Virus record (IMG/VR): IMGVR_UViG_3300031949_000005
Coordinates: 32,001-96,000 of that record
DNA: 64,000 nucleotides
Reading direction: 5' to 3' (one strand)
Origin: a virus
The notes beneath the pieces are model-generated. The model searched no databases, was not told the origin of the DNA, and saw only the letters and a list, made by a program, of their open reading frames with translations. Of the stretch, positions 1-64,000 are shown one piece after another. The translations under genes and the position numbers were made by a program. Every line of letters begins with the position of its first letter. Positions within the stretch are counted from its first letter, which is position 1.

Positions 1-1095
1 TAATATATTTGTAGCTTTTTCAGCACCTGGGCTATAAAACGAACCCCTGGAAGCTATTTTAAATTCGTTATTATGCCTATATAAAATTCCAAGCCACCCA
101 TCTTCTTTTGTGAATATTTTAAATCCATTATTCCACGGTAATATATTTGCTTGTGTTTCTGGCTTTTCATTAATATTGAAGAACTTAGATAATGGTCTAG
201 CTACACATTCTAGTGTGTCTATATCAAAAATATGTCCACGACTATTTAGTGTTATATCATCCCATTTGTTTTCAAATACACATCTGTCGGTATATGTGTA
301 TATTTTAAAGCGATCCATTTTATCACAGCGCAATAAACCTTGCACCATTAAATCTTCTCTTGCTTCGATATCGTTTTGATTATTTTTATCTATTTTTATA
401 CCCTCTGTTTCTATGATTTTTATTTGGTTATTTTCTATAACTGCTGCCCTTAATACTCCACCGAAAACTGCGCCCCCGTCTAAGCAAAATACGTTTGGAT
501 TTGGGTTTACTGATTTTTCAACTATATGGCCACAAACGACATTGAAAGATCCATCCAAATAATCGTACCAAATACCGCCAAAAGATTCGTCAAAATAATT
601 CTTGGGGTTAATGCCACGGATATATATACAAGATTCTTTGGTTTGATTTTCTGGTAAAATTCCTGGAGCAAATCCAGCATGGACAACATATAATGGTTTA
701 TTGTCAATATATGGTAATTTAATTATACACGGAAGATTATCAAGATATTTTATAATATCATTTTTATCCATATCCTTGATTTGATTTATAGTTTTCTTTA
801 ACCCTGGAGAGATGGATACTTTATTTCCTTTTAAGTATCTTAAAAGTTTCCAACAATGATTACCCATAACAGAATATGTATTTGGGGTATTCATAAAATA
901 TTTTAGAACTTTATCGCTTAGAGGACCCCTGTCAGTGAGGTCTCCAACTGCTATAACAATATCATTATCTATATCATAATTACATTTTTCTAACAGATTT
1001 AGGAATTGTATATGACATCCGTGTATATCCCCAACTATTATTATTCTTTTGTCTTTCAAGGAAGATATATCTAATATTTTTGCATATTCTTTCAT
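1..1095 (-). CDS. Metallophosphoesterase fused to T4 Rnl1-like RNA ligase (runs off left edge; not in ORF track)
   Basis: Manual translation from ATG at 1095 gives GDIHG, GDLTDRG, GNH and LDGGAVFGG (calcineurin-like phosphoesterase), then YTYT, SRGHIFD, RPLSKFFNINE, KEDGWL and ASRGSF (Rnl1 adenylyltransferase motifs). Confidence 0.85.
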   Translation of the reverse strand, partial: MKEYAKILDISSLKDKRIIIVGDIHGCHIQFLNLLEKCNYDIDNDIVIAVGDLTDRGPLSDKVLKYFMNTPNTYSVMGNHCWKLLRYLKGNKVSISPGLKKTINQIKDMDKNDIIKYLDNLPCIIKLPYIDNKPLYVVHAGFAPGILPENQTKESCIYIRGINPKNYFDESFGGIWYDYLDGSFNVVCGHIVEKSVNPNPNVFCLDGGAVFGGVLRAAVIENNQIKIIETEGIKIDKNNQNDIEAREDLMVQGLLRCDKMDRFKIYTYTDRCVFENKWDDITLNSRGHIFDIDTLECVARPLSKFFNINEKPETQANILPWNNGFKIFTKEDGWLGILYRHNNEFKIASRGSFYSPGAEKATNIL

Positions 1096-1625
1096 TGTTT
1101 ATTTTTCCATGTTCGATTTAATCTAATATCTCTTATTGTTTGTCTGTTTACGGAAAATATTTTTCCTATTTGAATATTTGTTAAGCCATCTTTAATCATA
1201 TCTTTTATTAAAATTACTTTTTCTGAATTAAGTTTGGCACTTGGATGATTATCTCTCGTAAAAAGATATCTAGTTTTAATTAACATATTGGTTCCGTGTT
1301 TAACTGTATCCTTGGCATTTTCTGATTTGGAGCCCCATTTTAAATTATTTAAATTATTATTATAAGAGTTACCATCTATATGTAAGGATTCCATATCTAT
1401 TGGACAGATACCAATAAATGTTAATAGGATTATTCTATGAACTCTATATGGTTTTGAAATTCCATTTTTACTAAGATCTACTCTTTTATAACCTTTTCCA
1501 TTGTCGGTTTGTTTTAATAATCTTTCTTTTCTACAAAATTTACCGACTAATCTTTTTATATTACCAAAGTTAGAAGCTATATAAATTCCTTCATATCCAG
1601 GGATATCTTTCCATATTTCTTTCAT
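1092..1625 (-). CDS. NUMOD4-HNH homing endonuclease
   Basis: EIWKDIPGYEG..ASNFG (NUMOD4); VHRII, HIDGN..NN.LNNLKWG (HNH_3). Confidence 0.9.
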   Translation of the reverse strand: MKEIWKDIPGYEGIYIASNFGNIKRLVGKFCRKERLLKQTDNGKGYKRVDLSKNGISKPYRVHRIILLTFIGICPIDMESLHIDGNSYNNNLNNLKWGSKSENAKDTVKHGTNMLIKTRYLFTRDNHPSAKLNSEKVILIKDMIKDGLTNIQIGKIFSVNRQTIRDIRLNRTWKNKQ

Positions 1626-2124
1626 TTTATCTTTTCTATTTTAATTTTTCCATCTCTTAATGCCTCATATAGATCATATAAAACCATTTTACTACGATCG
1701 TTACTTCGGCAGATAAAACAACCTCTACGATTTCTTTTACAATGAGAATGTTCTAATTTTTCTGTTAGAGCTATGCGAGCATCATAAAAAGCTGATAATA
1801 TATATTCTTTTTTTGGTAATTTTATCATATTATTCTTTTTCTTTTAGGATTAAATTAAAATCTTTTATGTTTCCTATACATTTTCTGTTTCTTCGCCGAG
1901 ATATTTTATTTAACTCATCTTCCGATATATTATTTAGGTTATTTATGAACTTAAACGGTTCTGATAATCTGTTGGCACTATCTTGTAATTCGATTAAGGT
2001 TCCCCAACCAAAACCTGTTTGAGCCAGCATATATATAGTTTCATAATCTTCAAAAGTAAATAAATCTCCACACCTATAACTTGTTAAAGTAATCTTTTTT
2101 TCATAATTTGGCATAAATTTTCCT

Positions 2125-2385
2125 TTAATATAATATCACACCTAGACCCATTGAATCTTGTTTTAGTGTAAAATTTGAAAAATCCGGAAGTTCAACATAT
2201 TCTTCTGGTTCTAAATTGGGTAAATATCTTAGTATTGCTGATATTATAAGATGTGTTTTTTCTGTTACTACCGCGAAGGTTGTTTTACCATACATACCTC
2301 TTCCAGAATAATCTTCTCTTAATTCTGCCTCTATTCCATTATATTCTAATGCGTTGATGAAAAATTCCGCTTGTTCTTTAGTCAT
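2125..2385 (-). CDS. Conserved phage hypothetical protein
   Basis: YSGRGMYG...DSMG motif that I recognise from phage small proteins; upstream SD-like AGGA. Confidence 0.6.
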   Translation of the reverse strand: MTKEQAEFFINALEYNGIEAELREDYSGRGMYGKTTFAVVTEKTHLIISAILRYLPNLEPEEYVELPDFSNFTLKQDSMGLGVILY

Positions 2386-2606
2386 TTTTTTATTTTCCTT
2401 AGTAAGATAATTCTATTTCGTGTTTTTTCTTACATTCTGGACAGTCCATTATTTTTAACTCTATAATATAACTATTATCATAAGACTCATAAGATTGTAA
2501 AAAGTAATCATATGTATATGTTTTTAGTTTAATTTTCGTTCTTTTTTGTGTATTTGGACACAAATAACTTATATATATTTTATAGTCATGATATTTTCTA
2601 CTCATT

Positions 2607-3023
2607 TTATAAATCTCCTGGCCAAATATATGGTAAATTATCTGGTTCATTCCATCCAAATTGACTATAATAATTTCTATCTTTTCTTAAAAGATTACTT
2701 CTATGAGAAGCATGAAATTCGTTATTTCCTAACCATTTAGGATATTTTATGTCTTGAAATGGTGATAAATCATATAATTTCATTGTATTTTTATATCCTC
2801 TTTTAATCCATTCTTTAATCATACAATTCATATAGTAACCTAATGCGTTGTTATATCCAATCCACATCTTAATAATTGGATGATTTTTCCATCTACTATT
2901 GAGATTTGTTCCAGTCAAGATATTTAATATTTGATAAGCTTCTACTCTTTGCTTCCCTAATCTTTGATAGTCAAGTATTTGCGCGGATCTTTTAAAATTC
3001 GGAACTGGTAAAAATGTTTGCAT
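2607..3023 (-). CDS. Pyrimidine-dimer DNA glycosylase-like protein (MSMEG_6728 family)
   Basis: MQTFLP...LD..RLGKQRVEA.QI, HP...MW.GY, HASHRSNLLRKD, LPYIWP. Confidence 0.85.
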   Translation of the reverse strand: MQTFLPVPNFKRSAQILDYQRLGKQRVEAYQILNILTGTNLNSRWKNHPIIKMWIGYNNALGYYMNCMIKEWIKRGYKNTMKLYDLSPFQDIKYPKWLGNNEFHASHRSNLLRKDRNYYSQFGWNEPDNLPYIWPGDL

Positions 3024-3218
3024 TATATTATTTCTTTTTTGTTTTTCTATTATAGTGATTAATTGTCTTAATTGTCGTGTGTATTCTATCTTCTTTGATC
3101 CAATGAGCGATTTGTGAGGCCATACTAGGAGATAAACCTTCTAGTGCATAAAAATCTGGGCAATCTTTTCTAAGTCGATTAAGTATTTCTAATATATCTT
3201 TATTTAACATATTTTCTC

Positions 3219-3407
3219 CTATGGTTTAAATGTAACTCCAATAGATGGATGAGATAATATATCTGATTCGATCATTAAGATTAATTTAATTTCATAGCTA
3301 TCAAGAGCTTCTTTGGAAACTCTCGTCATTGGTGGACCCGCACGCATTGATTTAAATTTTTGTAATATAAATTTTTTTACAGCGCTTTTATTTAATAAAC
3401 TAGACAT
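3219..3407 (-). CDS. Putative short histone-fold protein
   Basis: 62 aa; LLNKSAVKKFI...MTRVSKEALD(helix)...G.T.KP follows the prokaryotic histone-fold pattern; strong SD GGAG downstream for the next gene shows tight packing. Confidence 0.5.
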   Translation of the reverse strand: MSSLLNKSAVKKFILQKFKSMRAGPPMTRVSKEALDSYEIKLILMIESDILSHPSIGVTFKP

Positions 3408-3645
3408 TATCTTACTATCCTAAATCTCAAACAGAATAATCCCCATCCGAAAGATAAATCAAATAAACACTTGACATTATTTTTAATTTCTTTGTTGTTA
3501 AAAATAAGTGTGAAAACTGGTAATAACCAAAATGGTAAGCCAAACGAAGTTCCCATACCGAATGTAGTTTTAAAGATATTAAAACCCATCCATCTACATT
3601 TATCTTTTTTGTTATAATTATTAAAGAATTTCATTTTATTTTCTT

Positions 3646-4464
3646 TCAATTATTAAATCCACCCGACATACAATACGGACTACATCCCATTATATTTAAA
3701 CTTACGAATTGATTATTACTGCTTCCAACCCCATTTTTTGAACACAACAAACAAGTCATTCCTTCTTGTAATTTTTCTTCTCTCCATAATATTATTTTAT
3801 GTTTTATTGCTTCGTATATAAATTGTTGAAAATTTTCAATAGGTGAATTACCGAATGGACACCAGTGTATTAAACAGTTTTCGTCTATAAATATGAGTTT
3901 TCTTTGAGCCTCATTTCTACACATTGCGCCGTAATTATTGGTTGAATTATTCCATTGATGGATTTTTATTTTATTATCATATGCTCTTCCCAATGGTGCA
4001 ATTAAATCCAGAAATCCTACTTGTTGTATGAAGATATGTTTATAATTCTTAAATATTGTTTTTAATTTTTGATAAGCTAATATACCATATTCCTCTTTTG
4101 AATGATATTGTGTTTGAGATATTCTTATTGTTATAGATTCATTTTTTAGAGTATTAATTAAATCAATAAATTTGTTCAAAGATTTTTTATTTTTAATGAA
4201 AACCCCATTTGTAATTATACCAATTTGTGTTTTATTTTGCGATATATTATATATTAGATCAGTATAATGGGGTATTAATGTTAACTCACCACCAGTAAAA
4301 CAAATATTTATGTCGTCATTAGGAAGCCATTTATTAATTTCTTTACTTTTTTCTACAAGAAAATGTTCTTTATAATGTGGCGATGATCTAAAAACACAAT
4401 GGTCGCAAGATTCATTGCAAAAATTTGTCAATCTAATTAATATTTCATTTTTCATTTTTAACAA
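3646..4464 (-). CDS. Radical SAM protein
   Basis: CNESCDHC (CxxxCxxC), FTGGE, ITNG, C-terminal Cys cluster. Confidence 0.85.
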   Translation of the reverse strand: MLKMKNEILIRLTNFCNESCDHCVFRSSPHYKEHFLVEKSKEINKWLPNDDINICFTGGELTLIPHYTDLIYNISQNKTQIGIITNGVFIKNKKSLNKFIDLINTLKNESITIRISQTQYHSKEEYGILAYQKLKTIFKNYKHIFIQQVGFLDLIAPLGRAYDNKIKIHQWNNSTNNYGAMCRNEAQRKLIFIDENCLIHWCPFGNSPIENFQQFIYEAIKHKIILWREEKLQEGMTCLLCSKNGVGSSNNQFVSLNIMGCSPYCMSGGFNN

Positions 4465-4523
4465 CTATCCAATAACAATGATTTTTTCTAAGATGTTTAA
4501 AAGAACTACTTTTATCCATAATT

Positions 4524-5062
4524 TTATATATTTATATGTTTCCAAGTTCGGTTTTTATCTATATGGGATATAGCGGATTCTCCTACGTTGAAGATTTTTC
4601 CTATTTGTTTTTTAGTTTTATTATTTTGCCTAAGCATTAATTTTATCTGCATTACTTTATCTTCTGTTAGTTTCGAAAAATGATTATTTGATCCTTTTAT
4701 TATTGGTGGTTTCTTATTAGTTCCGTGTCTTATTTTGTCCTCCCAATTTTCTCTATATGTTCCCCATCTTAAATTTTCGAGATTATTATTTTGACGATTA
4801 CCATCAAGATGACGACAAGAATATCCTTTAGGTTTTGGTCCTACGAAAGACGATAATACAAGACCATGGATTCTGAATGTTTTTCCTATATTTTTTTAAA
4901 TAATTTAACAGAAATATATCCGTGTTTTTCTATATATTGAGCCAATTGTTTTATCAAAGATTTATTATGGTTTGTTTTTAAACTTCTTACTTTTCCGGTA
5001 TTAGATACCTCGTATTGATCCTCATATCCTTGAATTGATTTCCATATTTCTAATTTATCCAT
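4524..5062 (-). pseudogene. Frameshifted NUMOD4-HNH endonuclease
   Basis: MDKLEIWKSIQGYE..VSNTG stops at TAG after an A7 run (4891-4897); the shifted frame continues IHGLVL..FVGP..RHLDGNRQNNNLENLRWGT to TAA at 4524. Confidence 0.8.
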
Positions 5063-5681
5063 GATTTTTAATCACTATGAAAAATGAATGGTTTTTACGT
5101 AAATGAAGGATATTATTCCATTTAGAAGAATTCATAACGTTGTTTCTTATTTTAATAAACATATCATCTACGTTCATACCAAGTTTAATTGCTTCATTTA
5201 TTAAATCACAATGTTGCCACTGGTATCTTCCGGAATGAATCATATCTCCAATTTTAGCAATGATTATTCCTCGTTTTTTTATTATTCTTTTTGCTTCAAT
5301 TAAGAATGGAATAAATATTTTTGAAATATTCAACCCATCTCTATCCACGTCATTATTTGTTATTCCATAACATTCTTTATATACTTTTGAAGAATACTTC
5401 GAGTCTCCGTCCGAAGTCAGGAATGGTGGATCAAAAACAACAATATCTATACACCTATTCTCTAATGGCATCTTCTTAAAACTCCCAACTATTATTGTAT
5501 TATATTTAGGGTCAATATCTAATGTAATAGTGGGTTTATATTTACATTTCTTCCACATTTTACCTGTATTGTATGTACAATCTAATACAACTGGATTTTC
5601 ACACGGACTATGCATAGGAATTAAAATGTCTAATATCTTATGATCTTGTAAATAACCTGCACTTAATGGTCTATTATTCAT
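5055..5681 (-). CDS. DNA amino-methyltransferase
   Basis: VLDCTYNTG (SAM-binding-like) and FDPPF catalytic motif. Confidence 0.75.
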   Translation of the reverse strand: MNNRPLSAGYLQDHKILDILIPMHSPCENPVVLDCTYNTGKMWKKCKYKPTITLDIDPKYNTIIVGSFKKMPLENRCIDIVVFDPPFLTSDGDSKYSSKVYKECYGITNNDVDRDGLNISKIFIPFLIEAKRIIKKRGIIIAKIGDMIHSGRYQWQHCDLINEAIKLGMNVDDMFIKIRNNVMNSSKWNNILHLRKNHSFFIVIKNHG

Positions 5682-6330
5682 ATATTCTCTTTTTGTATTT
5701 TTTATGTTTTCTAACAGGGGTTATTAGAGTTTTTTCTATTGACCAACCAAGTTTATCTAATCTGTCTCTTATAATATTTCTAGAAAAATTACGTTCTTCT
5801 GCCCATGCGGATCTACATTGTGTTTTATTATTAAAAGTTTCTAATTTATTGTGTCTACTGTTTCTATTTTGTGTTTTCATGGTGGTTAATCTGCAATTTT
5901 CTGGTGAATAATCGCCACCATTATTTGTTCTATCTAGAGTTAGTCCAAATGGTATTTCTCCAATATCTGTATAAAAATTCTCGAATCCTTTAGGATTTTT
6001 ATTTGACCACCTATAACAAACTTTAATTTTTCGTTTTCCGTAATATTTATAATCTTTTCGAGTTGAATCGTTACATCTATTATTCATATTTTGCCATATA
6101 TTATAAGATCTAAGATGTGAATATCCATGCTTTAAATTATTTCCCCTTTTCATTATACATCCACAGCTTCTAGTAGATCCACTTATTAAACTACTTCCTT
6201 GAATTATTTTTTGATTTCCACAGCCACAATCACATAACCACATAGCCGCCCCATAATCACTGTTTTTAACTCTTTTAACAACAGTTAATTTGTCAAATTG
6301 TTGTCCCGTTAAATCTATAAATTTGGGCAT
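5674..6330 (-). CDS. HNH homing endonuclease (DLTGQ.F.KLTV / CxCG type)
   Basis: WLCDCGCG, SCGC, YYG.R.IKVC.RW, TLDR.NN.GDYSPENCR. Confidence 0.85.
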   Translation of the reverse strand: MPKFIDLTGQQFDKLTVVKRVKNSDYGAAMWLCDCGCGNQKIIQGSSLISGSTRSCGCIMKRGNNLKHGYSHLRSYNIWQNMNNRCNDSTRKDYKYYGKRKIKVCYRWSNKNPKGFENFYTDIGEIPFGLTLDRTNNGGDYSPENCRLTTMKTQNRNSRHNKLETFNNKTQCRSAWAEERNFSRNIIRDRLDKLGWSIEKTLITPVRKHKKYKKRIYE

Positions 6331-6339
6331 ATCATTTTC

Positions 6340-7464
6340 TCATTCACATTCTCTTACTCTTATTCCTATTGGAAAACGTGGCAATCCATCGGTAGTAAAA
6401 TTTTGAAATTTAACAGTTAGTTGTTTACCAATAGCAATTTCCGGATCGGCCAGATATTTTTTAAGATTTTCTAGAGACCCCTCCATTTTACACGAAAATT
6501 CATGCCCATTTTTTGTCCTACACATAAATATTGCGCATGACGACATTCTCCCCCTACCTTCTTTTACACCAATTATTTCAAATTCTTCATCGGAGAACGA
6601 TTTAATTTTTTGTAGACCATAAGATCTTCCGTGCCTGTATAGGCTTTGGCTGTTCCTTACCATGCTTCCTTCATACCCTGTTTTTTTATCTATTATGAAA
6701 TAATCCATCAACTCTTCTGCACTATTTACTTTCCGCGTTTCGACTTTTACGATTTTACTACTATAATTAGATTTACCAGTAAATTTTATTTTTTGAATTT
6801 TTTCGGCTCTTTCTTCAAAAGTTAATTTGTCGTCTATTAGGTCATAAATATGATATTCGACTATCGTATGCCCATCCTTGGGTATTTGAGATCTTATAAA
6901 AGACGTTATTACTTCGAATGAATTTTTATAGTCGTGATTATATAATTCCCCATCAAGAATAATACTCTGGTTCGGGAATGTCTTTTCTATCGCATCAATA
7001 ATATGGGGAACACTGGTTATCGGTTTACGAGCGCGAGACCATAAGGTACACTTCCCATTATTTACAACACAAGCGCATCGGTGTCCATCCAATTTAGGTT
7101 GAGAATAACATGGATAGGTAATTTTAGCCTCGTGATCCCGGAACTTATGGGCAAGCATCACCTCTTCGCCGCCGACTATAAATTGCTTATCCACATTTCC
7201 TTGTCTTGCTTCTTCCTCGGTTTGACAATATCCTGATTTTAATTTTTTTTCCCATTGGGCTTGTGCTTCTAATATTGCTTGTTCTTCTGGCGTAGTTTGA
7301 TTGATTTTCCCTATATTTTTGCCATTTGTAATTGTGTCAGATGTTACTTGTATTTTACCACCTAATTTGCCATATTCTTTTATAATTGTATTTTTTTCAA
7401 CATAAATTGTCCATTGCTGGATAGAACCATCGCTATTTAATGAATATAATGTATTTTTTTTCAT
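6340..7464 (-). CDS. lig: ATP-dependent DNA ligase with WGR-like N-terminus
   Basis: QPKLDGHR (motif I), LDGELY, YEGSMVR, KIK, PRFP. Confidence 0.9.
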   Translation of the reverse strand: MKKNTLYSLNSDGSIQQWTIYVEKNTIIKEYGKLGGKIQVTSDTITNGKNIGKINQTTPEEQAILEAQAQWEKKLKSGYCQTEEEARQGNVDKQFIVGGEEVMLAHKFRDHEAKITYPCYSQPKLDGHRCACVVNNGKCTLWSRARKPITSVPHIIDAIEKTFPNQSIILDGELYNHDYKNSFEVITSFIRSQIPKDGHTIVEYHIYDLIDDKLTFEERAEKIQKIKFTGKSNYSSKIVKVETRKVNSAEELMDYFIIDKKTGYEGSMVRNSQSLYRHGRSYGLQKIKSFSDEEFEIIGVKEGRGRMSSCAIFMCRTKNGHEFSCKMEGSLENLKKYLADPEIAIGKQLTVKFQNFTTDGLPRFPIGIRVRECE

Positions 7465-7675
7465 TTATTTCATAATCCTAAAAGGTGTTTACCATCTCTA
7501 AGTTCAAAAGAATTATCTCCAATGAATTCTTCTATACTCATACCAATAAGTGTAGAATCTTTTAAATAAGTTGTTGCCCTCATCTTGAATATAGGAAAAA
7601 TTCCTTCTTCACAAACATCTATTCCACAACAAAAACAATCTTTATCGAATAAAAGTTCTACAGTCCTATTTTTCA

Positions 7676-7876
7676 TTATTTGTCTCCTATCTTTTGACGG
7701 TTTGCTCTTTTGATTTTTGTGTTATATTCTTTTTTCTTAGAGATGTTTTTAGTATCCCCTAGGGCTTCATTTATTTCTTTAATAAAATTTTCACATTCAC
7801 TGCCAGAAAATTCATGACCATCTATTAAACAATCACCATTTTCATCAATGATAATTTCTATTCTCTTATGATTCAT
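7676..7876 (-). CDS. DUF2997-family protein
   Basis: IEIIIDENG....GFSG..C......EALG.......K.EY pattern. Confidence 0.7.
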   Translation of the reverse strand: MNHKRIEIIIDENGDCLIDGHEFSGSECENFIKEINEALGDTKNISKKKEYNTKIKRANRQKIGDK

Positions 7877-8489
7877 TAGCCTGCTCCTCTAATACCTCAA
7901 GCCATCCAGGCATAGCCTTACTTATGTTATAAGATTCCATTACCCTATTAATTAAATCAAACACTGTTGCAATATCACCTTCATAAAATGCCCTTTCGGC
8001 TATATCATCAGCATTGCCCATACAAATAGAACCATCACCAACGTGTGGGTGTGGGCATGCTTCATCAATTGATTTTAATGCATCAGCCACAAATGCGAAC
8101 TCCGATTCAAGCACTATTCCAGCTCTGAATTTACCTACTTTAATATTATCAAATTCAAGAGATTTTGTTAATATAGTAAGTTCATTAGTTTCTTCATCAA
8201 AATTCAAACTTCTAAATTTACGTTTAGTTTGTTTTAAACTTTTTTCTATATTATCGACGGAAGGTTTATAAAGTTCTTTTGCTAAATTAAGATTATTAAA
8301 TGAGTCACGAATTGATTGAAATCTTATTTGTACATCATTGGGTAATTTTTTCCCAGAACATAAAGTATCTAGTTTTAATAATTTTGGTTTTATAAATGTT
8401 TTATATGAGTTAATAATATTTTTAATATATTCTTGATTATTTGATTCTATTATTTCGTAAATTATCTCAGCAACTTTCTTATTATTCAC
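7866..8489 (-). CDS. Prokaryotic E2 (ubiquitin-conjugating)-like protein, stand-alone paralogue
   Basis: HPHVGDGSICMGN (E2 HPN..G.IC signature); aligns by eye with 21332..22540. Confidence 0.7.
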   Translation of the reverse strand: MNNKKVAEIIYEIIESNNQEYIKNIINSYKTFIKPKLLKLDTLCSGKKLPNDVQIRFQSIRDSFNNLNLAKELYKPSVDNIEKSLKQTKRKFRSLNFDEETNELTILTKSLEFDNIKVGKFRAGIVLESEFAFVADALKSIDEACPHPHVGDGSICMGNADDIAERAFYEGDIATVFDLINRVMESYNISKAMPGWLEVLEEQANES

Positions 8490-8990
8490 ATATTTCTCCT
8501 AATTTATTATTAACTTCTGTGATTAACATACTTCTTCCTTCATCGCAATCCTCTGAGTAACAACCAACATATGCCTTTCCTTTATTTGTATATAATTTAC
8601 CTCCAAAACCAAGTATACCACCAAATCTGAATTCGTTACACTTATCATAATTTTTTCTATAAAAATCTATGAAACTATATTCAAGAGATTGATGAGCACC
8701 ACATTGGTTTTTAAGGATTCGCCATATTTCTCTCTCTTTACGACTAGTTCTACTATCAAAATATCTTTTAAGATTTTCTAATTCCAATTTCATGTGACAT
8801 AATATTATACTGGACAATATTGATTCTTTATTTTCGAAATATGTTATTATAATCTTAGCCGATTCGATAGCGTCAAATAATTCTTCATCAGAAATAAACA
8901 TCTTAGACGAAGCTTTTGCACCATTTATTATTTGTTCCAATTTAATCATTTTATTCTCCTTGAGAATTTAATTTTTCTAGTTGGATAGTG

Positions 8991-9353
8991 TTATAAACAC
9001 TCTATTTTCCCGCTATTTGTCGTATAAATAACTTTTACATTATAACGAGAGAGTAGTTTTTGACATTTTAGACATGGTTTTGCTAAACAAATTCCATTCG
9101 ATGATATCCTGAACACAAAAATTGTTATATTATTAAATCTATGAAAAGCTTTTAATTTATTTAATTTTTTTATTATTGCTTGTTCTGCGTGGAGACTCCA
9201 CCTTATATAATCTCCCTGTAGTCTGCGATTATTAGCGGAACATATTACTCTTCCGTTCTTGGTAATAGCAATACAACTCATCCTGGCTTTTATTATATCG
9301 CTTTTTATTGCAATTTTTCTAGCTATTGAAATATGTTTATCCGTTATTATCAT
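8991..9353 (-). CDS. Zn-dependent cytidine/dCMP deaminase-like protein
   Basis: HAE...KPCLKC. Confidence 0.8.
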   Translation of the reverse strand: MIITDKHISIARKIAIKSDIIKARMSCIAITKNGRVICSANNRRLQGDYIRWSLHAEQAIIKKLNKLKAFHRFNNITIFVFRISSNGICLAKPCLKCQKLLSRYNVKVIYTTNSGKIECL

Positions 9354-9365
9354 TTATTGTTTCCA

Positions 9366-9884
9366 TCAAATATAATACCATGTTCTTTTGGCATGAATAT
9401 CGCATATATTAGATACACTTACGTTGAAAATTTTCGCAATATTTGGCTTTGATATTTCACTATTTTTTAAAAGATATTTTATTATTCTGACTTGTTTTTC
9501 GTTAAGTTTTGCGCGGTTATTATTAGAACCCTTCCTGTTGGAAATAGTGCCATGTCTTATCATATCTTTTATATTTTCTTTATGTGTACCCCACTTTAAA
9601 TTTTTCAAATTATTATTTTGTCTGTTACCATCTAAATGTCTACATTCCATTTTATCTGGGCAGGGACCGACAAATGCTTCTAAAACCAGTCTATGTATCA
9701 TAAAACTTTTACCAATATTATTTCTATGTAGTTTTACGGCTATATATCCATCTGATCTTATGGATTTAGTGTTTCTATTAATTGATTTATTATAATTATC
9801 CTTAATCCTTTTAACATTACCTAAATTAGATACTTGGTAAAATTCTTTGTAGTTGATAATATCTTTCCATATCTCGTTATTCAT
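9366..9884 (-). CDS. NUMOD4-HNH homing endonuclease
   Basis: EIWKDI, YQVSNLG, IHRLVLEAFVG, RHLDGNRQNN. Confidence 0.9.
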   Translation of the reverse strand: MNNEIWKDIINYKEFYQVSNLGNVKRIKDNYNKSINRNTKSIRSDGYIAVKLHRNNIGKSFMIHRLVLEAFVGPCPDKMECRHLDGNRQNNNLKNLKWGTHKENIKDMIRHGTISNRKGSNNNRAKLNEKQVRIIKYLLKNSEISKPNIAKIFNVSVSNICDIHAKRTWYYI

Positions 9885-10544
9885 ATATTTTTTTCTTCTT
9901 ATTAAATTTGCAATTATTCTTATAAGCTTCCCATATTTTGGTTCTTAACTCTTTATTTGCTAATCCAGACACCTTCATTATGCTCAAAACATCAACTAGA
10001 GCCAATTTTCTACCAGTTATCTTACAAAAATTATCAGATGGATTTACTACAGCAATTCCTTCGAATACATCTTCTGGATCTCCAAATTGGTCATTTCTAT
10101 TAAATATTTCTATTTGAGCGATAGAACAAAGTCTACTATCGTCTTGTCTTGACAAATAACCGTATGGAATAATAAAACCATATTGGCCATTTAATTCATC
10201 AATAGGAATATTCTTATGATCGAATTTGATAACAAAATTATGGTCCCCATGTTCTACTTTAATCGCCATTTAATTTCTCCAATTCTTTTTTATAATAATC
10301 GAGTGTTTTTCTATGAAATTTAATTTTATCTTTTACTAATCTTTTATATCGTTTTAAAGCATTGTTATATTTTCTATAGACTAATCCTCTTATCGAATAA
10401 GCATAATAAGTATTAATGTCCTTATAAAAATTACAGCTTTTTTGGGATATTCCAGACCATTCAGACAAATAACGACATTTAGTTTTTACTATTCCGGATT
10501 CACCGACTAAAAAATATACATTTCTTTCCTTCATTTTTATTCCA

Positions 10545-10820
10545 TCACTTGTTTTCATTGTAATATTTACCTCCTGGTTGCATGTTTTCTATTTCAAATT
10601 CTATGCATTTTTCTCGACTTTTATGAGAAAATATATCAATAACTAATCCTGGCATAATATTAGGAATTCTCACAACCCATTCTTGATTATCTTCATTGAA
10701 TTCTATATTAGACGCTCTATGTATATTATATATATCGCCCACATCTTGTAAAAATAATTCATCATCATATATTGTTTTTAAATTACCGTCATTATCTATT
10801 TCTATTGTCCTAGTTATCAT
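10545..10820 (-). CDS. Small protein of the family that accompanies AAA/DUF1257/DUF2997 clusters
   Basis: Likely start MITRTIEID at 10820; I.ID.DG....IYDD......G...I.RAS.IE....EW pattern recalled from planctomycete clusters. Confidence 0.5.
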   Translation of the reverse strand: MITRTIEIDNDGNLKTIYDDELFLQDVGDIYNIHRASNIEFNEDNQEWVVRIPNIMPGLVIDIFSHKSREKCIEFEIENMQPGGKYYNENK

Positions 10821-10997
10821 CTGGACCCTCTTCTTGGATATGATCAAATTGTGGTTCGACAAAATTATTATGGGCATCACACAAATGATCAAAATCTCCG
10901 TTATTAAACTTTTCTTCGGCTTCGTTTTCATTATTTGCTTCAACCAAAAAATCACCTGTTATATTTGAAAACCAAAATATTCTGTAAGCTTTCATTT

Positions 10998-11987
10998 TTA
11001 TATCCTTATGAATTCACAATTCTGTTTGAAATCATTTATATTATTGAATCCGGAGTAAGAAATTCCTGAACGCAAAGCACCGGCATATCTTTTTAATAAA
11101 GCTTCTAATGGTTCTCCTATTGGTAATAAAACTGTTCTTCCCTCCGGGCAATCATTGTGAACTTTACCCCTATATTTCTCTTGCACGGCCTTACTACTCA
11201 TACCTTGATAAATTTTCTTTTCTACTCCATTTATTTCAACGATTTCTGCTGCGCTTTCTGGACACCTAGCGAACACTGATCCACACATAGCGCTAGACGC
11301 ACCCGCCCCTATGGCTTTGACGAAATCTGAAGGTTCTTTAATATTACCATCTGATATTAATGGTATATTCATACCTTGATTTTTAAAATCAAATATTGCA
11401 CTCCATTGGTTTTTTGTGCAACCGGCGGTCAATGCAGTCGAACAACCTAATCCACCTCCTATGCCGACCTTAATCGCATCCGGCCATATATTTTTACTTG
11501 CCTTTTCAATATCATCTAAAATACCTGGGTTAACAACATTACCAATAATAACTTTAATATTATCATATTGGCCCTTTATTTGATAACATAGATTCAAAAC
11601 TCTATCACACCAACCATGGGCCACGTCTATATTTATTACATTAACGCCCAATGAAATTAATTTTTGCGCGAAAGAGAATTGATTTTCTGAGATACCTATT
11701 GATGCACCAATCCATTTACAACCATGATTTTTAACCTTTATTATTTCCTCAAATATATATTTATCTGTTCCCGCTCGATGCATTACGCCAAACGCACCGA
11801 TGTCCCAAAGCTTATTAATAAAATCGGCATTAACTACTGTTGACATGTTGCTGGCAATAATCGGTATGGGTCTTATGACACCTTTTATAATTTCTGATTC
11901 TATATTTATTTCCGATCTGGAATTAACTATACATTTTCGTTGTAAAATTGCAATATCTTGAAATCCTAAAGATTTTTCTAAATTCAT
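10998..11987 (-). CDS. IMP dehydrogenase/GMP reductase family protein (no CBS domain)
   Basis: PIIASNM, IDVAHG, KVGIGGGLGCST (catalytic Cys loop), SDG.I, YQGMSS, PEG, LRSGISY. Confidence 0.9.
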   Translation of the reverse strand: MNLEKSLGFQDIAILQRKCIVNSRSEINIESEIIKGVIRPIPIIASNMSTVVNADFINKLWDIGAFGVMHRAGTDKYIFEEIIKVKNHGCKWIGASIGISENQFSFAQKLISLGVNVINIDVAHGWCDRVLNLCYQIKGQYDNIKVIIGNVVNPGILDDIEKASKNIWPDAIKVGIGGGLGCSTALTAGCTKNQWSAIFDFKNQGMNIPLISDGNIKEPSDFVKAIGAGASSAMCGSVFARCPESAAEIVEINGVEKKIYQGMSSKAVQEKYRGKVHNDCPEGRTVLLPIGEPLEALLKRYAGALRSGISYSGFNNINDFKQNCEFIRI

Positions 11988-12595
11988 TTTTTTATTTCTC
12001 TAATTGGTGTATTTAATATCTTTTCTATAGACCAATTTAATTTTATTCGTCTCCAAAATGTTTGAAGATGAATTCCATATTCTCTTGCCCAAAATGATAC
12101 GCACTGGGTGCGATTGTGGAATGTAAATAATTTATTATTTCTTTTATTACTTACTTGTTGCTCTATTGTCGCCCATCGACAATTCTTTTTACAATAATTT
12201 CCATTATTATTTATTCTATCGAGAGATTTCTCTTTGGGTTTTTCTCCCATATCTTTAAGGAAATTTTCAAATTTTAACCATCTTTGACATACTTTAATGC
12301 CACGACCACCGTAATAGTTATATTGATTATTATTTTTATTTTTACATCTTTGAATCATGCTGGCCCATATACCATATACACTAGACATACCATTGTTTTT
12401 ACAATGACCGTGTTTAATGCGTAAACACCCGCATCCAATTTTCCCACCATTGTTCAAATTATTACTTCTTATTATTTTTGTCTTTCCACATTTACATTTA
12501 CATAAATATTGCATATGTCCATCTGAACATTTTTTTGTTGGTTTAATAACAGTGAGATAACCATATATTTTTCCTATTCTTTTATCTTTTTGCAT
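11984..12595 (-). CDS. HNH homing endonuclease
   Basis: CKCKCG, YYGGRGIKVCQRW, SLDRINNNGNYCKKNCRWAT. Confidence 0.85.
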   Translation of the reverse strand: MQKDKRIGKIYGYLTVIKPTKKCSDGHMQYLCKCKCGKTKIIRSNNLNNGGKIGCGCLRIKHGHCKNNGMSSVYGIWASMIQRCKNKNNNQYNYYGGRGIKVCQRWLKFENFLKDMGEKPKEKSLDRINNNGNYCKKNCRWATIEQQVSNKRNNKLFTFHNRTQCVSFWAREYGIHLQTFWRRIKLNWSIEKILNTPIREIKK

Positions 12596-12596
12596 A

Positions 12597-13025
12597 TTAT
12601 CTTATATCTTGAATTATTATTCTTTGGTTGCCATTATTTAATTTTTCTCTTTTTATTGTTCTACCTTTTTTCCCTTGTCTATTTTTTATAACATAATAAC
12701 AATAATTTTGTTTGAGTTGCCCTACCCACGATTCACTGTAGTAGGATCTATCGTATTCTGATATTATAGCAACGAATTCACCATTTTCATTACGAACAAA
12801 TCCAATATCATTAGAGGCGCTTCCAACGTTTTGTCTACGTATAATTATATTAGCCTTTTCTTTTCTTTTATCTCCTTGATATCCTATCATGTTTTGAGGT
12901 ACTTCATGAATCTCTATATCTTGTAATGTAAAAAATCTACCATTTGCATTTTTACATTCTAGTAGTGCCTTTATTAATGCTTCTTGGTCTTTGAATTTTG
13001 TCTGGACGCTACAATATAAACTCAT
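12597..13025 (-). CDS. DUF1257 (Ycf35-like) protein
   Basis: MS....QT.FKD..AL..AL, GYQGD.R, SNDIGF, IISEYD, LKQ.Y. Confidence 0.8.
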   Translation of the reverse strand: MSLYCSVQTKFKDQEALIKALLECKNANGRFFTLQDIEIHEVPQNMIGYQGDKRKEKANIIIRRQNVGSASNDIGFVRNENGEFVAIISEYDRSYYSESWVGQLKQNYCYYVIKNRQGKKGRTIKREKLNNGNQRIIIQDIR

Positions 13026-13307
13026 TAAAGAATCTCCGTTCTTTCTACGGTCAATGATAATGGTTGTACTAATGTACCCAGATTTGTACCAAGTTCTTCG
13101 CCATTTAATAGATTAACAAATCTAATAGGGAAGTACAACTTACATTCTTCGATACAAAATCCTCCATTTGTTCTAATACATACAGAATAATGGTTTCTAT
13201 AATTATTATTAGGCCAATATTTAAAACATTCTCCTATAGATATATCTTCTATTTTTATTAAATTTCCTTCATTGGGCACATTAATTTTCATTTTATCTCC
13301 TATTGTT

Positions 13308-13658
13308 TTAACGTTCTATTAAACTATTAAACATATCTTTTGGTTTTGGAACATCTTTGTCTGTATATTTATCGAATCTAACCATTAAACCAATAATTCG
13401 ACCTTCTTTATTCTTTTTTATATAAACCGGGTAACATCCATCTCCATATCCAGACGATACAACAAAACCAAGTCCAGGATGACCTAATTTGTAATCTAAT
13501 TGTTTACATGTTGGATAGTCCTCTCCGAGTAATTCGCAAAATTCTTTCCATGTTTTTGCCGGATGAGAATTACAATCTGGGGTTGCATAGTAACATGGGT
13601 CGCCGACCATTACTATGCCAGCATCGACACCTATTTCTCCAACCTTTTGCCATTTCAT
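13308..13658 (-). CDS. DUF4241-like protein
   Basis: IGVDAG....DP and SSGYGDGCYPVY. Confidence 0.65.
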   Translation of the reverse strand: MKWQKVGEIGVDAGIVMVGDPCYYATPDCNSHPAKTWKEFCELLGEDYPTCKQLDYKLGHPGLGFVVSSGYGDGCYPVYIKKNKEGRIIGLMVRFDKYTDKDVPKPKDMFNSLIER

Positions 13659-13904
13659 TTATTTTCCTTCCAACATTCTTAAGAAATTTTCTAAAGTTAT
13701 ATTAACCGCTATATGATCTTGATCTCCACTATGATTAAATCGAATTAATGTTCTGTTGCGTAATGTATGAGACATATCAAAATAAGGAGTACGTTCAATA
13801 TATGTGACATTGCGCATATTTATTATTTTATCGTCAATAATTATATATCTAACATAAGCTGCATTAGCCGTAGCCGCACGGGTTTCTTTTTGTTCGTACA
13901 TATT

Positions 13905-14306
13905 TTATTCCTCTATAAACCATTTCGGTACTGGACCACTTTTTATTATATCCAATACGGCTTCTATTCTTTGATTTTTCTTTCTGTCCAAACCCGCATA
14001 AATAATTCCCATATCATCTATCTCATCTCCTTTATATAATATAGTACCAATAAGAAAACTTCCTATTGGATTTATTATTTCTTTACAGATATATTCGAGC
14101 CACTCAACGTAATTATAAAATTTTTCACCTTCGTTCCATTCTAATATACTGCCGTCTGAACCCACTACCCAGTTGCAATAATATCCTGGCATACCACTTT
14201 TAAGGTCGTGTCTTTCTACTGATAGTTTATCTAATTTTTCAATAGCGCTTTTAGACAAAGGTGGTTTTATTTGAAATCGACCGTAGAAGTCCGTGTTATA
14301 TCCCAT
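13905..14306 (-). CDS. Conserved phage hypothetical protein
   Basis: MGY.TDF.G.F, PG..C.W, WNEGEKFYNYVEWL. Confidence 0.6.
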   Translation of the reverse strand: MGYNTDFYGRFQIKPPLSKSAIEKLDKLSVERHDLKSGMPGYYCNWVVGSDGSILEWNEGEKFYNYVEWLEYICKEIINPIGSFLIGTILYKGDEIDDMGIIYAGLDRKKNQRIEAVLDIIKSGPVPKWFIEE

Positions 14307-14318
14307 GATTTTCCTTTC

Positions 14319-15299
14319 TTATATAGTAATCCTTCTTTTCAAGCTATTAATAAATTGACTTTCATTATTTAAATCACTCGCAGCTTTTTCACGGATTGAT
14401 TTTAGAGAATTCGTTACGCTGCTAGCCATATTTGAATTATCAAAATCTTTCACCGCGATTCCAATTGGAAGGAATTGATCCTTAAATTCTGATAACATCT
14501 TCTCAATTTCGTTATCTTCGAATATATTCATTTGCTTAAATTTATTGACATATTTACCGAAATAAGCTAACGATCTAGCCGTTAATTTTTTAGCTTCCGT
14601 TTCATCTCCATACGGACGATTATTTACTCGTGCGCTCATTAGTTCGCAAAATCTTATTGTTTCCGTTCTCATAGAAGAAACGTATTCTTGCACGAAGCTT
14701 TCTACTTCACTTGTTAATTGTTTTCTTAATTCGGTATTTTTAATTTGTTTCTTTTCATCTTCTTCTACTATTTTCATTATATTAGTTTCTTGAATCGAAT
14801 CTATACCAGCTACTTTAAAAATATGCCAGGAGAATCTGAAATTTGATCTTAGTAATCCTGGTGTTCGCGGATAATGATTTTTTAAACAACGATCCCAGAA
14901 TTCAGGATGTGCTTTTTGTACTTCTTTTTTCATATCCTCGAACCTAGCAATGAATGAATCGACCTTCCCAAAGAATTCTTTTTTAATTTCTGTCAAAAAT
15001 TGGTCTACGTTTGGTAACATTTTCATAGGAACAAAGTGTGCTGAAGCCATCCCAAATGGAACCGAATAGCTCGCCAGATAGGCTCTAGCCCTTTGTTCAA
15101 GTTGGCTTATAATTTTAAGCTCTGACTTTGGCACCAAGAGCTTACGGCCTAAATTACATAAATCATTTGGTAATTCATCCGGATTCAAACCGACAAGTTT
15201 AAAATCTTCTCTAGTTAACATTTTGCGACCCGACCAACAACTTATAGAGAGATTAACAAGAGCGCCTACATCGAAAAGATTAATTGTTTTGTCGTTCAT
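14319..15299 (-). CDS. DUF3150-like protein
   Basis: V.L.IS.WSG.K.L..ED..L....LP.....LG.K.L.P N-terminus. Confidence 0.7.
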   Translation of the reverse strand: MNDKTINLFDVGALVNLSISCWSGRKMLTREDFKLVGLNPDELPNDLCNLGRKLLVPKSELKIISQLEQRARAYLASYSVPFGMASAHFVPMKMLPNVDQFLTEIKKEFFGKVDSFIARFEDMKKEVQKAHPEFWDRCLKNHYPRTPGLLRSNFRFSWHIFKVAGIDSIQETNIMKIVEEDEKKQIKNTELRKQLTSEVESFVQEYVSSMRTETIRFCELMSARVNNRPYGDETEAKKLTARSLAYFGKYVNKFKQMNIFEDNEIEKMLSEFKDQFLPIGIAVKDFDNSNMASSVTNSLKSIREKAASDLNNESQFINSLKRRITI

Positions 15300-15549
15300 T
15301 TAGATTTATCCTATCAAAAAGCGAATTAAATATTACAAATAAACCTATCAATGCCATCACAAAAGTTGGTGCAAAAATAAATATACACCAGATAAGTATT
15401 ATTTTAAATTGGGTTAATTCTGAATATTGTAACATAATATCCTTATGATAATCAAAAGGAAATGGATATATTATAAATAATATCACGTATATAAATAAAG
15501 TTATTATACAACTTTTATCTAACAGATCTAAATTTTTAAAAGTTTTCAT

Positions 15550-17091
15550 TTATTTCTCCATTCTAACAGACCTTTTATTTACGGGGACTTTAATCTCTGT
15601 TTGATTCGCCTTTTTTGCTCTTACATCAATCCATTGTTGGATTATTTTAATTCTTTCTGGCTCCGCTTTGGACAAAGGCAGAATTCCATCTACCGCTGTT
15701 AATAGATGATTATTATCCAATTCTTGTGATTGGGCAAAAGCTATTTTTAATCCTAATTTGACAGCTTGCTCTATATCGGCTCCTGTAAATCCTTGGCTAG
15801 CCTTCACCAATTCGTTTAATTTGTATTTCTTAATATCTCTATTTCTTTTCTTTATATGTATTTCCCATATTTGCAACCTTTCTTGTTCATTTGGTAAATC
15901 TAGACCAAAAATTTCATCTAACCTTCCTTTACGACAAAATTCTGGAGGTAAATTTTCCACATTATTTGCTGTGCATACAAAATAAACAGGAGATGTTCTG
16001 TCATTCATCCATGATAGCATCGTTCCTAATACTCTCGCAGATGTACCGCCATCTAAATCTCCTTTAGTAGAAAATCCCTTCTCTATTTCGTCTAGCTGTA
16101 AAACGCATGGAGCTATACTTTCTATAATTTTTATAGCTTCACGAATATTAGCCTCTGAGTCTCCCACGTATTTAGACATTAAACTTCCAACGTCCATAGA
16201 TATTAACGGCATTTCAAATTCAGAAGCTATCGCTAGACTAAGGGCTGTTTTACCTGTTCCTGGAACACCTGCCAACATAATGCCTTTTGGAAAATCTATA
16301 CCGAAATCTTTTGCTTCTTTGGAGAAGCATGGTTTATCTAATTTGATATAATTTTTAACTGGTTCATATCCCCCTATGAGTGATAAACCGCCTGGCGGTG
16401 ATTCAATATATCTTAACAAGCCAGACGATTTGAGAATATTCGCCTTTTCATTTATTATAGTTTTCACTGCATCGTGATCTAATTTCTTATGTTTAGTAAT
16501 AGATAAAGCCACTTTATCTACTATTTGTTGACAAGTCATACCACGACAAGCGCTCACAACTAATGGTAAAATTGATTCGTCTAGAGTAAATTTATCTTTA
16601 TCCACTCCCTCGCAAACGAATCGAATATGATTTTCTATATCTTCGTCAGGAAGAGGAAAATCAATTTCAGTTACATCATATTTAAGAGAATCTGGCAACT
16701 TAGCGCATCCGTCTATAATTATTAGTATATTTTTTGAAGCCGACAAGTTTTCCTTTATTTCATGCATCCACGAAATTATTACATCGGCTGATGTATATTT
16801 TTCTATGTCTAAATAATGGCCAAATTCTTCAAGAACTATAATATTGTTCTCGTCTAGGCCAGATATATATTGTATAGCAGCCTCTGGAGTTTGTTCTATT
16901 TGCTCTCCTATAGGTTTACCGTCTATGGATTTCCATCCGGCTGCAATAGACCAAGATTGGATTTGTGAATTAATTTTTTCTGCGATTTTTGATATTTGGG
17001 ATATACATCTTTTAATTTCATGCGTTCTGATTAATAAAATAGCATGACCGCTTAGTATATAATCTGTTATATTGTCTTTAAAAGAGTTCAT
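15550..17091 (-). CDS. Ycf46-like AAA+ ATPase (degenerate N-terminal plus active C-terminal AAA module)
   Basis: GVPGTGKT (Walker A), LDEIEKG (Walker B), TANN, RKGRLDE arginine finger. Confidence 0.9.
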   Translation of the reverse strand: MNSFKDNITDYILSGHAILLIRTHEIKRCISQISKIAEKINSQIQSWSIAAGWKSIDGKPIGEQIEQTPEAAIQYISGLDENNIIVLEEFGHYLDIEKYTSADVIISWMHEIKENLSASKNILIIIDGCAKLPDSLKYDVTEIDFPLPDEDIENHIRFVCEGVDKDKFTLDESILPLVVSACRGMTCQQIVDKVALSITKHKKLDHDAVKTIINEKANILKSSGLLRYIESPPGGLSLIGGYEPVKNYIKLDKPCFSKEAKDFGIDFPKGIMLAGVPGTGKTALSLAIASEFEMPLISMDVGSLMSKYVGDSEANIREAIKIIESIAPCVLQLDEIEKGFSTKGDLDGGTSARVLGTMLSWMNDRTSPVYFVCTANNVENLPPEFCRKGRLDEIFGLDLPNEQERLQIWEIHIKKRNRDIKKYKLNELVKASQGFTGADIEQAVKLGLKIAFAQSQELDNNHLLTAVDGILPLSKAEPERIKIIQQWIDVRAKKANQTEIKVPVNKRSVRMEK

Positions 17092-17116
17092 ATATTTCCT
17101 TTATGATATTGATGAT

Positions 17117-17139
17117 GGCGGGGAGCTTTCGCCCCCGTT
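17117..17139. other. Intergenic GC-rich hairpin with GAAA tetraloop (minus-strand RNA)
   Basis: AACGGGGGC-GAAA-GCTCCCCGCC upstream of the AAA gene; no U-tract on the sense strand. Confidence 0.5.
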
Positions 17140-17564
17140 TGGGCTACTGCTGAATTGCTTCTTCTTTTTTCCCAGCGTACAGCTTATCTCCGCATTCACC
17201 AAGGACAAATCCGAGTTTTCTTAGAATAGAACTACCTTTAATGTTTCCAGGGGTTCTTTTTAAGAGATTCGCTAAACCACCCAATATACCTTTGTTTAAA
17301 TTTACCACAACTAGACCTCTTTCTTCATCCAATTCAAATGTAAATGCTTGGTTCTTTGGTTCTTCCATAAACTTCCTTTCGTAAAATGTTAAACAACTTA
17401 TCAAACACTATTATGAGTTAGTTACTCTTATAGACTCTATTAACATATCAATATGTTCTTTTATATCTATTAGTGAATTCAAAGTTTCTTCTATAGAAAC
17501 AGTCGCGTCGCCGAACAAAGTGTCTACACAATTCTTGGTTTTTGTTTTTAATAATTCATGGCTT

Positions 17565-17918
17565 TTATTCATCTGTTCTCCATACTCCTGTATTATACAA
17601 TTTGTTATCATCCATCAATATTAACACAATGGGATTTTTGACGGAAAATTGCGTAGCCGTTATATCTACTATACATTTTCTATTTTCATATAAATTCACA
17701 AGAATAAAATAATGATATTTATTGAGTTTAATACTACATTTGATACCATTCTTAGTTAATTCGGAATAGAGATTTTGCGATGCTATTCCACACATACCCG
17801 ACAAATCTGCGTCCCAGAAATTAGTATTTTTATCCCTGAGATCCTCTATGTCTATTCTACATTTTAATGCTATTCTTTTTATCTTCTCGATAAGAGCTTT
17901 ATTTTTAGAAGATATCAT
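17565..17918 (-). CDS. Putative transglutaminase/papain-like (Cys-His-Asp) protein
   Basis: GMCGIAS...HYFI...VDITATQF; paralogue at 31852..32298. Confidence 0.5.
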   Translation of the reverse strand: MISSKNKALIEKIKRIALKCRIDIEDLRDKNTNFWDADLSGMCGIASQNLYSELTKNGIKCSIKLNKYHYFILVNLYENRKCIVDITATQFSVKNPIVLILMDDNKLYNTGVWRTDE

Positions 17919-18646
17919 TATTCCACCAGTCTGTTATTCCTTAATCCTAAAACGATAAATATTATACCCATCAATCCTAGTGATAGTGAGGAAACTGTTG
18001 GTATAGGATTTATTTTTTCTGCCGTAAATAACCAATCTGACGAATTGGTATGTGATTCTCTTCCATTATGAGTTAGCCAACCATGCCCCGAAAACCCATT
18101 AAATCCACGATAACCTTTATCATCATCTTCGTTACCAAATCTGAAAGAAAACGGATTATCACCATTAAAATCAACTAAATCGTAACTATCATTTAATCGA
18201 CTTCCCTCGAATGTTCTTGTTATACTACCGTTGTTCCCAGGATTTTCAGATGAAATTATATCATCATCACCAAGAGCATAACCTACATTATAATTGTATG
18301 TAAAATCAACATCCCACCAACCCACAAAATAATCCCTTCCTTTTGGCCCCTCGTATAAATCAGTATTACTTGGTCTATTTAACCCACCATAAACAGTTCC
18401 GAAAATATGAACGATATTAGTATCACTATTAAAATCAAGGAACATGGCCGCGTCACGAGCTTCGCCGTCAAAATCGAAATCAAAAGTGAATACACGACTA
18501 CTATTTCCGTCTAGCCCATCGAGTATTAATCCGTAGGGAGGTGGTGTTTGTTGGCCATCTGGATGATTATGTAATCTATAAAGGCCATCTGTAATATTTC
18601 CTAACGCGACACTGTTCATAAAAAAGATTAAAGCATACTTTTTCAT
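17918..18646 (-). CDS. Secreted protein with PEP-CTERM-like sorting tail
   Basis: N-terminal signal-like MKKYALIFF; C-terminal IPT + hydrophobic helix + LRNNR. Confidence 0.65.
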   Translation of the reverse strand: MKKYALIFFMNSVALGNITDGLYRLHNHPDGQQTPPPYGLILDGLDGNSSRVFTFDFDFDGEARDAAMFLDFNSDTNIVHIFGTVYGGLNRPSNTDLYEGPKGRDYFVGWWDVDFTYNYNVGYALGDDDIISSENPGNNGSITRTFEGSRLNDSYDLVDFNGDNPFSFRFGNEDDDKGYRGFNGFSGHGWLTHNGRESHTNSSDWLFTAEKINPIPTVSSLSLGLMGIIFIVLGLRNNRLVE

Positions 18647-18658
18647 TTTTCCCCTTTC

Positions 18659-19741
18659 TTATTGTTTCCAAAGATTCCAATAATGCATTTTAATTTTAAT
18701 CAATAATTTGTTTATTTTTTCTATATTTGGATATTTTGGTAGATTTGATTTTTCATATAATTCTTCTAAATATTTATCCATTTTTTCTGCGTAGTCTACC
18801 AGGTAGCCATAAGTATATAAGCCATTTCTAATATTTTTTAATTCTTCTGCATCTGGTCTACGGACTATAACTTTTCCTTCGGTTAATATTTCTTCGCCCA
18901 TCCTTAGAAGGCGGACTAGATGGCAGGCATGTTTCGTGTCATAGTTGAATTTTTCCTCTAACGCTGCACGATCAGGATTTCTATTATTTTTCCAATTCCA
19001 ATATTGATTCCATAATTTATTTGCTTCTTTGAATTTATCTACTTGACAAAAAAGAATTCCAACCAATTGTTTACTCATGTTGATACCGTAACGATTTTCT
19101 GGATCTTCATCTAGATATTTAAGATTATTACCATCGTTAGCTATAATCCCTTGACCATTTCTATATGAATAAAATAATTTGAAAGAATTCCCTCCAAATA
19201 ATTTGACTAAGAAAAAATCATTATTATTATACTGATTTAAGTTTTGTTTCATAAAATCATTGCTAAGTGGAAAATATATACTGCAAAATTGATCAATAGT
19301 TGGTGGTTTTTTTGGCTGAGGATTCATTATCCACTTATTATGTCCTTTTATGCGTTTTAATTGAGCCATAGCATAGCCAGAGAAAGTAAATCTAGCTTTT
19401 TTGGAAAGAAAAAGATGTGCATTTTCTCGTAGAAGTTCAAATGGTTTTGTTATACGTAAAATATTACAATCATCGTTAAAAAGTAATTCTATAATATTTG
19501 GATTACATTCAACACAAAGTTTAATAAATTTATCTATCTCATAATATGTCGCATCTCCATCATCGGACTTAAATAATACCTGTTCTATTTTATTAAAACA
19601 TCCTAAATGATATTCTGGAGGCGCTATAAAAATACCTTGAATATCAGTATCGCTTTGTGGTGTTTCTATCCCATAAGCGCGTGATCCAGTAATACATTTA
19701 AATATTAAATTATTTTCAGCTAATTCTCTTTCGTTTGCCAT
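18659..19741 (-). CDS. Pol-beta nucleotidyltransferase (RlaP/NrdC.11-like)
   Basis: ITGSRAYG...SDTDIQGIF, NPNIIELL, YDTKHACHLVRL. Confidence 0.85.
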   Translation of the reverse strand: MANERELAENNLIFKCITGSRAYGIETPQSDTDIQGIFIAPPEYHLGCFNKIEQVLFKSDDGDATYYEIDKFIKLCVECNPNIIELLFNDDCNILRITKPFELLRENAHLFLSKKARFTFSGYAMAQLKRIKGHNKWIMNPQPKKPPTIDQFCSIYFPLSNDFMKQNLNQYNNNDFFLVKLFGGNSFKLFYSYRNGQGIIANDGNNLKYLDEDPENRYGINMSKQLVGILFCQVDKFKEANKLWNQYWNWKNNRNPDRAALEEKFNYDTKHACHLVRLLRMGEEILTEGKVIVRRPDAEELKNIRNGLYTYGYLVDYAEKMDKYLEELYEKSNLPKYPNIEKINKLLIKIKMHYWNLWKQ

Positions 19742-19743
19742 AA

Positions 19744-20415
19744 TTACGATCCCATTGCCGACATTTCATTGGTAAGTATATTTATAGATATTTCAAAATC
19801 AAGCGGAATTCCGCGAAGCCATTTCGTTAACTGACTTATCATTAGCCCAGCCATCATATTAGAATTATAAATTGTACTCTTTGCAGTGCATGAACCCCTA
19901 AATGCTTCTTCTGGCGGAAAAATCTTTGTTAGATATTTTTCTCTCGACTGGTCGTCAAATGTACTATAAATTCTTCCGGATTCCGCCGCCATCCTGCCAT
20001 CAATAAATAGTTGACATCGTTTTCCTACTGAATTAAAAATTTGCTTACGAGTTTCTATTGAATCTACACAACAAAATATAACAGAAGTATCTATAAATTC
20101 ACTGTTTTTAAATTTCTTATTATTCTTAATGATCTTAACAGAACTATTGATTTTAGAACAAAAATCTGCTACCGCATTTACTTTGGATTTTCCCATATCG
20201 CTTTCTAGAAAACCTTGTGGCGCTAGATTTTCTTCTTCTACGCTATCGAAATCAGTTAGATGAATAATAGGAACACCAATAGCTGCTGCTTGTATTGCTA
20301 CCTGTCTACCTATAGCACCTACTCCTATGATACTAATATCTACTAACTTAATCTTATCCCCTGGCACTAAATCTGATTGTCTTACGAATCTTTTTTCAAA
20401 CATTTCATACTCCAA
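19744..20415 (-). CDS. ThiF/E1-like ubiquitin-activating enzyme
   Basis: RFVRQ, GVGAIG, DFDSVEEENL..Q, CCVDS, IDGRM, candidate catalytic Cys in GSCTAKS. Confidence 0.9.
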   Translation of the reverse strand: MEYEMFEKRFVRQSDLVPGDKIKLVDISIIGVGAIGRQVAIQAAAIGVPIIHLTDFDSVEEENLAPQGFLESDMGKSKVNAVADFCSKINSSVKIIKNNKKFKNSEFIDTSVIFCCVDSIETRKQIFNSVGKRCQLFIDGRMAAESGRIYSTFDDQSREKYLTKIFPPEEAFRGSCTAKSTIYNSNMMAGLMISQLTKWLRGIPLDFEISINILTNEMSAMGS

Positions 20416-21325
20416 TTAAAGACACTGGTTCGTTCTTCTCTATCCATTTATGGATACGTTCTATTATTTCTCCATTAGTATTAGTACAGTCATCTTCTGT
20501 ATCATCATTAATTAAGGTTTGATTTTCGACATCAAATTTATACATGATTCCCAACTCATCGTTCTCGCCATTGTTTTCCCAACAATATATATATTTCCCA
20601 CTACTTGAAGCATATATATCCCCATCATCATCTTCGTCGTCGTTTAGATCATTGATAATATCATCATATCGTTTATTTATGTTTTCTTCCGTATAGCCAC
20701 TTTTCGTGTAATCAAGTATTTCGCCAGTATTTTCGTCAAACCATACAGACGAACCTTTACTGTTCTTATTATTAATTATTATTATTGGCTTGGTTTTTGT
20801 CACCTTGTCTTTATATTCTTTATCCCATTCTTGGTGATTGCTTCCAACAAACGGAATAGAATAATCTACACAATAATCTAATAGAACCTCTGTACCTGGT
20901 CCAACGTTATATCGTAGCCTAGCATAAGTATCACCTTGTTTGGCTAATATAAAAAATATCGCCCAATGTGGATGACTAAAAGCTTTGTCGAAATTTTGTT
21001 CATCTGTACCACTTGGCTTGGCACAATTACCGGGATGGGTATGCCAAAATATATTCTGATGCATCCATGGACTTAATCCCTTATCTGTCATTTTTTCCAT
21101 AAAATCCGCCATATCTTGTTTATCAAAGTCTATGGTACATGGCGTACATTCTTGTTTTATTAAACATATATCTGTGACAAGTAACGGATCTTCGGTTTCG
21201 CATATTCCATAACCGCCAACTTCTGTTGGACCAATATCTCGAAAATACAACATTTTCGCCCATGAGTGGGGCGTAAATCTTAAAACACTATCTCTTGTTA
21301 ATTTCGGTTTAATAAATCCCATCAT
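20405..21325 (-). CDS. JAB/JAMM metalloprotease with acidic C-terminal tail
   Basis: EVGGYG and HTHPGNCAKPSGTD, an exact HxHx7Sx2D motif. Confidence 0.9.
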   Translation of the reverse strand: MMGFIKPKLTRDSVLRFTPHSWAKMLYFRDIGPTEVGGYGICETEDPLLVTDICLIKQECTPCTIDFDKQDMADFMEKMTDKGLSPWMHQNIFWHTHPGNCAKPSGTDEQNFDKAFSHPHWAIFFILAKQGDTYARLRYNVGPGTEVLLDYCVDYSIPFVGSNHQEWDKEYKDKVTKTKPIIIINNKNSKGSSVWFDENTGEILDYTKSGYTEENINKRYDDIINDLNDDEDDDGDIYASSSGKYIYCWENNGENDELGIMYKFDVENQTLINDDTEDDCTNTNGEIIERIHKWIEKNEPVSLIGV

Positions 21326-21331
21326 TTTCTC

Positions 21332-32298: not shown

Positions 32299-33057
32299 GA
32301 ATCCTTATCTTAAAGGGTTGGATTTCTGAATTTTTTCTTAATGCCGCTGCTATGTTGGTTTTGAAAGATTGGATTGATTTATCTTCCGGTTTTTCGACAA
32401 TCAAACATTGATCGGTTTGTAATCCATTAAAATCGCTAATAATCTTCAAATACTTTGGCTTACGACCTCTCGTTTCCTTCGTTTTGACATCAGTTAGATT
32501 AACAACTTTGGTTTCCATTTTCTATCCTTTCAAAATAGATTGAATACTACCCATTATGCTACTATCACTTATTCTATAAACCCAACCATTCCATATATAG
32601 TATTCATAACCATACAATTTGGCTACTGCTCTTGCGTTGGCAATATGACCATACCAATGATTATCAGAATTAAATGTGTTTTTCCAACTTATTTTTTCTT
32701 TCAAGAATGGTGGTGTCGGTCGTTCGCTTATTCTGCCACTTATGTAATTGGTTACTAAACCAACATAAACTAAATCGCCCCATCTCCAACATGATGGTAA
32801 GATTTGAGATGTTACTTCTGTTATATGAACAGCATTACCATAAACAGTTCTATATAAACATGTGTTGTCTTTATTGGCTGACTTTTGAGAAAACCACCCA
32901 AATTTCACATCTATATTTGTTTCTCTTAGGAAATATAGACCATTTTTTTCCTCTAGTTTTTGAACATCATGAGCAAGATTAGCACTAGAGTGGTTTGGAT
33001 GATAACAAGACCCTCGTTTACTTCCATGGCATCCACACGTTTTCATCATAGTCCCTT

Positions 33058-33384
33058 TCAAGACCGGAATAAACCAAATTCATCATCCTCGTCATCTGAC
33101 TCCCATCCTACATTATATCTAGTTTTCCTCTCTAGTTCAATCTCTTGGGCGCAAGATGCACAGAATTCTCCTTCATCAAGAATCCAAGGATCAATAGCTG
33201 GCCAACCGCATTTATTACATGGACAAGTTGGTTGAATACCCATCTTTTCGCAACATTTACTACAGCATGTACCATCACTTGAACTTCTAACTGGTCCTTG
33301 GCAAAAGAAGAAAGCGCCCTTGTCATATCCACCTGTTTCTTTATCACAAAAAGTGCAATAGAATAGCTCTTCTTCTGGGTTCAT
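33058..33384 (-). CDS. Cys-rich Zn-finger protein
   Basis: Multiple CxxC; paralogue of 42577..42837. Confidence 0.6.
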   Translation of the reverse strand: MNPEEELFYCTFCDKETGGYDKGAFFFCQGPVRSSSDGTCCSKCCEKMGIQPTCPCNKCGWPAIDPWILDEGEFCASCAQEIELERKTRYNVGWESDDEDDEFGLFRS

Positions 33385-33868
33385 AATTGTCTCCTTATGA
33401 TATCTCCGTCTCCCGAATAATCAATTGGGATTTTTGTCTTACATTTTTCGCAATTACAAGGAAATTTAGCCTCTAATTCTCTAGATTTCTTAGCTAGTCT
33501 TTCAAATGACTCCATAGTACTTTTGAAGTAAAAATTAAAGTCTCCACTCCAAAAAGTAACCCCAATCCATCTGTACGCTATGTCGGCATTCGACGGTGGA
33601 CGATGTAAGTCTTTTGTGTCTTTGACTATTGCTACAAAGCAATTTTTCATAGGTTCATAGCAAGCTGGAACATACGCTCCGCATCCCCCACATCTTTCGA
33701 TATCAGATGTATACAAACGATCATAACCACACCTAACACAGAGTTTAATAATTGGTGGATGGAATTTGAAACCATATTTAATAGTGAATGCTTCTACTCG
33801 TTGATCTAGTTTGATATTTCGTTCGCTTCGCTCCATCGTTGTGGTCTCATTCCAAAAAAATAGACGAA

Positions 33869-33952
33869 TGGGCAAGGCGGGACTCGAACCCGCACGTCCT
33901 TACGGACACGACTTTTTAAGAGTCGTACGGCTGCCAATTACGTCACTCGCCC
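33869..33952 (-). tRNA. tRNA-Leu(UAA)
   Basis: GGGCGAG acceptor, anticodon arm CGACT-CTTAAAA-AGTCG, long variable arm, GGTTCGAGTCC; no encoded CCA. Confidence 0.9.
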
Positions 33953-33963
33953 AATATTCATAT

Positions 33964-34452
33964 CTATTCGTTTTGTTTATCCTTAATTTTTCTTTTTCTT
34001 ACTGATGTATTAAGAGCTTTTTCTAAAGACCAACCAAGGTCGTCTAATCTTCCTCGTAAAACGCCTCTTGGTATATTATATTCTTTTGCCCAGTCTGCTC
34101 TACATTTAGTTGCACCTAGATATGTTTCTATTCTATTTCTTCTCGTATTTCTTATTTGTTCTCCTTTGGTACTCCATTTACAATTTTCTGGACAATAATT
34201 ACCATCGTTATTAACACGATCTATTTGATGATTAGGAGATGGTTTTTCTCCCATATCTTCTAAGAAGTTTTCAAATTTTAACCATCGTTCACAGACTGTT
34301 ATACCTCTTCCGCCATAGTTGTGGTAATTTGCTGTATTTTTGTTTTTGCATCTTTGAATCATGTGATCCCATGACTTGTAAGTTTTGGATTTATTTTTGC
34401 CGCCATGTCCATGAATTATTGTGTAATTTGCCATATTAATCCTTTGTTTCAC
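33964..34452 (-). CDS. HNH homing endonuclease between tRNA genes
   Basis: YGGRGITVCERW, IDRVNNDGNYCPENCKW. Confidence 0.85.
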   Translation of the reverse strand: MKQRINMANYTIIHGHGGKNKSKTYKSWDHMIQRCKNKNTANYHNYGGRGITVCERWLKFENFLEDMGEKPSPNHQIDRVNNDGNYCPENCKWSTKGEQIRNTRRNRIETYLGATKCRADWAKEYNIPRGVLRGRLDDLGWSLEKALNTSVRKRKIKDKQNE

Positions 34453-34525
34453 TACCCCCGATAGGATTCGAACCTATAACCTCCGGTTTAGAAAACCGAT
34501 ACTCTATCCATTGAGCTACGGGGGC
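34453..34525 (-). tRNA. tRNA-Arg(UCU)
   Basis: GCCCCCG acceptor, TAGCTCAATGGATAGAG D-arm, loop TTTCTAA, GGTTCGAATCC. Confidence 0.9.
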
Positions 34526-35469
34526 TTTTATTATTGAATCGTCGATAATTATTACATTCCATCATTATACTTTGTAAGATTCTGGACTACCGCATCCAAG
34601 GCTAATTCGAAACCCTGTATAAACCAATGTAGACGATCTCTGCCATTTTGGTTATCTTCAAAATCGTGTGTGCGCTTACTGCGCTGCCAGATGATTATAT
34701 GTCCTGGTTCTCTTGTATCTATGGTAATGCCAATCGCATTAGCACGATCAATAAAGTGTTGTGGTATCTTTGAAGGACTAATCATTATAATTCTCCAATA
34801 CGTATCTCACATTCGCTAATAGGTAAGACAAACATTGTGGGGCTTATTGCTACTAATCCTCCAGTTTCCAGATTAACAGCCAATAATCCAGTTTTGTATA
34901 AAGTGTGTCCAGTGTGGAGTTGTTTTGTTCTTATATAATACTGATTATTTAATTTAAAACACGTTCCAATTTTTATATCCTTAAATTCTTTACATTTTGG
35001 TTTATTACCATTTTCTAAGACGATATTCATTTTTGTTCCTTTTCACGTATTCGTCCATTGTATACGAAAATCTAATTGTCGAAACCCCATATTCGAGAAT
35101 CATCTGATTATCTGCTTCTCTATGTGCGTGGACCATTGCTTGTTCTATGTTCCCGAAAACGCTTGCGCCCGTGTTGAAATAATTAACTACTTGAGTAGAA
35201 TTGAATCCATCATCCCCATCCGGTTCCCATCTTAGGTTGTCAATAGCCATTGCGTGAATAACCCTGTATTCATTGTTGGGAAAACAACCAATATAAATCC
35301 CATTATCAGCCGACATTTCCTTCTCCTTCAAATATAAACAAAAGAATGTCGAATCTATTGCAAATCATTTGACACACATTAGTAATAAACTCGTCGTCTA
35401 GTCCATCCAACATACATATCAAATCATCTTGTATATGTTCTCTTTGATTTTCTAAATCCCTTCTTGTTA

Positions 35470-35982
35470 TCATTCATCATTCTCTTCAAAAAAATTTTCA
35501 ACATCTTTATTTTGATGATTACCTATTATCTCCTCAAAACTATTTATCAAAAGAATCCTACACAGAATTGCAAACACATGGTTATTTGGGAAATATTTTA
35601 TGAAGAAACTCTCACATTCTTTTTTAGATATAAACTTCAGCGCTAATGCAGCGGCAACCGCTGGACTTCTCGAAATACCAGCCTCGCAATGAATGATTAC
35701 AATTTCATCATCTTCGTTTATGAAATCATTTATTTGATTTGCGTGTGACTCGTCGAATAAGATGGGCCAGTCCGACTTATCCTTGTTTATACTTTTAACT
35801 ACATCAATTTGTTCTGTCCTTAAATCATGGAACTGAAGTCTCAAAATTCGAGACTCCGGTAAACCGATAGACGCCGGATTGGACCGTGGATCGGTTATAG
35901 AGATGACTTTTATGTGTTCTCTATTGAGACATTGATCAATTTCTTGATTGACGAATTCTCTTGGGCATACTTTTATATTCAT
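35470..35982 (-). CDS. Protein-tyrosine/dual-specificity phosphatase-like protein
   Basis: HCEAGISRS (CX5R) and F.D loop. Confidence 0.85.
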   Translation of the reverse strand: MNIKVCPREFVNQEIDQCLNREHIKVISITDPRSNPASIGLPESRILRLQFHDLRTEQIDVVKSINKDKSDWPILFDESHANQINDFINEDDEIVIIHCEAGISRSPAVAAALALKFISKKECESFFIKYFPNNHVFAILCRILLINSFEEIIGNHQNKDVENFFEENDE

Positions 35983-36327
35983 AGTACTACCACTTCATGA
36001 ATTTAACGACCATAATACCTAACACAAACCACACAAAAGAATGTGATAATCTGTCATAAATATTCCAGGTTCTGGGATAAGGCCATTTATTTTTCATATT
36101 TATATCTCTTGTGGTTGTTTCATTTCAAAAGGCAAATATGATTTTTCGATATCGTTTATGAGGACATTAGTATAATCACTGATAGGACACCCATCCTCGG
36201 TTTCATAATCACATAAATCTCCTGCCATAAATTCTTGTGAAACCCACAATTGTTTATCTGTGTCGAAACTTTGAATTACGCAACCATTTGTTATCTTTTT
36301 TACGATCATTTTATTCTCCTTGGAAAA

Positions 36328-36399
36328 TGGGCGTGGAGGGACTTGAACCCCCAACGTCCCGGTTAAAAGCCGGTTACTCTGCCATTGAGTTACACGCCC
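36328..36399 (-). tRNA. tRNA-Lys(UUU)
   Basis: GGGCGTG acceptor, loop CTTTTAA, GGTTCAAGTCC. Confidence 0.9.
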
Positions 36400-36630
36400 G
36401 TCGCTATTCTGGCAACAATCGCAATAGTTCTCTTAGAGTAAGAGATTTACCGTTTTGATGAACAAACAAAATACCTCCTCTAGTTTGTGCATACTCCTTA
36501 TCTCTCTTATTAAGGCGATTCAGAAATTCAAGAGACACAGCAAGACAAGAGCTTTGTATTGGGTGTAGATTGCCTTTGCTTATTTGCTGTTCGATTACAG
36601 TTTCACACAATTCTTTTTTGGTCAACATTA

Positions 36631-37254
36631 CTATTCTCCGTTCAAATCCAGGGTTTCAAGTTCATTCAAACCTATGAATTCGGTTCCATCAATTGTCATA
36701 TGAAAACTTGTGTGTATGTGACCAAAAATCCATAGTTTGGGCTTATGTATATACCACATGGCATCCAGCGCTTGTCCGGTACGACTTGGGTATATTCTAG
36801 TTGAACCAGTAATAATGGGAACAATACTTTGAGGCGGGACGTGAGTGATCATAGTATGAGGCTTCGTTATACCAACCATCGAATAATTTTCGACGGCTCT
36901 ATTTAGGTCCTCCAACGATATTTCCTCATCACGCCACCATGATTTTCCTTCTATTCTAAGATGTTTGTCTATACTCAAACCACCTCGTGTCCAAAAAAAT
37001 TCAAATAAATTCTTTGTTCCTGTGAAAAATCCCATTCTTCCATAATCACCGATATAATGAGGCAACTTTTTTATCTCATCATAATTATCGTGGTTTCCAC
37101 CTATGATGATATGATTACCAGAATCAACCGAATCCATGTGTTCATAATCGAAGCCCATATCGCCTATTTGAATTGTATACGGTTTATTTCTAACTATCTT
37201 GAGATATTCATTGTATTTTCCATGAACATCGCCTATTACTGTTACTGTTGACAT
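36631..37254 (-). CDS. Calcineurin-like metallophosphoesterase
   Basis: GDVHG, GDMG, GNHD, TH, FGHIH. Confidence 0.85.
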   Translation of the reverse strand: MSTVTVIGDVHGKYNEYLKIVRNKPYTIQIGDMGFDYEHMDSVDSGNHIIIGGNHDNYDEIKKLPHYIGDYGRMGFFTGTKNLFEFFWTRGGLSIDKHLRIEGKSWWRDEEISLEDLNRAVENYSMVGITKPHTMITHVPPQSIVPIITGSTRIYPSRTGQALDAMWYIHKPKLWIFGHIHTSFHMTIDGTEFIGLNELETLDLNGE

Positions 37255-37715
37255 TTTACACCTTAACTAGACAAAGAATCGAACACACGATTATTATAGC
37301 CCAAATCATATAATTTGTCCAGGTTATAATGTCTTTTCTCATTATAGTAAATATGTTTTGATTAACCATCCTATAGATAAAACTAACGTTGTTCTTATTA
37401 AGGGGTAATACATTTCGCGCCATCTATATTCTGAAGTTTCCTCTAAGTGTCGTTTTAATAATTTAATTGATTTTGGATTATATATTAACGTGTTAACGAA
37501 TAATCCCAACCCCATTATTTGGAATGTATTTATTGGTGAAACCTTAATAGTCGGGACAACAAACCATAACCAACAAATAGAAAGAGCATAAGCGCGGTAC
37601 AGTATAGAAAAAAGAGTAAGGGGTATGCCTAAGACGGTGAATAATATATCCGATAGAGTTTTTACTTTAATAGTCGCATTACAATCTAATTGCATTTTTG
37701 ATCCTTTCATTAAAA

Positions 37716-37787
37716 TGCTCTCACGGGGACTCGAACCCCGGTCTTTGGCTTGAAAGGCCAATATCCTAGCCGCTAGACGACAAGAGC
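37716..37787 (-). tRNA. tRNA-Glu(UUC)
   Basis: GCTCTTG acceptor, TTGGC-CTTTCAA-GCCAA, GGTTCGAGTCC. Confidence 0.88.
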
Positions 37788-38092
37788 TTTTGAATTTCCT
37801 TAATTAAAATGACACCATCCGTTTCCATCTTCGTCGTCAAAAAACCACCCAAGCTTGCTTATTCTTTCATGTTCCATCGCCGTCAATCGTTCTTTAGGCT
37901 CCTCTACATAGATAATATCGTGTTCATAATCTATACCCACTTCTGGGTCATGCTTCTCGATGATTGTTAGACCTTCGATAATCTCTACTTTTCTCCTTAT
38001 ATTTACACTTTACTAACTGAGTGGACTTTTTTATTATTAAGTGGGCGCAAGTTTAGCAATTGGCGCAATATCATAGTGATATCATATGAATA

Positions 38093-38431
38093 TTACATTT
38101 TTTGTGCCCACTCGTACAGGAAACTGTCGAGAGAATCGTATATTCTCACTACCACACAAAGAGCATCAAATTGTCTCCCACGATCGTCGATAAGAACATC
38201 GGCTTCTGGTATTTTTGAGGCATCCTTATGTAGATAATAGAATCCCATGAGACTTGCGATGGCTGCGCCATCCTCGTGAGAGGACCAAACTGTGACATTG
38301 TGTGCGCCGCGACGCACCCATTCTTTGAATTCTATAAACCTTTCGTGAAGCTGTCCATTTATTAAGACGGTATCATCCAGATCTAGAAGTATGCGCATTT
38401 TAATATTCCGGCCACACCCACATTTTCCCAA
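38093..38431 (-). CDS. HAD-superfamily phosphatase-like protein
   Basis: LLDLDDTV, VWS, LIDD. Confidence 0.7.
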   Translation of the reverse strand: MGKCGCGRNIKMRILLDLDDTVLINGQLHERFIEFKEWVRRGAHNVTVWSSHEDGAAIASLMGFYYLHKDASKIPEADVLIDDRGRQFDALCVVVRIYDSLDSFLYEWAQKM

Positions 38432-40219
38432 TCTGACTTCTTTTTCTAATCTTCCTTTGGAATGTGTAATCTTATTTGTTCAACCATTTCATATATCAGA
38501 TCTTCTTTTTCTTTTTCTTTTTCTGATAGGAAATTCCAATGTACGCCGTAGGTAAATCCGAGGATAGAAAGAGAGATAAAACCCATTTTACTCAGATTTA
38601 TCCCCAAATCAAAGAAATTCACCAAGAACTCCGTAAAATTCCTTGGAATATCTTTATCAAACTTTATCCTCTTCATTGGTTTAACCACCCCATAGACCAC
38701 ACAAATATCGTGATAGAAGTACTGAGGATGAGGAAAAGGGGCCATTCAATAGTGTGGCCGCGTTCAGCTTTTATAAGAACGAGGGTTAAAAACCAGATAC
38801 TTACGATTAAAGAAGCGATTTTCAAAAACATTTTATTTCTCCTAATCGAATACCCCATATTTAATAATAATAACGGGGTGATTTTCGTCGAGGATGCCTT
38901 CCGTATCCATGTCGGTACTAAAATCGTCTATCGGGAAATATTCCCCGACATCTGCATCATAAATAGTTACGTCCATTCCTAGTGCCTCTTCGCCTAGCTT
39001 CTGAAGGTGATCTAGTAGTCCTTTATACGTCATTTTTAAATCTCCTTAAGAATATATCCATGCTGATCGACTAGAATACCTTGATTATTACATGTCAAAG
39101 TATAAACTCTTGCTGGTCCATTATACTTGCGATTTTTTTAAAATACTGTTTCTTATTTATCATCCGGATTTTCTGTCTAAGATGTGTATTTACGCTGAAA
39201 TCGAAATAATCTCCATCTTGAGATAAAAAATCTTCGCACCAATCGCTAAAACATTGTAAATCACCAACATCAGACGTTGCGTTCATGAGCATTATCATGC
39301 GTGAGCGGGACAATCGGAACGTTGATCCCATATCGAGTTCTCCTTTTGTTACTGACTATCTTATTGGCACCATCTCCTTAGAAATAGGCTTTACCAGTCC
39401 TTGCCTATCTCGCTTTCCCACATGCTTAGTTCGCTCGTTTCCTGTAAATCGTGCTATTCCTTATCCGTAAGGTATGCAAGGCCAGGATCATCAATGCCGA
39501 CTATCATCCGGCCTTCTTGTGTGTATTTTGCATTCGGTGGTACACTACCTATCCATGCTACGTAGGTATCTAGGGTGCCGACAGCACCGCGGTTAAGCGC
39601 CGATCGCATTTTGACAGCCGTTTCGGGATCGGCATTTAATACCCAATCGAGGAATGCGTCAGACACGACTTGCGGTTTGTAGTCTTTGATCCTACGTAAT
39701 GTTTGTGAAAACGCAAATATATCAGCCATTACTTTCTTACCTTTCAACCTAACAAGATAAAGACATGACACACACACACGACATGGTCGGCACCACCCCT
39801 TTAGGGTCGATTTTTCTAAATAAGGTCCTTCGCACAAACATCCAGACTAGCCCTACGCCCCTAAAAACCCACTTTTCCTCATTTTATAGCTCTTTATGGA
39901 CCCTATAATGATGGTATTTTAGTCCCTTAAAAAGCCTGAAATTTGCCAGAAAAAGGCGTTTTTCACGTCAAATAATAGCTAGAAACGCCAATTTCCCGCA
40001 TTTTCGATGGATCATTCCCTATTATTCGTTCAAAAAGACGATCTGTCTCGCCTAGGGATGATACTTCGCAAGCGAAAACTGGAAAAAATACATATTTTCC
40101 TTCAAGAAATTGAGTTTTTGATATGTCTTTGTAGAGAAAAAGCTTCTTTTCCACTAACTTCCTCCTTTTTCTATTCAGAAACATGGTTTTTGTATACTTT
40201 TCACGACTTTTGTGTATAA

Positions 40220-40789
40220 GTGAGTATGAAAAAAACATGGGCAAGAGGAAAGGAGTGGTATCGTCGTCAGAGACTTGCGAGTAATCTATGTATGACATAT
40301 GGATGTAAAAACGATAGGGTAATAAATAGACAAACATGCAGAGAATGCCAAAAGAAGAGCAAGAATTATAGGATTAACAGGTCTATTAAACTTACTCAAC
40401 TTGGTCTGTGTACCAGATGTGGTCAAAATAATTATCTTGAAATATATCAAGACAGAAAGACAAAAACCAAGTTATGTGAACTTTGTTATCTCAAGAGAAT
40501 GGCTTCTCAACACCTTGGTGCGGAGAGTTACTACGTAGATTTGTTAAATCTACTTCAAAAACAAAAGTTCAGATGTGCTTATACTGGAGGTGATCTTGTT
40601 TTAGGCTTAAACGCTTCGTTGGATCATATACTTCCGCGAAAGAAATATCCGGATAAAATCAAAGATATTGATAATCTTCAATGGGTTATTCGTGATATAA
40701 ATACGATGAAATCGGGTTTCGAAGAGGAGACGTTCATTAACCTTGTTACAAAGATGTATCTATATTTAACTAAATCCAATAATTCCTAA
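40220..40789 (+). CDS. HNH endonuclease with Zn ribbons, inverted relative to neighbours
   Basis: CxxC pairs; CAYTG..L....ASLDHILP...NLQWV...IN.MK. Confidence 0.75.
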   Translation: MSMKKTWARGKEWYRRQRLASNLCMTYGCKNDRVINRQTCRECQKKSKNYRINRSIKLTQLGLCTRCGQNNYLEIYQDRKTKTKLCELCYLKRMASQHLGAESYYVDLLNLLQKQKFRCAYTGGDLVLGLNASLDHILPRKKYPDKIKDIDNLQWVIRDINTMKSGFEEETFINLVTKMYLYLTKSNNS

Positions 40790-40793
40790 ATCG

Positions 40794-41201
40794 TTATTTA
40801 CATCCCTTCCTAGCTCTAGGATTCCTGTTTTTGGCTCTTGTCGCCTTTTGACGCATCTTGGCCTCTTGTTCTTGTCTCGCCAACCGTTCCTCTCGGCGCA
40901 ATGGGTCGGAATTTATCGTGCCTATACGAATAGACTCATTGGTGGCCAATTTACATACATTTTTGCGCGGACGACATGCAGTTTTTCTTGACTTGATGTT
41001 CTGACCATCCAATCCCTTGGTTATATTGACGAACGGACGCTTGGTGGTGAAACCATAACGGCCATCTCCGGCGACTTTATCTAAATCACCATTAGATGAA
41101 AACCGTCTACCTCCTTTTACTCTTCGAGTCCACTCTAGTCCGAGCCTGTATGTTTTGAGGAATTTTTTATCCTCTTCTGTCTGGGGTATGTTATAGATCA
41201 C
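40794..41201 (-). CDS. Basic hypothetical protein
   Basis: Start reassigned to GTG at 41201 after SD AGGAG; the ORF-track start lies inside the tRNA. Confidence 0.6.
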   Translation of the reverse strand: MIYNIPQTEEDKKFLKTYRLGLEWTRRVKGGRRFSSNGDLDKVAGDGRYGFTTKRPFVNITKGLDGQNIKSRKTACRPRKNVCKLATNESIRIGTINSDPLRREERLARQEQEAKMRQKATRAKNRNPRARKGCK

Positions 41202-41225
41202 TTGGTTTACTCCTGTTAAAAATAT

Positions 41226-41300
41226 TGACCCCACCCGGATTCGAACCGGGAACCTCGATTTTATAAGAATCGCGCTCTAGCCGACTTGAGCTATGGGGCC
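41226..41300 (-). tRNA. tRNA-Ile(UAU)
   Basis: GGCCCCA acceptor, CGATT-CTTATAA-AATCG, GGTTCGAATCC, discriminator A. Confidence 0.88.
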
Positions 41301-41303
41301 GAC

Positions 41304-41336
41304 TGGACCTCCTGGGAATCGAACCCATAGAGGCCC
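41304..41336 (-). ncRNA. tRNA minihelix (acceptor stem plus T arm only)
   Basis: GGGCCTC-TA-TGGG-TTCGATT-CCCAG-GAGGTCC-A. Confidence 0.65.
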
Positions 41337-41349
41337 ACTTCTTCCACTG

Positions 41350-41991
41350 TTACTGCATTCCAATACCTAGGCCGGACGGTTCATCCCAACGAATATCGCT
41401 TTCGTAGGGACGACGTGATCCACAGACACTGTTGTGATATGCGCCATCACGACTTGGAACAGGATCGTGATAAGACATCCCATCGGGATTTTTCAACGTC
41501 TGCATAATACCCCACCACAGAGCACGCTTTGCGATTTTGTCTCCGGTCCTTATGGCCTGTCGGAGATGCTCATTGTTGAAAATGAGATCGTTGGCACGAG
41601 TCTTAATATCGTACCAGTCGGGTCTAATGATTTGAATATCGACCACAGGCACTGTCGTTGCTCGATAAACAGTCACAACAGACGGATCGTCGAGATAGTC
41701 GTAACTATGATTGCCTATGATGATCCTATCTCCCCGTGATAATTGAGGCGCGATATCCATCTTGAGTTCCATCCGACAGAACTTACAGACTTCCTCGCTA
41801 TAGAGGACGAAGAAGTCATATCTCGTCACGAGAGAGTTCCCACTATCAGAATACGTTTTCGATCCACCAAAGTATCTACTCCCCGTCGGAGTAAATAAGA
41901 ATTTGGGGTGGCTAACGATTCTGTCTAGAATCCCATAAAGAGAATTCTTGATTTCCGGCATGAACGTATCGCTACCATGATAGCTCAACAT
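41350..41991 (-). CDS. Pol-beta nucleotidyltransferase-like protein with an 8-aa insertion in the DxD motif
   Basis: TGSRYFG.....SD[SGNSLVTR]YDFFV, VDIQ. Confidence 0.65.
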   Translation of the reverse strand: MLSYHGSDTFMPEIKNSLYGILDRIVSHPKFLFTPTGSRYFGGSKTYSDSGNSLVTRYDFFVLYSEEVCKFCRMELKMDIAPQLSRGDRIIIGNHSYDYLDDPSVVTVYRATTVPVVDIQIIRPDWYDIKTRANDLIFNNEHLRQAIRTGDKIAKRALWWGIMQTLKNPDGMSYHDPVPSRDGAYHNSVCGSRRPYESDIRWDEPSGLGIGMQ

Positions 41992-42234
41992 GGTGATCCC
42001 CTTTCCGGCGCTATTGCGCCATTGCCTTTTTGATGAAGGAGCACGCAGACATTAAGTCCTCTTCGCCATTAAGAATATTGACGAGGACTTCTCGTTTCCT
42101 AGAGTCGAGTCGGTGTAGAGACACTCCATTAGCCACTTCTTCGATAGCTTCACGGAAGAGTTGGTGTGCGGTTTTTTTCTCCTTTGTCTGGACGAAAGTG
42201 AATTGTCCAGTCTCGTCACGAGAGAGTTCCCACT
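41821..42234. repeat. Exact 24-bp direct repeat TCTCGTCACGAGAGAGTTCCCACT at 41821-41844 and 42211-42234
   Basis: Read directly from the sequence. Confidence 0.95.
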
Positions 42235-42576
42235 CCGAAGCAATGGCTTTTACTATCATCGCCACATCCGGTATTGTTAGCCAGACACGATCGAAATTCT
42301 GGGTTATACTTACACCACCACTAGAATTCTTTGGATCGGAACTTACTTCGAAACCATCGGTGAAGTTATAACTTCTAAGACAATACATCACACAATCTCC
42401 TCTAACGGCCACCTTTTCAATTGCTTGCCGCGCATCTCCGGGTGTGCTTTCCGTAACTCTCGACGCGCCACATTCCTCGTCTTGGTTTGCGGATTACGAT
42501 GCCCCTTCGGATTGTTCGACTTCTTCGATTTTTTATCTTCCTTCGACGACATTTTCCTCTTCCTTTCGTTCGACTT

Positions 42577-42837
42577 TCATGTTTTCTGACTCTCGTGACT
42601 ATGCAGTGAACACAACCTACAAATCATGCCATTTTCATATTCTGCGTGGTCGAAAGATGGCCAGTGACACAATAGACATGGTAAATTGTCAAATCCCGTT
42701 ATCCCCATCTTGTCGGCACATTGACCACATACAAATCCCGCACTGTCTAGAACCGAATGATCATCGTGAAACCCTGTCTCTTCTTCGCATATGATACACG
42801 AAGGCATTACTACTCCGGTTTCTTCGTTAAGAAACAT
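42577..42837 (-). CDS. Cys-rich Zn-finger protein
   Basis: Start reassigned to MFLNEETG after SD AAGGAG; four CxxC. Confidence 0.6.
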   Translation of the reverse strand: MFLNEETGVVMPSCIICEEETGFHDDHSVLDSAGFVCGQCADKMGITGFDNLPCLLCHWPSFDHAEYENGMICRLCSLHSHESQKT

Positions 42838-42863
42838 GGTTGTCTCCTTACGTTTGGGGTTAT

Positions 42864-42935
42864 ATCCCATACTAGGATTTGAACCTAGATTCACCGTGTT
42901 GTCACAGTGCGTCTTACCAATTAGACTATATGGGA
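42864..42935 (-). ncRNA. tRNA-like element with aberrant anticodon arm
   Basis: TCCCATA/TATGGGA acceptor, GTCT-AATTGGTA-AGAC D arm, CTAGG-TTCAAAT-CCTAG T arm; anticodon arm CACTGTG-ACAA-CACGGTG. Confidence 0.75.
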
Positions 42936-42939
42936 TACC

Positions 42940-43835
42940 AGCGTGAACACGCCAGAAGTGGCCACAATATCGCCGACTAATCCGCTTGTCGATTAGTAAC
43001 GAGATTGGTTCGCGGGCCTTTATAGACTAGAAGCGACGATAGATACGACTACCGCGCTACTATTTATTTGTCTCGTGGTGTCATTTCGGAGTACCATCCT
43101 ATAAGGTAAGCGCTAACTCACTCCCATAGGACGTATCGGTAAACTAAGAATTGCTAGACGGTACGGCGCTATCACCAGACCCGATAAGGTTGCGAGGCTT
43201 ACCAGACCCTTAGTTCCGACGCGCTATGGCCTAGGTTTACGGAGTTACACCGACAACCTATCCCCACCACAATTGCACTTATACTGTAACATATCCGACT
43301 AGACTTGCGTTAGATATGTTCGCGCGACAATTCTTATCAGGATTCTCACCGTATAGTCGCGCCATGTCTGATAAAACCATTTCGGTATGATACGATTGCA
43401 GGATAGTTTATTCCGACAAGCGCTATTCGCCACCGAAGCGCCCTTCGGTATTCTTGCTAAGCGCGCGGACTACCTACATCGTCCCATAACTTGTGTGTTA
43501 TCGGACGTATAAGCGTATACCGTTATATCGGCTAACGCGGGAATTATCGGACGCCTAATTCTCGGACCCTCTTCCCGAACTCCGATAATAATTTCGGGAG
43601 TTAGACCCTGCAAACGAACTAGGTCTTATAACGATGTTTCCCTATCGTTGACGGATTAGCGCGGACTATGCGCTCTCCCATTCTTATACAGCCCGATAAT
43701 AGGCCGTAATTCCGCATAAGACGCAACGCGAACAGCGCGTCTATTTAGTCCGAAGTTATCGGACGCATCGAATATGCGGCGAGGCGCGCACTACCGGACG
43801 AGGAGAATCCGATAATGCGCGATTGCGCCGGATAC
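42940..43835 (-). ncRNA. Candidate large structured non-coding RNA
   Basis: ~880 nt with no ORF of 60 aa or more, GC-rich, many consecutive inverted repeats with G-U pairs on the minus strand. Confidence 0.5.
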
Positions 43836-43842
43836 TCTGGTG

Positions 43843-44163
43843 TTACTTCTTGCCGAGCTTTGCGAAGCTCGACTTCAATTTTGACGCACCTTGCCGACGG
43901 TTGAGGATAGCGTCAGCGACACCCGCTCCGTTATCGGAGCCGAAGCCTCGATCCGACGGCGGGGTATATCCCGAACCGTTTTCGGACCATTGCTTCAAAC
44001 TCTCAATCACGTCAAGCGCTTCGGCGATTGCATCCTCTCGCTCATCCTCGGCCTTCAGCGCGATTGCATCGACGAGCTTCTTCGTGTCGGAATACCGACC
44101 AGCATCGTCAAGAAATCGTTGCGCATCGAAGGCGACCTTCGGCTCCATCGTACCAGTTGCCAT
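43843..44163 (-). CDS. Hypothetical early protein (106 aa)
   Basis: SD AAGGAG, own sigma70-type promoter, GC-rich codons. Confidence 0.75.
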   Translation of the reverse strand: MATGTMEPKVAFDAQRFLDDAGRYSDTKKLVDAIALKAEDEREDAIAEALDVIESLKQWSENGSGYTPPSDRGFGSDNGAGVADAILNRRQGASKLKSSFAKLGKK

Positions 44164-44256
44164 AGTAGACTCCTTTAGGAAGCTTCCTATGCGCTACCAG
44201 ACGATAGCACACGCTACCATCCGATAGCGCGTCAAACAAGTTTTTTGCTACATCAT

Positions 44257-44285
44257 ACTATAGCCTCCGGATTGTCAATAGTCAA
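44257..44285 (-). promoter_or_regulatory. Sigma70-type promoter
   Basis: TTGACT-17 bp-TATAGT, with an overlapping TTGACA..TATGAT and an A-rich upstream region. Confidence 0.65.
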
Positions 44286-44745
44286 GAGACTTGAACAAAT
44301 TATTTTTAGGTCTTATAATAAGGCACGACATAGAGTGTATATACAATAATAGTCGTATCCTATAATATATCACACTACTCAACAATAATAAGGATTTTAT
44401 TGACCGCGACCGATAAAAGCGCCCCTCGCGTTATTCCGCTAGTCCTATAATATATCACTTTTCTTGTCATGCTACACCATATTATTAGTATCGTCCTATA
44501 AAACGCTAATCCGATAATATCAAATAATGTCCCCGCGATAAACAGGCTCTTGTGTTATTATAGGATCGGTTCGATAATTGCTCGTAAAATCGCACGCAAA
44601 CATAATGATAATAAGCTAGGTCCGATAATCGCAGTTTTAGTAGTGATTGTAACAATATAGAGAGTTTTTGTCCGATAAAACAATCGGATTTTACCACATT
44701 CCGATAATAAAAAGAAGTGTTAGCGCTAAGGTTTTAAGCCAAAAT

Positions 44746-45990
44746 CTAATCTCGGATACCATGTCCGATAATCCTTCCATTGTATCCCTGTGCTCTTATT
44801 CGTCCGATAAGGCCAAAGAGCGCGTTATCCTTCCCGTCCGCAATATAGGACATACCTTCCAGCGCGTTATCATCGTCAAGGTACACCCGCGCTGTATAGG
44901 TGCCTTCGCCGATATGATCGGTTGCAACATAGAGCATTATAAGACCCTCCTATCCGTCGATGGTTATCGGATTCTTCCGTCCGTCAAGAGCGCGTCTATC
45001 CGCTTCGTCCGGTCCCTTGCGCAATTGCCCATACCATCCGGTCCGTGCTAGATTGTCCGATAATCTCTTCGGCGCTTCGTCCGGATTGAACGTCATTGCG
45101 CACGTACCATAATACTTCGAATGGAACGGTCCGGAAACAAACGCCAGCGTCAGATAACCGATTTGCTCGGTCTGGTAATTGAGAGTTTTCCGGCGCTTGA
45201 TTCTGGCAAGTATGGCTTCGCCGAAGGCAATTCGATACTTTGCACGTCTGATAATTGCTCCCACGATTCTTCTCCTTTATCGGACCAACTGAAGTTTGTT
45301 CCAATAATCCATTATTTCCGCTGCGCGGCTCCATCCTACAGGAAGCATAAGGTTATCGGTCGCGTGGGGTTCCCTGGTTTCGATAACCCTTCCGCCCCAT
45401 AAACTCGTGATATATCGGACCGCCGGTTCAACGTACGTTATCGGTACAATCATGTACTGGTTGCGCCTAGGCCCACGTCCTAGGCCGTCCCTATACGTAA
45501 TGAGAACCCGTTGTATGTACCCCATTGTACGCTCCTCGCTACCGATTGTCAAGCGGGAAAAACCGAACCTGTACCCCATCCGGTCCTATATCGTACGGAC
45601 CAATACAATGTCCAATAACTCCTTGAACGTCCGTATCCTCGACCCATTGTCCGTCCGATAAAAGAACCCGGTCACGTTCCGATAAGAAACCGTTGGCTAG
45701 ACCGATAATTGTTTCGGTGTGGTTATCGACACTAACGATGTCTCCAATACAGACTATCATTACCGGACTCCTTGCAGTGTGCTAACCCGTAGATTACCGG
45801 ACACACTGTCATATCCGATAACCTTGCTCGTACCGTCCGATAACGTAACCAGCACAGGCCCATCATCGTCCGATAGCGTATAAGCCGCCGTACGTCCGCT
45901 TGCCAGTGCCACCTCGTCCGATAACCCCTCGTAGAAGCTCGGTCCGATATTCTCCGAACCGGGGATATACAGTCTAGTTGTACCGAACAT
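44746..45990 (-). CDS. Run of five small GC-rich hypothetical genes (44746-44937, 44950-45264, 45277-45579, 45539-45760, 45760-45990)
   Basis: Tightly packed, strong GGAG/GGAGG SDs before most. Confidence 0.65.
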
Positions 45991-46002
45991 TGAAGCCCTC
46001 CT

Positions 46003-46074
46003 TTACGTTAACTCCCACCATACCTTGGCCAGTCCCATAACCACCATCGCCACGGCTAGACCGATAAGTGTCAT
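46003..46074 (-). CDS. 23-aa transmembrane peptide MTLIGLAVAMVVMGLAKVWWELT
   Basis: Manual translation; starts immediately after the upstream stop. Confidence 0.5.
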   Translation of the reverse strand: MTLIGLAVAMVVMGLAKVWWELT

Positions 46075-46075
46075 A

Positions 46076-46216
46076 TTATCGGCCTTCACAATCGTTGTTA
46101 TCGGAACACAAGAAGTAACCGCCCGATGGTCCGAGAACACCAACACCCTCTTCCGTCAGATAAAACTTGCACCCGCCGCACGCCAGCAACAAAAGTCCCA
46201 TAAGTAAACGTTTCAT
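46076..46216 (-). CDS. 46-aa putative lipoprotein MKRLLMGLLLLACGGC...
   Basis: SD AAGGAGG; basic N-terminus, hydrophobic stretch, lipobox-like Cys. Confidence 0.6.
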   Translation of the reverse strand: MKRLLMGLLLLACGGCKFYLTEEGVGVLGPSGGYFLCSDNNDCEGR

Positions 46217-46231
46217 CGTACCCTCCTTTTG

Positions 46232-46357
46232 TTATCGTCCGTACCGATTCGTTGCCAATCCGAAGGCATTGAAAACCAGTCCGATAGTTGCTAGTGCCAT
46301 AACCATCGCCCCGATGTAAAGCCCGTTGTTCGTTAGTAGGTTAATGATCGTTTCCAT
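46232..46357 (-). CDS. 41-aa membrane peptide METIINLLTNNGLYIGAMVMALATIGLVFNAFGLATNRYGR
   Basis: First ORF after the promoter; SD-like AAGGGACAGGA. Confidence 0.6.
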   Translation of the reverse strand: METIINLLTNNGLYIGAMVMALATIGLVFNAFGLATNRYGR

Positions 46358-46406
46358 TGTCCTGTCCCTTCGTTATAAGCCCTTGTTATCCCCTTACCAC
46401 GAGTAT

Positions 46407-46435
46407 ATTTTAGCATACCGATCGGCAAGAAGCAA
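46407..46435 (-). promoter_or_regulatory. Sigma70-type early promoter
   Basis: TTGCTT-17 bp-TAAAAT with extended -10 TG and upstream A-tract. Confidence 0.7.
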
Positions 46436-48126
46436 GCCCGAAGGAAAGAATCTTTTTTTAGTCCGATAAGTTAAGATAGGTAGGATAGTCTGATAAATAG
46501 AAGATAGATATATAGTCCTATAGCTTAGTCAAGCTAGGTTCCGATAAGTATAGTATGATGATAGATAGGTTATAGGAGCTTAGCATAGATAGTCTGATAA
46601 TTGGAGGTCCGATAAGGGGAGTGGGTATTTTATGTTATCGGAGCAAGGCGGAAGGAACGTCCGAAAACGCGGGGGCCTGCATTCGCACCAAGACCCCAAA
46701 ACCCATCCATACTATAAAATCGGATCACTTGTTTTTATCTAAAGCTCCATGGCCTCATATCACAAGAAAATTTTAAAGAACATCTTGGCTGTTGCTATAT
46801 TGGTATGAGGTTTAGCGGTCGGCGCTCTTTCCAGGGATATCACGACTAATACTCGTGGTATTCCAATTGTCTTGGGGAAAATATGTCAGCAATCATGCCT
46901 ATATTGGTTTCGTTAACAGTATCAATAACTGTCTTAATGACATATTATTATTATTTGAAAGTATTATATTCCAAAATTGATATAAGACATAAATTATCAG
47001 ATTCTTTTTTCAAATATTGGTCAATAGACAAATTTGCAAAAGATATTGTTAGATTAAAACGATTTAAAGATTTAAGAAATTATATAGAAGATAATTACAA
47101 GTGGGAAATTTGTCACTTTCAGAAAATGAATGACGATCTTGAACATATATTTTATATTAAAAAGAATACGGTATTATCGTGTCCTTTCCCTATCAAACCT
47201 GATAATTATAGCAATATGCAATTATCTTTATTTATAGCCCATATATTAATCGAAGAGAATTTAATTTTTACTGAATTCTATCAAAATTTCGTTGGTTATT
47301 TAAACAGGAGAAAACATTGAAGCAAATAGAAAAGAAAAAACGAGTCTTTAAAACCATTACGAAAGAAGATGATAGACTTTACGCCAAAAATGAACTGATT
47401 TGCCCAGAATTATTGGACGAACTCCACGATACGGTCGAGGAACTTAACTTTCTCTGTCGTGCTAATACTCCTGTAAAAGATAAAGGATACAGAATAGATA
47501 AAAAACAAAAGAACCAATTGTGTAAAACAATATCCTCAACTTTAAAGGAGATTTTTGAACTATGAGTAATTATTTAATAGAAGGTATTATCGGAACATTA
47601 ATGGGAGAATACGGAATTGTTAAAGTTCTAGAAATAGTTGATGAAAAATCATATCATCATATAATACACAAGGGTATTAAAAATACAATATTAGAATTTA
47701 ATACGTATAACAAAAATTTACCAAAACTAGATCATACATCCTGTTCATGCCCTGGTTGTACTGGTCGTGGATAAAATCATGATAACTTATACGAGAGAAA
47801 AATTTTGTCGTGTATGTTCTCCTATTTTAGAAGATTTTGGTCAAGGTATAAAAATATCTTGTCAGGCTACTTTAAATAAAAAATATTGTGATTTTAATAT
47901 AAGTGATTGTTATGTATTTTATAAAGATATAGTAGAATATTACAAAAAACTAAAATCCTTTTACACGAGAATAGGAGACATGGATTATGTCAATAAATTA
48001 CCAGATGTAGAAAAAATTATAAAACGTGTCTGTTGTTTTTATCAGCCGACAAATGCTACTAATAAAGAAATATATGATGATGTTGTAGTGAATATAGAAT
48101 TATATAGTTAATAAAAGGAGAAATAT

Positions 48127-48738
48127 ATGCGAAAAGATTTTACATCAATTGTTATGATATTGGATCGTTCTGGGTCTATGGCTACACATAAATCAGATAC
48201 GATAGGTGGTTTTAATGAATTTCTCGAAGATCAGAAAAAATTATCCGGAGACGCTGTTTTAACATTGGTTCAATTTGATGATGAATATGAAGTACTACAT
48301 AATTTTATTAATATTAGAGATATAAAACCATTAGATGACCATTCATTCAAACCAAGGGGATCGACGGCGTTATTGGACTCCATGGGGAAAACGATCAATG
48401 ATGTGGGCAAGACTTTAGCCGATATGCAAGAGCATGAAAGGCCCGATAGGGTGATAGTTGTTACAGTTACAGATGGACACGAGAATGCTAGTAAGAATTT
48501 CACAAGAGAATCAATTTTCGATATGATTAAACATCAAAAGGATATATATAATTGGCACTTTGTATTTATTGGGGCTAATCAGGATGCTATTGCGACAGGA
48601 ACATCTTTAGGTATTATGAATAATATGAATTATAACACCAATAAAACAAAACAATTGTATGGTTGTATTAGTAGTAATGTAGGTAATCTAAGAGGCTCCT
48701 GTGATCCACAAAGCTTTAATTGGAATCCTGGTCTATAA
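48127..48738 (+). CDS. vWA domain protein
   Basis: LDRSGSM (MIDAS), GSTALLD, VTDGHENAS, FIGANQDA. Confidence 0.9.
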   Translation: MRKDFTSIVMILDRSGSMATHKSDTIGGFNEFLEDQKKLSGDAVLTLVQFDDEYEVLHNFINIRDIKPLDDHSFKPRGSTALLDSMGKTINDVGKTLADMQEHERPDRVIVVTVTDGHENASKNFTRESIFDMIKHQKDIYNWHFVFIGANQDAIATGTSLGIMNNMNYNTNKTKQLYGCISSNVGNLRGSCDPQSFNWNPGL

Positions 48739-49283
48739 TGATAGCTTATTGTTCTGGAGACATCTTAGAAACACTATTTGACGCAATAGTAATTCCAGTG
48801 AATTGCGTTGGCGTAATGGGTAAGGGATTGGCCCTTTCTGCAAAGAAGAAATATCCTAAAAATTATGAATTCTACCAAAAACATTGTCATGTAGACAAAT
48901 TACCAGTAAATCTGTTTGAGGATCATACTCCATTATTATCCTTCTTTCCTGGGACTATCGCATGTTTTGAAGAGAATGATAAAGTTATTGTTAATTTTAC
49001 TACTAAAAACCACTGGAGAAATCCATCTAAACTAAAATGGATACGAGATGGTATAGAGGAATTAGCGAATGAAATAAATTATAGGTCTACTATTAACGAA
49101 GTAGATTATTCTTGTGCTTATCCTAAATGGAAATCGTATCTTGCTATTCCGAGAGAAATTAAATCAATAGCAATTCCAAAATTAGGATGTGGTTTGGGCG
49201 GTTTAAAATGGAAACAAGTTGCCCCAATAATAGAATCTTTAGACGATATGGTGAAATGTGACATCGGAATTTATACAAGATAA
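48720..49283 (+). CDS. Macrodomain ADP-ribosylhydrolase (DarG/Poa1p-like)
   Basis: GDI, PVNCVGVMGKGLA, NF.TK.HWR.PS, SIAIPKLGCGLGGL.W. Confidence 0.85.
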   Translation: MESWSIMIAYCSGDILETLFDAIVIPVNCVGVMGKGLALSAKKKYPKNYEFYQKHCHVDKLPVNLFEDHTPLLSFFPGTIACFEENDKVIVNFTTKNHWRNPSKLKWIRDGIEELANEINYRSTINEVDYSCAYPKWKSYLAIPREIKSIAIPKLGCGLGGLKWKQVAPIIESLDDMVKCDIGIYTR

Positions 49284-49513
49284 ATTTAAATGGTTAAAAC
49301 CACTTAACAATAATTTAAGAGCCCTATATTGGTACTCGCGTTGTCTTTGCGCCGAATCGGTCCTAAGAATTTGTTTCTCTTATAAAATTCTTCGTCGTGC
49401 CCAACATATACTTCATTTAGAAGAAAAAATAAAAAATCAAGCCGAAGAAATAACTAGAATGAGAGAAATTTTTGAATATAAAAATAAATTACTTAAGGCT
49501 TGCAATATACTAA

Positions 49514-50023
49514 TTGCGTGCGACGGGCCATGTAATAAAGCTTATATGGAGAATCCCTATGACCTTGACGAAGAAATTGTTAAACTGGCTGAAAGGAATT
49601 CTGCTAGACTCAGGCACTGGTGGAATCGTGGTGGGCAACAAGCCTTTGAATCATATAAAACAGCTAGATAAGAATGGTTGTTCTATTGCGTGTACGGCTA
49701 TGGTATCTGGTGTTTCTTATGAATATGTAAAAAATAATTTAAAATCACGAACAACTCATTGTGTCAAAAGTTTCTTAAATAATAATTTTAATATTAAATC
49801 TAGATTTATAAAATTCAATAGTTTGAAAAATTTAAAAAATAATTGTATATTAGTTCTTTGTTCTTTAGATAAAAATATTGGGGAAGGAAATGAAATTGTA
49901 TTTCATAGTGTTGTCTATGACAATATCAGTAAAAGAATTTTAGATCCAGATATAAGCGATATAGATATACATAGCTTATTTCTTTTTAATATTGTACAAT
50001 GTTTGGAGATATTAAATGATTGA
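49514..50023 (+). CDS. Peptidase C39-like protein (true start probably downstream)
   Basis: KQ....GCSIACTAMV...HSVVYD....LDP. Confidence 0.6.
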   Translation: MRATGHVIKLIWRIPMTLTKKLLNWLKGILLDSGTGGIVVGNKPLNHIKQLDKNGCSIACTAMVSGVSYEYVKNNLKSRTTHCVKSFLNNNFNIKSRFIKFNSLKNLKNNCILVLCSLDKNIGEGNEIVFHSVVYDNISKRILDPDISDIDIHSLFLFNIVQCLEILND

Positions 50024-51625
50024 TTCCAAATTAAGAGAATATGCTAAAGCCTTGATAGATAAATTAGAACTAATGCATAATGCTCCTTCGTATACGAGAG
50101 TTTGGAAAATTGCTGCTATACATGGTTGTATTTATTATGGTCCATATTATGGAAAAGAATTAGAAGATCTTAAAAAGGAGATAAATAATGTGGGTTAGAA
50201 TAGATTTTAAAGATGGCGATAGCAAATTATATGATATACCAGGAATTGATACGCTTAATCCAGCTACCGATGAACTCATAAGATGGATTAAAGAAAAAGA
50301 AATTATTAGTATTGATAGATCATTAATAATATTTCCTCACGGTAATCCACAAAAAATCTCAGCGGCACAAGCAAAAGATTTGAATCCAGTATTCGGTGTA
50401 TGTAAAGAAGAATTTATTAATTGTGGAGAAATAAAATCATTTGGAATAGTAGACACCTCAAGCGAGATATGGGAAAAATTATGTGCCCCAGCCCTTGGAG
50501 AGAAAACGATATTAACGCCAAATAAAAAGCTTGAGCTACCGTGAGAGAAGAATTAAGGGCAATAACGATAAAATCCTTGTCGGGCCATTCCGATAACTTT
50601 AAAGAAGAAGTTTTCGCTTTAATGAAATGTGCTGCTCACAAAGGAGAATATTCACTAAAATTAATAAGATTTGATACAGAATTTTGGATGTCCTTTTTTG
50701 AAGAATTAAAAACAAAGGGCTTAAATATTAATATTAAAAAAATCGTAGAAGATACTAGTAGTAATTTGCCGCATAGAATAGTGGTTAGTATTGATTGGAG
50801 ATGATATGAAGGGTAAATTTTATATACAATTAAACAAAAAGGGATGTCAATCTAAAGATCCGGTTTTAATCGTTGGTTACGTTAATTTAAAAGATAAAAG
50901 ATTACATATTTTCGATGATAACGATAATCTTAAATTTGAGATGTTGGTTTTTGATATAAATATCCATCAAGATGGAATAATGTTTATAGGTATTGAAATA
51001 GGATCATCTGATGAATTGTATTTTCAGAAAGTTTGGTTTTTACCGAAAGGATTTGATAATGAAAGTCTATGAACAAATGGTGCGTTTTGTATATAATAAA
51101 TTCGTAATTAGATGTTGGGTTCCCGCTTATACGTCGGTGGGGTTATCGGACTTAGAAACAAAGGAATTGGTTCGTAATTGTTTAACGATACTTGGTAATT
51201 TGGAACAAGAATATCCTCTTCAATTAGCAGAATGTATTTGCGATAAATTCCACATGAATGCCTGCGAGGTAACAGAAAAAGAAACTGGTTGTGGCGGCGT
51301 GTTTTATAGGGAGTGGCCGTAATGTGTGAGTGTGGTTGTATTGCTACGGGCCAATTTTTTAAACTAAAAGGGCCTGATAAGAAGATATATGTTATACAAC
51401 GATATCCTGGATGTAAATCTTGTTCTACTCCTTGTGGGGTGATATTTTCTGAAATAAGTAAAGATCATTCTGATTTTAGTTATTATAATGATCTTTCGCC
51501 AATATGTGCGCAAAAGGAAAATGATGTTATATCTTTCTTCTCACAGGAGGATTTAAAAATAAAATTAAAAAGATATCTTATCGAATATTTTAATAATAGG
51601 GAATTTTCAGCAGGAGAACAATGTT

Positions 51626-52093
51626 ATGATGAATGTGATGCCGATATCATATCAGAGGAATTTGCGGAGGAATTTTTTAATGAAAAATAAATTAATTGGT
51701 TTATTGCTTTTATGTTGTTTGGGATGCGAATATACTAAAATAGAAACCAGTGAAGTAATGGTTGAAAGGGCTGTCGTGGATCAATTAATTTTTTCTCCGA
51801 GTCACCATGATAGCAACTTTAGTCCTGGTCTTAGTACAGGTGGGGATTTAACTTTTACCGTAACGTCAGTAGATATTCCAGAAAAACATGGAGTAATTTT
51901 TAAATGTCGTCATGGTAAATTCTATATTAGTAGGAAGGAATTGTGGGAAAATTTATCACAAGGCGATTGTGTAGATATTCAATATTTAGAAGTATATAAA
52001 GTATTATACGATAGCGAAGGCAAAGAACTTAAAAGAGCTTTAGTAGATTATGATTTTATAGGCGCAGAAAAGAGGGATTGTGATGACCGATAA
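51626..52093 (+). CDS. Putative lipoprotein
   Basis: MKNKLIGLLLLCCLGC signal/lipobox. Confidence 0.5.
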   Translation: MMNVMPISYQRNLRRNFLMKNKLIGLLLLCCLGCEYTKIETSEVMVERAVVDQLIFSPSHHDSNFSPGLSTGGDLTFTVTSVDIPEKHGVIFKCRHGKFYISRKELWENLSQGDCVDIQYLEVYKVLYDSEGKELKRALVDYDFIGAEKRDCDDR

Positions 52094-52281
52094 AGAAAGA
52101 CTAGATTGGTTGGAAGAACAAAATAAAAAAGCAAGTTATACTGGTAAATGTAGGTTTCGTTGGTCTATTACTGGTCGCGGATGGAGATTACACGAAACAA
52201 GTTCTTATGAACTAGATAGAGTTGGTCTGAAACATGGTCCATTTGCTACGGTAAGAGAAGCAATAGATTATGCGATAGAAA

Positions 52282-52608
52282 ATGATAAAGAAAATACTGG
52301 GGTTTGATAATTATACAATAGATGATCTAGGAAATATTTACGGACCTAATAAAAAATTGAAGAGTGTACGTAAACATCACAAGGATGGATATCTTTATGT
52401 TAGATTAAAGAAAAATGGTCAATCTTTTCATAAAGCTGTTCATAGATTGATGGCAATCACTTTTCTTGGTCCGAAAAAAAATGGTTTAGAAGTACGTCAT
52501 CTTGATGGGAATAAATATAATAATAATTTAATTAATTTGAGTTATGGAACAAGGGCCGAAAATCTTTTAGATGATGTTAAACATGGAAAAATTTTAAAAA
52601 AGGGATGA
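52282..52608 (+). CDS. HNH homing endonuclease (short)
   Basis: VHRLMA..FLG, VRHLDGNKYNN. Confidence 0.85.
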   Translation: MIKKILGFDNYTIDDLGNIYGPNKKLKSVRKHHKDGYLYVRLKKNGQSFHKAVHRLMAITFLGPKKNGLEVRHLDGNKYNNNLINLSYGTRAENLLDDVKHGKILKKG

Positions 52609-53299
52609 TGAATTTCTATATTGGTATGATATGTTAACTTTAAAGGAGAATAAAATGCAAACAGCAACAGAAACAAGTTTTAGTGTTGGCGATTCGGTTA
52701 GAGTAGTATCTTGTGATCAATGCCCAGGTGTCGTAGACAAGATTGGGGTCGTAAAAGAAGTGACAGAAGCGGGTTTTAAGGTCTCCTTCGGCAAGGGGCG
52801 TCCCCAAAAAGGCCGTCCAGAGGTTTTTAGTGCCGCAAGTTTGTCTTTAGTTAATGTTGATTAGATATGAAAATACAATTTCCTTTAGAACTAAAATGCA
52901 ATGGAGAAGATTTTTTAACAGGTAAATATTATAAATTACAAGATAACAACGAACAATTAATTATGAGATTTTGCGCTAGTTCAGGAATCGAAAGTTTTAA
53001 AAATTTAATAAAAGATATCAATGATAATTATTCTATTAACACCTCATTAGGGTTAAATATTTAATGAAAATAGTATTTTTGATAAAGAAAATATTGAAAT
53101 TATTTATAAGGATTAAACGATGTAAAAGATGTGGTTTATCTCCAATAATTAAGAAATTAGATATCGAGGATAGATTTGATGGTATAAATTTCTATATTTC
53201 TTGTGGAGAATATCATTCGCCAGGAGTTAGGCTATGTCATTACTCTTATTTTAGCAAAACATATAAAGAAGCAATAAAAAATTGGAATAGGAATAATTA

Positions 53300-54502
53300 A
53301 TGAAAATTATTGCCATAGAAGCAGAGAATATTAAACGCCTTAAAACTATTTCTATTAAACCGGATGGTTCGATGATTATAATTGGGGGCGACAACGAAGC
53401 TGGTAAAAGTAGTTTACTTGATTCTATAGAATACGCTCTTGGTGGAACTAAGAGTATACCATCTAAGCCTATTAGGAATGGACAAGAAAAGGCTAGGATT
53501 ATCTTGGATCTTGGCGACATTATTGTTACTAGAACCTTTACACAAAAGGGAACTAATTTAGTTGTTAAAAATAAGGATGGGGCAACATTCAGTAGTCCGC
53601 AAGCTATGTTAGATAAACTTGTGGGTAATCTTTCGTTCGATCCCTTAGGATTCGCTAACATGAATGATAAAGAAAGATTAACCACTTTGAAGTCTATTGC
53701 AGGTCTTGATTTTACAGAATTAGATAGTGAATATAAAGAAGCTTTTGATAAACGGACAGAAGTTAATAGACAAGGAAAAGAATTAAAAGCTAATTTTGAT
53801 TCTATTGACTCCTACGACGATGTTCCTAAAAATGAAGTTTCTGTTTCTGAAATTTCTAAACAATTAACAGAAGGATTATCTAATAATCAATCAGTATTAC
53901 AACTTAAATCTTTTATAAATAGTGATCAGAATAGATTAAAAGTGTTAGAACAAGAAAAAACAGAGCTTGAACAAAGATTATCTTCTAATCAGAAGAAATT
54001 AAAATCATTAAAGGAAGTAAATACAGAAGATTTAAAAATACAACTAAATTCAGCAGAAGGAATTAATAATAAAGTTAGAAGCAATAAAAGGAAAGAAGAA
54101 ATAGAATGTTCATTAGATAAATTGAGAAATCTTTCATTGGAATTATCTCAAAAACTAGAAAATATTAGTAAAAATAAACAAGATCTTTTAGAAAATTCAA
54201 AGTTACCAATTAAGGGATTAACATTTGACGAAAATGGTGTGATGTTCAAAAATATACCATTTGATCAATGTTCTTCGGCGCAAAAGATAAAAATTTCAGT
54301 AGCCATGGGACTTTCTATGAATCCAGAGTTACGAATATTATTAATTAGAGATGGATCATTATTAGACGAAAAGAATTTGGGCATTATAGCGGAAATGGCC
54401 TCTAAAAAAGATGCACAGGTATGGATTGAAAGAGTTGGTCACGGCAAGGAATGTCAGATCGTGATAGAAGATGGATCTGTTGTTGAATGTCAAACAGTTT
54501 AG
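53300..54502 (+). CDS. SMC/RecN/Rad50-like ATPase with coiled coil
   Basis: ENIKRLK, GDNEAGKSS, coiled coil, CSSAQ signature, LIRDGSLLD. Confidence 0.8.
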   Translation: MKIIAIEAENIKRLKTISIKPDGSMIIIGGDNEAGKSSLLDSIEYALGGTKSIPSKPIRNGQEKARIILDLGDIIVTRTFTQKGTNLVVKNKDGATFSSPQAMLDKLVGNLSFDPLGFANMNDKERLTTLKSIAGLDFTELDSEYKEAFDKRTEVNRQGKELKANFDSIDSYDDVPKNEVSVSEISKQLTEGLSNNQSVLQLKSFINSDQNRLKVLEQEKTELEQRLSSNQKKLKSLKEVNTEDLKIQLNSAEGINNKVRSNKRKEEIECSLDKLRNLSLELSQKLENISKNKQDLLENSKLPIKGLTFDENGVMFKNIPFDQCSSAQKIKISVAMGLSMNPELRILLIRDGSLLDEKNLGIIAEMASKKDAQVWIERVGHGKECQIVIEDGSVVECQTV

Positions 54503-55006
54503 ATAATTTAGTTTCTCGAATTGAAATCGCTATACGCGAAAGTAAGATTATTGGCAATGAACTAAATTACCAAAGTATCAAAGATAGAGAAATTATGTTT
54601 TTATTATTTTCATATTATTATAATCAAGGATATAAAGAAAACGAAGCTAAGACATTAGCTCGACAACAAATGATTAAATTGATCTTAGCGGAATGTTTGG
54701 GTGATTCATGTTTTTAGTAGGATTTTTTATAGATATGGCTGTGCCAGTATTTTGTGTATTCTGGATAGGATATATGATTTATCTGATAGGAAAAGGTTTT
54801 AAGGAGACATTTCATGTTTAGATGGTTCGAAGATTTAAAAAATAGTATAGCCGATCTTTTTAAATCAAAAGCTACTATTAGAAAAGATGGTACGGCGAGT
54901 AAGCCATATTGTGTTTATAGTATGAGTGGTAAAAATATGGGATGTTATAAGACAAGAAAAGGCGCAGAAAAAAGACTTGCCCAGATAGAAATGTTCAAAC
55001 ATATTA

Positions 55007-55477
55007 ATGAGGGGAAATAATATGGATTTAATGCCGTTCATTTTTGCTGTTGTTATAGGATTAGTTGGTTTTGTTTTTATGTATTTAAAAAATAAACAAT
55101 ATGATTTTTATTTAGCAGGACCAATGCGTAATATTAAAAATAATAATAAGAAATCTTTTGATGATGGCTCTCTGGCTTTAAGGAATATGGGATATACGGT
55201 ATGGAACCCATCAGAAGAAAATGATAGCAAAGATACTACATTTGAAGAATGGATGATTAAAGATTTAAACCAAGTTATAAATAAATGTAAGAGGATTGCA
55301 TTATTACCAGGATGGAGAGATTCTATCGGCGCAAATGTCGAGGCTATGACAGCCTTAGTATGTAATAAAGATATTTATGAATTAAAATATAGTAAGAAAA
55401 ATAAGATATGGAAATTAAATTATATCAAGAATCTTAATTATTGTCTACCATTTAATAGCACTGCCAAACGACTTTAA
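55007..55477 (+). CDS. DUF4406 / nucleoside 2-deoxyribosyltransferase-like protein
   Basis: YLAGPM, V.NP, LPGW..S.GA..E. Confidence 0.75.
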   Translation: MRGNNMDLMPFIFAVVIGLVGFVFMYLKNKQYDFYLAGPMRNIKNNNKKSFDDGSLALRNMGYTVWNPSEENDSKDTTFEEWMIKDLNQVINKCKRIALLPGWRDSIGANVEAMTALVCNKDIYELKYSKKNKIWKLNYIKNLNYCLPFNSTAKRL

Positions 55478-56033
55478 GTATTTTGGATGCGACTATATCA
55501 TCAGCTACTATTATAGTTTTAAACCACCCTTTTCTTGGCATAGCTAATCCCTTGTAGCAATAATCTACAACTTCCGTACAACTAAATCTTTGTCTATCTC
55601 TGAAATCGAAAACAAAATCGTATTCTTTACCTATTAGACTGATAGCTAATTGAACGCCGCTTTGTGACATATAAGAAGGTGGTCTTAATACTATCATATG
55701 ATCCGTTCTCATAAAATCTATAAGATCTTCACAAATAACGCCGTCGCTTATTGCATGTACTACTTGTTGCGGTTGGCCGTTAAATTCTCCAACATATAAT
55801 CCACCATGGTTCCAGAATCCTGGAATAAACCATTTATCTACATAACCTTCATATCTTTGTATTACTACATCGCCAGGTTGGATGATTTTAGATACTTCTC
55901 TGAAATGTTTACCCTTTAATTCATATTCTTTATGATTTATAACAAACCAAAACGGCCTATTCCATCCACTCCATGTGATATCGCCGAGAAATGTTAATAT
56001 TTTACTCCATATTCTATATATAATCTTTTTCAA
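55452..56033 (-). CDS. Permuted papain-like NlpC/P60 (YiiX/YebB) protein
   Basis: QPGDVV, W.HGGLYVG, VVHA, GKEYDF, FSCTEVV. Confidence 0.8.
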   Translation of the reverse strand: MKKIIYRIWSKILTFLGDITWSGWNRPFWFVINHKEYELKGKHFREVSKIIQPGDVVIQRYEGYVDKWFIPGFWNHGGLYVGEFNGQPQQVVHAISDGVICEDLIDFMRTDHMIVLRPPSYMSQSGVQLAISLIGKEYDFVFDFRDRQRFSCTEVVDYCYKGLAMPRKGWFKTIIVADDIVASKILKVVWQCY

Positions 56034-56681
56034 TTATCATCACTACTTTATTCTCATATCTTTTATTAATGATTTTACCTTATCTATACACAATTTTTGA
56101 TGCGATACATAAAGTTCTAAAAAATCTTCGGGTTGTAATAATGCCGGAGACTCATAATCAACATCTATGAATTTAGCTTCTGGTATAATTTTTGTTATTA
56201 ACGATCTTATCTTAGAGATTTGCTGGATATAATTTTCTTGTATTAATTCTCCAGGAGCGATCGGGAGATTTTGTAATCTACAAACATTGATTTGATGTTG
56301 ATGTATTCTTTCAATAGCACCTGATTCTGAAAGTGATTCCCATTTGTTAAGCAAGAAATTAATTATCGGTTTTCGTTTTTTAGAGTTTATCATTTTTTGC
56401 TCTCTTTGAAAAAAAACTCATAATTTCTTCACTAGCATCAATAGCCATACCTAATAGGTCATCTTGATTTTTATTTAGAACGTTAATATGATAATATCTT
56501 TTTGTACAAATTGGTTTTTCGGTATCTAAAATATAATTGCTTATATGGATTCGTAAAATATTATTTTTATATTCTTGTTCTATGGTATAATTACCGGGTA
56601 AATTTGCCCACAGATAATTAGTGAAAACATTAATAATTTGTTCTATGTCGTTCATATAATCACCACATTATTATACACATA

Positions 56682-57302
56682 TTATTCATTAGTTGTTATA
56701 CTTATCATCTTATCTAGAACAGAATCTGCCAATCCTATATCAACAGCTTGTTGTGCCGAATATATAGTATCATGGGAACACAACTTTTCTATTTTCTTTA
56801 TGGTGATTTTAGGTAATTTCTTTTTCATTTTATCTTGATATATCTCATACATTTTGTAACGTGATTTTTTACTTTCCTTAGCCCAATTTTCTGCTGTTTT
56901 GGATGATCCGTTTATAGATTCAAAACCGTCGTGGATCATCATTATAGCATTCGGGGATAATATTCTTAAATCAGCAGCTTGCAATATTATTGATCCCATA
57001 GACATGGCTTGTCCCCATGCTGTTATCGTAACATGGCATCTAGATGATACAATGGCATCATAAATAGCCATACCGTGATACCAGTCGCCCCCTAGATTAT
57101 TCATATGTATGTATATAGGGTCGCTAGATCTAGAATCTAGATACGTGATGGCCTTTATGAAGTGGTCGGACATCTGGAAATCTGTTCCGGATTCTTCTGA
57201 ATCATTAGTATACGACCGAGATCCAAGATATATCATTCTAGATGGTGGATAACATCCGTATTCAAAATATTTATCAAGATCTTCTCTTGGATATCTAGAC
57301 AT
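56682..57302 (-). CDS. clpP: ClpP-family protease
   Basis: R.IYL, NNLGG....GMAIYD, AMSMGS, MMIH, A..AV..GLAD. Confidence 0.85.
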   Translation of the reverse strand: MSRYPREDLDKYFEYGCYPPSRMIYLGSRSYTNDSEESGTDFQMSDHFIKAITYLDSRSSDPIYIHMNNLGGDWYHGMAIYDAIVSSRCHVTITAWGQAMSMGSIILQAADLRILSPNAIMMIHDGFESINGSSKTAENWAKESKKSRYKMYEIYQDKMKKKLPKITIKKIEKLCSHDTIYSAQQAVDIGLADSVLDKMISITTNE

Positions 57303-57305
57303 ATA

Positions 57306-58349
57306 TTAACCGTTAATATAAAAAAGTTGTTTTATTATATTTAATGGATCTCTATCTTTTAGTATTGTATATGTTAAATTGTGTGTATATAAAAAATCAC
57401 ATATTTTTTCATATATATATTCTACTTCTTCGGCGATGTTGTATCTGATACCATCGTCGATTATTTTTTGTGGTTGTAATAAAAAGATATCCGTATAATT
57501 TTGTGTATCTAATAAAGTATTAGCATATAATTTTTCTAAAGAAAATAAATTGCATTTATTAGATGTCGATTTTTTACAATTCAACAGTTGATATAAATAT
57601 GGTAAAAACGTAGGAGAATCAGATATAACAATATTTGATCTATTTAGAATATTATTTTCTCTTCTTTGTTGTTCATCAAAGATTATATATTGTTCTTCTG
57701 GTAATGGTGGTCTGTTATATCTACAAATAAATTCACTACAATATTCGGAACAATAAATAGACGATCCACCCAATCTAGTATTAATTAAACCACTAAGAGA
57801 TTTAGATAGTTCTGTTTTTCCACTACTTGGAGGACCACATATACCTATTCTTCTTTTAAAAAATTCAAAAGCAGAAAGTGGGCATTCTATAAATTTTTCT
57901 TTAGAACCTAATAATTTATGTAATTCTAGTGGAGTAGATTGATCTAATGATTCTATTTCTACGATCATAAGTTTTAATGGACTATTAACTTTGTCTATAG
58001 ATATATTGAAATTCTTATATTTAAAATTTTGTCTAACCTTTTCTACAATTAATTTTTTTAATGGATCTAATAGATATTTTATATGATGATTTATATTACA
58101 ATTATTTTCAATTCTTCCTTCTAGTTTATCACTACCATATTTTGTTGTTAATATTATTTCTGGCGATGAAATATTTTTTTTATAGAGAATATGTCTAATT
58201 CTAATTTCTTTGGATAGATATGTGTCTATCATATTACGTTCGAATGAATCCGGAGAACTTAATTCATTTATTTTAGCATATATATTCTTATTAGCAAACG
58301 TCGTGTAATCAAAAACATAACTACGTTCTTTCTCTATATTATTTTGCAT
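57306..58349 (-). CDS. CYTH-like domain fused to NadR-type (AAA_28) kinase
   Basis: EKERSY...DTYL...RIR...VEIE (CYTH); RIGICGPPSSGKT, SEY, ISDS, DDGIR. Confidence 0.65.
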   Translation of the reverse strand: MQNNIEKERSYVFDYTTFANKNIYAKINELSSPDSFERNMIDTYLSKEIRIRHILYKKNISSPEIILTTKYGSDKLEGRIENNCNINHHIKYLLDPLKKLIVEKVRQNFKYKNFNISIDKVNSPLKLMIVEIESLDQSTPLELHKLLGSKEKFIECPLSAFEFFKRRIGICGPPSSGKTELSKSLSGLINTRLGGSSIYCSEYCSEFICRYNRPPLPEEQYIIFDEQQRRENNILNRSNIVISDSPTFLPYLYQLLNCKKSTSNKCNLFSLEKLYANTLLDTQNYTDIFLLQPQKIIDDGIRYNIAEEVEYIYEKICDFLYTHNLTYTILKDRDPLNIIKQLFYING

Positions 58350-58902
58350 AATTTATAGCCTTTAACATGTTATCAAGTGAACAATTTGGACATTTTATGT
58401 TGCGATTTATCGTATTACAGAATGGACATAAAAGTTTTATTTTATTAACATGTATATGTAATATTAATATTTTATCTATACAATCGTCGCATATAAACAT
58501 TTTGCCAAGTATTCTTCTTCCACACGGAGAGGAATATTCTAAACCACAAGTATCACAAATTATTTCTTGATTCATTTTGATATTTGTTTTCTTATTTTTT
58601 CAATAACAATCGAATAATGATTAAAGTATAAATCAATATAATCTTTTCTAGTCCACTTATATCCTCGTAAGATTTCTGGAAGTGTATTTATTAAATTATT
58701 TAATTCTGGTGATTCATTAGTTATATTTTTTTGTATTCTTTTTTGTTCTCCATCGAATTTGTGATCAAATACTATAGGAAATCTATCTAGTTGCGTTATT
58801 CTTGCGCTTAATCCCCCAGTATATGAGTTAGCTTTTTTGAGTGATTCTTTTTTGCCGGTTCTAATTATGGTTTCCCATTTGTTTAATAATTCTGCTATTA
58901 TT

Positions 58903-59619
58903 TCAATCTTCATTAATGATTTCTCCTATTTTATCTAAATAATATTTACTACAATCAATGCCTATGCAATTTCTATTTAATCTATTACATACTATAGCCG
59001 TTGTACCAGAACCTATCATAGGGTCTAACACTGTTTCTCCTGGTTCAGAATGACCTAATATAATTCTTTGCAATAAAGCTTCTGGATGTTGACAAGGATG
59101 AAATTTACGTCTTTCTTTAAATGTGCCACAAATCCTTGGAAATTCCCATAGATTAGAAGGCATTTTTCCACCGGCTTTAGCTCTTTTGTCATTATATTTT
59201 TTCATCCTATCGGATTGGATTTTAATATTATCAGGATAAATAGTAGAATTATTTAACCAGTACATATTTCTTATACATGGACTATATATATAATTATTAG
59301 CTTGACCAAATTTAAAGTGCCAATATATTCTTTTAATTAGTGGTATGAATCCTTTTTTAATGATGTATTCTGTTTCTGATACCCATTTATCAGCTATACT
59401 CAAAAAAACTGGTCCATCAGTTAAATCACAACATTTTGTTATCCATAACTTTAATAATTCAACATAAAGACTATTGGGGAGATTATCTGTATAGTTTTGA
59501 TAATGCGTTCCACAATTATCTGGTGGATCAATAAATGTTAATTTAACTTTATAATTTTCTTTAATCACACTCGCTAGATTTTCAAATTTTCCATGCATTA
59601 AATCAATTGTTGACATCAT
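58903..59619 (-). CDS. DNA N4/N6 methyltransferase (beta class)
   Basis: FIDPPDN, HPCQHPE, VLDPMIGSGTT. Confidence 0.8.
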   Translation of the reverse strand: MMSTIDLMHGKFENLASVIKENYKVKLTFIDPPDNCGTHYQNYTDNLPNSLYVELLKLWITKCCDLTDGPVFLSIADKWVSETEYIIKKGFIPLIKRIYWHFKFGQANNYIYSPCIRNMYWLNNSTIYPDNIKIQSDRMKKYNDKRAKAGGKMPSNLWEFPRICGTFKERRKFHPCQHPEALLQRIILGHSEPGETVLDPMIGSGTTAIVCNRLNRNCIGIDCSKYYLDKIGEIINED

Positions 59620-60197
59620 TGATTCTCACTATTCTTTTTGATTTTTCTTCTGATTTTGGTAATTTGTCACCATCTGGTTTATTTATTCTTTCTTCATAAC
59701 ATTTTATTGGATCATTAGAAGAATATTTTTTAATAGTACAATTTAAAGATTCAGCTATCTCTTTAATTTTTCTTTGTCCGCAACTACTAATAAATTTTTT
59801 AATAATTGTCTCTATAATCTTTTCTGCTATTTTTATTGTCTTGTATTGTCCTATAACTTCATTCGTTTCTGTATCAAATATTGAATAAGGATGTATGTAT
59901 GGTAACGTATTTTTAATAATTGTCAATCTTTTTCCAGGGTTTATCATCAAGGGTATAATAGTATTATAAGAGATTATTTTTTTATTTTTTATTTTTTTGT
60001 AATAAATGTCCTATAACTATACTTTATATAATATAGGGATGTTTTATTGTGTATATAGTTTTTGTGATTTATGAAAAAAAGAATTAATCTTAAAATAAAA
60101 CAAGACAATAAAGCAAAAGCTTTGATGAAAAATGATCTTGAGAAAGAAGATCCAAAAGAAGCAGAATCTATTATACAGTCTAATATAGAGGAGATAT

Positions 60198-60743
60198 ATG
60201 ATAAAAAATTCATTGATGGAATTAGCAATACCAATAATAACAAAAATAGCAAAACTACATAGAAAATCAAATATTTTTGCATATTATACAGAAGATGACA
60301 TAGAACAAGAAATATGGATTTTATGTTTAGATGCATTAAAAAGATATATTAAAAATCGAGGCAATTTAGAACATTATTTAAATACTCATGTTTCTAATAG
60401 ATTAAAAAATCTTAAAAGAGATAAATATTATAGGCCAGATGATGATATTTCTGTAAACAGTAAATCAAGACAGCGAATGAATTTGATTAATGCTTTACCA
60501 ATAAATATAATAAAAGATTCGACTAGGAATCGGTTATTAGCTTCTTCAAGTTCTTCTTGTGTAAATAATCCATCCGATATTTTGACATACTATGAGACAA
60601 AGAAATATCTTGAAGATAATATACCGATAGATTTACTATCATCTTTTAATGAACTAATATCTGGTAATAAAATACCAAGATCTATTTTAAATAAATTAAG
60701 GATAATTGTTGTGAAGATTCTAAAGGATAGAGAAAGTGGCTAA
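60198..60743 (+). CDS. Sigma-factor-like protein
   Basis: DDIEQE.WI..LDAL.RY...G.LEHYL..HV.NRL.NL.R (region 2-like). Confidence 0.65.
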   Translation: MIKNSLMELAIPIITKIAKLHRKSNIFAYYTEDDIEQEIWILCLDALKRYIKNRGNLEHYLNTHVSNRLKNLKRDKYYRPDDDISVNSKSRQRMNLINALPINIIKDSTRNRLLASSSSSCVNNPSDILTYYETKKYLEDNIPIDLLSSFNELISGNKIPRSILNKLRIIVVKILKDRESG

Positions 60744-61632
60744 AAAAAAGGGAAGTAAAAAATTAGTAAATCACAAAGAAGCATTTAATGTTTTTAAGGA
60801 TTGTTTACATAAAGAATTAGAGGACAATAAGATACAAGAAGTTTTATTACAACAATTTAATTATGAATGGAGTATTGATTCAATAAGAAGAAATAGAAGA
60901 AAACTTGGTATTATTAAATCTGGTCCGAATGAAACCGAAATCAAAGAAAAATCTGTTTTATCTATCCCACCACCTGGATTAGACGAGGCATCCAAAGCAG
61001 ATTGGTTTAGAGAACAATTCAAGAAAAGTCATCTATCTACTAATCTTAATCTTCAATTTGATTCTACGGAAGTAGATACATATATAGAGGAATACGGTAA
61101 CATATGTTGTCAATTCGAAGATATAGTTTTTAGTGAATTTTTTCAAATAGATGATTTTTTAAAACATAGAATTCTTATTAATAGACAATTAACATTAATG
61201 AGAAGTGTACAAAAAGAAATACAAGATTTAAGAAGTTGGCTGGAAAAAAGTCCTAATAAAGAAAATGAACCTAAAGAAGATAAATTATTAAGAGTCGAAA
61301 AAATACGTTCCTTATCCGATCATACTGGTTTAATTAATAAGATTAACGAAAGATATGACAAGCTTGTGGCAGAAAGACAAAAAATAGCGAGTAATTTAGC
61401 TGCGACAAGAAGAGATAGAATAGACGATCTTCGTAACGGAAAAGAAAATTTCTTTAGTATAATAGCCAGCCTTCAGGCATCGGCGAAAGAGCGAGAAAAA
61501 CAAGGAAGATATGCCGAGATGACAAGGATAGCGTCAGAAGATATTAAAACTAAGTTAAGAGAAAAAATACAATTTCCAGATGGTAGTTACGATTCTGTTA
61601 TTATTGATGGCGAAACAGATAAAGAGGATTAA
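60736..61632 (+). CDS. Coiled-coil hypothetical protein in the terminase region
   Basis: 298-aa ORF; position suggests a possible small terminase but no motif is recognised. Confidence 0.45.
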   Translation: MAKKKGSKKLVNHKEAFNVFKDCLHKELEDNKIQEVLLQQFNYEWSIDSIRRNRRKLGIIKSGPNETEIKEKSVLSIPPPGLDEASKADWFREQFKKSHLSTNLNLQFDSTEVDTYIEEYGNICCQFEDIVFSEFFQIDDFLKHRILINRQLTLMRSVQKEIQDLRSWLEKSPNKENEPKEDKLLRVEKIRSLSDHTGLINKINERYDKLVAERQKIASNLAATRRDRIDDLRNGKENFFSIIASLQASAKEREKQGRYAEMTRIASEDIKTKLREKIQFPDGSYDSVIIDGETDKED

Positions 61633-62602
61633 TATGAATAAGTCTATATTAATAATACCAAATAATAAAAAATCCTTGGATTTGATTAGCGTCGGATATA
61701 AAAACGTATTAGAATATCTCGGATATAACGTTTATTATGAAAATCCATCAAATAAAAGAGATATTATTAATTTAATTGAAAAGTATAATGTCGATATTAT
61801 ATTTTCAGGCTCACAAAATGGAGTTTTTCAGCTACCCGTAAATACCATAAATAAAAATAAGGTTAAGATTATTTTTAAAATATTCCCTATTGACCAAAAT
61901 CTTCTGCACATAGAAGAAGAAATAATAAAATCTATTGAATATATATATTTATGGTCAGAAATTAAAGAACATACAAATGAACGAATAAATTATCTACCAT
62001 TAGCAGGTAATCTTCTCTATACTGCATCAATACTAAAAAAAGAAAATGATATATTATTATCTAATAATTTCGAAAATGATAAAGAAACTATAGACAAGTG
62101 GATATCCCCGATCACTAAACGATTCAAAATTACCAATAACACAATAATATTAATGAACACAGATAATTATCCTCAAAACCTTTTCTTGTCATGCTATTTA
62201 TTTATAAATTTACATAACCAAGATGATAAAACAAAAAATATATATCTTGATACCAATACATTTGATTCTTTACTGTGGGGATGTTATCAATTAAATGACA
62301 TAGAATTATCTAAAGATCTAATGAACGAAAATATTATTTATTTTTCTACTCAATATAATCTCATATCTTTATGTGAATCATTATTAAAAGATAAAGATAA
62401 ACTTATAGATAATATTATTAAATCTTCTTCATTTATTGCCCAGAATCATACTTATTTTAATAGACTTAATATTGTTTTTAAATATTTTGATATGATAGAT
62501 ATTTGTAATCAATGTATGGAGAAACATGATATTGTGGTTACTAAACATAAGTGGTTATTAAAAAATAATATGAATACACAAAAGGAATTTGTTCATGTCT
62601 AG
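61580..62602 (+). CDS. Degenerate CgeB-like glycosyltransferase
   Basis: YLPLA and C-terminal HTY..R motif. Confidence 0.45.
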   Translation: MVVTILLLLMAKQIKRINMNKSILIIPNNKKSLDLISVGYKNVLEYLGYNVYYENPSNKRDIINLIEKYNVDIIFSGSQNGVFQLPVNTINKNKVKIIFKIFPIDQNLLHIEEEIIKSIEYIYLWSEIKEHTNERINYLPLAGNLLYTASILKKENDILLSNNFENDKETIDKWISPITKRFKITNNTIILMNTDNYPQNLFLSCYLFINLHNQDDKTKNIYLDTNTFDSLLWGCYQLNDIELSKDLMNENIIYFSTQYNLISLCESLLKDKDKLIDNIIKSSSFIAQNHTYFNRLNIVFKYFDMIDICNQCMEKHDIVVTKHKWLLKNNMNTQKEFVHV

Positions 62603-63101
62603 ATTATGTATTCCTACATATACTGTTCTTAGAGATTCCAGAGAGAAAGAAGGACATGGATGGGAATTTAAACAACATAAACCAGAAAAGCGTCCACCGA
62701 GATGCGAAGGAATGATTATTAGTACACTTAAAACAGGAGATTATTCTCTTTTGAATTATGAAGATCTTTTAGTTATAGAGAGAAAACTTGATTATTCAGA
62801 ACTATGGGGTAATTATGGTAAAAGAAAATGTTTTGAAGAAGAATGTGAACGAATGCAAAGTATTAAATATAGGTATATAATTATAGAATCTCATTTAACC
62901 AGCGATGTGCTTAGTCTCTCTCCACCACAATTTTCAAAGGGTGTACCAGGACGTGCGTTAATTAGCTGGCTTTGTAATTTATCTTTATCATATGGCGTAC
63001 ATATTATTCCTGTTGGATCTTGTGGTAAGAAATATTGTCAATTAATCTTTGAAGAAGTGGTCAGAATAGAAAGAGATAGATGGACAACAAATGACAACTA
63101 A
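62589..63101 (+). CDS. ERCC4-family nuclease
   Basis: DSREK, LKTGDYS, IERK. Confidence 0.85.
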   Translation: MFMSRLCIPTYTVLRDSREKEGHGWEFKQHKPEKRPPRCEGMIISTLKTGDYSLLNYEDLLVIERKLDYSELWGNYGKRKCFEEECERMQSIKYRYIIIESHLTSDVLSLSPPQFSKGVPGRALISWLCNLSLSYGVHIIPVGSCGKKYCQLIFEEVVRIERDRWTTNDN

Positions 63102-64000
63102 AAATATTATAACATTACAAGATTTAATGGAAGGAGACGAAGGTAAGTACGCATATTTATTTCCTTATAGAGATCGTATACCGGAAGTACAAAATCATAT
63201 TTTTTCTGATATACAAAGATATAATCAAAGTATGGATAAAATAATTATTTCTAATATGTTAAATATTGATTATATCGGATGGACAGCTAAAGTTCTTCTT
63301 GGATTAGATCTCTTTCCTATTCAAATAGCAATGATTCAGACTTTATGGAAAACTCCTTTCCCTATGGTTGTAGCAGCAAGAGGAGGAAGTAAAACTTTTA
63401 CTCTTGCTGTTTATGTTGTATTAAGAGCATTATTAGAACAAGGAACAAAAATTGTTATCATTGGAGCAGGATTAAGACAAGCAAAATTAGTTTTCAATTA
63501 TATAGAAAATATATGGAATAATTGTTCTGTTCTAAGAAGTATAGTAGGTGGTGGGAAAAAAGGTGGACCAAGACAAAATGTCGATTTATGTTATTTTAAT
63601 ATTGGGGAATCTAGTGTTGTGGCGCTGCCTTTAGGCGACGGCTGTGCTTCAAAAAATACAGCAATAACTTATTTTGATAGATTTGGTACTATATCAGATT
63701 ATCAACCTAATCATATTATTGATAAAAATATTATAAAAAGAAATGAATCAGTTTGGGGAAATGGGAATTTTAATATATCTGATGAGTCCTATTGTAATGG
63801 TTTGCAAAAAACTAAAAAAATAAAAACCCATAAAGGATTTGAATTTGAAGCTACCCATAATCATAAACTTAAAATTTTAAGAAACCATGAGATAATTTGG
63901 ACACGTATGGATGAAATGCAAATTGGTGATAAAATTTTAATAGATAGAACACATAGGTGGCATAATGGTAATACAAATATAGAAAATGAAGAATCTTATG
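63091..64000 (+). CDS. terL: Terminase large subunit (partial, intein-containing)
   Basis: Manual translation: L.P.Q, AARGGSKTF (Walker A), GAGLRQAK, ALPLGDG. Confidence 0.8.
   Translation, partial: MTTKNIITLQDLMEGDEGKYAYLFPYRDRIPEVQNHIFSDIQRYNQSMDKIIISNMLNIDYIGWTAKVLLGLDLFPIQIAMIQTLWKTPFPMVVAARGGSKTFTLAVYVVLRALLEQGTKIVIIGAGLRQAKLVFNYIENIWNNCSVLRSIVGGGKKGGPRQNVDLCYFNIGESSVVALPLGDGCASKNTAITYFDRFGTISDYQPNHIIDKNIIKRNESVWGNGNFNISDESYCNGLQKTKKIKTHKGFEFEATHNHKLKILRNHEIIWTRMDEMQIGDKILIDRTHRWHNGNTNIENEESY
63643..64000 (+). mobile_element. Intein in terminase (N-terminal splicing part)
   Basis: PLGDG|CASKNTAI (block A), KIKTHKG.EFEATHNH (block B TxxH), W..MDEM..GDKI. Confidence 0.85.

Follow-up and report, generated by a model that had tools for sequence, protein, structure and literature searches.

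Within 3.5 kb, the early-gene island of an uncultured phage of 168 kb holds about 50 copies of one 9-letter word, and this array is most likely, judging from its sequence, a previously undescribed protein landing pad. As a string of letters, the word is the XerC-side arm of the dif site in many bacteria, which may not include this phage's host, and the match is new in the present analysis. The favoured explanation, to which a probability somewhat short of even is assigned, is that the copies are solitary binding sites for a recombinase of the Xer family, which would be occupied without recombination and would turn the early island into a block or sink coated with protein. Readings of the word as a sigma-28 promoter, a resolvase site, an iteron origin or a genome end are weaker than the Xer reading.

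Density and layout of the array

In the 64-kb window, which is the whole stretch that a first-pass annotation covered, exactly 41 copies of CCGATA/TATCGG lie at 43134-46636 (26 on the plus and 15 on the minus strand), where that annotation had estimated about 41 in 3.5 kb. The other 60.5 kb of the window hold 25 and the genome of 167,640 bp holds 125 in total; the array is the sole hot spot of the hexamer in the genome, in agreement with the earlier description of the motif as sporadic elsewhere. In 1000 dinucleotide-preserving shuffles of 43130-46645 (GC 47.6%) the hexamer appeared 4.2 times on average and 12 times at most; the strong enrichment that had been claimed stands, while the expectation of about two copies was slightly low for such a GC-rich stretch. 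The same shuffles gave 0.3 copies of TCCGATAA against 25 observed, and 0.06 copies of GTCCGATAA against 14. Sites with at most one mismatch to GTCCGATAA number 54 in the island vs 10 in the remaining 60.3 kb, and no other GC-containing hexamer exceeded 14 copies in any 3.5-kb interval when the whole genome was scanned.

The sequence logo of the sites reads G-T-C-C-G-A-T-A-A, and the one-mismatch variants mentioned in the first-pass annotation are present in the island as GTCTGATAA, GTCCTATAA and GTCCCATAA. No information was found in the flanks at any position within 45 nt of the sites, which are therefore not copies of a longer repeat or of a tandem duplication. It is vanishingly improbable that the enrichment has no function and stems from composition, ancient tandem duplication or repeated peptides. 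The island is GC-rich (45-50% vs 30%), and some sites encode recurring peptides, the LSD, SDN and IG noticed earlier being indeed derived from the motif. However, neither composition nor duplication explains the enrichment, and the by-product reading is refuted by the shuffles (4.2 vs 41), the random flanks, the occurrence of sites in every frame, on either strand and in coding as well as non-coding DNA, a motif codon choice for LSD that is exclusive to the island, and the clustering of the same word in dozens of unrelated phages.

The density of sites in the array is about 12-15 per kb (10-15 is quoted too). Across the arrays, the asymmetric sites stand mostly in same-direction runs (222 same-direction neighbours vs 69 opposite), with no fixed inverted spacing, with tightest spacings of 14-17 nt and with up to 17 sites in 420 bp in the densest stretch; a spacing periodicity of ~10 nt is weak (R 0.23, uncorrected p about 3e-4). 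The last site ends at 46644, immediately before the switch of strand and GC at which the array had been said to stop. The island comprises the following features.

43134..46644, both strands: array with 41 exact cores and 54 sites within one mismatch of GTCCGATAA
42938..43842: GC-rich stretch without a long ORF, left of the array, with nine mixed-orientation sites at 43134-43809
43481..43506: inverted pair GTCCCATAA - 8 nt - TTATCGGAC, lox/cer-like geometry
43843..44163, minus strand: 106-aa island gene
44221..44745: non-coding spacer, richer in AT, with six sites (all on the plus strand) and sequences resembling sigma-70 promoters (GTCCTATAAT, GTCTTATAAT)
44746..44937, minus strand: 63-aa island ORF with sites
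44950..45264, minus strand: 104-aa island gene
45277..45579, minus strand: 100-aa island ORF with sites
45539..45760, minus strand: 73-aa island ORF with sites (LLSD, IIG, VIG)
45760..45990, minus strand: 76-aa island gene
46059..46084: second inverted pair, GACCGATAA - 8 nt - TTATCGGCC
46076..46357, minus strand: pair of very short ORFs, one lipoprotein-like (46 aa) and one membrane-like (41 aa), with which the leftward island unit opens
46460..46644: between genes, six sites or variants in a row on the plus strand (TAGTCCGATAAG, AGTCTGATAAA, GTCCTATAG, GTTCCGATAAG, AGTCTGATAAT, GGTCCGATAAG), then one on the minus strand

No Rfam family was found in the GC-rich stretch at 42938..43842. The architecture of the first inverted pair is the same in the relative G004, with an identical right arm (TTATGGGACG), and the geometry of the second recurs at the homologous place in the relative L367 and at the right edge of the G004 array. 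The 104-aa gene is conserved in the relatives G001-G004 and in L367 (75% identity); its structure model is alpha-beta-beta-beta-alpha, for which no clear structural match was found. The run at 46460..46644 adjoins the left side of a rightward gene block starting near 46883.

Selection and turnover of the word among phages

The word is selected at the DNA level, even within genes. LSD is encoded by TTATCGGAC in four of five cases inside the island and in none of 34 elsewhere (long genes outside the islands of the window's genome, G000, and of G001, G002 and G004), and in orthologs with 35-43% identity the motif-encoded peptides fall at matching places in the alignment. In the 106-aa gene, TCCGATAA codes for GSDN in G000, G001 and G004 alike, at one and the same alignment position, while the 76-aa gene contains three LSD and two IG, all motif-encoded, as they are at those same positions in its G001 and G002 orthologs. 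Conservation of the word extends to synonymous sites and to related phages, as would be expected of the DNA-level code over coding and non-coding DNA that had been proposed.

In L367, with 73% aligned identity, the same stretch holds 36 cores vs 30 in the window; only 14 of 28 aligned sites are shared (expectation 27%), and at one place the site has opposite orientations in the two. Selection keeps the number and mostly the direction of the sites, but not their exact places. Four clade relatives have one hot spot each (exact 9-mers 36/40, 20/22, 14/17 and 16/17, with 0-1 for the reversed-word control), in which nearly all sites share one orientation, TTATCGGAC being the form on the sense strand of the island genes.

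Of the 257 IMG/VR contig stretches fetched, at least 33 carry the same word in irregular arrays of as many as 23 sites. The phages that bear them belong to several groups, range from 30 to 65% in GC and include complete genomes of 50-98 kb, and the invariance of the word across them argues for a strongly conserved reader protein. Furthermore, nine different viral contigs carry the word followed by N6-TTATGT, a full dif-like 28-mer (0.4 expected by chance; 0-3 contigs with other spacer lengths), and six of the seven 28-mers checked have 3-18 other sites no more than 400 bp away.

It is highly improbable that the array is a physical genome end or terminal-repeat boundary, involved in DNA entry, Chi-like polar end protection or packaging. 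The contigs of the near-complete G003 (96%) and G030 (97%), and those of G019 and G029, end in or next to the array (the first three are clade relatives, G029 is not), the strong one-way orientation would fit a polar signal read by a translocase, and the island contains small early-type genes. However, in G001, G002, G004 and G000 the array lies inside the contig and the sequence continues past it in both directions, G000 being a circular-looking assembly with a 130-nt overlap; compact arrays are likewise internal, in both orientations, in complete 50-98 kb genomes, and the terminase gene and its neighbours lie 50 kb away. Chi-type words differ between hosts, whereas the array word is invariant. 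Where contigs end at arrays, the cause could be a true end of the molecule, the border of a terminal repeat or a broken assembly in a rapidly evolving region, and strain heterogeneity in such a region would explain the breaks equally well. The placement of the array at the first-entering end of the genome by the first-pass annotation is doubtful, while its binding-array proposal holds, a high-density protein-binding array or sink being the best-fitting kind of explanation. No candidate binding protein had been named in it.

Likeness to dif and a candidate reader

The word equals the published XerC arms of Anaeromyxobacter (ACGTCCGATAA) and Myxococcus (AGGTCCGATAA) (PMC2731167). In a set of 641 predicted dif sites, TCCGATAA is found in 36, TCCTATAA in 36, TCCCATAA in 21 and GCCGATAA in 38, and these four arms span Acidobacteria, Actinobacteria, Bacteroidetes and Firmicutes (PMC3025954 Table S1). 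The window variants GTCTGATAA, GTCCCATAA, GTCCTATAA, GACCGATAA and TTCCGATAA were all found among natural XerC arms. The likeness to dif lies in a word of 9-11 nt whose invariant inner ATAA and tolerated variants are those of predicted or known XerC arms (exact in Deltaproteobacteria, Acidobacteria and Actinobacteria, variant in Bacteroidetes and Firmicutes), in the arm-N6-TTATGT core of the nine array-bearing phage contigs and in the Xer-family enzyme of relatives. In contrast, each replicon has a single dif of 28 nt, made of two unlike arms around a 6-nt centre, whereas the island consists of about 50 solitary arms with unrelated neighbours and no XerD arm, in a phage without a recombinase gene, and recombination between its sites is not expected.

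The array would be a dense set of solitary protein-binding sites whose word, (C)GTCCGATAA(C/T), is that of the XerC-side arm of dif. Its likeliest reader would be a Xer-family tyrosine recombinase: in this phage, which has none of its own, the host XerC/XerD, and in several relatives possibly also their own Xer homolog. A Xer-family recombinase of ~300 aa is encoded by G001, G003, G016 and G030, the G001 protein scoring 223 bits to the XerD model with the catalytic R, HxxR, H and Y kept. The 6-8 nt beside each site vary, so that strand exchange between sites is not expected and the sites would be bound, not recombined. Both the binder and the effect of binding are what we infer: recombinase monomers would coat the early-gene island, and the coat would block DNA-tracking machines in a polar manner or unload them, as XerD does with Smc-ScpAB at XDS. 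Alternatively, the array may be a sink for Xer protein, and in compact-array phages the sites may be accessory to a true dif-like core.

According to work cited in PMC11840125, XerD at the XDS of Bacillus subtilis unloads Smc-ScpAB independently of recombination, and an artificial XDS array blocks this DNA-tracking complex. XDS are Xer-type sites for binding only and are the nearest functional model for the array; however, they are XerD-type sites, small in number and scattered across hundreds of kb of the chromosome terminus, whereas the phage word is XerC-type, viral, overlaid on genes and present at 10-15 per kb. Unloading at XDS is the only known role of solitary Xer sites, and those known are XerD-type, not XerC-type, which speaks against the Xer reading.

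Other observations weigh against it. The window's genome lacks a tyrosine recombinase gene, as do all but 5 of 34 array-bearing records; in the island, no motif-N6-XerD-arm site was found and XerD-arm-like words are not enriched. XerC alone binds its arm weakly, and XerD on the neighbouring arm is normally required. For TCCCATAA, the other natural XerC-arm variant that was tried, no arrays were found beyond the level of the reversed-word control (4 of 79 loci, at most six sites), so that arrays do not simply track every host's XerC arm. The 9-mer also resembles a resolvase half-site and the sigma-28 -10 box, which makes likeness alone weak. One Acidobacteria MAG (L621) has the word within a dif-like site (L621:2041-2068), and solitary pairs or triplets at six other loci, three copies lying directly upstream of its XerD-like gene, but paired solitary sites occur in only 2 of 81 sampled Acidobacteriota genomes.

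Other possible readers of the word

It is very unlikely that the word is the -10 element for a sigma-28-like factor (host FliA or one of the three sigma-like proteins of the phage) and the array a promoter battery toward the rightward block, antisense to the early genes. TCCGATAA is a bona fide sigma-28/SigD -10 octamer, the form for FliA/SigD/WhiG being (G/T)CCGATAA. It is also found in a C. difficile SigD paper (PMC3865298). Three sigma-70-family ORFs are present in the phage, one of them weakly FliA/SigB-F-G-like, the word points to the adjacent co-directional gene block in 4/4 clade relatives with a mapped array, and the six plus-strand sites at 46460-46620 are directly upstream of the rightward block. 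However, there is no -35 element, with TAAA 14-16 nt upstream in 2.1% of 526 sites vs 1.5% at control offsets, and no flank position is informative. The tight packing of the sites is ill-suited to promoters, their positions turn over freely, and complete 50-98 kb array-bearing genomes lack a sigma gene. The 164 kb outside the island contain only 11 copies of TCCGATAA, so that the word is not used before other gene blocks.

A small phage HTH protein (HTH_7 resolvase or homeodomain-like) bound as one monomer per site, its coat shutting off or polar-blocking early-gene transcription in the manner of mycobacteriophage stoperators, is considered an unlikely reader. The word is an almost ideal gamma-delta resolvase half-site: the Tn1000 res of the F plasmid reads TGTCCGATAT, GTGCGATAAT and CGTCCGAAAT, which match it at 7-8 of 9 positions, and such half-sites are bound by a monomeric HTH domain (HTH_7). 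Unlike the arrays, res has three dimer sites in fixed geometry beside the resolvase gene, and the window's genome has no resolvase. The stoperators of cluster A mycobacteriophages, sites of a monomeric repressor of the L5 gp71 type, are short, asymmetric, many per genome, fixed in direction relative to transcription and inside transcribed DNA (PMC9283540). The same-direction runs of the arrays and the strong direction bias of the relatives' sites with respect to island transcription resemble them, and the phage array may likewise be bound by monomers. Stoperators, however, are about 30 sites of 13-14 nt, genome-wide and mostly intergenic, and co-evolve with the repressor of one phage cluster, whereas the array is one dense island with a word common to unrelated phages; a phage-specific repressor should drift in specificity between such phages. 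As for the protein, G001 has a 73-aa ORF with an HTH_7 match of 29.8 bits 3 kb from its array, and the window's genome has many HTH_7-like modules, but its HTH_7 matches are the C-termini of HNH homing endonucleases, with recognition helices differing between copies, and the remaining ones are two multi-HTH proteins far from the island. An HTH_7 match was found in only 5 of 28 other array-bearing records, none beside an array, and an HMM of the HTH_7-like modules gave no match next to arrays.

An iteron field of a replication origin or a centromere-like partition site, with an initiator or a segregation protein of the phage as its reader, seems quite unlikely. No initiator, ParA/ParB or other shared family was found beside the arrays: Pfam on 134 array-neighbouring ORFs gave no family in more than two, and BLAST clusters of the neighbours span at most five loci. 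Initiators co-evolve with their iterons and vary from replicon to replicon, whereas unrelated phages share one invariant word, and 40-50 sites over 3.5 kb inside genes are far above known origins. The array does lie where leftward and rightward transcription diverge, at a local minimum of cumulative GC skew, but phage GC skew mostly tracks transcription direction. The AT-richer spacer at 44221-44745, the weak ~10-nt periodicity and the same-direction blocks that switch direction would fit an origin; moreover, other phages carry two arrays 2.5-6 kb apart around a few genes, and iteron sets flank the rep genes of P1 or F.

The motif island and its setting

The core hexamer CCGATA/TATCGG occurs 41 times at 43134-46636 of the window (26 copies on the plus strand and 15 on the minus strand), in comparison to 25 copies in the window's other 60.5 kb and 125 in the whole genome, where this island is the single hot spot. 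Dinucleotide-preserving shuffles of the island (n=1000) yielded 4.2 hexamers, with a maximum of 12, and the longer forms were rarer still, with 0.3 copies in shuffles against 25 observed for TCCGATAA and 0.06 against 14 for GTCCGATAA. Sites with at most one mismatch number 54 in the island, against 10 across the window's remaining 60.3 kb. The logo of the aligned sites reads G-T-C-C-G-A-T-A-A, and no informative position was found within 45 nt on either side; the repeated unit is therefore a free-standing 9-mer, here called the word, and neither a longer repeat nor a duplication. The dense cluster and its sparseness elsewhere, both described in the first-pass annotation, are thus borne out, and the shuffles and uninformative flanks rule out composition or tandem duplication as the source of the enrichment. 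Spacing between sites is irregular, with a weak periodicity near 10 nt. The island holds two pairs of inverted words separated by 8 nt, an arrangement which, when all arrays are pooled, is only mildly above background.

The genome (G000) is a circular assembly of 167,640 bp with an end overlap of about 130 nt and 31.5% GC, and alongside tRNAs it has numerous genes for HNH homing endonucleases and three that are sigma-like. Its capsid protein matched none of 50,697 phage records, and by this search the genome has no cultured relative. GC content rises to 42-51% across 40.8-46.7 kb of the window. The sites span an ORF-free GC-rich stretch, two non-coding spacers and eight small ORFs directed leftward; for three of these ORFs, relatives encode homologous proteins. 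The island DNA found no match among the same 50,697 records, PHROG and Pfam searches with ten island or neighbouring ORFs returned nothing usable, scanning for related loci with the neighbouring 213-aa protein gave no match, and Rfam detected only tRNAs in the window and in the island.

Features of the island and its border (window coordinates)
42863-42936, minus strand: tRNA-like gene with a four-base anticodon (acaa) according to ARAGORN; Rfam tRNA, 47.9 bits
42938-43842: GC-rich stretch of about 900 nt, 50% GC, without a long ORF; 9 motif sites; flanked by the gene of a 106-aa protein and the tRNA-like gene; no Rfam family even at E <= 1
43481-43506 and 46059-46084: word-N8-inverted-word pairs
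44950-45264, minus strand: conserved 104-aa island protein; fold model with pLDDT 73, alpha-beta-beta-beta-alpha

The 104-aa protein has no informative homologs except one copy at 75% identity, and its model found no match in the PDB at E <= 0.001. The modelled order of elements is that of a double-stranded-RNA-binding domain, a weak likeness of topology with no significant match.

Selection on the sites and arrays in other phages

Three observations bear on the proposal, made from the sequence alone, that a DNA-level code runs through coding and non-coding DNA alike. The peptide LSD is encoded by TTATCGGAC in 4 of 5 cases inside the island, versus 0 of 34 in long genes outside islands of this genome and three relatives. 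The 76-aa and 106-aa island proteins share only 35-43% identity between relatives, and motif-encoded peptides (LSD, V/L-IG, GSDN) lie at the same aligned positions in their orthologs. Finally, the ENA contig L367, a closer relative, aligns to 44.4-46.8 kb of the window at 73% identity and carries 36 cores over the aligned stretch against 30 in the window. Of 28 aligned window sites, 14 are kept in place, whereas 27% would be expected of six arbitrary columns; many sites occur in only one of the genomes, and one has been flipped in place through three substitutions. Codon choice, ortholog positions and turnover agree in pointing to selection at the DNA level, and the proposal stands. Since the number of sites is kept while their places turn over, selection acts on number and largely on direction, not on exact places. 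Such behaviour fits many redundant binding sites and is a poor match to promoters or operators; that the array is a selected protein-binding array is considered highly likely.

Similar arrays were found in the clade. Whole-record comparison showed G001 (119.6 kb), G002 (76.8 kb) and G004 (46.7 kb) to be syntenic with this genome at 40-70% protein identity, and G003 (160 kb) is linked to the clade through homologs of the end region and island. In each of these four relatives, the exact 9-mer has a single hot spot; the hot spots take in 36 of 40, 20 of 22, 14 of 17 and 16 of 17 of its copies, against 0-1 copies of a reversed-word control. Orientation is biased 36:4, 20:2, 14:3 and 16:1 in the relatives, compared with 26:15 in the window. 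In all four, the sense strand of the small island genes reads TTATCGGAC, and the word is directed at the adjacent co-directional gene block, with the direction of transcription taken from ORFs.

Beyond the clade, pattern scans of IMG/VR turned up irregular arrays, each of 5-23 sites, in at least 33 stretches from phages of 30-65% GC, with complete genomes of 50-98 kb among the matches listed; control words gave only a few loci of 5-6 sites each. The typical layout among the arrays listed is two dense arrays 2.5-6 kb apart in non-coding DNA, composed of same-direction blocks with direction switches. A scan of genome contigs with three spaced octamers gave 119 matches from many phyla, which are uninformative on hosts because tandem repeats, regular and mostly coding, make up nearly all of them.

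No common protein was found beside arrays across phage groups: BLAST clusters cover at most 5 loci, and Pfam revealed no common family in 134 array-neighbouring ORFs. DUF7178 lies between arrays in a single phage group only. A beta-rich family with a core of about 60 aa and no Pfam match lies 11-874 nt from arrays in five contigs, and was not found in the window's clade. An AAA+ ATPase beside the array of the unrelated phage G005, together with its homolog in the window, proved to be classic AAA/BCS1-like and not a DNA binder.

Members of the beta-rich family, by fetched contig stretch
L026:3297-3575
L063:6743-6958
L160:8903-9211
L165:8238-8480
L188:7940-8206

Adjoining the GTCCGATAA array of G005, at L337:8040-8160, there are at least 7 copies of another short word, GACCCACC / CCCACC.

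The first-pass annotation had placed the array at the probable first-entering end of the genome. The contigs of G003 and of three further array-bearing records (G030, G019 and G029) do end in or beside the array, in G003 about 1.5 kb beyond the 106-aa homolog, which could reflect a physical end or repeat boundary and could equally mean that assembly broke off in fast-evolving sequence. G000, G001, G002 and G004 carry the array in their interior, and a location at the genome end is unlikely.

Candidate readers of the word

The sites match the sigma-28 -10 box GCCGATAA at 7-8 of 8 positions, and TCCGATAA is itself such a box. A -35 element (TAAA, 14-16 nt upstream) accompanies 2.1% of 526 sites versus 1.5% at control offsets, TCCGATAA has 11 copies in 164 kb outside the island, and sigma-factor genes among array-bearing phages are confined to the large-phage clade, other complete array-bearing genomes having none. 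A sigma-28 promoter therefore fails as an explanation, for want of a -35 element, of use of the word elsewhere in the genome and of sigma genes in those complete genomes.

The half-sites of gamma-delta resolvase, checked on the Tn1000 of the F plasmid, are nearly identical to the word. The resolvase family PF00239 is absent from the G000 genome, whose HTH_7 matches are tails of homing endonucleases; HTH_7 proteins do not co-occur with arrays, an HMM of the G000 HTH_7-like modules found no array neighbours, and there is no preferred inverted spacing between sites. A resolvase site thus fails too, in the absence of a resolvase gene and of array co-occurrence. Res sites of Tn3 type, moreover, have an adjacent resolvase gene and three dimer sub-sites at fixed spacing, neither of which is seen here. 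Stoperators are asymmetric sites of fixed direction relative to transcription; here the directional bias is strong in the relatives and limited to 26:15 in the window. Stoperators are also dispersed genome-wide and have a cognate phage repressor gene, whereas the present sites are confined to one island and no candidate repressor was found near arrays. An iteron origin or partition site would have regularly phased repeats, in contrast to the irregular spacing here, and no initiator or ParA/ParB-type family was found among the island ORFs or the 134 array neighbours.

The closest likeness is to dif, the site of chromosome dimer resolution in bacteria, composed of a XerC arm and a XerD arm. PMC2731167 gives the XerC-side arm of Anaeromyxobacter as ACGTCCGATAA and that of Myxococcus as AGGTCCGATAA. 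Among the 641 dif sites that PMC3025954 (Table S1) predicts, TCCGATAA occurs 36 times, TCCTATAA 36, TCCCATAA 21 and GCCGATAA 38, in several phyla. In sequence, GTCCGATAA and its variants are identical to XerC arms of these two sources, 11 nt long with inner ATAA, and the variants tolerated in the window array are those occurring among natural XerC arms. TCCCATAA, another natural XerC arm, forms no arrays that could be found, and has a low background similar to the reversed-word control.

A dif site has a second, inverted XerD arm across a 6-nt centre, which is absent from the window island and present in nine other array contigs. Among 1,767 fetched viral sites, these nine have TTATGT, the start of a XerD-type arm, exactly 6 nt after the word, against 0.4 expected by chance and 0-3 at other spacers, and 6 of the 7 checked lie within 400 bp of 3-18 further sites. 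In the window island, there is no word-N6-TTATG and no enrichment of TTATGTT/TTATGTA-type words. Furthermore, dif is present once per replicon, whereas the island packs 41-54 sites into 3.5 kb. The XDS of Bacillus are few, binding-only sites of XerD type. The island's sites would fit binding without strand exchange, being solitary with unrelated adjacent 6-8 nt; their word, in contrast to XDS, matches the XerC-side arm. XerC alone binds poorly.

A Xer-family protein of about 300 aa is encoded by G001, G003, G016 and G030, otherwise lytic-looking phages of 110-160 kb; it aligns over its full length with the XerD model (223 bits) and the XerC model (216 bits), with catalytic residues kept. The G001 gene lies between two neighbours that adjoin each other in G000, which has no Xer-family recombinase in its genome. 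No dif-like inverted repeat was found near the G001 gene.

Xer-family gene of G001
L347:16067-16948, minus strand: full-length tyrosine recombinase, catalytic residues intact

Pairs or triplets of (T)GCGCATTATCGGAC also occur at seven loci of an Acidobacteria MAG (G036, contig stretches L617-L623). The word lies within a dif-like 28-mer at L621:2041-2068, solitary pairs or triplets occupy the six other loci, and three copies directly precede the MAG's own XerD-like gene (L617:1231-2178). Such paired sites are lineage-specific, being present in 2 of 81 sampled Acidobacteria genomes.

The array is read as a sequence-specific binding-site array, probably of the Xer/dif family. That its reader is a Xer-family recombinase itself is a tentative assignment, which we hold with slightly more doubt than belief.

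Possible roles and other genes of the genome

The use of Xer sites for binding alone has a precedent: according to work cited in PMC11840125, the Smc-ScpAB complex is unloaded by XerD at XDS and blocked by an artificial XDS array. On the favoured reading, the island would be a dense array of solitary Xer-arm sites, their number and polarity under selection, bound and not recombined because the neighbouring 6-8 nt vary between sites. Once bound, the array might form a polar barrier to DNA-tracking complexes or a zone in which they are unloaded; it might instead act as a sink for Xer protein or, in phages with compact arrays, as accessory sites around a real dif-like core. We consider it rather improbable, and offer it as speculation, that in many tailed phages such an array of XerC arms captures host or phage Xer without recombination and forms, on the early region, a polar barrier or a zone of unloading. 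On the model of XerD at XDS, such a barrier would remove SMC-family loop extruders from the DNA or halt them, be they host condensin or an SMC-like defence such as Wadjet; alternatively, the array might drain the cell of Xer protein.

A recombination-free role of Xer has, to our knowledge, been described so far only for a few XerD sites at the terminus of one bacterium. The literature searched describes no arrays such as these, matches to the word itself being mostly primers, and the nearest known systems (dif, Bacillus XDS and stoperators) all depart from them in features that define those systems. Should the sites prove to be what they resemble, a universal bacterial recombinase would have a second job without recombination, exploited by phages at scale, and the barrier or the sink, if real, would be a counter-measure or host-takeover device of a new class, virus-encoded and DNA-based. 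Even with a different reader protein, the array is a well-defined, conserved and previously undescribed cis-element, and one that lends itself to testing, with a single 9-letter word, dozens of natural arrays and clear controls by synonymous recoding. The element recurs widely among uncultured phages whose GC contents differ greatly. The DNA-level selection on it is strong enough to determine codons and even recurrent peptides of early genes, and it offers a practical marker of the fast-evolving early or host-takeover island in phages without cultured relatives.

Several other genes of the genome were recorded along the way. The genome encodes at least 8 paralogs of an HNH homing endonuclease, about 165-235 aa long, each with an EIWK...SNLGN module at the N-terminus, a core of HNH type and, at the C-terminus, an HTH_7-like helix-turn-helix; homologs occur in G001, G002 and the unrelated G005. 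Two proteins directly after the capsid gene are built of repeated IS630, HTH_23 and HTH_7-like modules, one of them with an HNH motif, and are kept in G001, G002 and G004. The sigma-like ORF of 204 aa has a weak likeness to FliA/SigB-F-G and a homolog in G003. The insertion in the terminase-like ORF is possibly an intein or a homing-endonuclease insertion.

Other genes of the genome
Window 1095-1640, 9369-9944, 23141-23701 (minus strand): HNH homing endonucleases, with at least 5 more in the genome
G000:104069-105370 and 105390-105770 (L211:325-1626 and 1646-2026), outside the window: two proteins of repeated HTH modules
Window 60189-60740 (plus strand), L356:1123-1737 (minus strand) and L358:1462-2016 (minus strand): three sigma-70-family ORFs of 181-204 aa
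L353:70-3450 (G000:95070-98450): terminase-large-subunit-like ORF of 1127 aa with an HNH/endonuclease-like insertion mid-ORF

What the first reader, a model, noticed from the sequence alone, without database searches (positions are those of the whole stretch)
42940..43835. Candidate ~880-nt ornate ncRNA ending at a tRNA-like element
Seen: an ORF-free stretch in an otherwise gene-dense genome, with serial hairpins on the minus strand, e.g. GTCCGA/TCGGAC, TACGGCCT/GGGCTGTA, TCCCGAA/TTCGGGA, ACCGAAG/CTTCGGT, GCGCGAC/GTCGCGC and AACATATCT/GGATATGTT. There are also internal repeats (TAGTCCGCGC x2, GGGTCTGGT x2). Known: GOLLD and ROOL are large structured RNAs of similar size found in phages, often beside tRNAs. 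Inference: this is a large RNA, possibly of a new class.
Basis: partly seen in the sequence, partly recalled or inferred. Interest (0 to 1): 0.75.

Follow-up and report, generated by a model that had tools for sequence, protein, structure and literature searches.

The report
New giant structured phage RNA
The gene-free 900 bases encode a large, intricately folded non-coding RNA of a family found in no RNA catalogue; in a whole group of uncultured ~160-kb phages it always sits just behind one small conserved protein gene, and here it ends at a tRNA look-alike, but its function is unknown.

Summary
Window 42937-43839 (minus strand, about 903 nt) is non-coding in all six frames under any stop reassignment. 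It folds far better on the minus strand (z -6.9) than on the plus strand (z -3.8).

One closer relative was found, ENA contig L111. There the stretch is 91% identical, against 65-75% for the flanking protein genes and 85% for tRNA-Ile. Its 78 substitutions fall evenly over the codon phases (26/26/26). On the minus strand only, they keep predicted pairs paired: 28-29 kept against 9 broken, with about 22 against 25 expected by chance (P<0.0005).

In more distant phages, a nucleotide-conserved, ORF-free stretch of 0.9-1.0 kb follows the same conserved gene of about 106 aa. It shows heavy covariation: in the 3' domain 34 of 42 pairs changed on both sides. A covariance model of the relatives' 5' domain finds this window's RNA exactly at its 5' end. 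The 3'-domain model matches only weakly and the central-domain model not at all, so this is a divergent subtype.

No Rfam family matches, GOLLD and ROOL included. The 3' neighbour is a tRNA-like element with no anticodon loop, probably an RNase P processing signal.

This scan already reported the same RNA family on another genome (e1-5678238).

The parts
42937..43839 (-). The ~903-nt structured non-coding RNA, a divergent subtype of a phage RNA family
   Evidence: No ORF. Minus-strand fold z -6.85. 91.3% identical to L111:495-1402 while the flanking genes are 65-75% identical. Substitutions preserve structure on the minus strand only. Substitutions fall 26/26/26 over the codon phases.
43746..43839 (-). 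5' domain: a long irregular stem closed by GAGUAUC...GCAUAUUC, plus the following hairpin GUCCGA-UAACU-UCGGAC
   Evidence: Full-length match to model R1, which was built only from 7 distant relatives: 19.2 bits, E 0.028 in 324 kb. It is the best hit in the window and lies on the expected strand, 4 nt after the stop codon. L111 scores 22.5 bits. The alignment that includes it is 91% paired, with 11 of 26 pairs changed on both sides.
43095..43745 (-). Central region, specific to the subtype. It has many local hairpins, several built on the UCCGAUAA/UUAUCGGA word.
   Evidence: Not matched by the relatives' central model R3. It is 86-94% identical to L111 in every 100-nt block. Compensatory changes against L111 occur at, for example, A2 columns 75/118, 105/111, 393/408 and 638/658.
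42937..43094 (-). 3' domain: helix GAGAC/GUCU(A), a GGCC-closed stem and a terminal hairpin GGCGUGUUCACGCU
   Evidence: With filters off, the best match of the relatives' 3' model R2 within window 40000-47000 is 42935-43094 on the minus strand. It is full-length and colinear but scores only 9.7 bits. Blocks shared by eye: GACACCACGAGAC with the family's GACACGACACGAC, and AGUCUAUAAAGG with AGUCGUUAAA.UAAGG.
42863..42936 (-). tRNA-like element abutting the RNA's 3' end; a likely RNase P / RNase Z processing signal rather than a decoding tRNA
   Evidence: ARAGORN calls it 'tRNA-???' with anticodon 'acaa'; Rfam tRNA scores 47.9 bits. It folds as a cloverleaf whose 'anticodon arm' is a 7-bp stem with an ACAA tetraloop. 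In L111 the T arm is identical and the acceptor stem has two compensatory changes, but the D/anticodon part is replaced, with 22 nt added, and no tRNA is called there.
43843..44163 (-). Conserved 106-aa gene directly upstream, always linked to the RNA; a candidate protein partner or co-transcribed cistron
   Evidence: tblastn finds it in 14 relatives at 30-58% identity. A profile search finds 72 clusters in 1.84 billion proteins. The RNA starts 1-50 nt after its stop in all 19 contigs where model R1 finds an RNA. It has no Pfam or PHROG family. The model is a 4-helix protein with pLDDT 79 and has no PDB fold match.
44257..44285 (-). Sigma-70-like promoter candidate upstream of the 106-aa gene (TTGACT-17-TATAGT)
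   Evidence: A consensus scan gives 10 of 12 matches. There is no minus-strand terminator-like site between it and the tRNA-like element. This is only a pattern match, and the host's promoter type is unknown.

Best explanation
Window 42937-43839 (minus strand) is the gene for a non-coding RNA of about 900 nt with many structural domains. It is a divergent subtype of an uncatalogued family of 0.9-1.0-kb RNAs carried by a clade of uncultured 140-180-kb phages.

The RNA is always encoded immediately after a conserved gene for a helical protein of about 106 aa, on the same strand. This lies in the early region that is covered with the word GTCCGATAA.

Likely life cycle (inferred, not shown):
- It is transcribed together with the 106-aa gene from a promoter upstream of that gene.
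- Its 3' end is made by RNase P cutting at the 5' edge of the abutting tRNA-like element.
- Its 5' end is made by cleavage near the long 5' stem that starts right after the stop codon.

The released RNA then acts in trans as a stable folded scaffold. It may work as a ribonucleoprotein with the 106-aa protein, in the manner suspected for the giant ornate phage RNAs GOLLD and ROOL.

Shown here: the stretch is non-coding, it carries strand-specific conserved structure, the family has covariation, and the RNA is tightly linked to the 106-aa gene. Inferred: transcription, the processing steps, action in trans, and the protein partner. The biochemical function remains unknown.
For: 1. Non-coding. 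No ORF is present, stops fill all six frames under any code, and the substitutions against L111 fall 26/26/26 over the codon phases.

2. Constraint. The RNA is 91.3% identical to L111. The 106-aa gene is 64.7%, the Zn-ribbon gene 69.3%, the 146-aa gene 74.9% and tRNA-Ile 85.1%.

3. Strand-specific structure. On the fold predicted from G000 alone, 28-29 changed pairs stay paired against 9 broken (null about 22 against 25; 0 of 2000 permutations do as well). On the plus strand the figures are 9 against 24-25, which equals the null. The minus-strand fold has z -6.85 and the plus-strand fold z -3.83.

4. Family.
- The 0.9-1.0 kb after the 106-aa gene is 64-77% identical among seven distant relatives and has no shared ORF.
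- RNAalifold predicts 220 pairs, 95 of them with compensatory change.
- 5' domain: 91% of cells paired, 11 of 26 pairs changed on both sides.
- Central domain: 93% paired, 17 of 56.
- 3' domain: 95.7% paired, 34 of 42, covariation score 0.688 against 0.08 or less in the slid controls.

5. Homology of this window's RNA to that family.
- Model R1, built without G000 or L111, hits window 43746-43839 on the minus strand and L111:495-590, full-length, at the exact syntenic start.
- The best filter-off hit of model R2 is colinear at the 3' end.

6. The tRNA-like element keeps its acceptor and T arms, with two compensatory changes, but not its anticodon arm. That is the part RNase P, RNase Z and CCA-adding enzymes recognise (established knowledge of tRNA processing).

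7. There is no minus-strand terminator-like site between the upstream promoter-like site and the tRNA-like element.
Against: - No transcript or end-mapping data are available, so expression and RNA ends are inferred.
- Homology of the G000/L111 subtype to the main family rests on weak scores: R1 19-22 bits, R2 9.7 bits and R3 none. Sequence profiles find nothing. The centre could therefore be a replacement rather than a diverged homologue.
- For the G000 subtype itself only two sequences exist, so only 4 double compensatory changes are seen.
- A tRNA or tRNA-like element directly after the RNA is seen only here, in L111, and near the RNA in G007/L125, not across the family.
- The tight placement behind a gene also fits a cis-acting 3'-UTR.
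- The GTCCGATAA words inside the RNA could be under DNA-level constraint.
Confidence: 0.82

Rival explanations
1. The structure is real but acts in cis. On this reading it is a long folded 3'-UTR or spacer of the early polycistronic transcript. It would stabilise the 106-aa mRNA, organise RNase III, RNase E or RNase P processing, or regulate downstream genes. It would not be a free-standing trans-acting RNA.
For: The RNA starts 1-50 nt after the stop codon of the 106-aa gene in every genome examined, which leaves no room for a promoter of its own. No terminator-like site separates it from the tRNA-like element and the downstream genes. The element best conserved across subtypes is the 5' stem right after the gene.
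Against: About 900 nt with more than 200 covarying pairs in several domains is far more than known stabilisers or processing sites need. The RNA is much better conserved than the gene it would serve, 91% against 65%. The abutting tRNA-like element would release it as a separate molecule.
Confidence: 0.12
2. The stretch is mainly a DNA-level element. It would be part of the GTCCGATAA array, which may be a replication origin, or a field of Xer-recombinase-arm-like protein-binding sites. The apparent RNA structure would be incidental to inverted copies of that word.
For: Seven copies of the word lie in the stretch. They are part of an array that holds 34 of the genome's 58 copies, at 43181-46641. 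The array is conserved across the clade. The word equals the XerC arm of Myxococcales dif (PMC2731167). A 28-nt inverted pair lies at 43480-43507. The cumulative GC skew turns near 46.2 kb.
Against: DNA sites cannot explain conservation through G-U pairs on one strand only (minus strand 28 against 9, plus strand 9 against 24). Nor can they explain compensatory changes in dozens of helices that do not contain the word. Two of the seven word copies differ between G000 and L111, while the surrounding structure is kept. The two roles could coexist.
Confidence: 0.04
3. The RNA is a pre-primer for DNA replication, like ColE1 RNA II or the T4 oriF/oriG R-loop origins. On this reading it is a folded transcript that hybridises to DNA at its 3' end and is processed to prime synthesis.
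For: It lies beside a repeat-rich region close to a strand switch and a GC-skew turn. It is long and folded, as RNA II is. Other agents of this scan proposed such a role for other large phage RNAs (not tested here).
Against: The 3' end abuts a tRNA-like element, not an A+T-rich or G-rich R-loop site. No sign that the 3' end pairs with downstream DNA was looked for or seen. The structural complexity is far greater than that of known pre-primers.
Confidence: 0.03
4. It is an undetected, highly divergent member of GOLLD or ROOL.
For: The size is in the same range. It is phage-encoded, lies beside tRNA genes, and has conserved terminal domains with a variable part. These are the features described for GOLLD (bioRxiv 10.1101/2024.12.08.627333).
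Against: No match to any Rfam 15 model at E up to 10 for the window, or up to 1 for four relatives plus L111, even with permissive filters.
Confidence: 0.02

Closest known systems
GOLLD RNA (Rfam RF01998)
   Same: A very large structured non-coding RNA of about 0.8-0.9 kb, encoded by phages and prophages and often next to tRNA genes or fused to them. It has a conserved terminal domain and a variable remainder, and its function is unknown (bioRxiv 10.1101/2024.12.08.627333).
   Different: The GOLLD covariance model does not match. In this family the RNA always follows one conserved 106-aa gene. Both the 5' stem and, in most members, the 3' domain are conserved around a variable centre. The RNA carries copies of a word that also covers the neighbouring early genes. 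Whether it forms multimers is unknown.
ROOL RNA (Rfam RF03087)
   Same: A large ornate RNA of phages and prophages, found near tRNA islands, with no known protein partner or function.
   Different: The ROOL model does not match. ROOL is shorter, about 0.6 kb. ROOL is not described as linked to a particular protein gene.
tRNA-like 3'-end processing signals (e.g. the mascRNA element of MALAT1) and tRNA-punctuated phage transcripts such as the T4 tRNA region (from general knowledge)
   Same: A cloverleaf with intact acceptor and T arms sits directly at the 3' end of a long non-coding RNA. RNase P cleavage there would create the mature 3' end.
   Different: Cleavage was not tested here. The element is found in this subtype only. 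In most relatives the RNA ends in a hairpin with no adjacent tRNA.
Candidate structured RNAs mined from IMG/VR (PMC10690425)
   Same: The data source is the same (IMG/VR phage contigs), and so is the covariation-based logic.
   Different: Those candidates are 29-151 nt long. At most they could cover fragments of this ~900-nt RNA. I could not check their alignments for overlap.

Membership tests
GOLLD (RF01998) | Match to the family covariance model | tested here: not met
   cmscan against Rfam 15 gives no GOLLD hit at E up to 10 on window 42700-44000. There is none at gathering score on the whole window, and none at E up to 1 on four relatives plus L111.
GOLLD (RF01998) | Phage or prophage origin, more than 800 nt, near tRNA genes | tested here: met
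   The source is a 167.6-kb virus record. The RNA is about 903 nt. Six tRNA or tRNA-like genes lie at 33.8-42.9 kb, one of them abutting the RNA.
GOLLD / ROOL | Self-assembly into homo-oligomeric cages | not testable with these tools
   This needs cryo-EM or native gels. Conserved palindromic kissing loops were not examined.
ROOL (RF03087) | Match to the family covariance model | tested here: not met
   No hit.
New phage RNA family defined here (models R1-R3) | Position directly after the conserved 106-aa gene, on the same strand | tested here: met
   The stop codon is at 43843-45 and the R1 match starts at 43839. The same arrangement holds in 14 relatives with strong R1 matches and, with weak R1 matches, in L111, L129, L130 and L131.
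New phage RNA family defined here (models R1-R3) | 5' domain (R1: 26 pairs in a long stem plus a hairpin) | tested here: met
   Window 43746-43839 on the minus strand gives a full-length match of 19.2 bits, E 0.028 in 324 kb and 0.015 in 176 kb. L111 gives 22.5 bits. The scores are modest; the exact position and strand add weight.
New phage RNA family defined here (models R1-R3) | 3' domain (R2: 42 pairs) | tested here: inconclusive
   There is no hit with default filters. With filters off, the best hit in 7 kb is 42935-43094 on the minus strand, full-length and colinear, but it scores only 9.7 bits.
New phage RNA family defined here (models R1-R3) | Central domain (R3: 56 pairs) | tested here: not met
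   No colinear hit even with filters off. R3 is also weak in G005 and G017, at 22 and 18 bits. The centre therefore varies within the family, and G000/L111 is a separate subtype.
tRNA (RF00005), for the element at 42863-42936 | Cloverleaf with acceptor and T arms; score above the Rfam gathering score | tested here: met
   47.9 bits against a gathering score of 29. The fold is a cloverleaf with z -5.2.
tRNA (RF00005), for the element at 42863-42936 | A 7-nt anticodon loop with U33 and a readable anticodon, conserved in relatives | tested here: not met
   ARAGORN gives a 4-base 'acaa' with no amino acid. The fold gives a 7-bp stem with an ACAA tetraloop. In L111 this arm is replaced and no tRNA is called.

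The most novel reading that the evidence does not exclude
This is a new class of giant phage RNA that works as a ribonucleoprotein with the always-adjacent 106-aa protein. Its conserved UCCGAUAA/UUAUCGGA helices and hairpins would imitate, or pair with, the GTCCGATAA words that cover the phage's early genes. The RNA would then act as a decoy, sponge or recruiter for whatever reads that word: a Xer-type recombinase-like factor on the DNA, or the early transcripts themselves. That would tie a giant RNA to control of the early region.
Probability: 0.12. Interest if true: 0.88.

Novelty: new variant of a known kind. Interest (0 to 1): 0.72.

Why it matters
Only a few bacterial and phage RNA classes approach 1 kb apart from rRNA: GOLLD, ROOL, OLE and HEARO. 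Two of them were recently shown to build RNA-only cages, and their purpose is still unknown.

A further, unrelated family of this size adds an independent case for asking what giant phage RNAs do. It offers four things the known classes lack:
- a fixed protein-gene neighbour, which is a candidate partner that can be tested directly;
- an early-region location;
- a tRNA-like 3' end in one subtype, which suggests how the RNA is released;
- embedded copies of a word that also covers the neighbouring genes.

The relatives' alignments carry enough covariation to guide structure determination.

Tried and rejected
Searches that found nothing:
- blastn of the stretch against 50,697 phage records: no match.
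- tblastn of the portal-like protein against the same records: no match, so no cultured relative and no host could be named.
- BLAST and nhmmer of the stretch against 19-20 relatives: nothing significant.
- Profile HMMs of the relatives' RNA (A3) against this genome, and of G000+L111 (A2) against all loci: nothing.
- Exact 23-mer scans of viral and metagenome contigs: none.
- The search for related loci with four neighbouring proteins: none.
- Word search with the Zn-ribbon protein: only itself.

Steps that did not work or were not informative:
- MAFFT could not align G000 to the main family.
- The central-domain model R3 does not match G000.
- The Foldseek PDB search with the 106-aa model gave no match at E of 0.001 or better.
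- The contigs of P0003 and P0025 had no DNA available.

Readings rejected:
- Coding under stop-codon reassignment.
- A conserved small ORF: the 47-aa and 44-aa ORFs are absent in L111, and there is no codon-phase bias.
- Group I or II intron, RNase P RNA, tmRNA or 6S RNA: no Rfam or ARAGORN hit.

I did not examine loops for kissing-loop palindromes or pseudoknots.

Full report
**Context.** The window is bases 32001-96000 of a 167,640-bp uncultured virus record. Around the finding, genes run on the minus strand and are interspersed with tRNA genes: Leu, Arg, Lys, Glu and Ile, plus an odd one at 42863-42936. No cultured phage matches the stretch or the portal-like protein.

**Checking the observation.** Window 42937-43842 carries no ORF of 50 aa or more. 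Every frame has 10-21 stops, and reassigning TGA, TAG or TAA opens at most 126 codons.
- The minus strand folds to -338 kcal/mol, against -291.5 +/- 6.8 for dinucleotide shuffles (z -6.85).
- The plus strand reaches only -284 kcal/mol (z -3.83).
- Rfam 15 gives nothing except the tRNA hit, even at E up to 10.

**A close relative shows constraint.** The upstream 106-aa protein has a 58%-identical homologue on an ENA contig, L111 (two shorter identical contigs also exist). There, too, about 1 kb with no called gene follows the gene. The table gives nucleotide identity between G000 and L111.

| Segment | Identity |
|---|---|
| The RNA stretch | 91.3%, uniform along its length (86-94% per 100 nt) |
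| 106-aa gene | 64.7% |
| Zn-ribbon gene | 69.3% |
| 146-aa gene | 74.9% |
| tRNA-Ile | 85.1% |

- The 78 substitutions fall 26/26/26 over the three codon phases, and the longest G000 ORFs are not kept in L111. The constraint is therefore not a coding one.
- I took the fold predicted from G000 alone and asked what the L111 substitutions do to its pairs. On the minus strand 28-29 changed pairs remain standard pairs and 9 break. Permuting the substitutions among like bases gives about 22 and 25, and 0 of 2000 permutations do as well.
- Four pairs changed on both sides (P about 0.02).
- On the plus strand the same test gives 9 kept and 24-25 broken, which equals the null.
- Conservation through G-U pairs on one strand is a signature of RNA, not of DNA.

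**A family in the wider phage clade.** The portal-like protein finds 67 IMG/VR contigs at 48-59% identity, 14 of them longer than 100 kb.
- The 106-aa gene is present in 14 of the loci fetched. A profile search finds 72 clusters at 50% identity among 1.84 billion proteins.
- In seven of these relatives the 0.9-1.0 kb directly after that gene is 64-77% identical at the nucleotide level and has no shared ORF.
- RNAalifold on these seven predicts 220 pairs, 95 of them with a compensatory double change.

I built three covariance models from these seven relatives, none of which includes G000 or L111: R1 for the 5' domain, R2 for the 3' domain and R3 for the centre. The model alignments give the following pair counts.

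| Domain | Alignment (call) | Cells paired | Pairs changed on both sides | Control: partners slid 1-3 columns |
|---|---|---|---|---|
| 5' (R1) | A6, 10 sequences including G000 and L111 | 91% | 11 of 26 | 30-50% paired |
| Centre (R3) | A10, 9 relatives | 93% | 17 of 56 | 25-52% paired |
| 3' (R2) | A7, 10 relatives | 95.7% | 34 of 42 | covariation score 0.08 or less, against 0.688 observed |

Both R1 and R2 match in 14 contigs, always right after the gene. Rfam matches none of these RNAs.

**Is this window's RNA a member?** Sequence methods say nothing. The models give a mixed answer.
- R1 gives its best window hit at 43746-43839 on the minus strand. The match is full-length, scores 19.2 bits, has E 0.028 in 324 kb, and starts 4 nt after the stop codon. 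L111:495-590 scores 22.5 bits.
- R2 with filters off gives its best hit in a 7-kb span at 42935-43094 on the minus strand. The match is full-length and colinear, with a terminal hairpin in the equivalent place, but it scores only 9.7 bits.
- R3 finds nothing. It is also weak in G005 and G017, so the centre varies within the family.
- Short blocks are shared by eye. One is UUGUGGUGGGGAUAGG with GACACCAC, against the family's UUGUCGUGGGAUAGG with GACACGAC; this is a long-range helix with a C-G to G-C swap. Another is AGUCUAUAAAGG against AGUCGUUAAA.UAAGG.
- More divergent contigs (L129, L131/L132, L130) also have ORF-free gaps after the gene, and R1 weakly matches only the 5' stem there.

I conclude that G000/L111 is a divergent subtype of one family. 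The family has a conserved 5' stem, a usually conserved 3' domain and a fast-changing centre. Replacement of the centre cannot be excluded.

**The 3' neighbour.** The element at 42863-42936 scores 47.9 bits as a tRNA. Its 'anticodon arm', however, folds as a 7-bp stem with an ACAA tetraloop, and ARAGORN can only read a four-base 'acaa'.
- In L111 the T arm is identical.
- The acceptor stem there carries two compensatory changes: UCCCAUA/UAUGGGA becomes UCUCGUA/UGCGAGA.
- The D and anticodon part is rewritten, with 22 nt added, and no tRNA is called.
- Selection on the acceptor-T half alone fits a substrate for RNase P, RNase Z or CCA-adding enzymes. This is an inference from established tRNA-processing knowledge.
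- Elsewhere in the family a tRNA lies close only in G007/L125 (tRNA-Asp, 70 nt away), so this feature belongs to the subtype.

**Expression signals.** A sigma-70-like site (TTGACT-17-TATAGT) lies at 44285-44257, upstream of the 106-aa gene. No minus-strand terminator-like site follows before the tRNA-like element. Co-transcription followed by processing is the simplest reading, but it is untested.

**The protein neighbour.** The 106-aa protein has no Pfam or PHROG family. Its conserved C-terminal half reads GYTP...LGFGS-NAA-IA..ILG.R...G..RK.F...GK. The model is a four-helix protein with pLDDT 79 and has no PDB fold match. Its role as a partner of the RNA is a hypothesis based only on invariant adjacency.

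**The word GTCCGATAA.** Thirty-four of the genome's 58 CCGATAA copies lie at 43181-46641, seven of them in the RNA gene. The relatives have the same clustered array.
- The word equals the XerC arm of Myxococcales dif sites (PMC2731167). That lead came from earlier notes of this scan.
- Within the RNAs the word often pairs with its own complement. An example is the nearly invariant helix CCGAUAGU/GUUAUCGG of the main subfamily (helix 4). In G000 the examples are UUAUCGGA/UCCGGUAG and GUCCGAUAAC...GUUAUGGGAC.
- Whether this reflects a DNA-level constraint, a protein that reads both DNA and RNA, or RNA-RNA pairing with early transcripts is unknown. It is the basis of the speculative reading given in the section on the most novel reading.

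**Comparison with known classes.** In size, phage origin, tRNA neighbourhood and modular conservation the RNA resembles GOLLD and ROOL (bioRxiv 10.1101/2024.12.08.627333), but it fails both family models. The large IMG/VR survey of structured RNAs reports motifs of only 29-151 nt (PMC10690425), so it does not describe this RNA as a whole.

This scan has already reported the same family on another genome of the clade (e1-5678238). My work reaches the same conclusion independently for this genome. It adds the divergent subtype, the tRNA-like end and the link to the 106-aa gene.

**Verdict.** This is a real, strand-specific, evolutionarily constrained giant non-coding RNA of an uncatalogued family. 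Its function is unknown. The most likely mode of action is a processed, stable, trans-acting scaffold or ribonucleoprotein.

Noticed in passing
window 43181-46641: A dense array of the word (G)TCCGATAA in both orientations. It holds 34 of the genome's 58 copies, including copies inside small early genes. The word is identical to the XerC arm of Myxococcales dif, and the array is conserved as one cluster per genome in the relatives.
   Followed up: partly
window 43480-43507: A 28-nt imperfect palindrome, CGTCCCATAAC-TTGTGT-GTTATCGGACG: two inverted copies of the word with a spacer of 6-8 nt. It has the same overall layout and length as a Xer core site. It is identical in L111, and in the RNA it forms a hairpin.
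   Followed up: partly
window 42863-42936 and L111:1403-1498: A tRNA-like element without a usable anticodon loop (7-bp stem plus an ACAA tetraloop). The relative's copy has a 22-nt insertion but compensatory acceptor-stem changes.
   Followed up: yes
L100:9799-9894 (relative G003): A 96-nt match to the tRNA model (39.8 bits), which implies a long insertion or an intron-like segment. ARAGORN did not call it.
   Followed up: no
L002:92-3454 (G000 bases 95091-98453; its first 910 bases are window 63091-64000): A 1120-aa ORF with terminase-large-subunit matches, interrupted by HNH/endonuclease-like matches. This suggests an intein or a homing-endonuclease insertion.
   Followed up: no
relative G010, contig bases 5-198: Nine tandem copies with a 23-bp period, each containing TCCGATAA, at the very start of the contig.
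   Followed up: no
L129:2843-3900, L131:634-1527: Further gene-free gaps of about 0.9-1.06 kb after divergent copies of the 106-aa gene. They have no sequence similarity to either RNA subtype; only a weak 5'-stem match. They may be additional subtypes.
   Followed up: partly
window 42577-42837 (minus strand): An 86-aa protein with weak zinc-ribbon-like matches (DUF4428, below the cut-off), directly after the tRNA-like element. It is 70% identical in L111.
   Followed up: no
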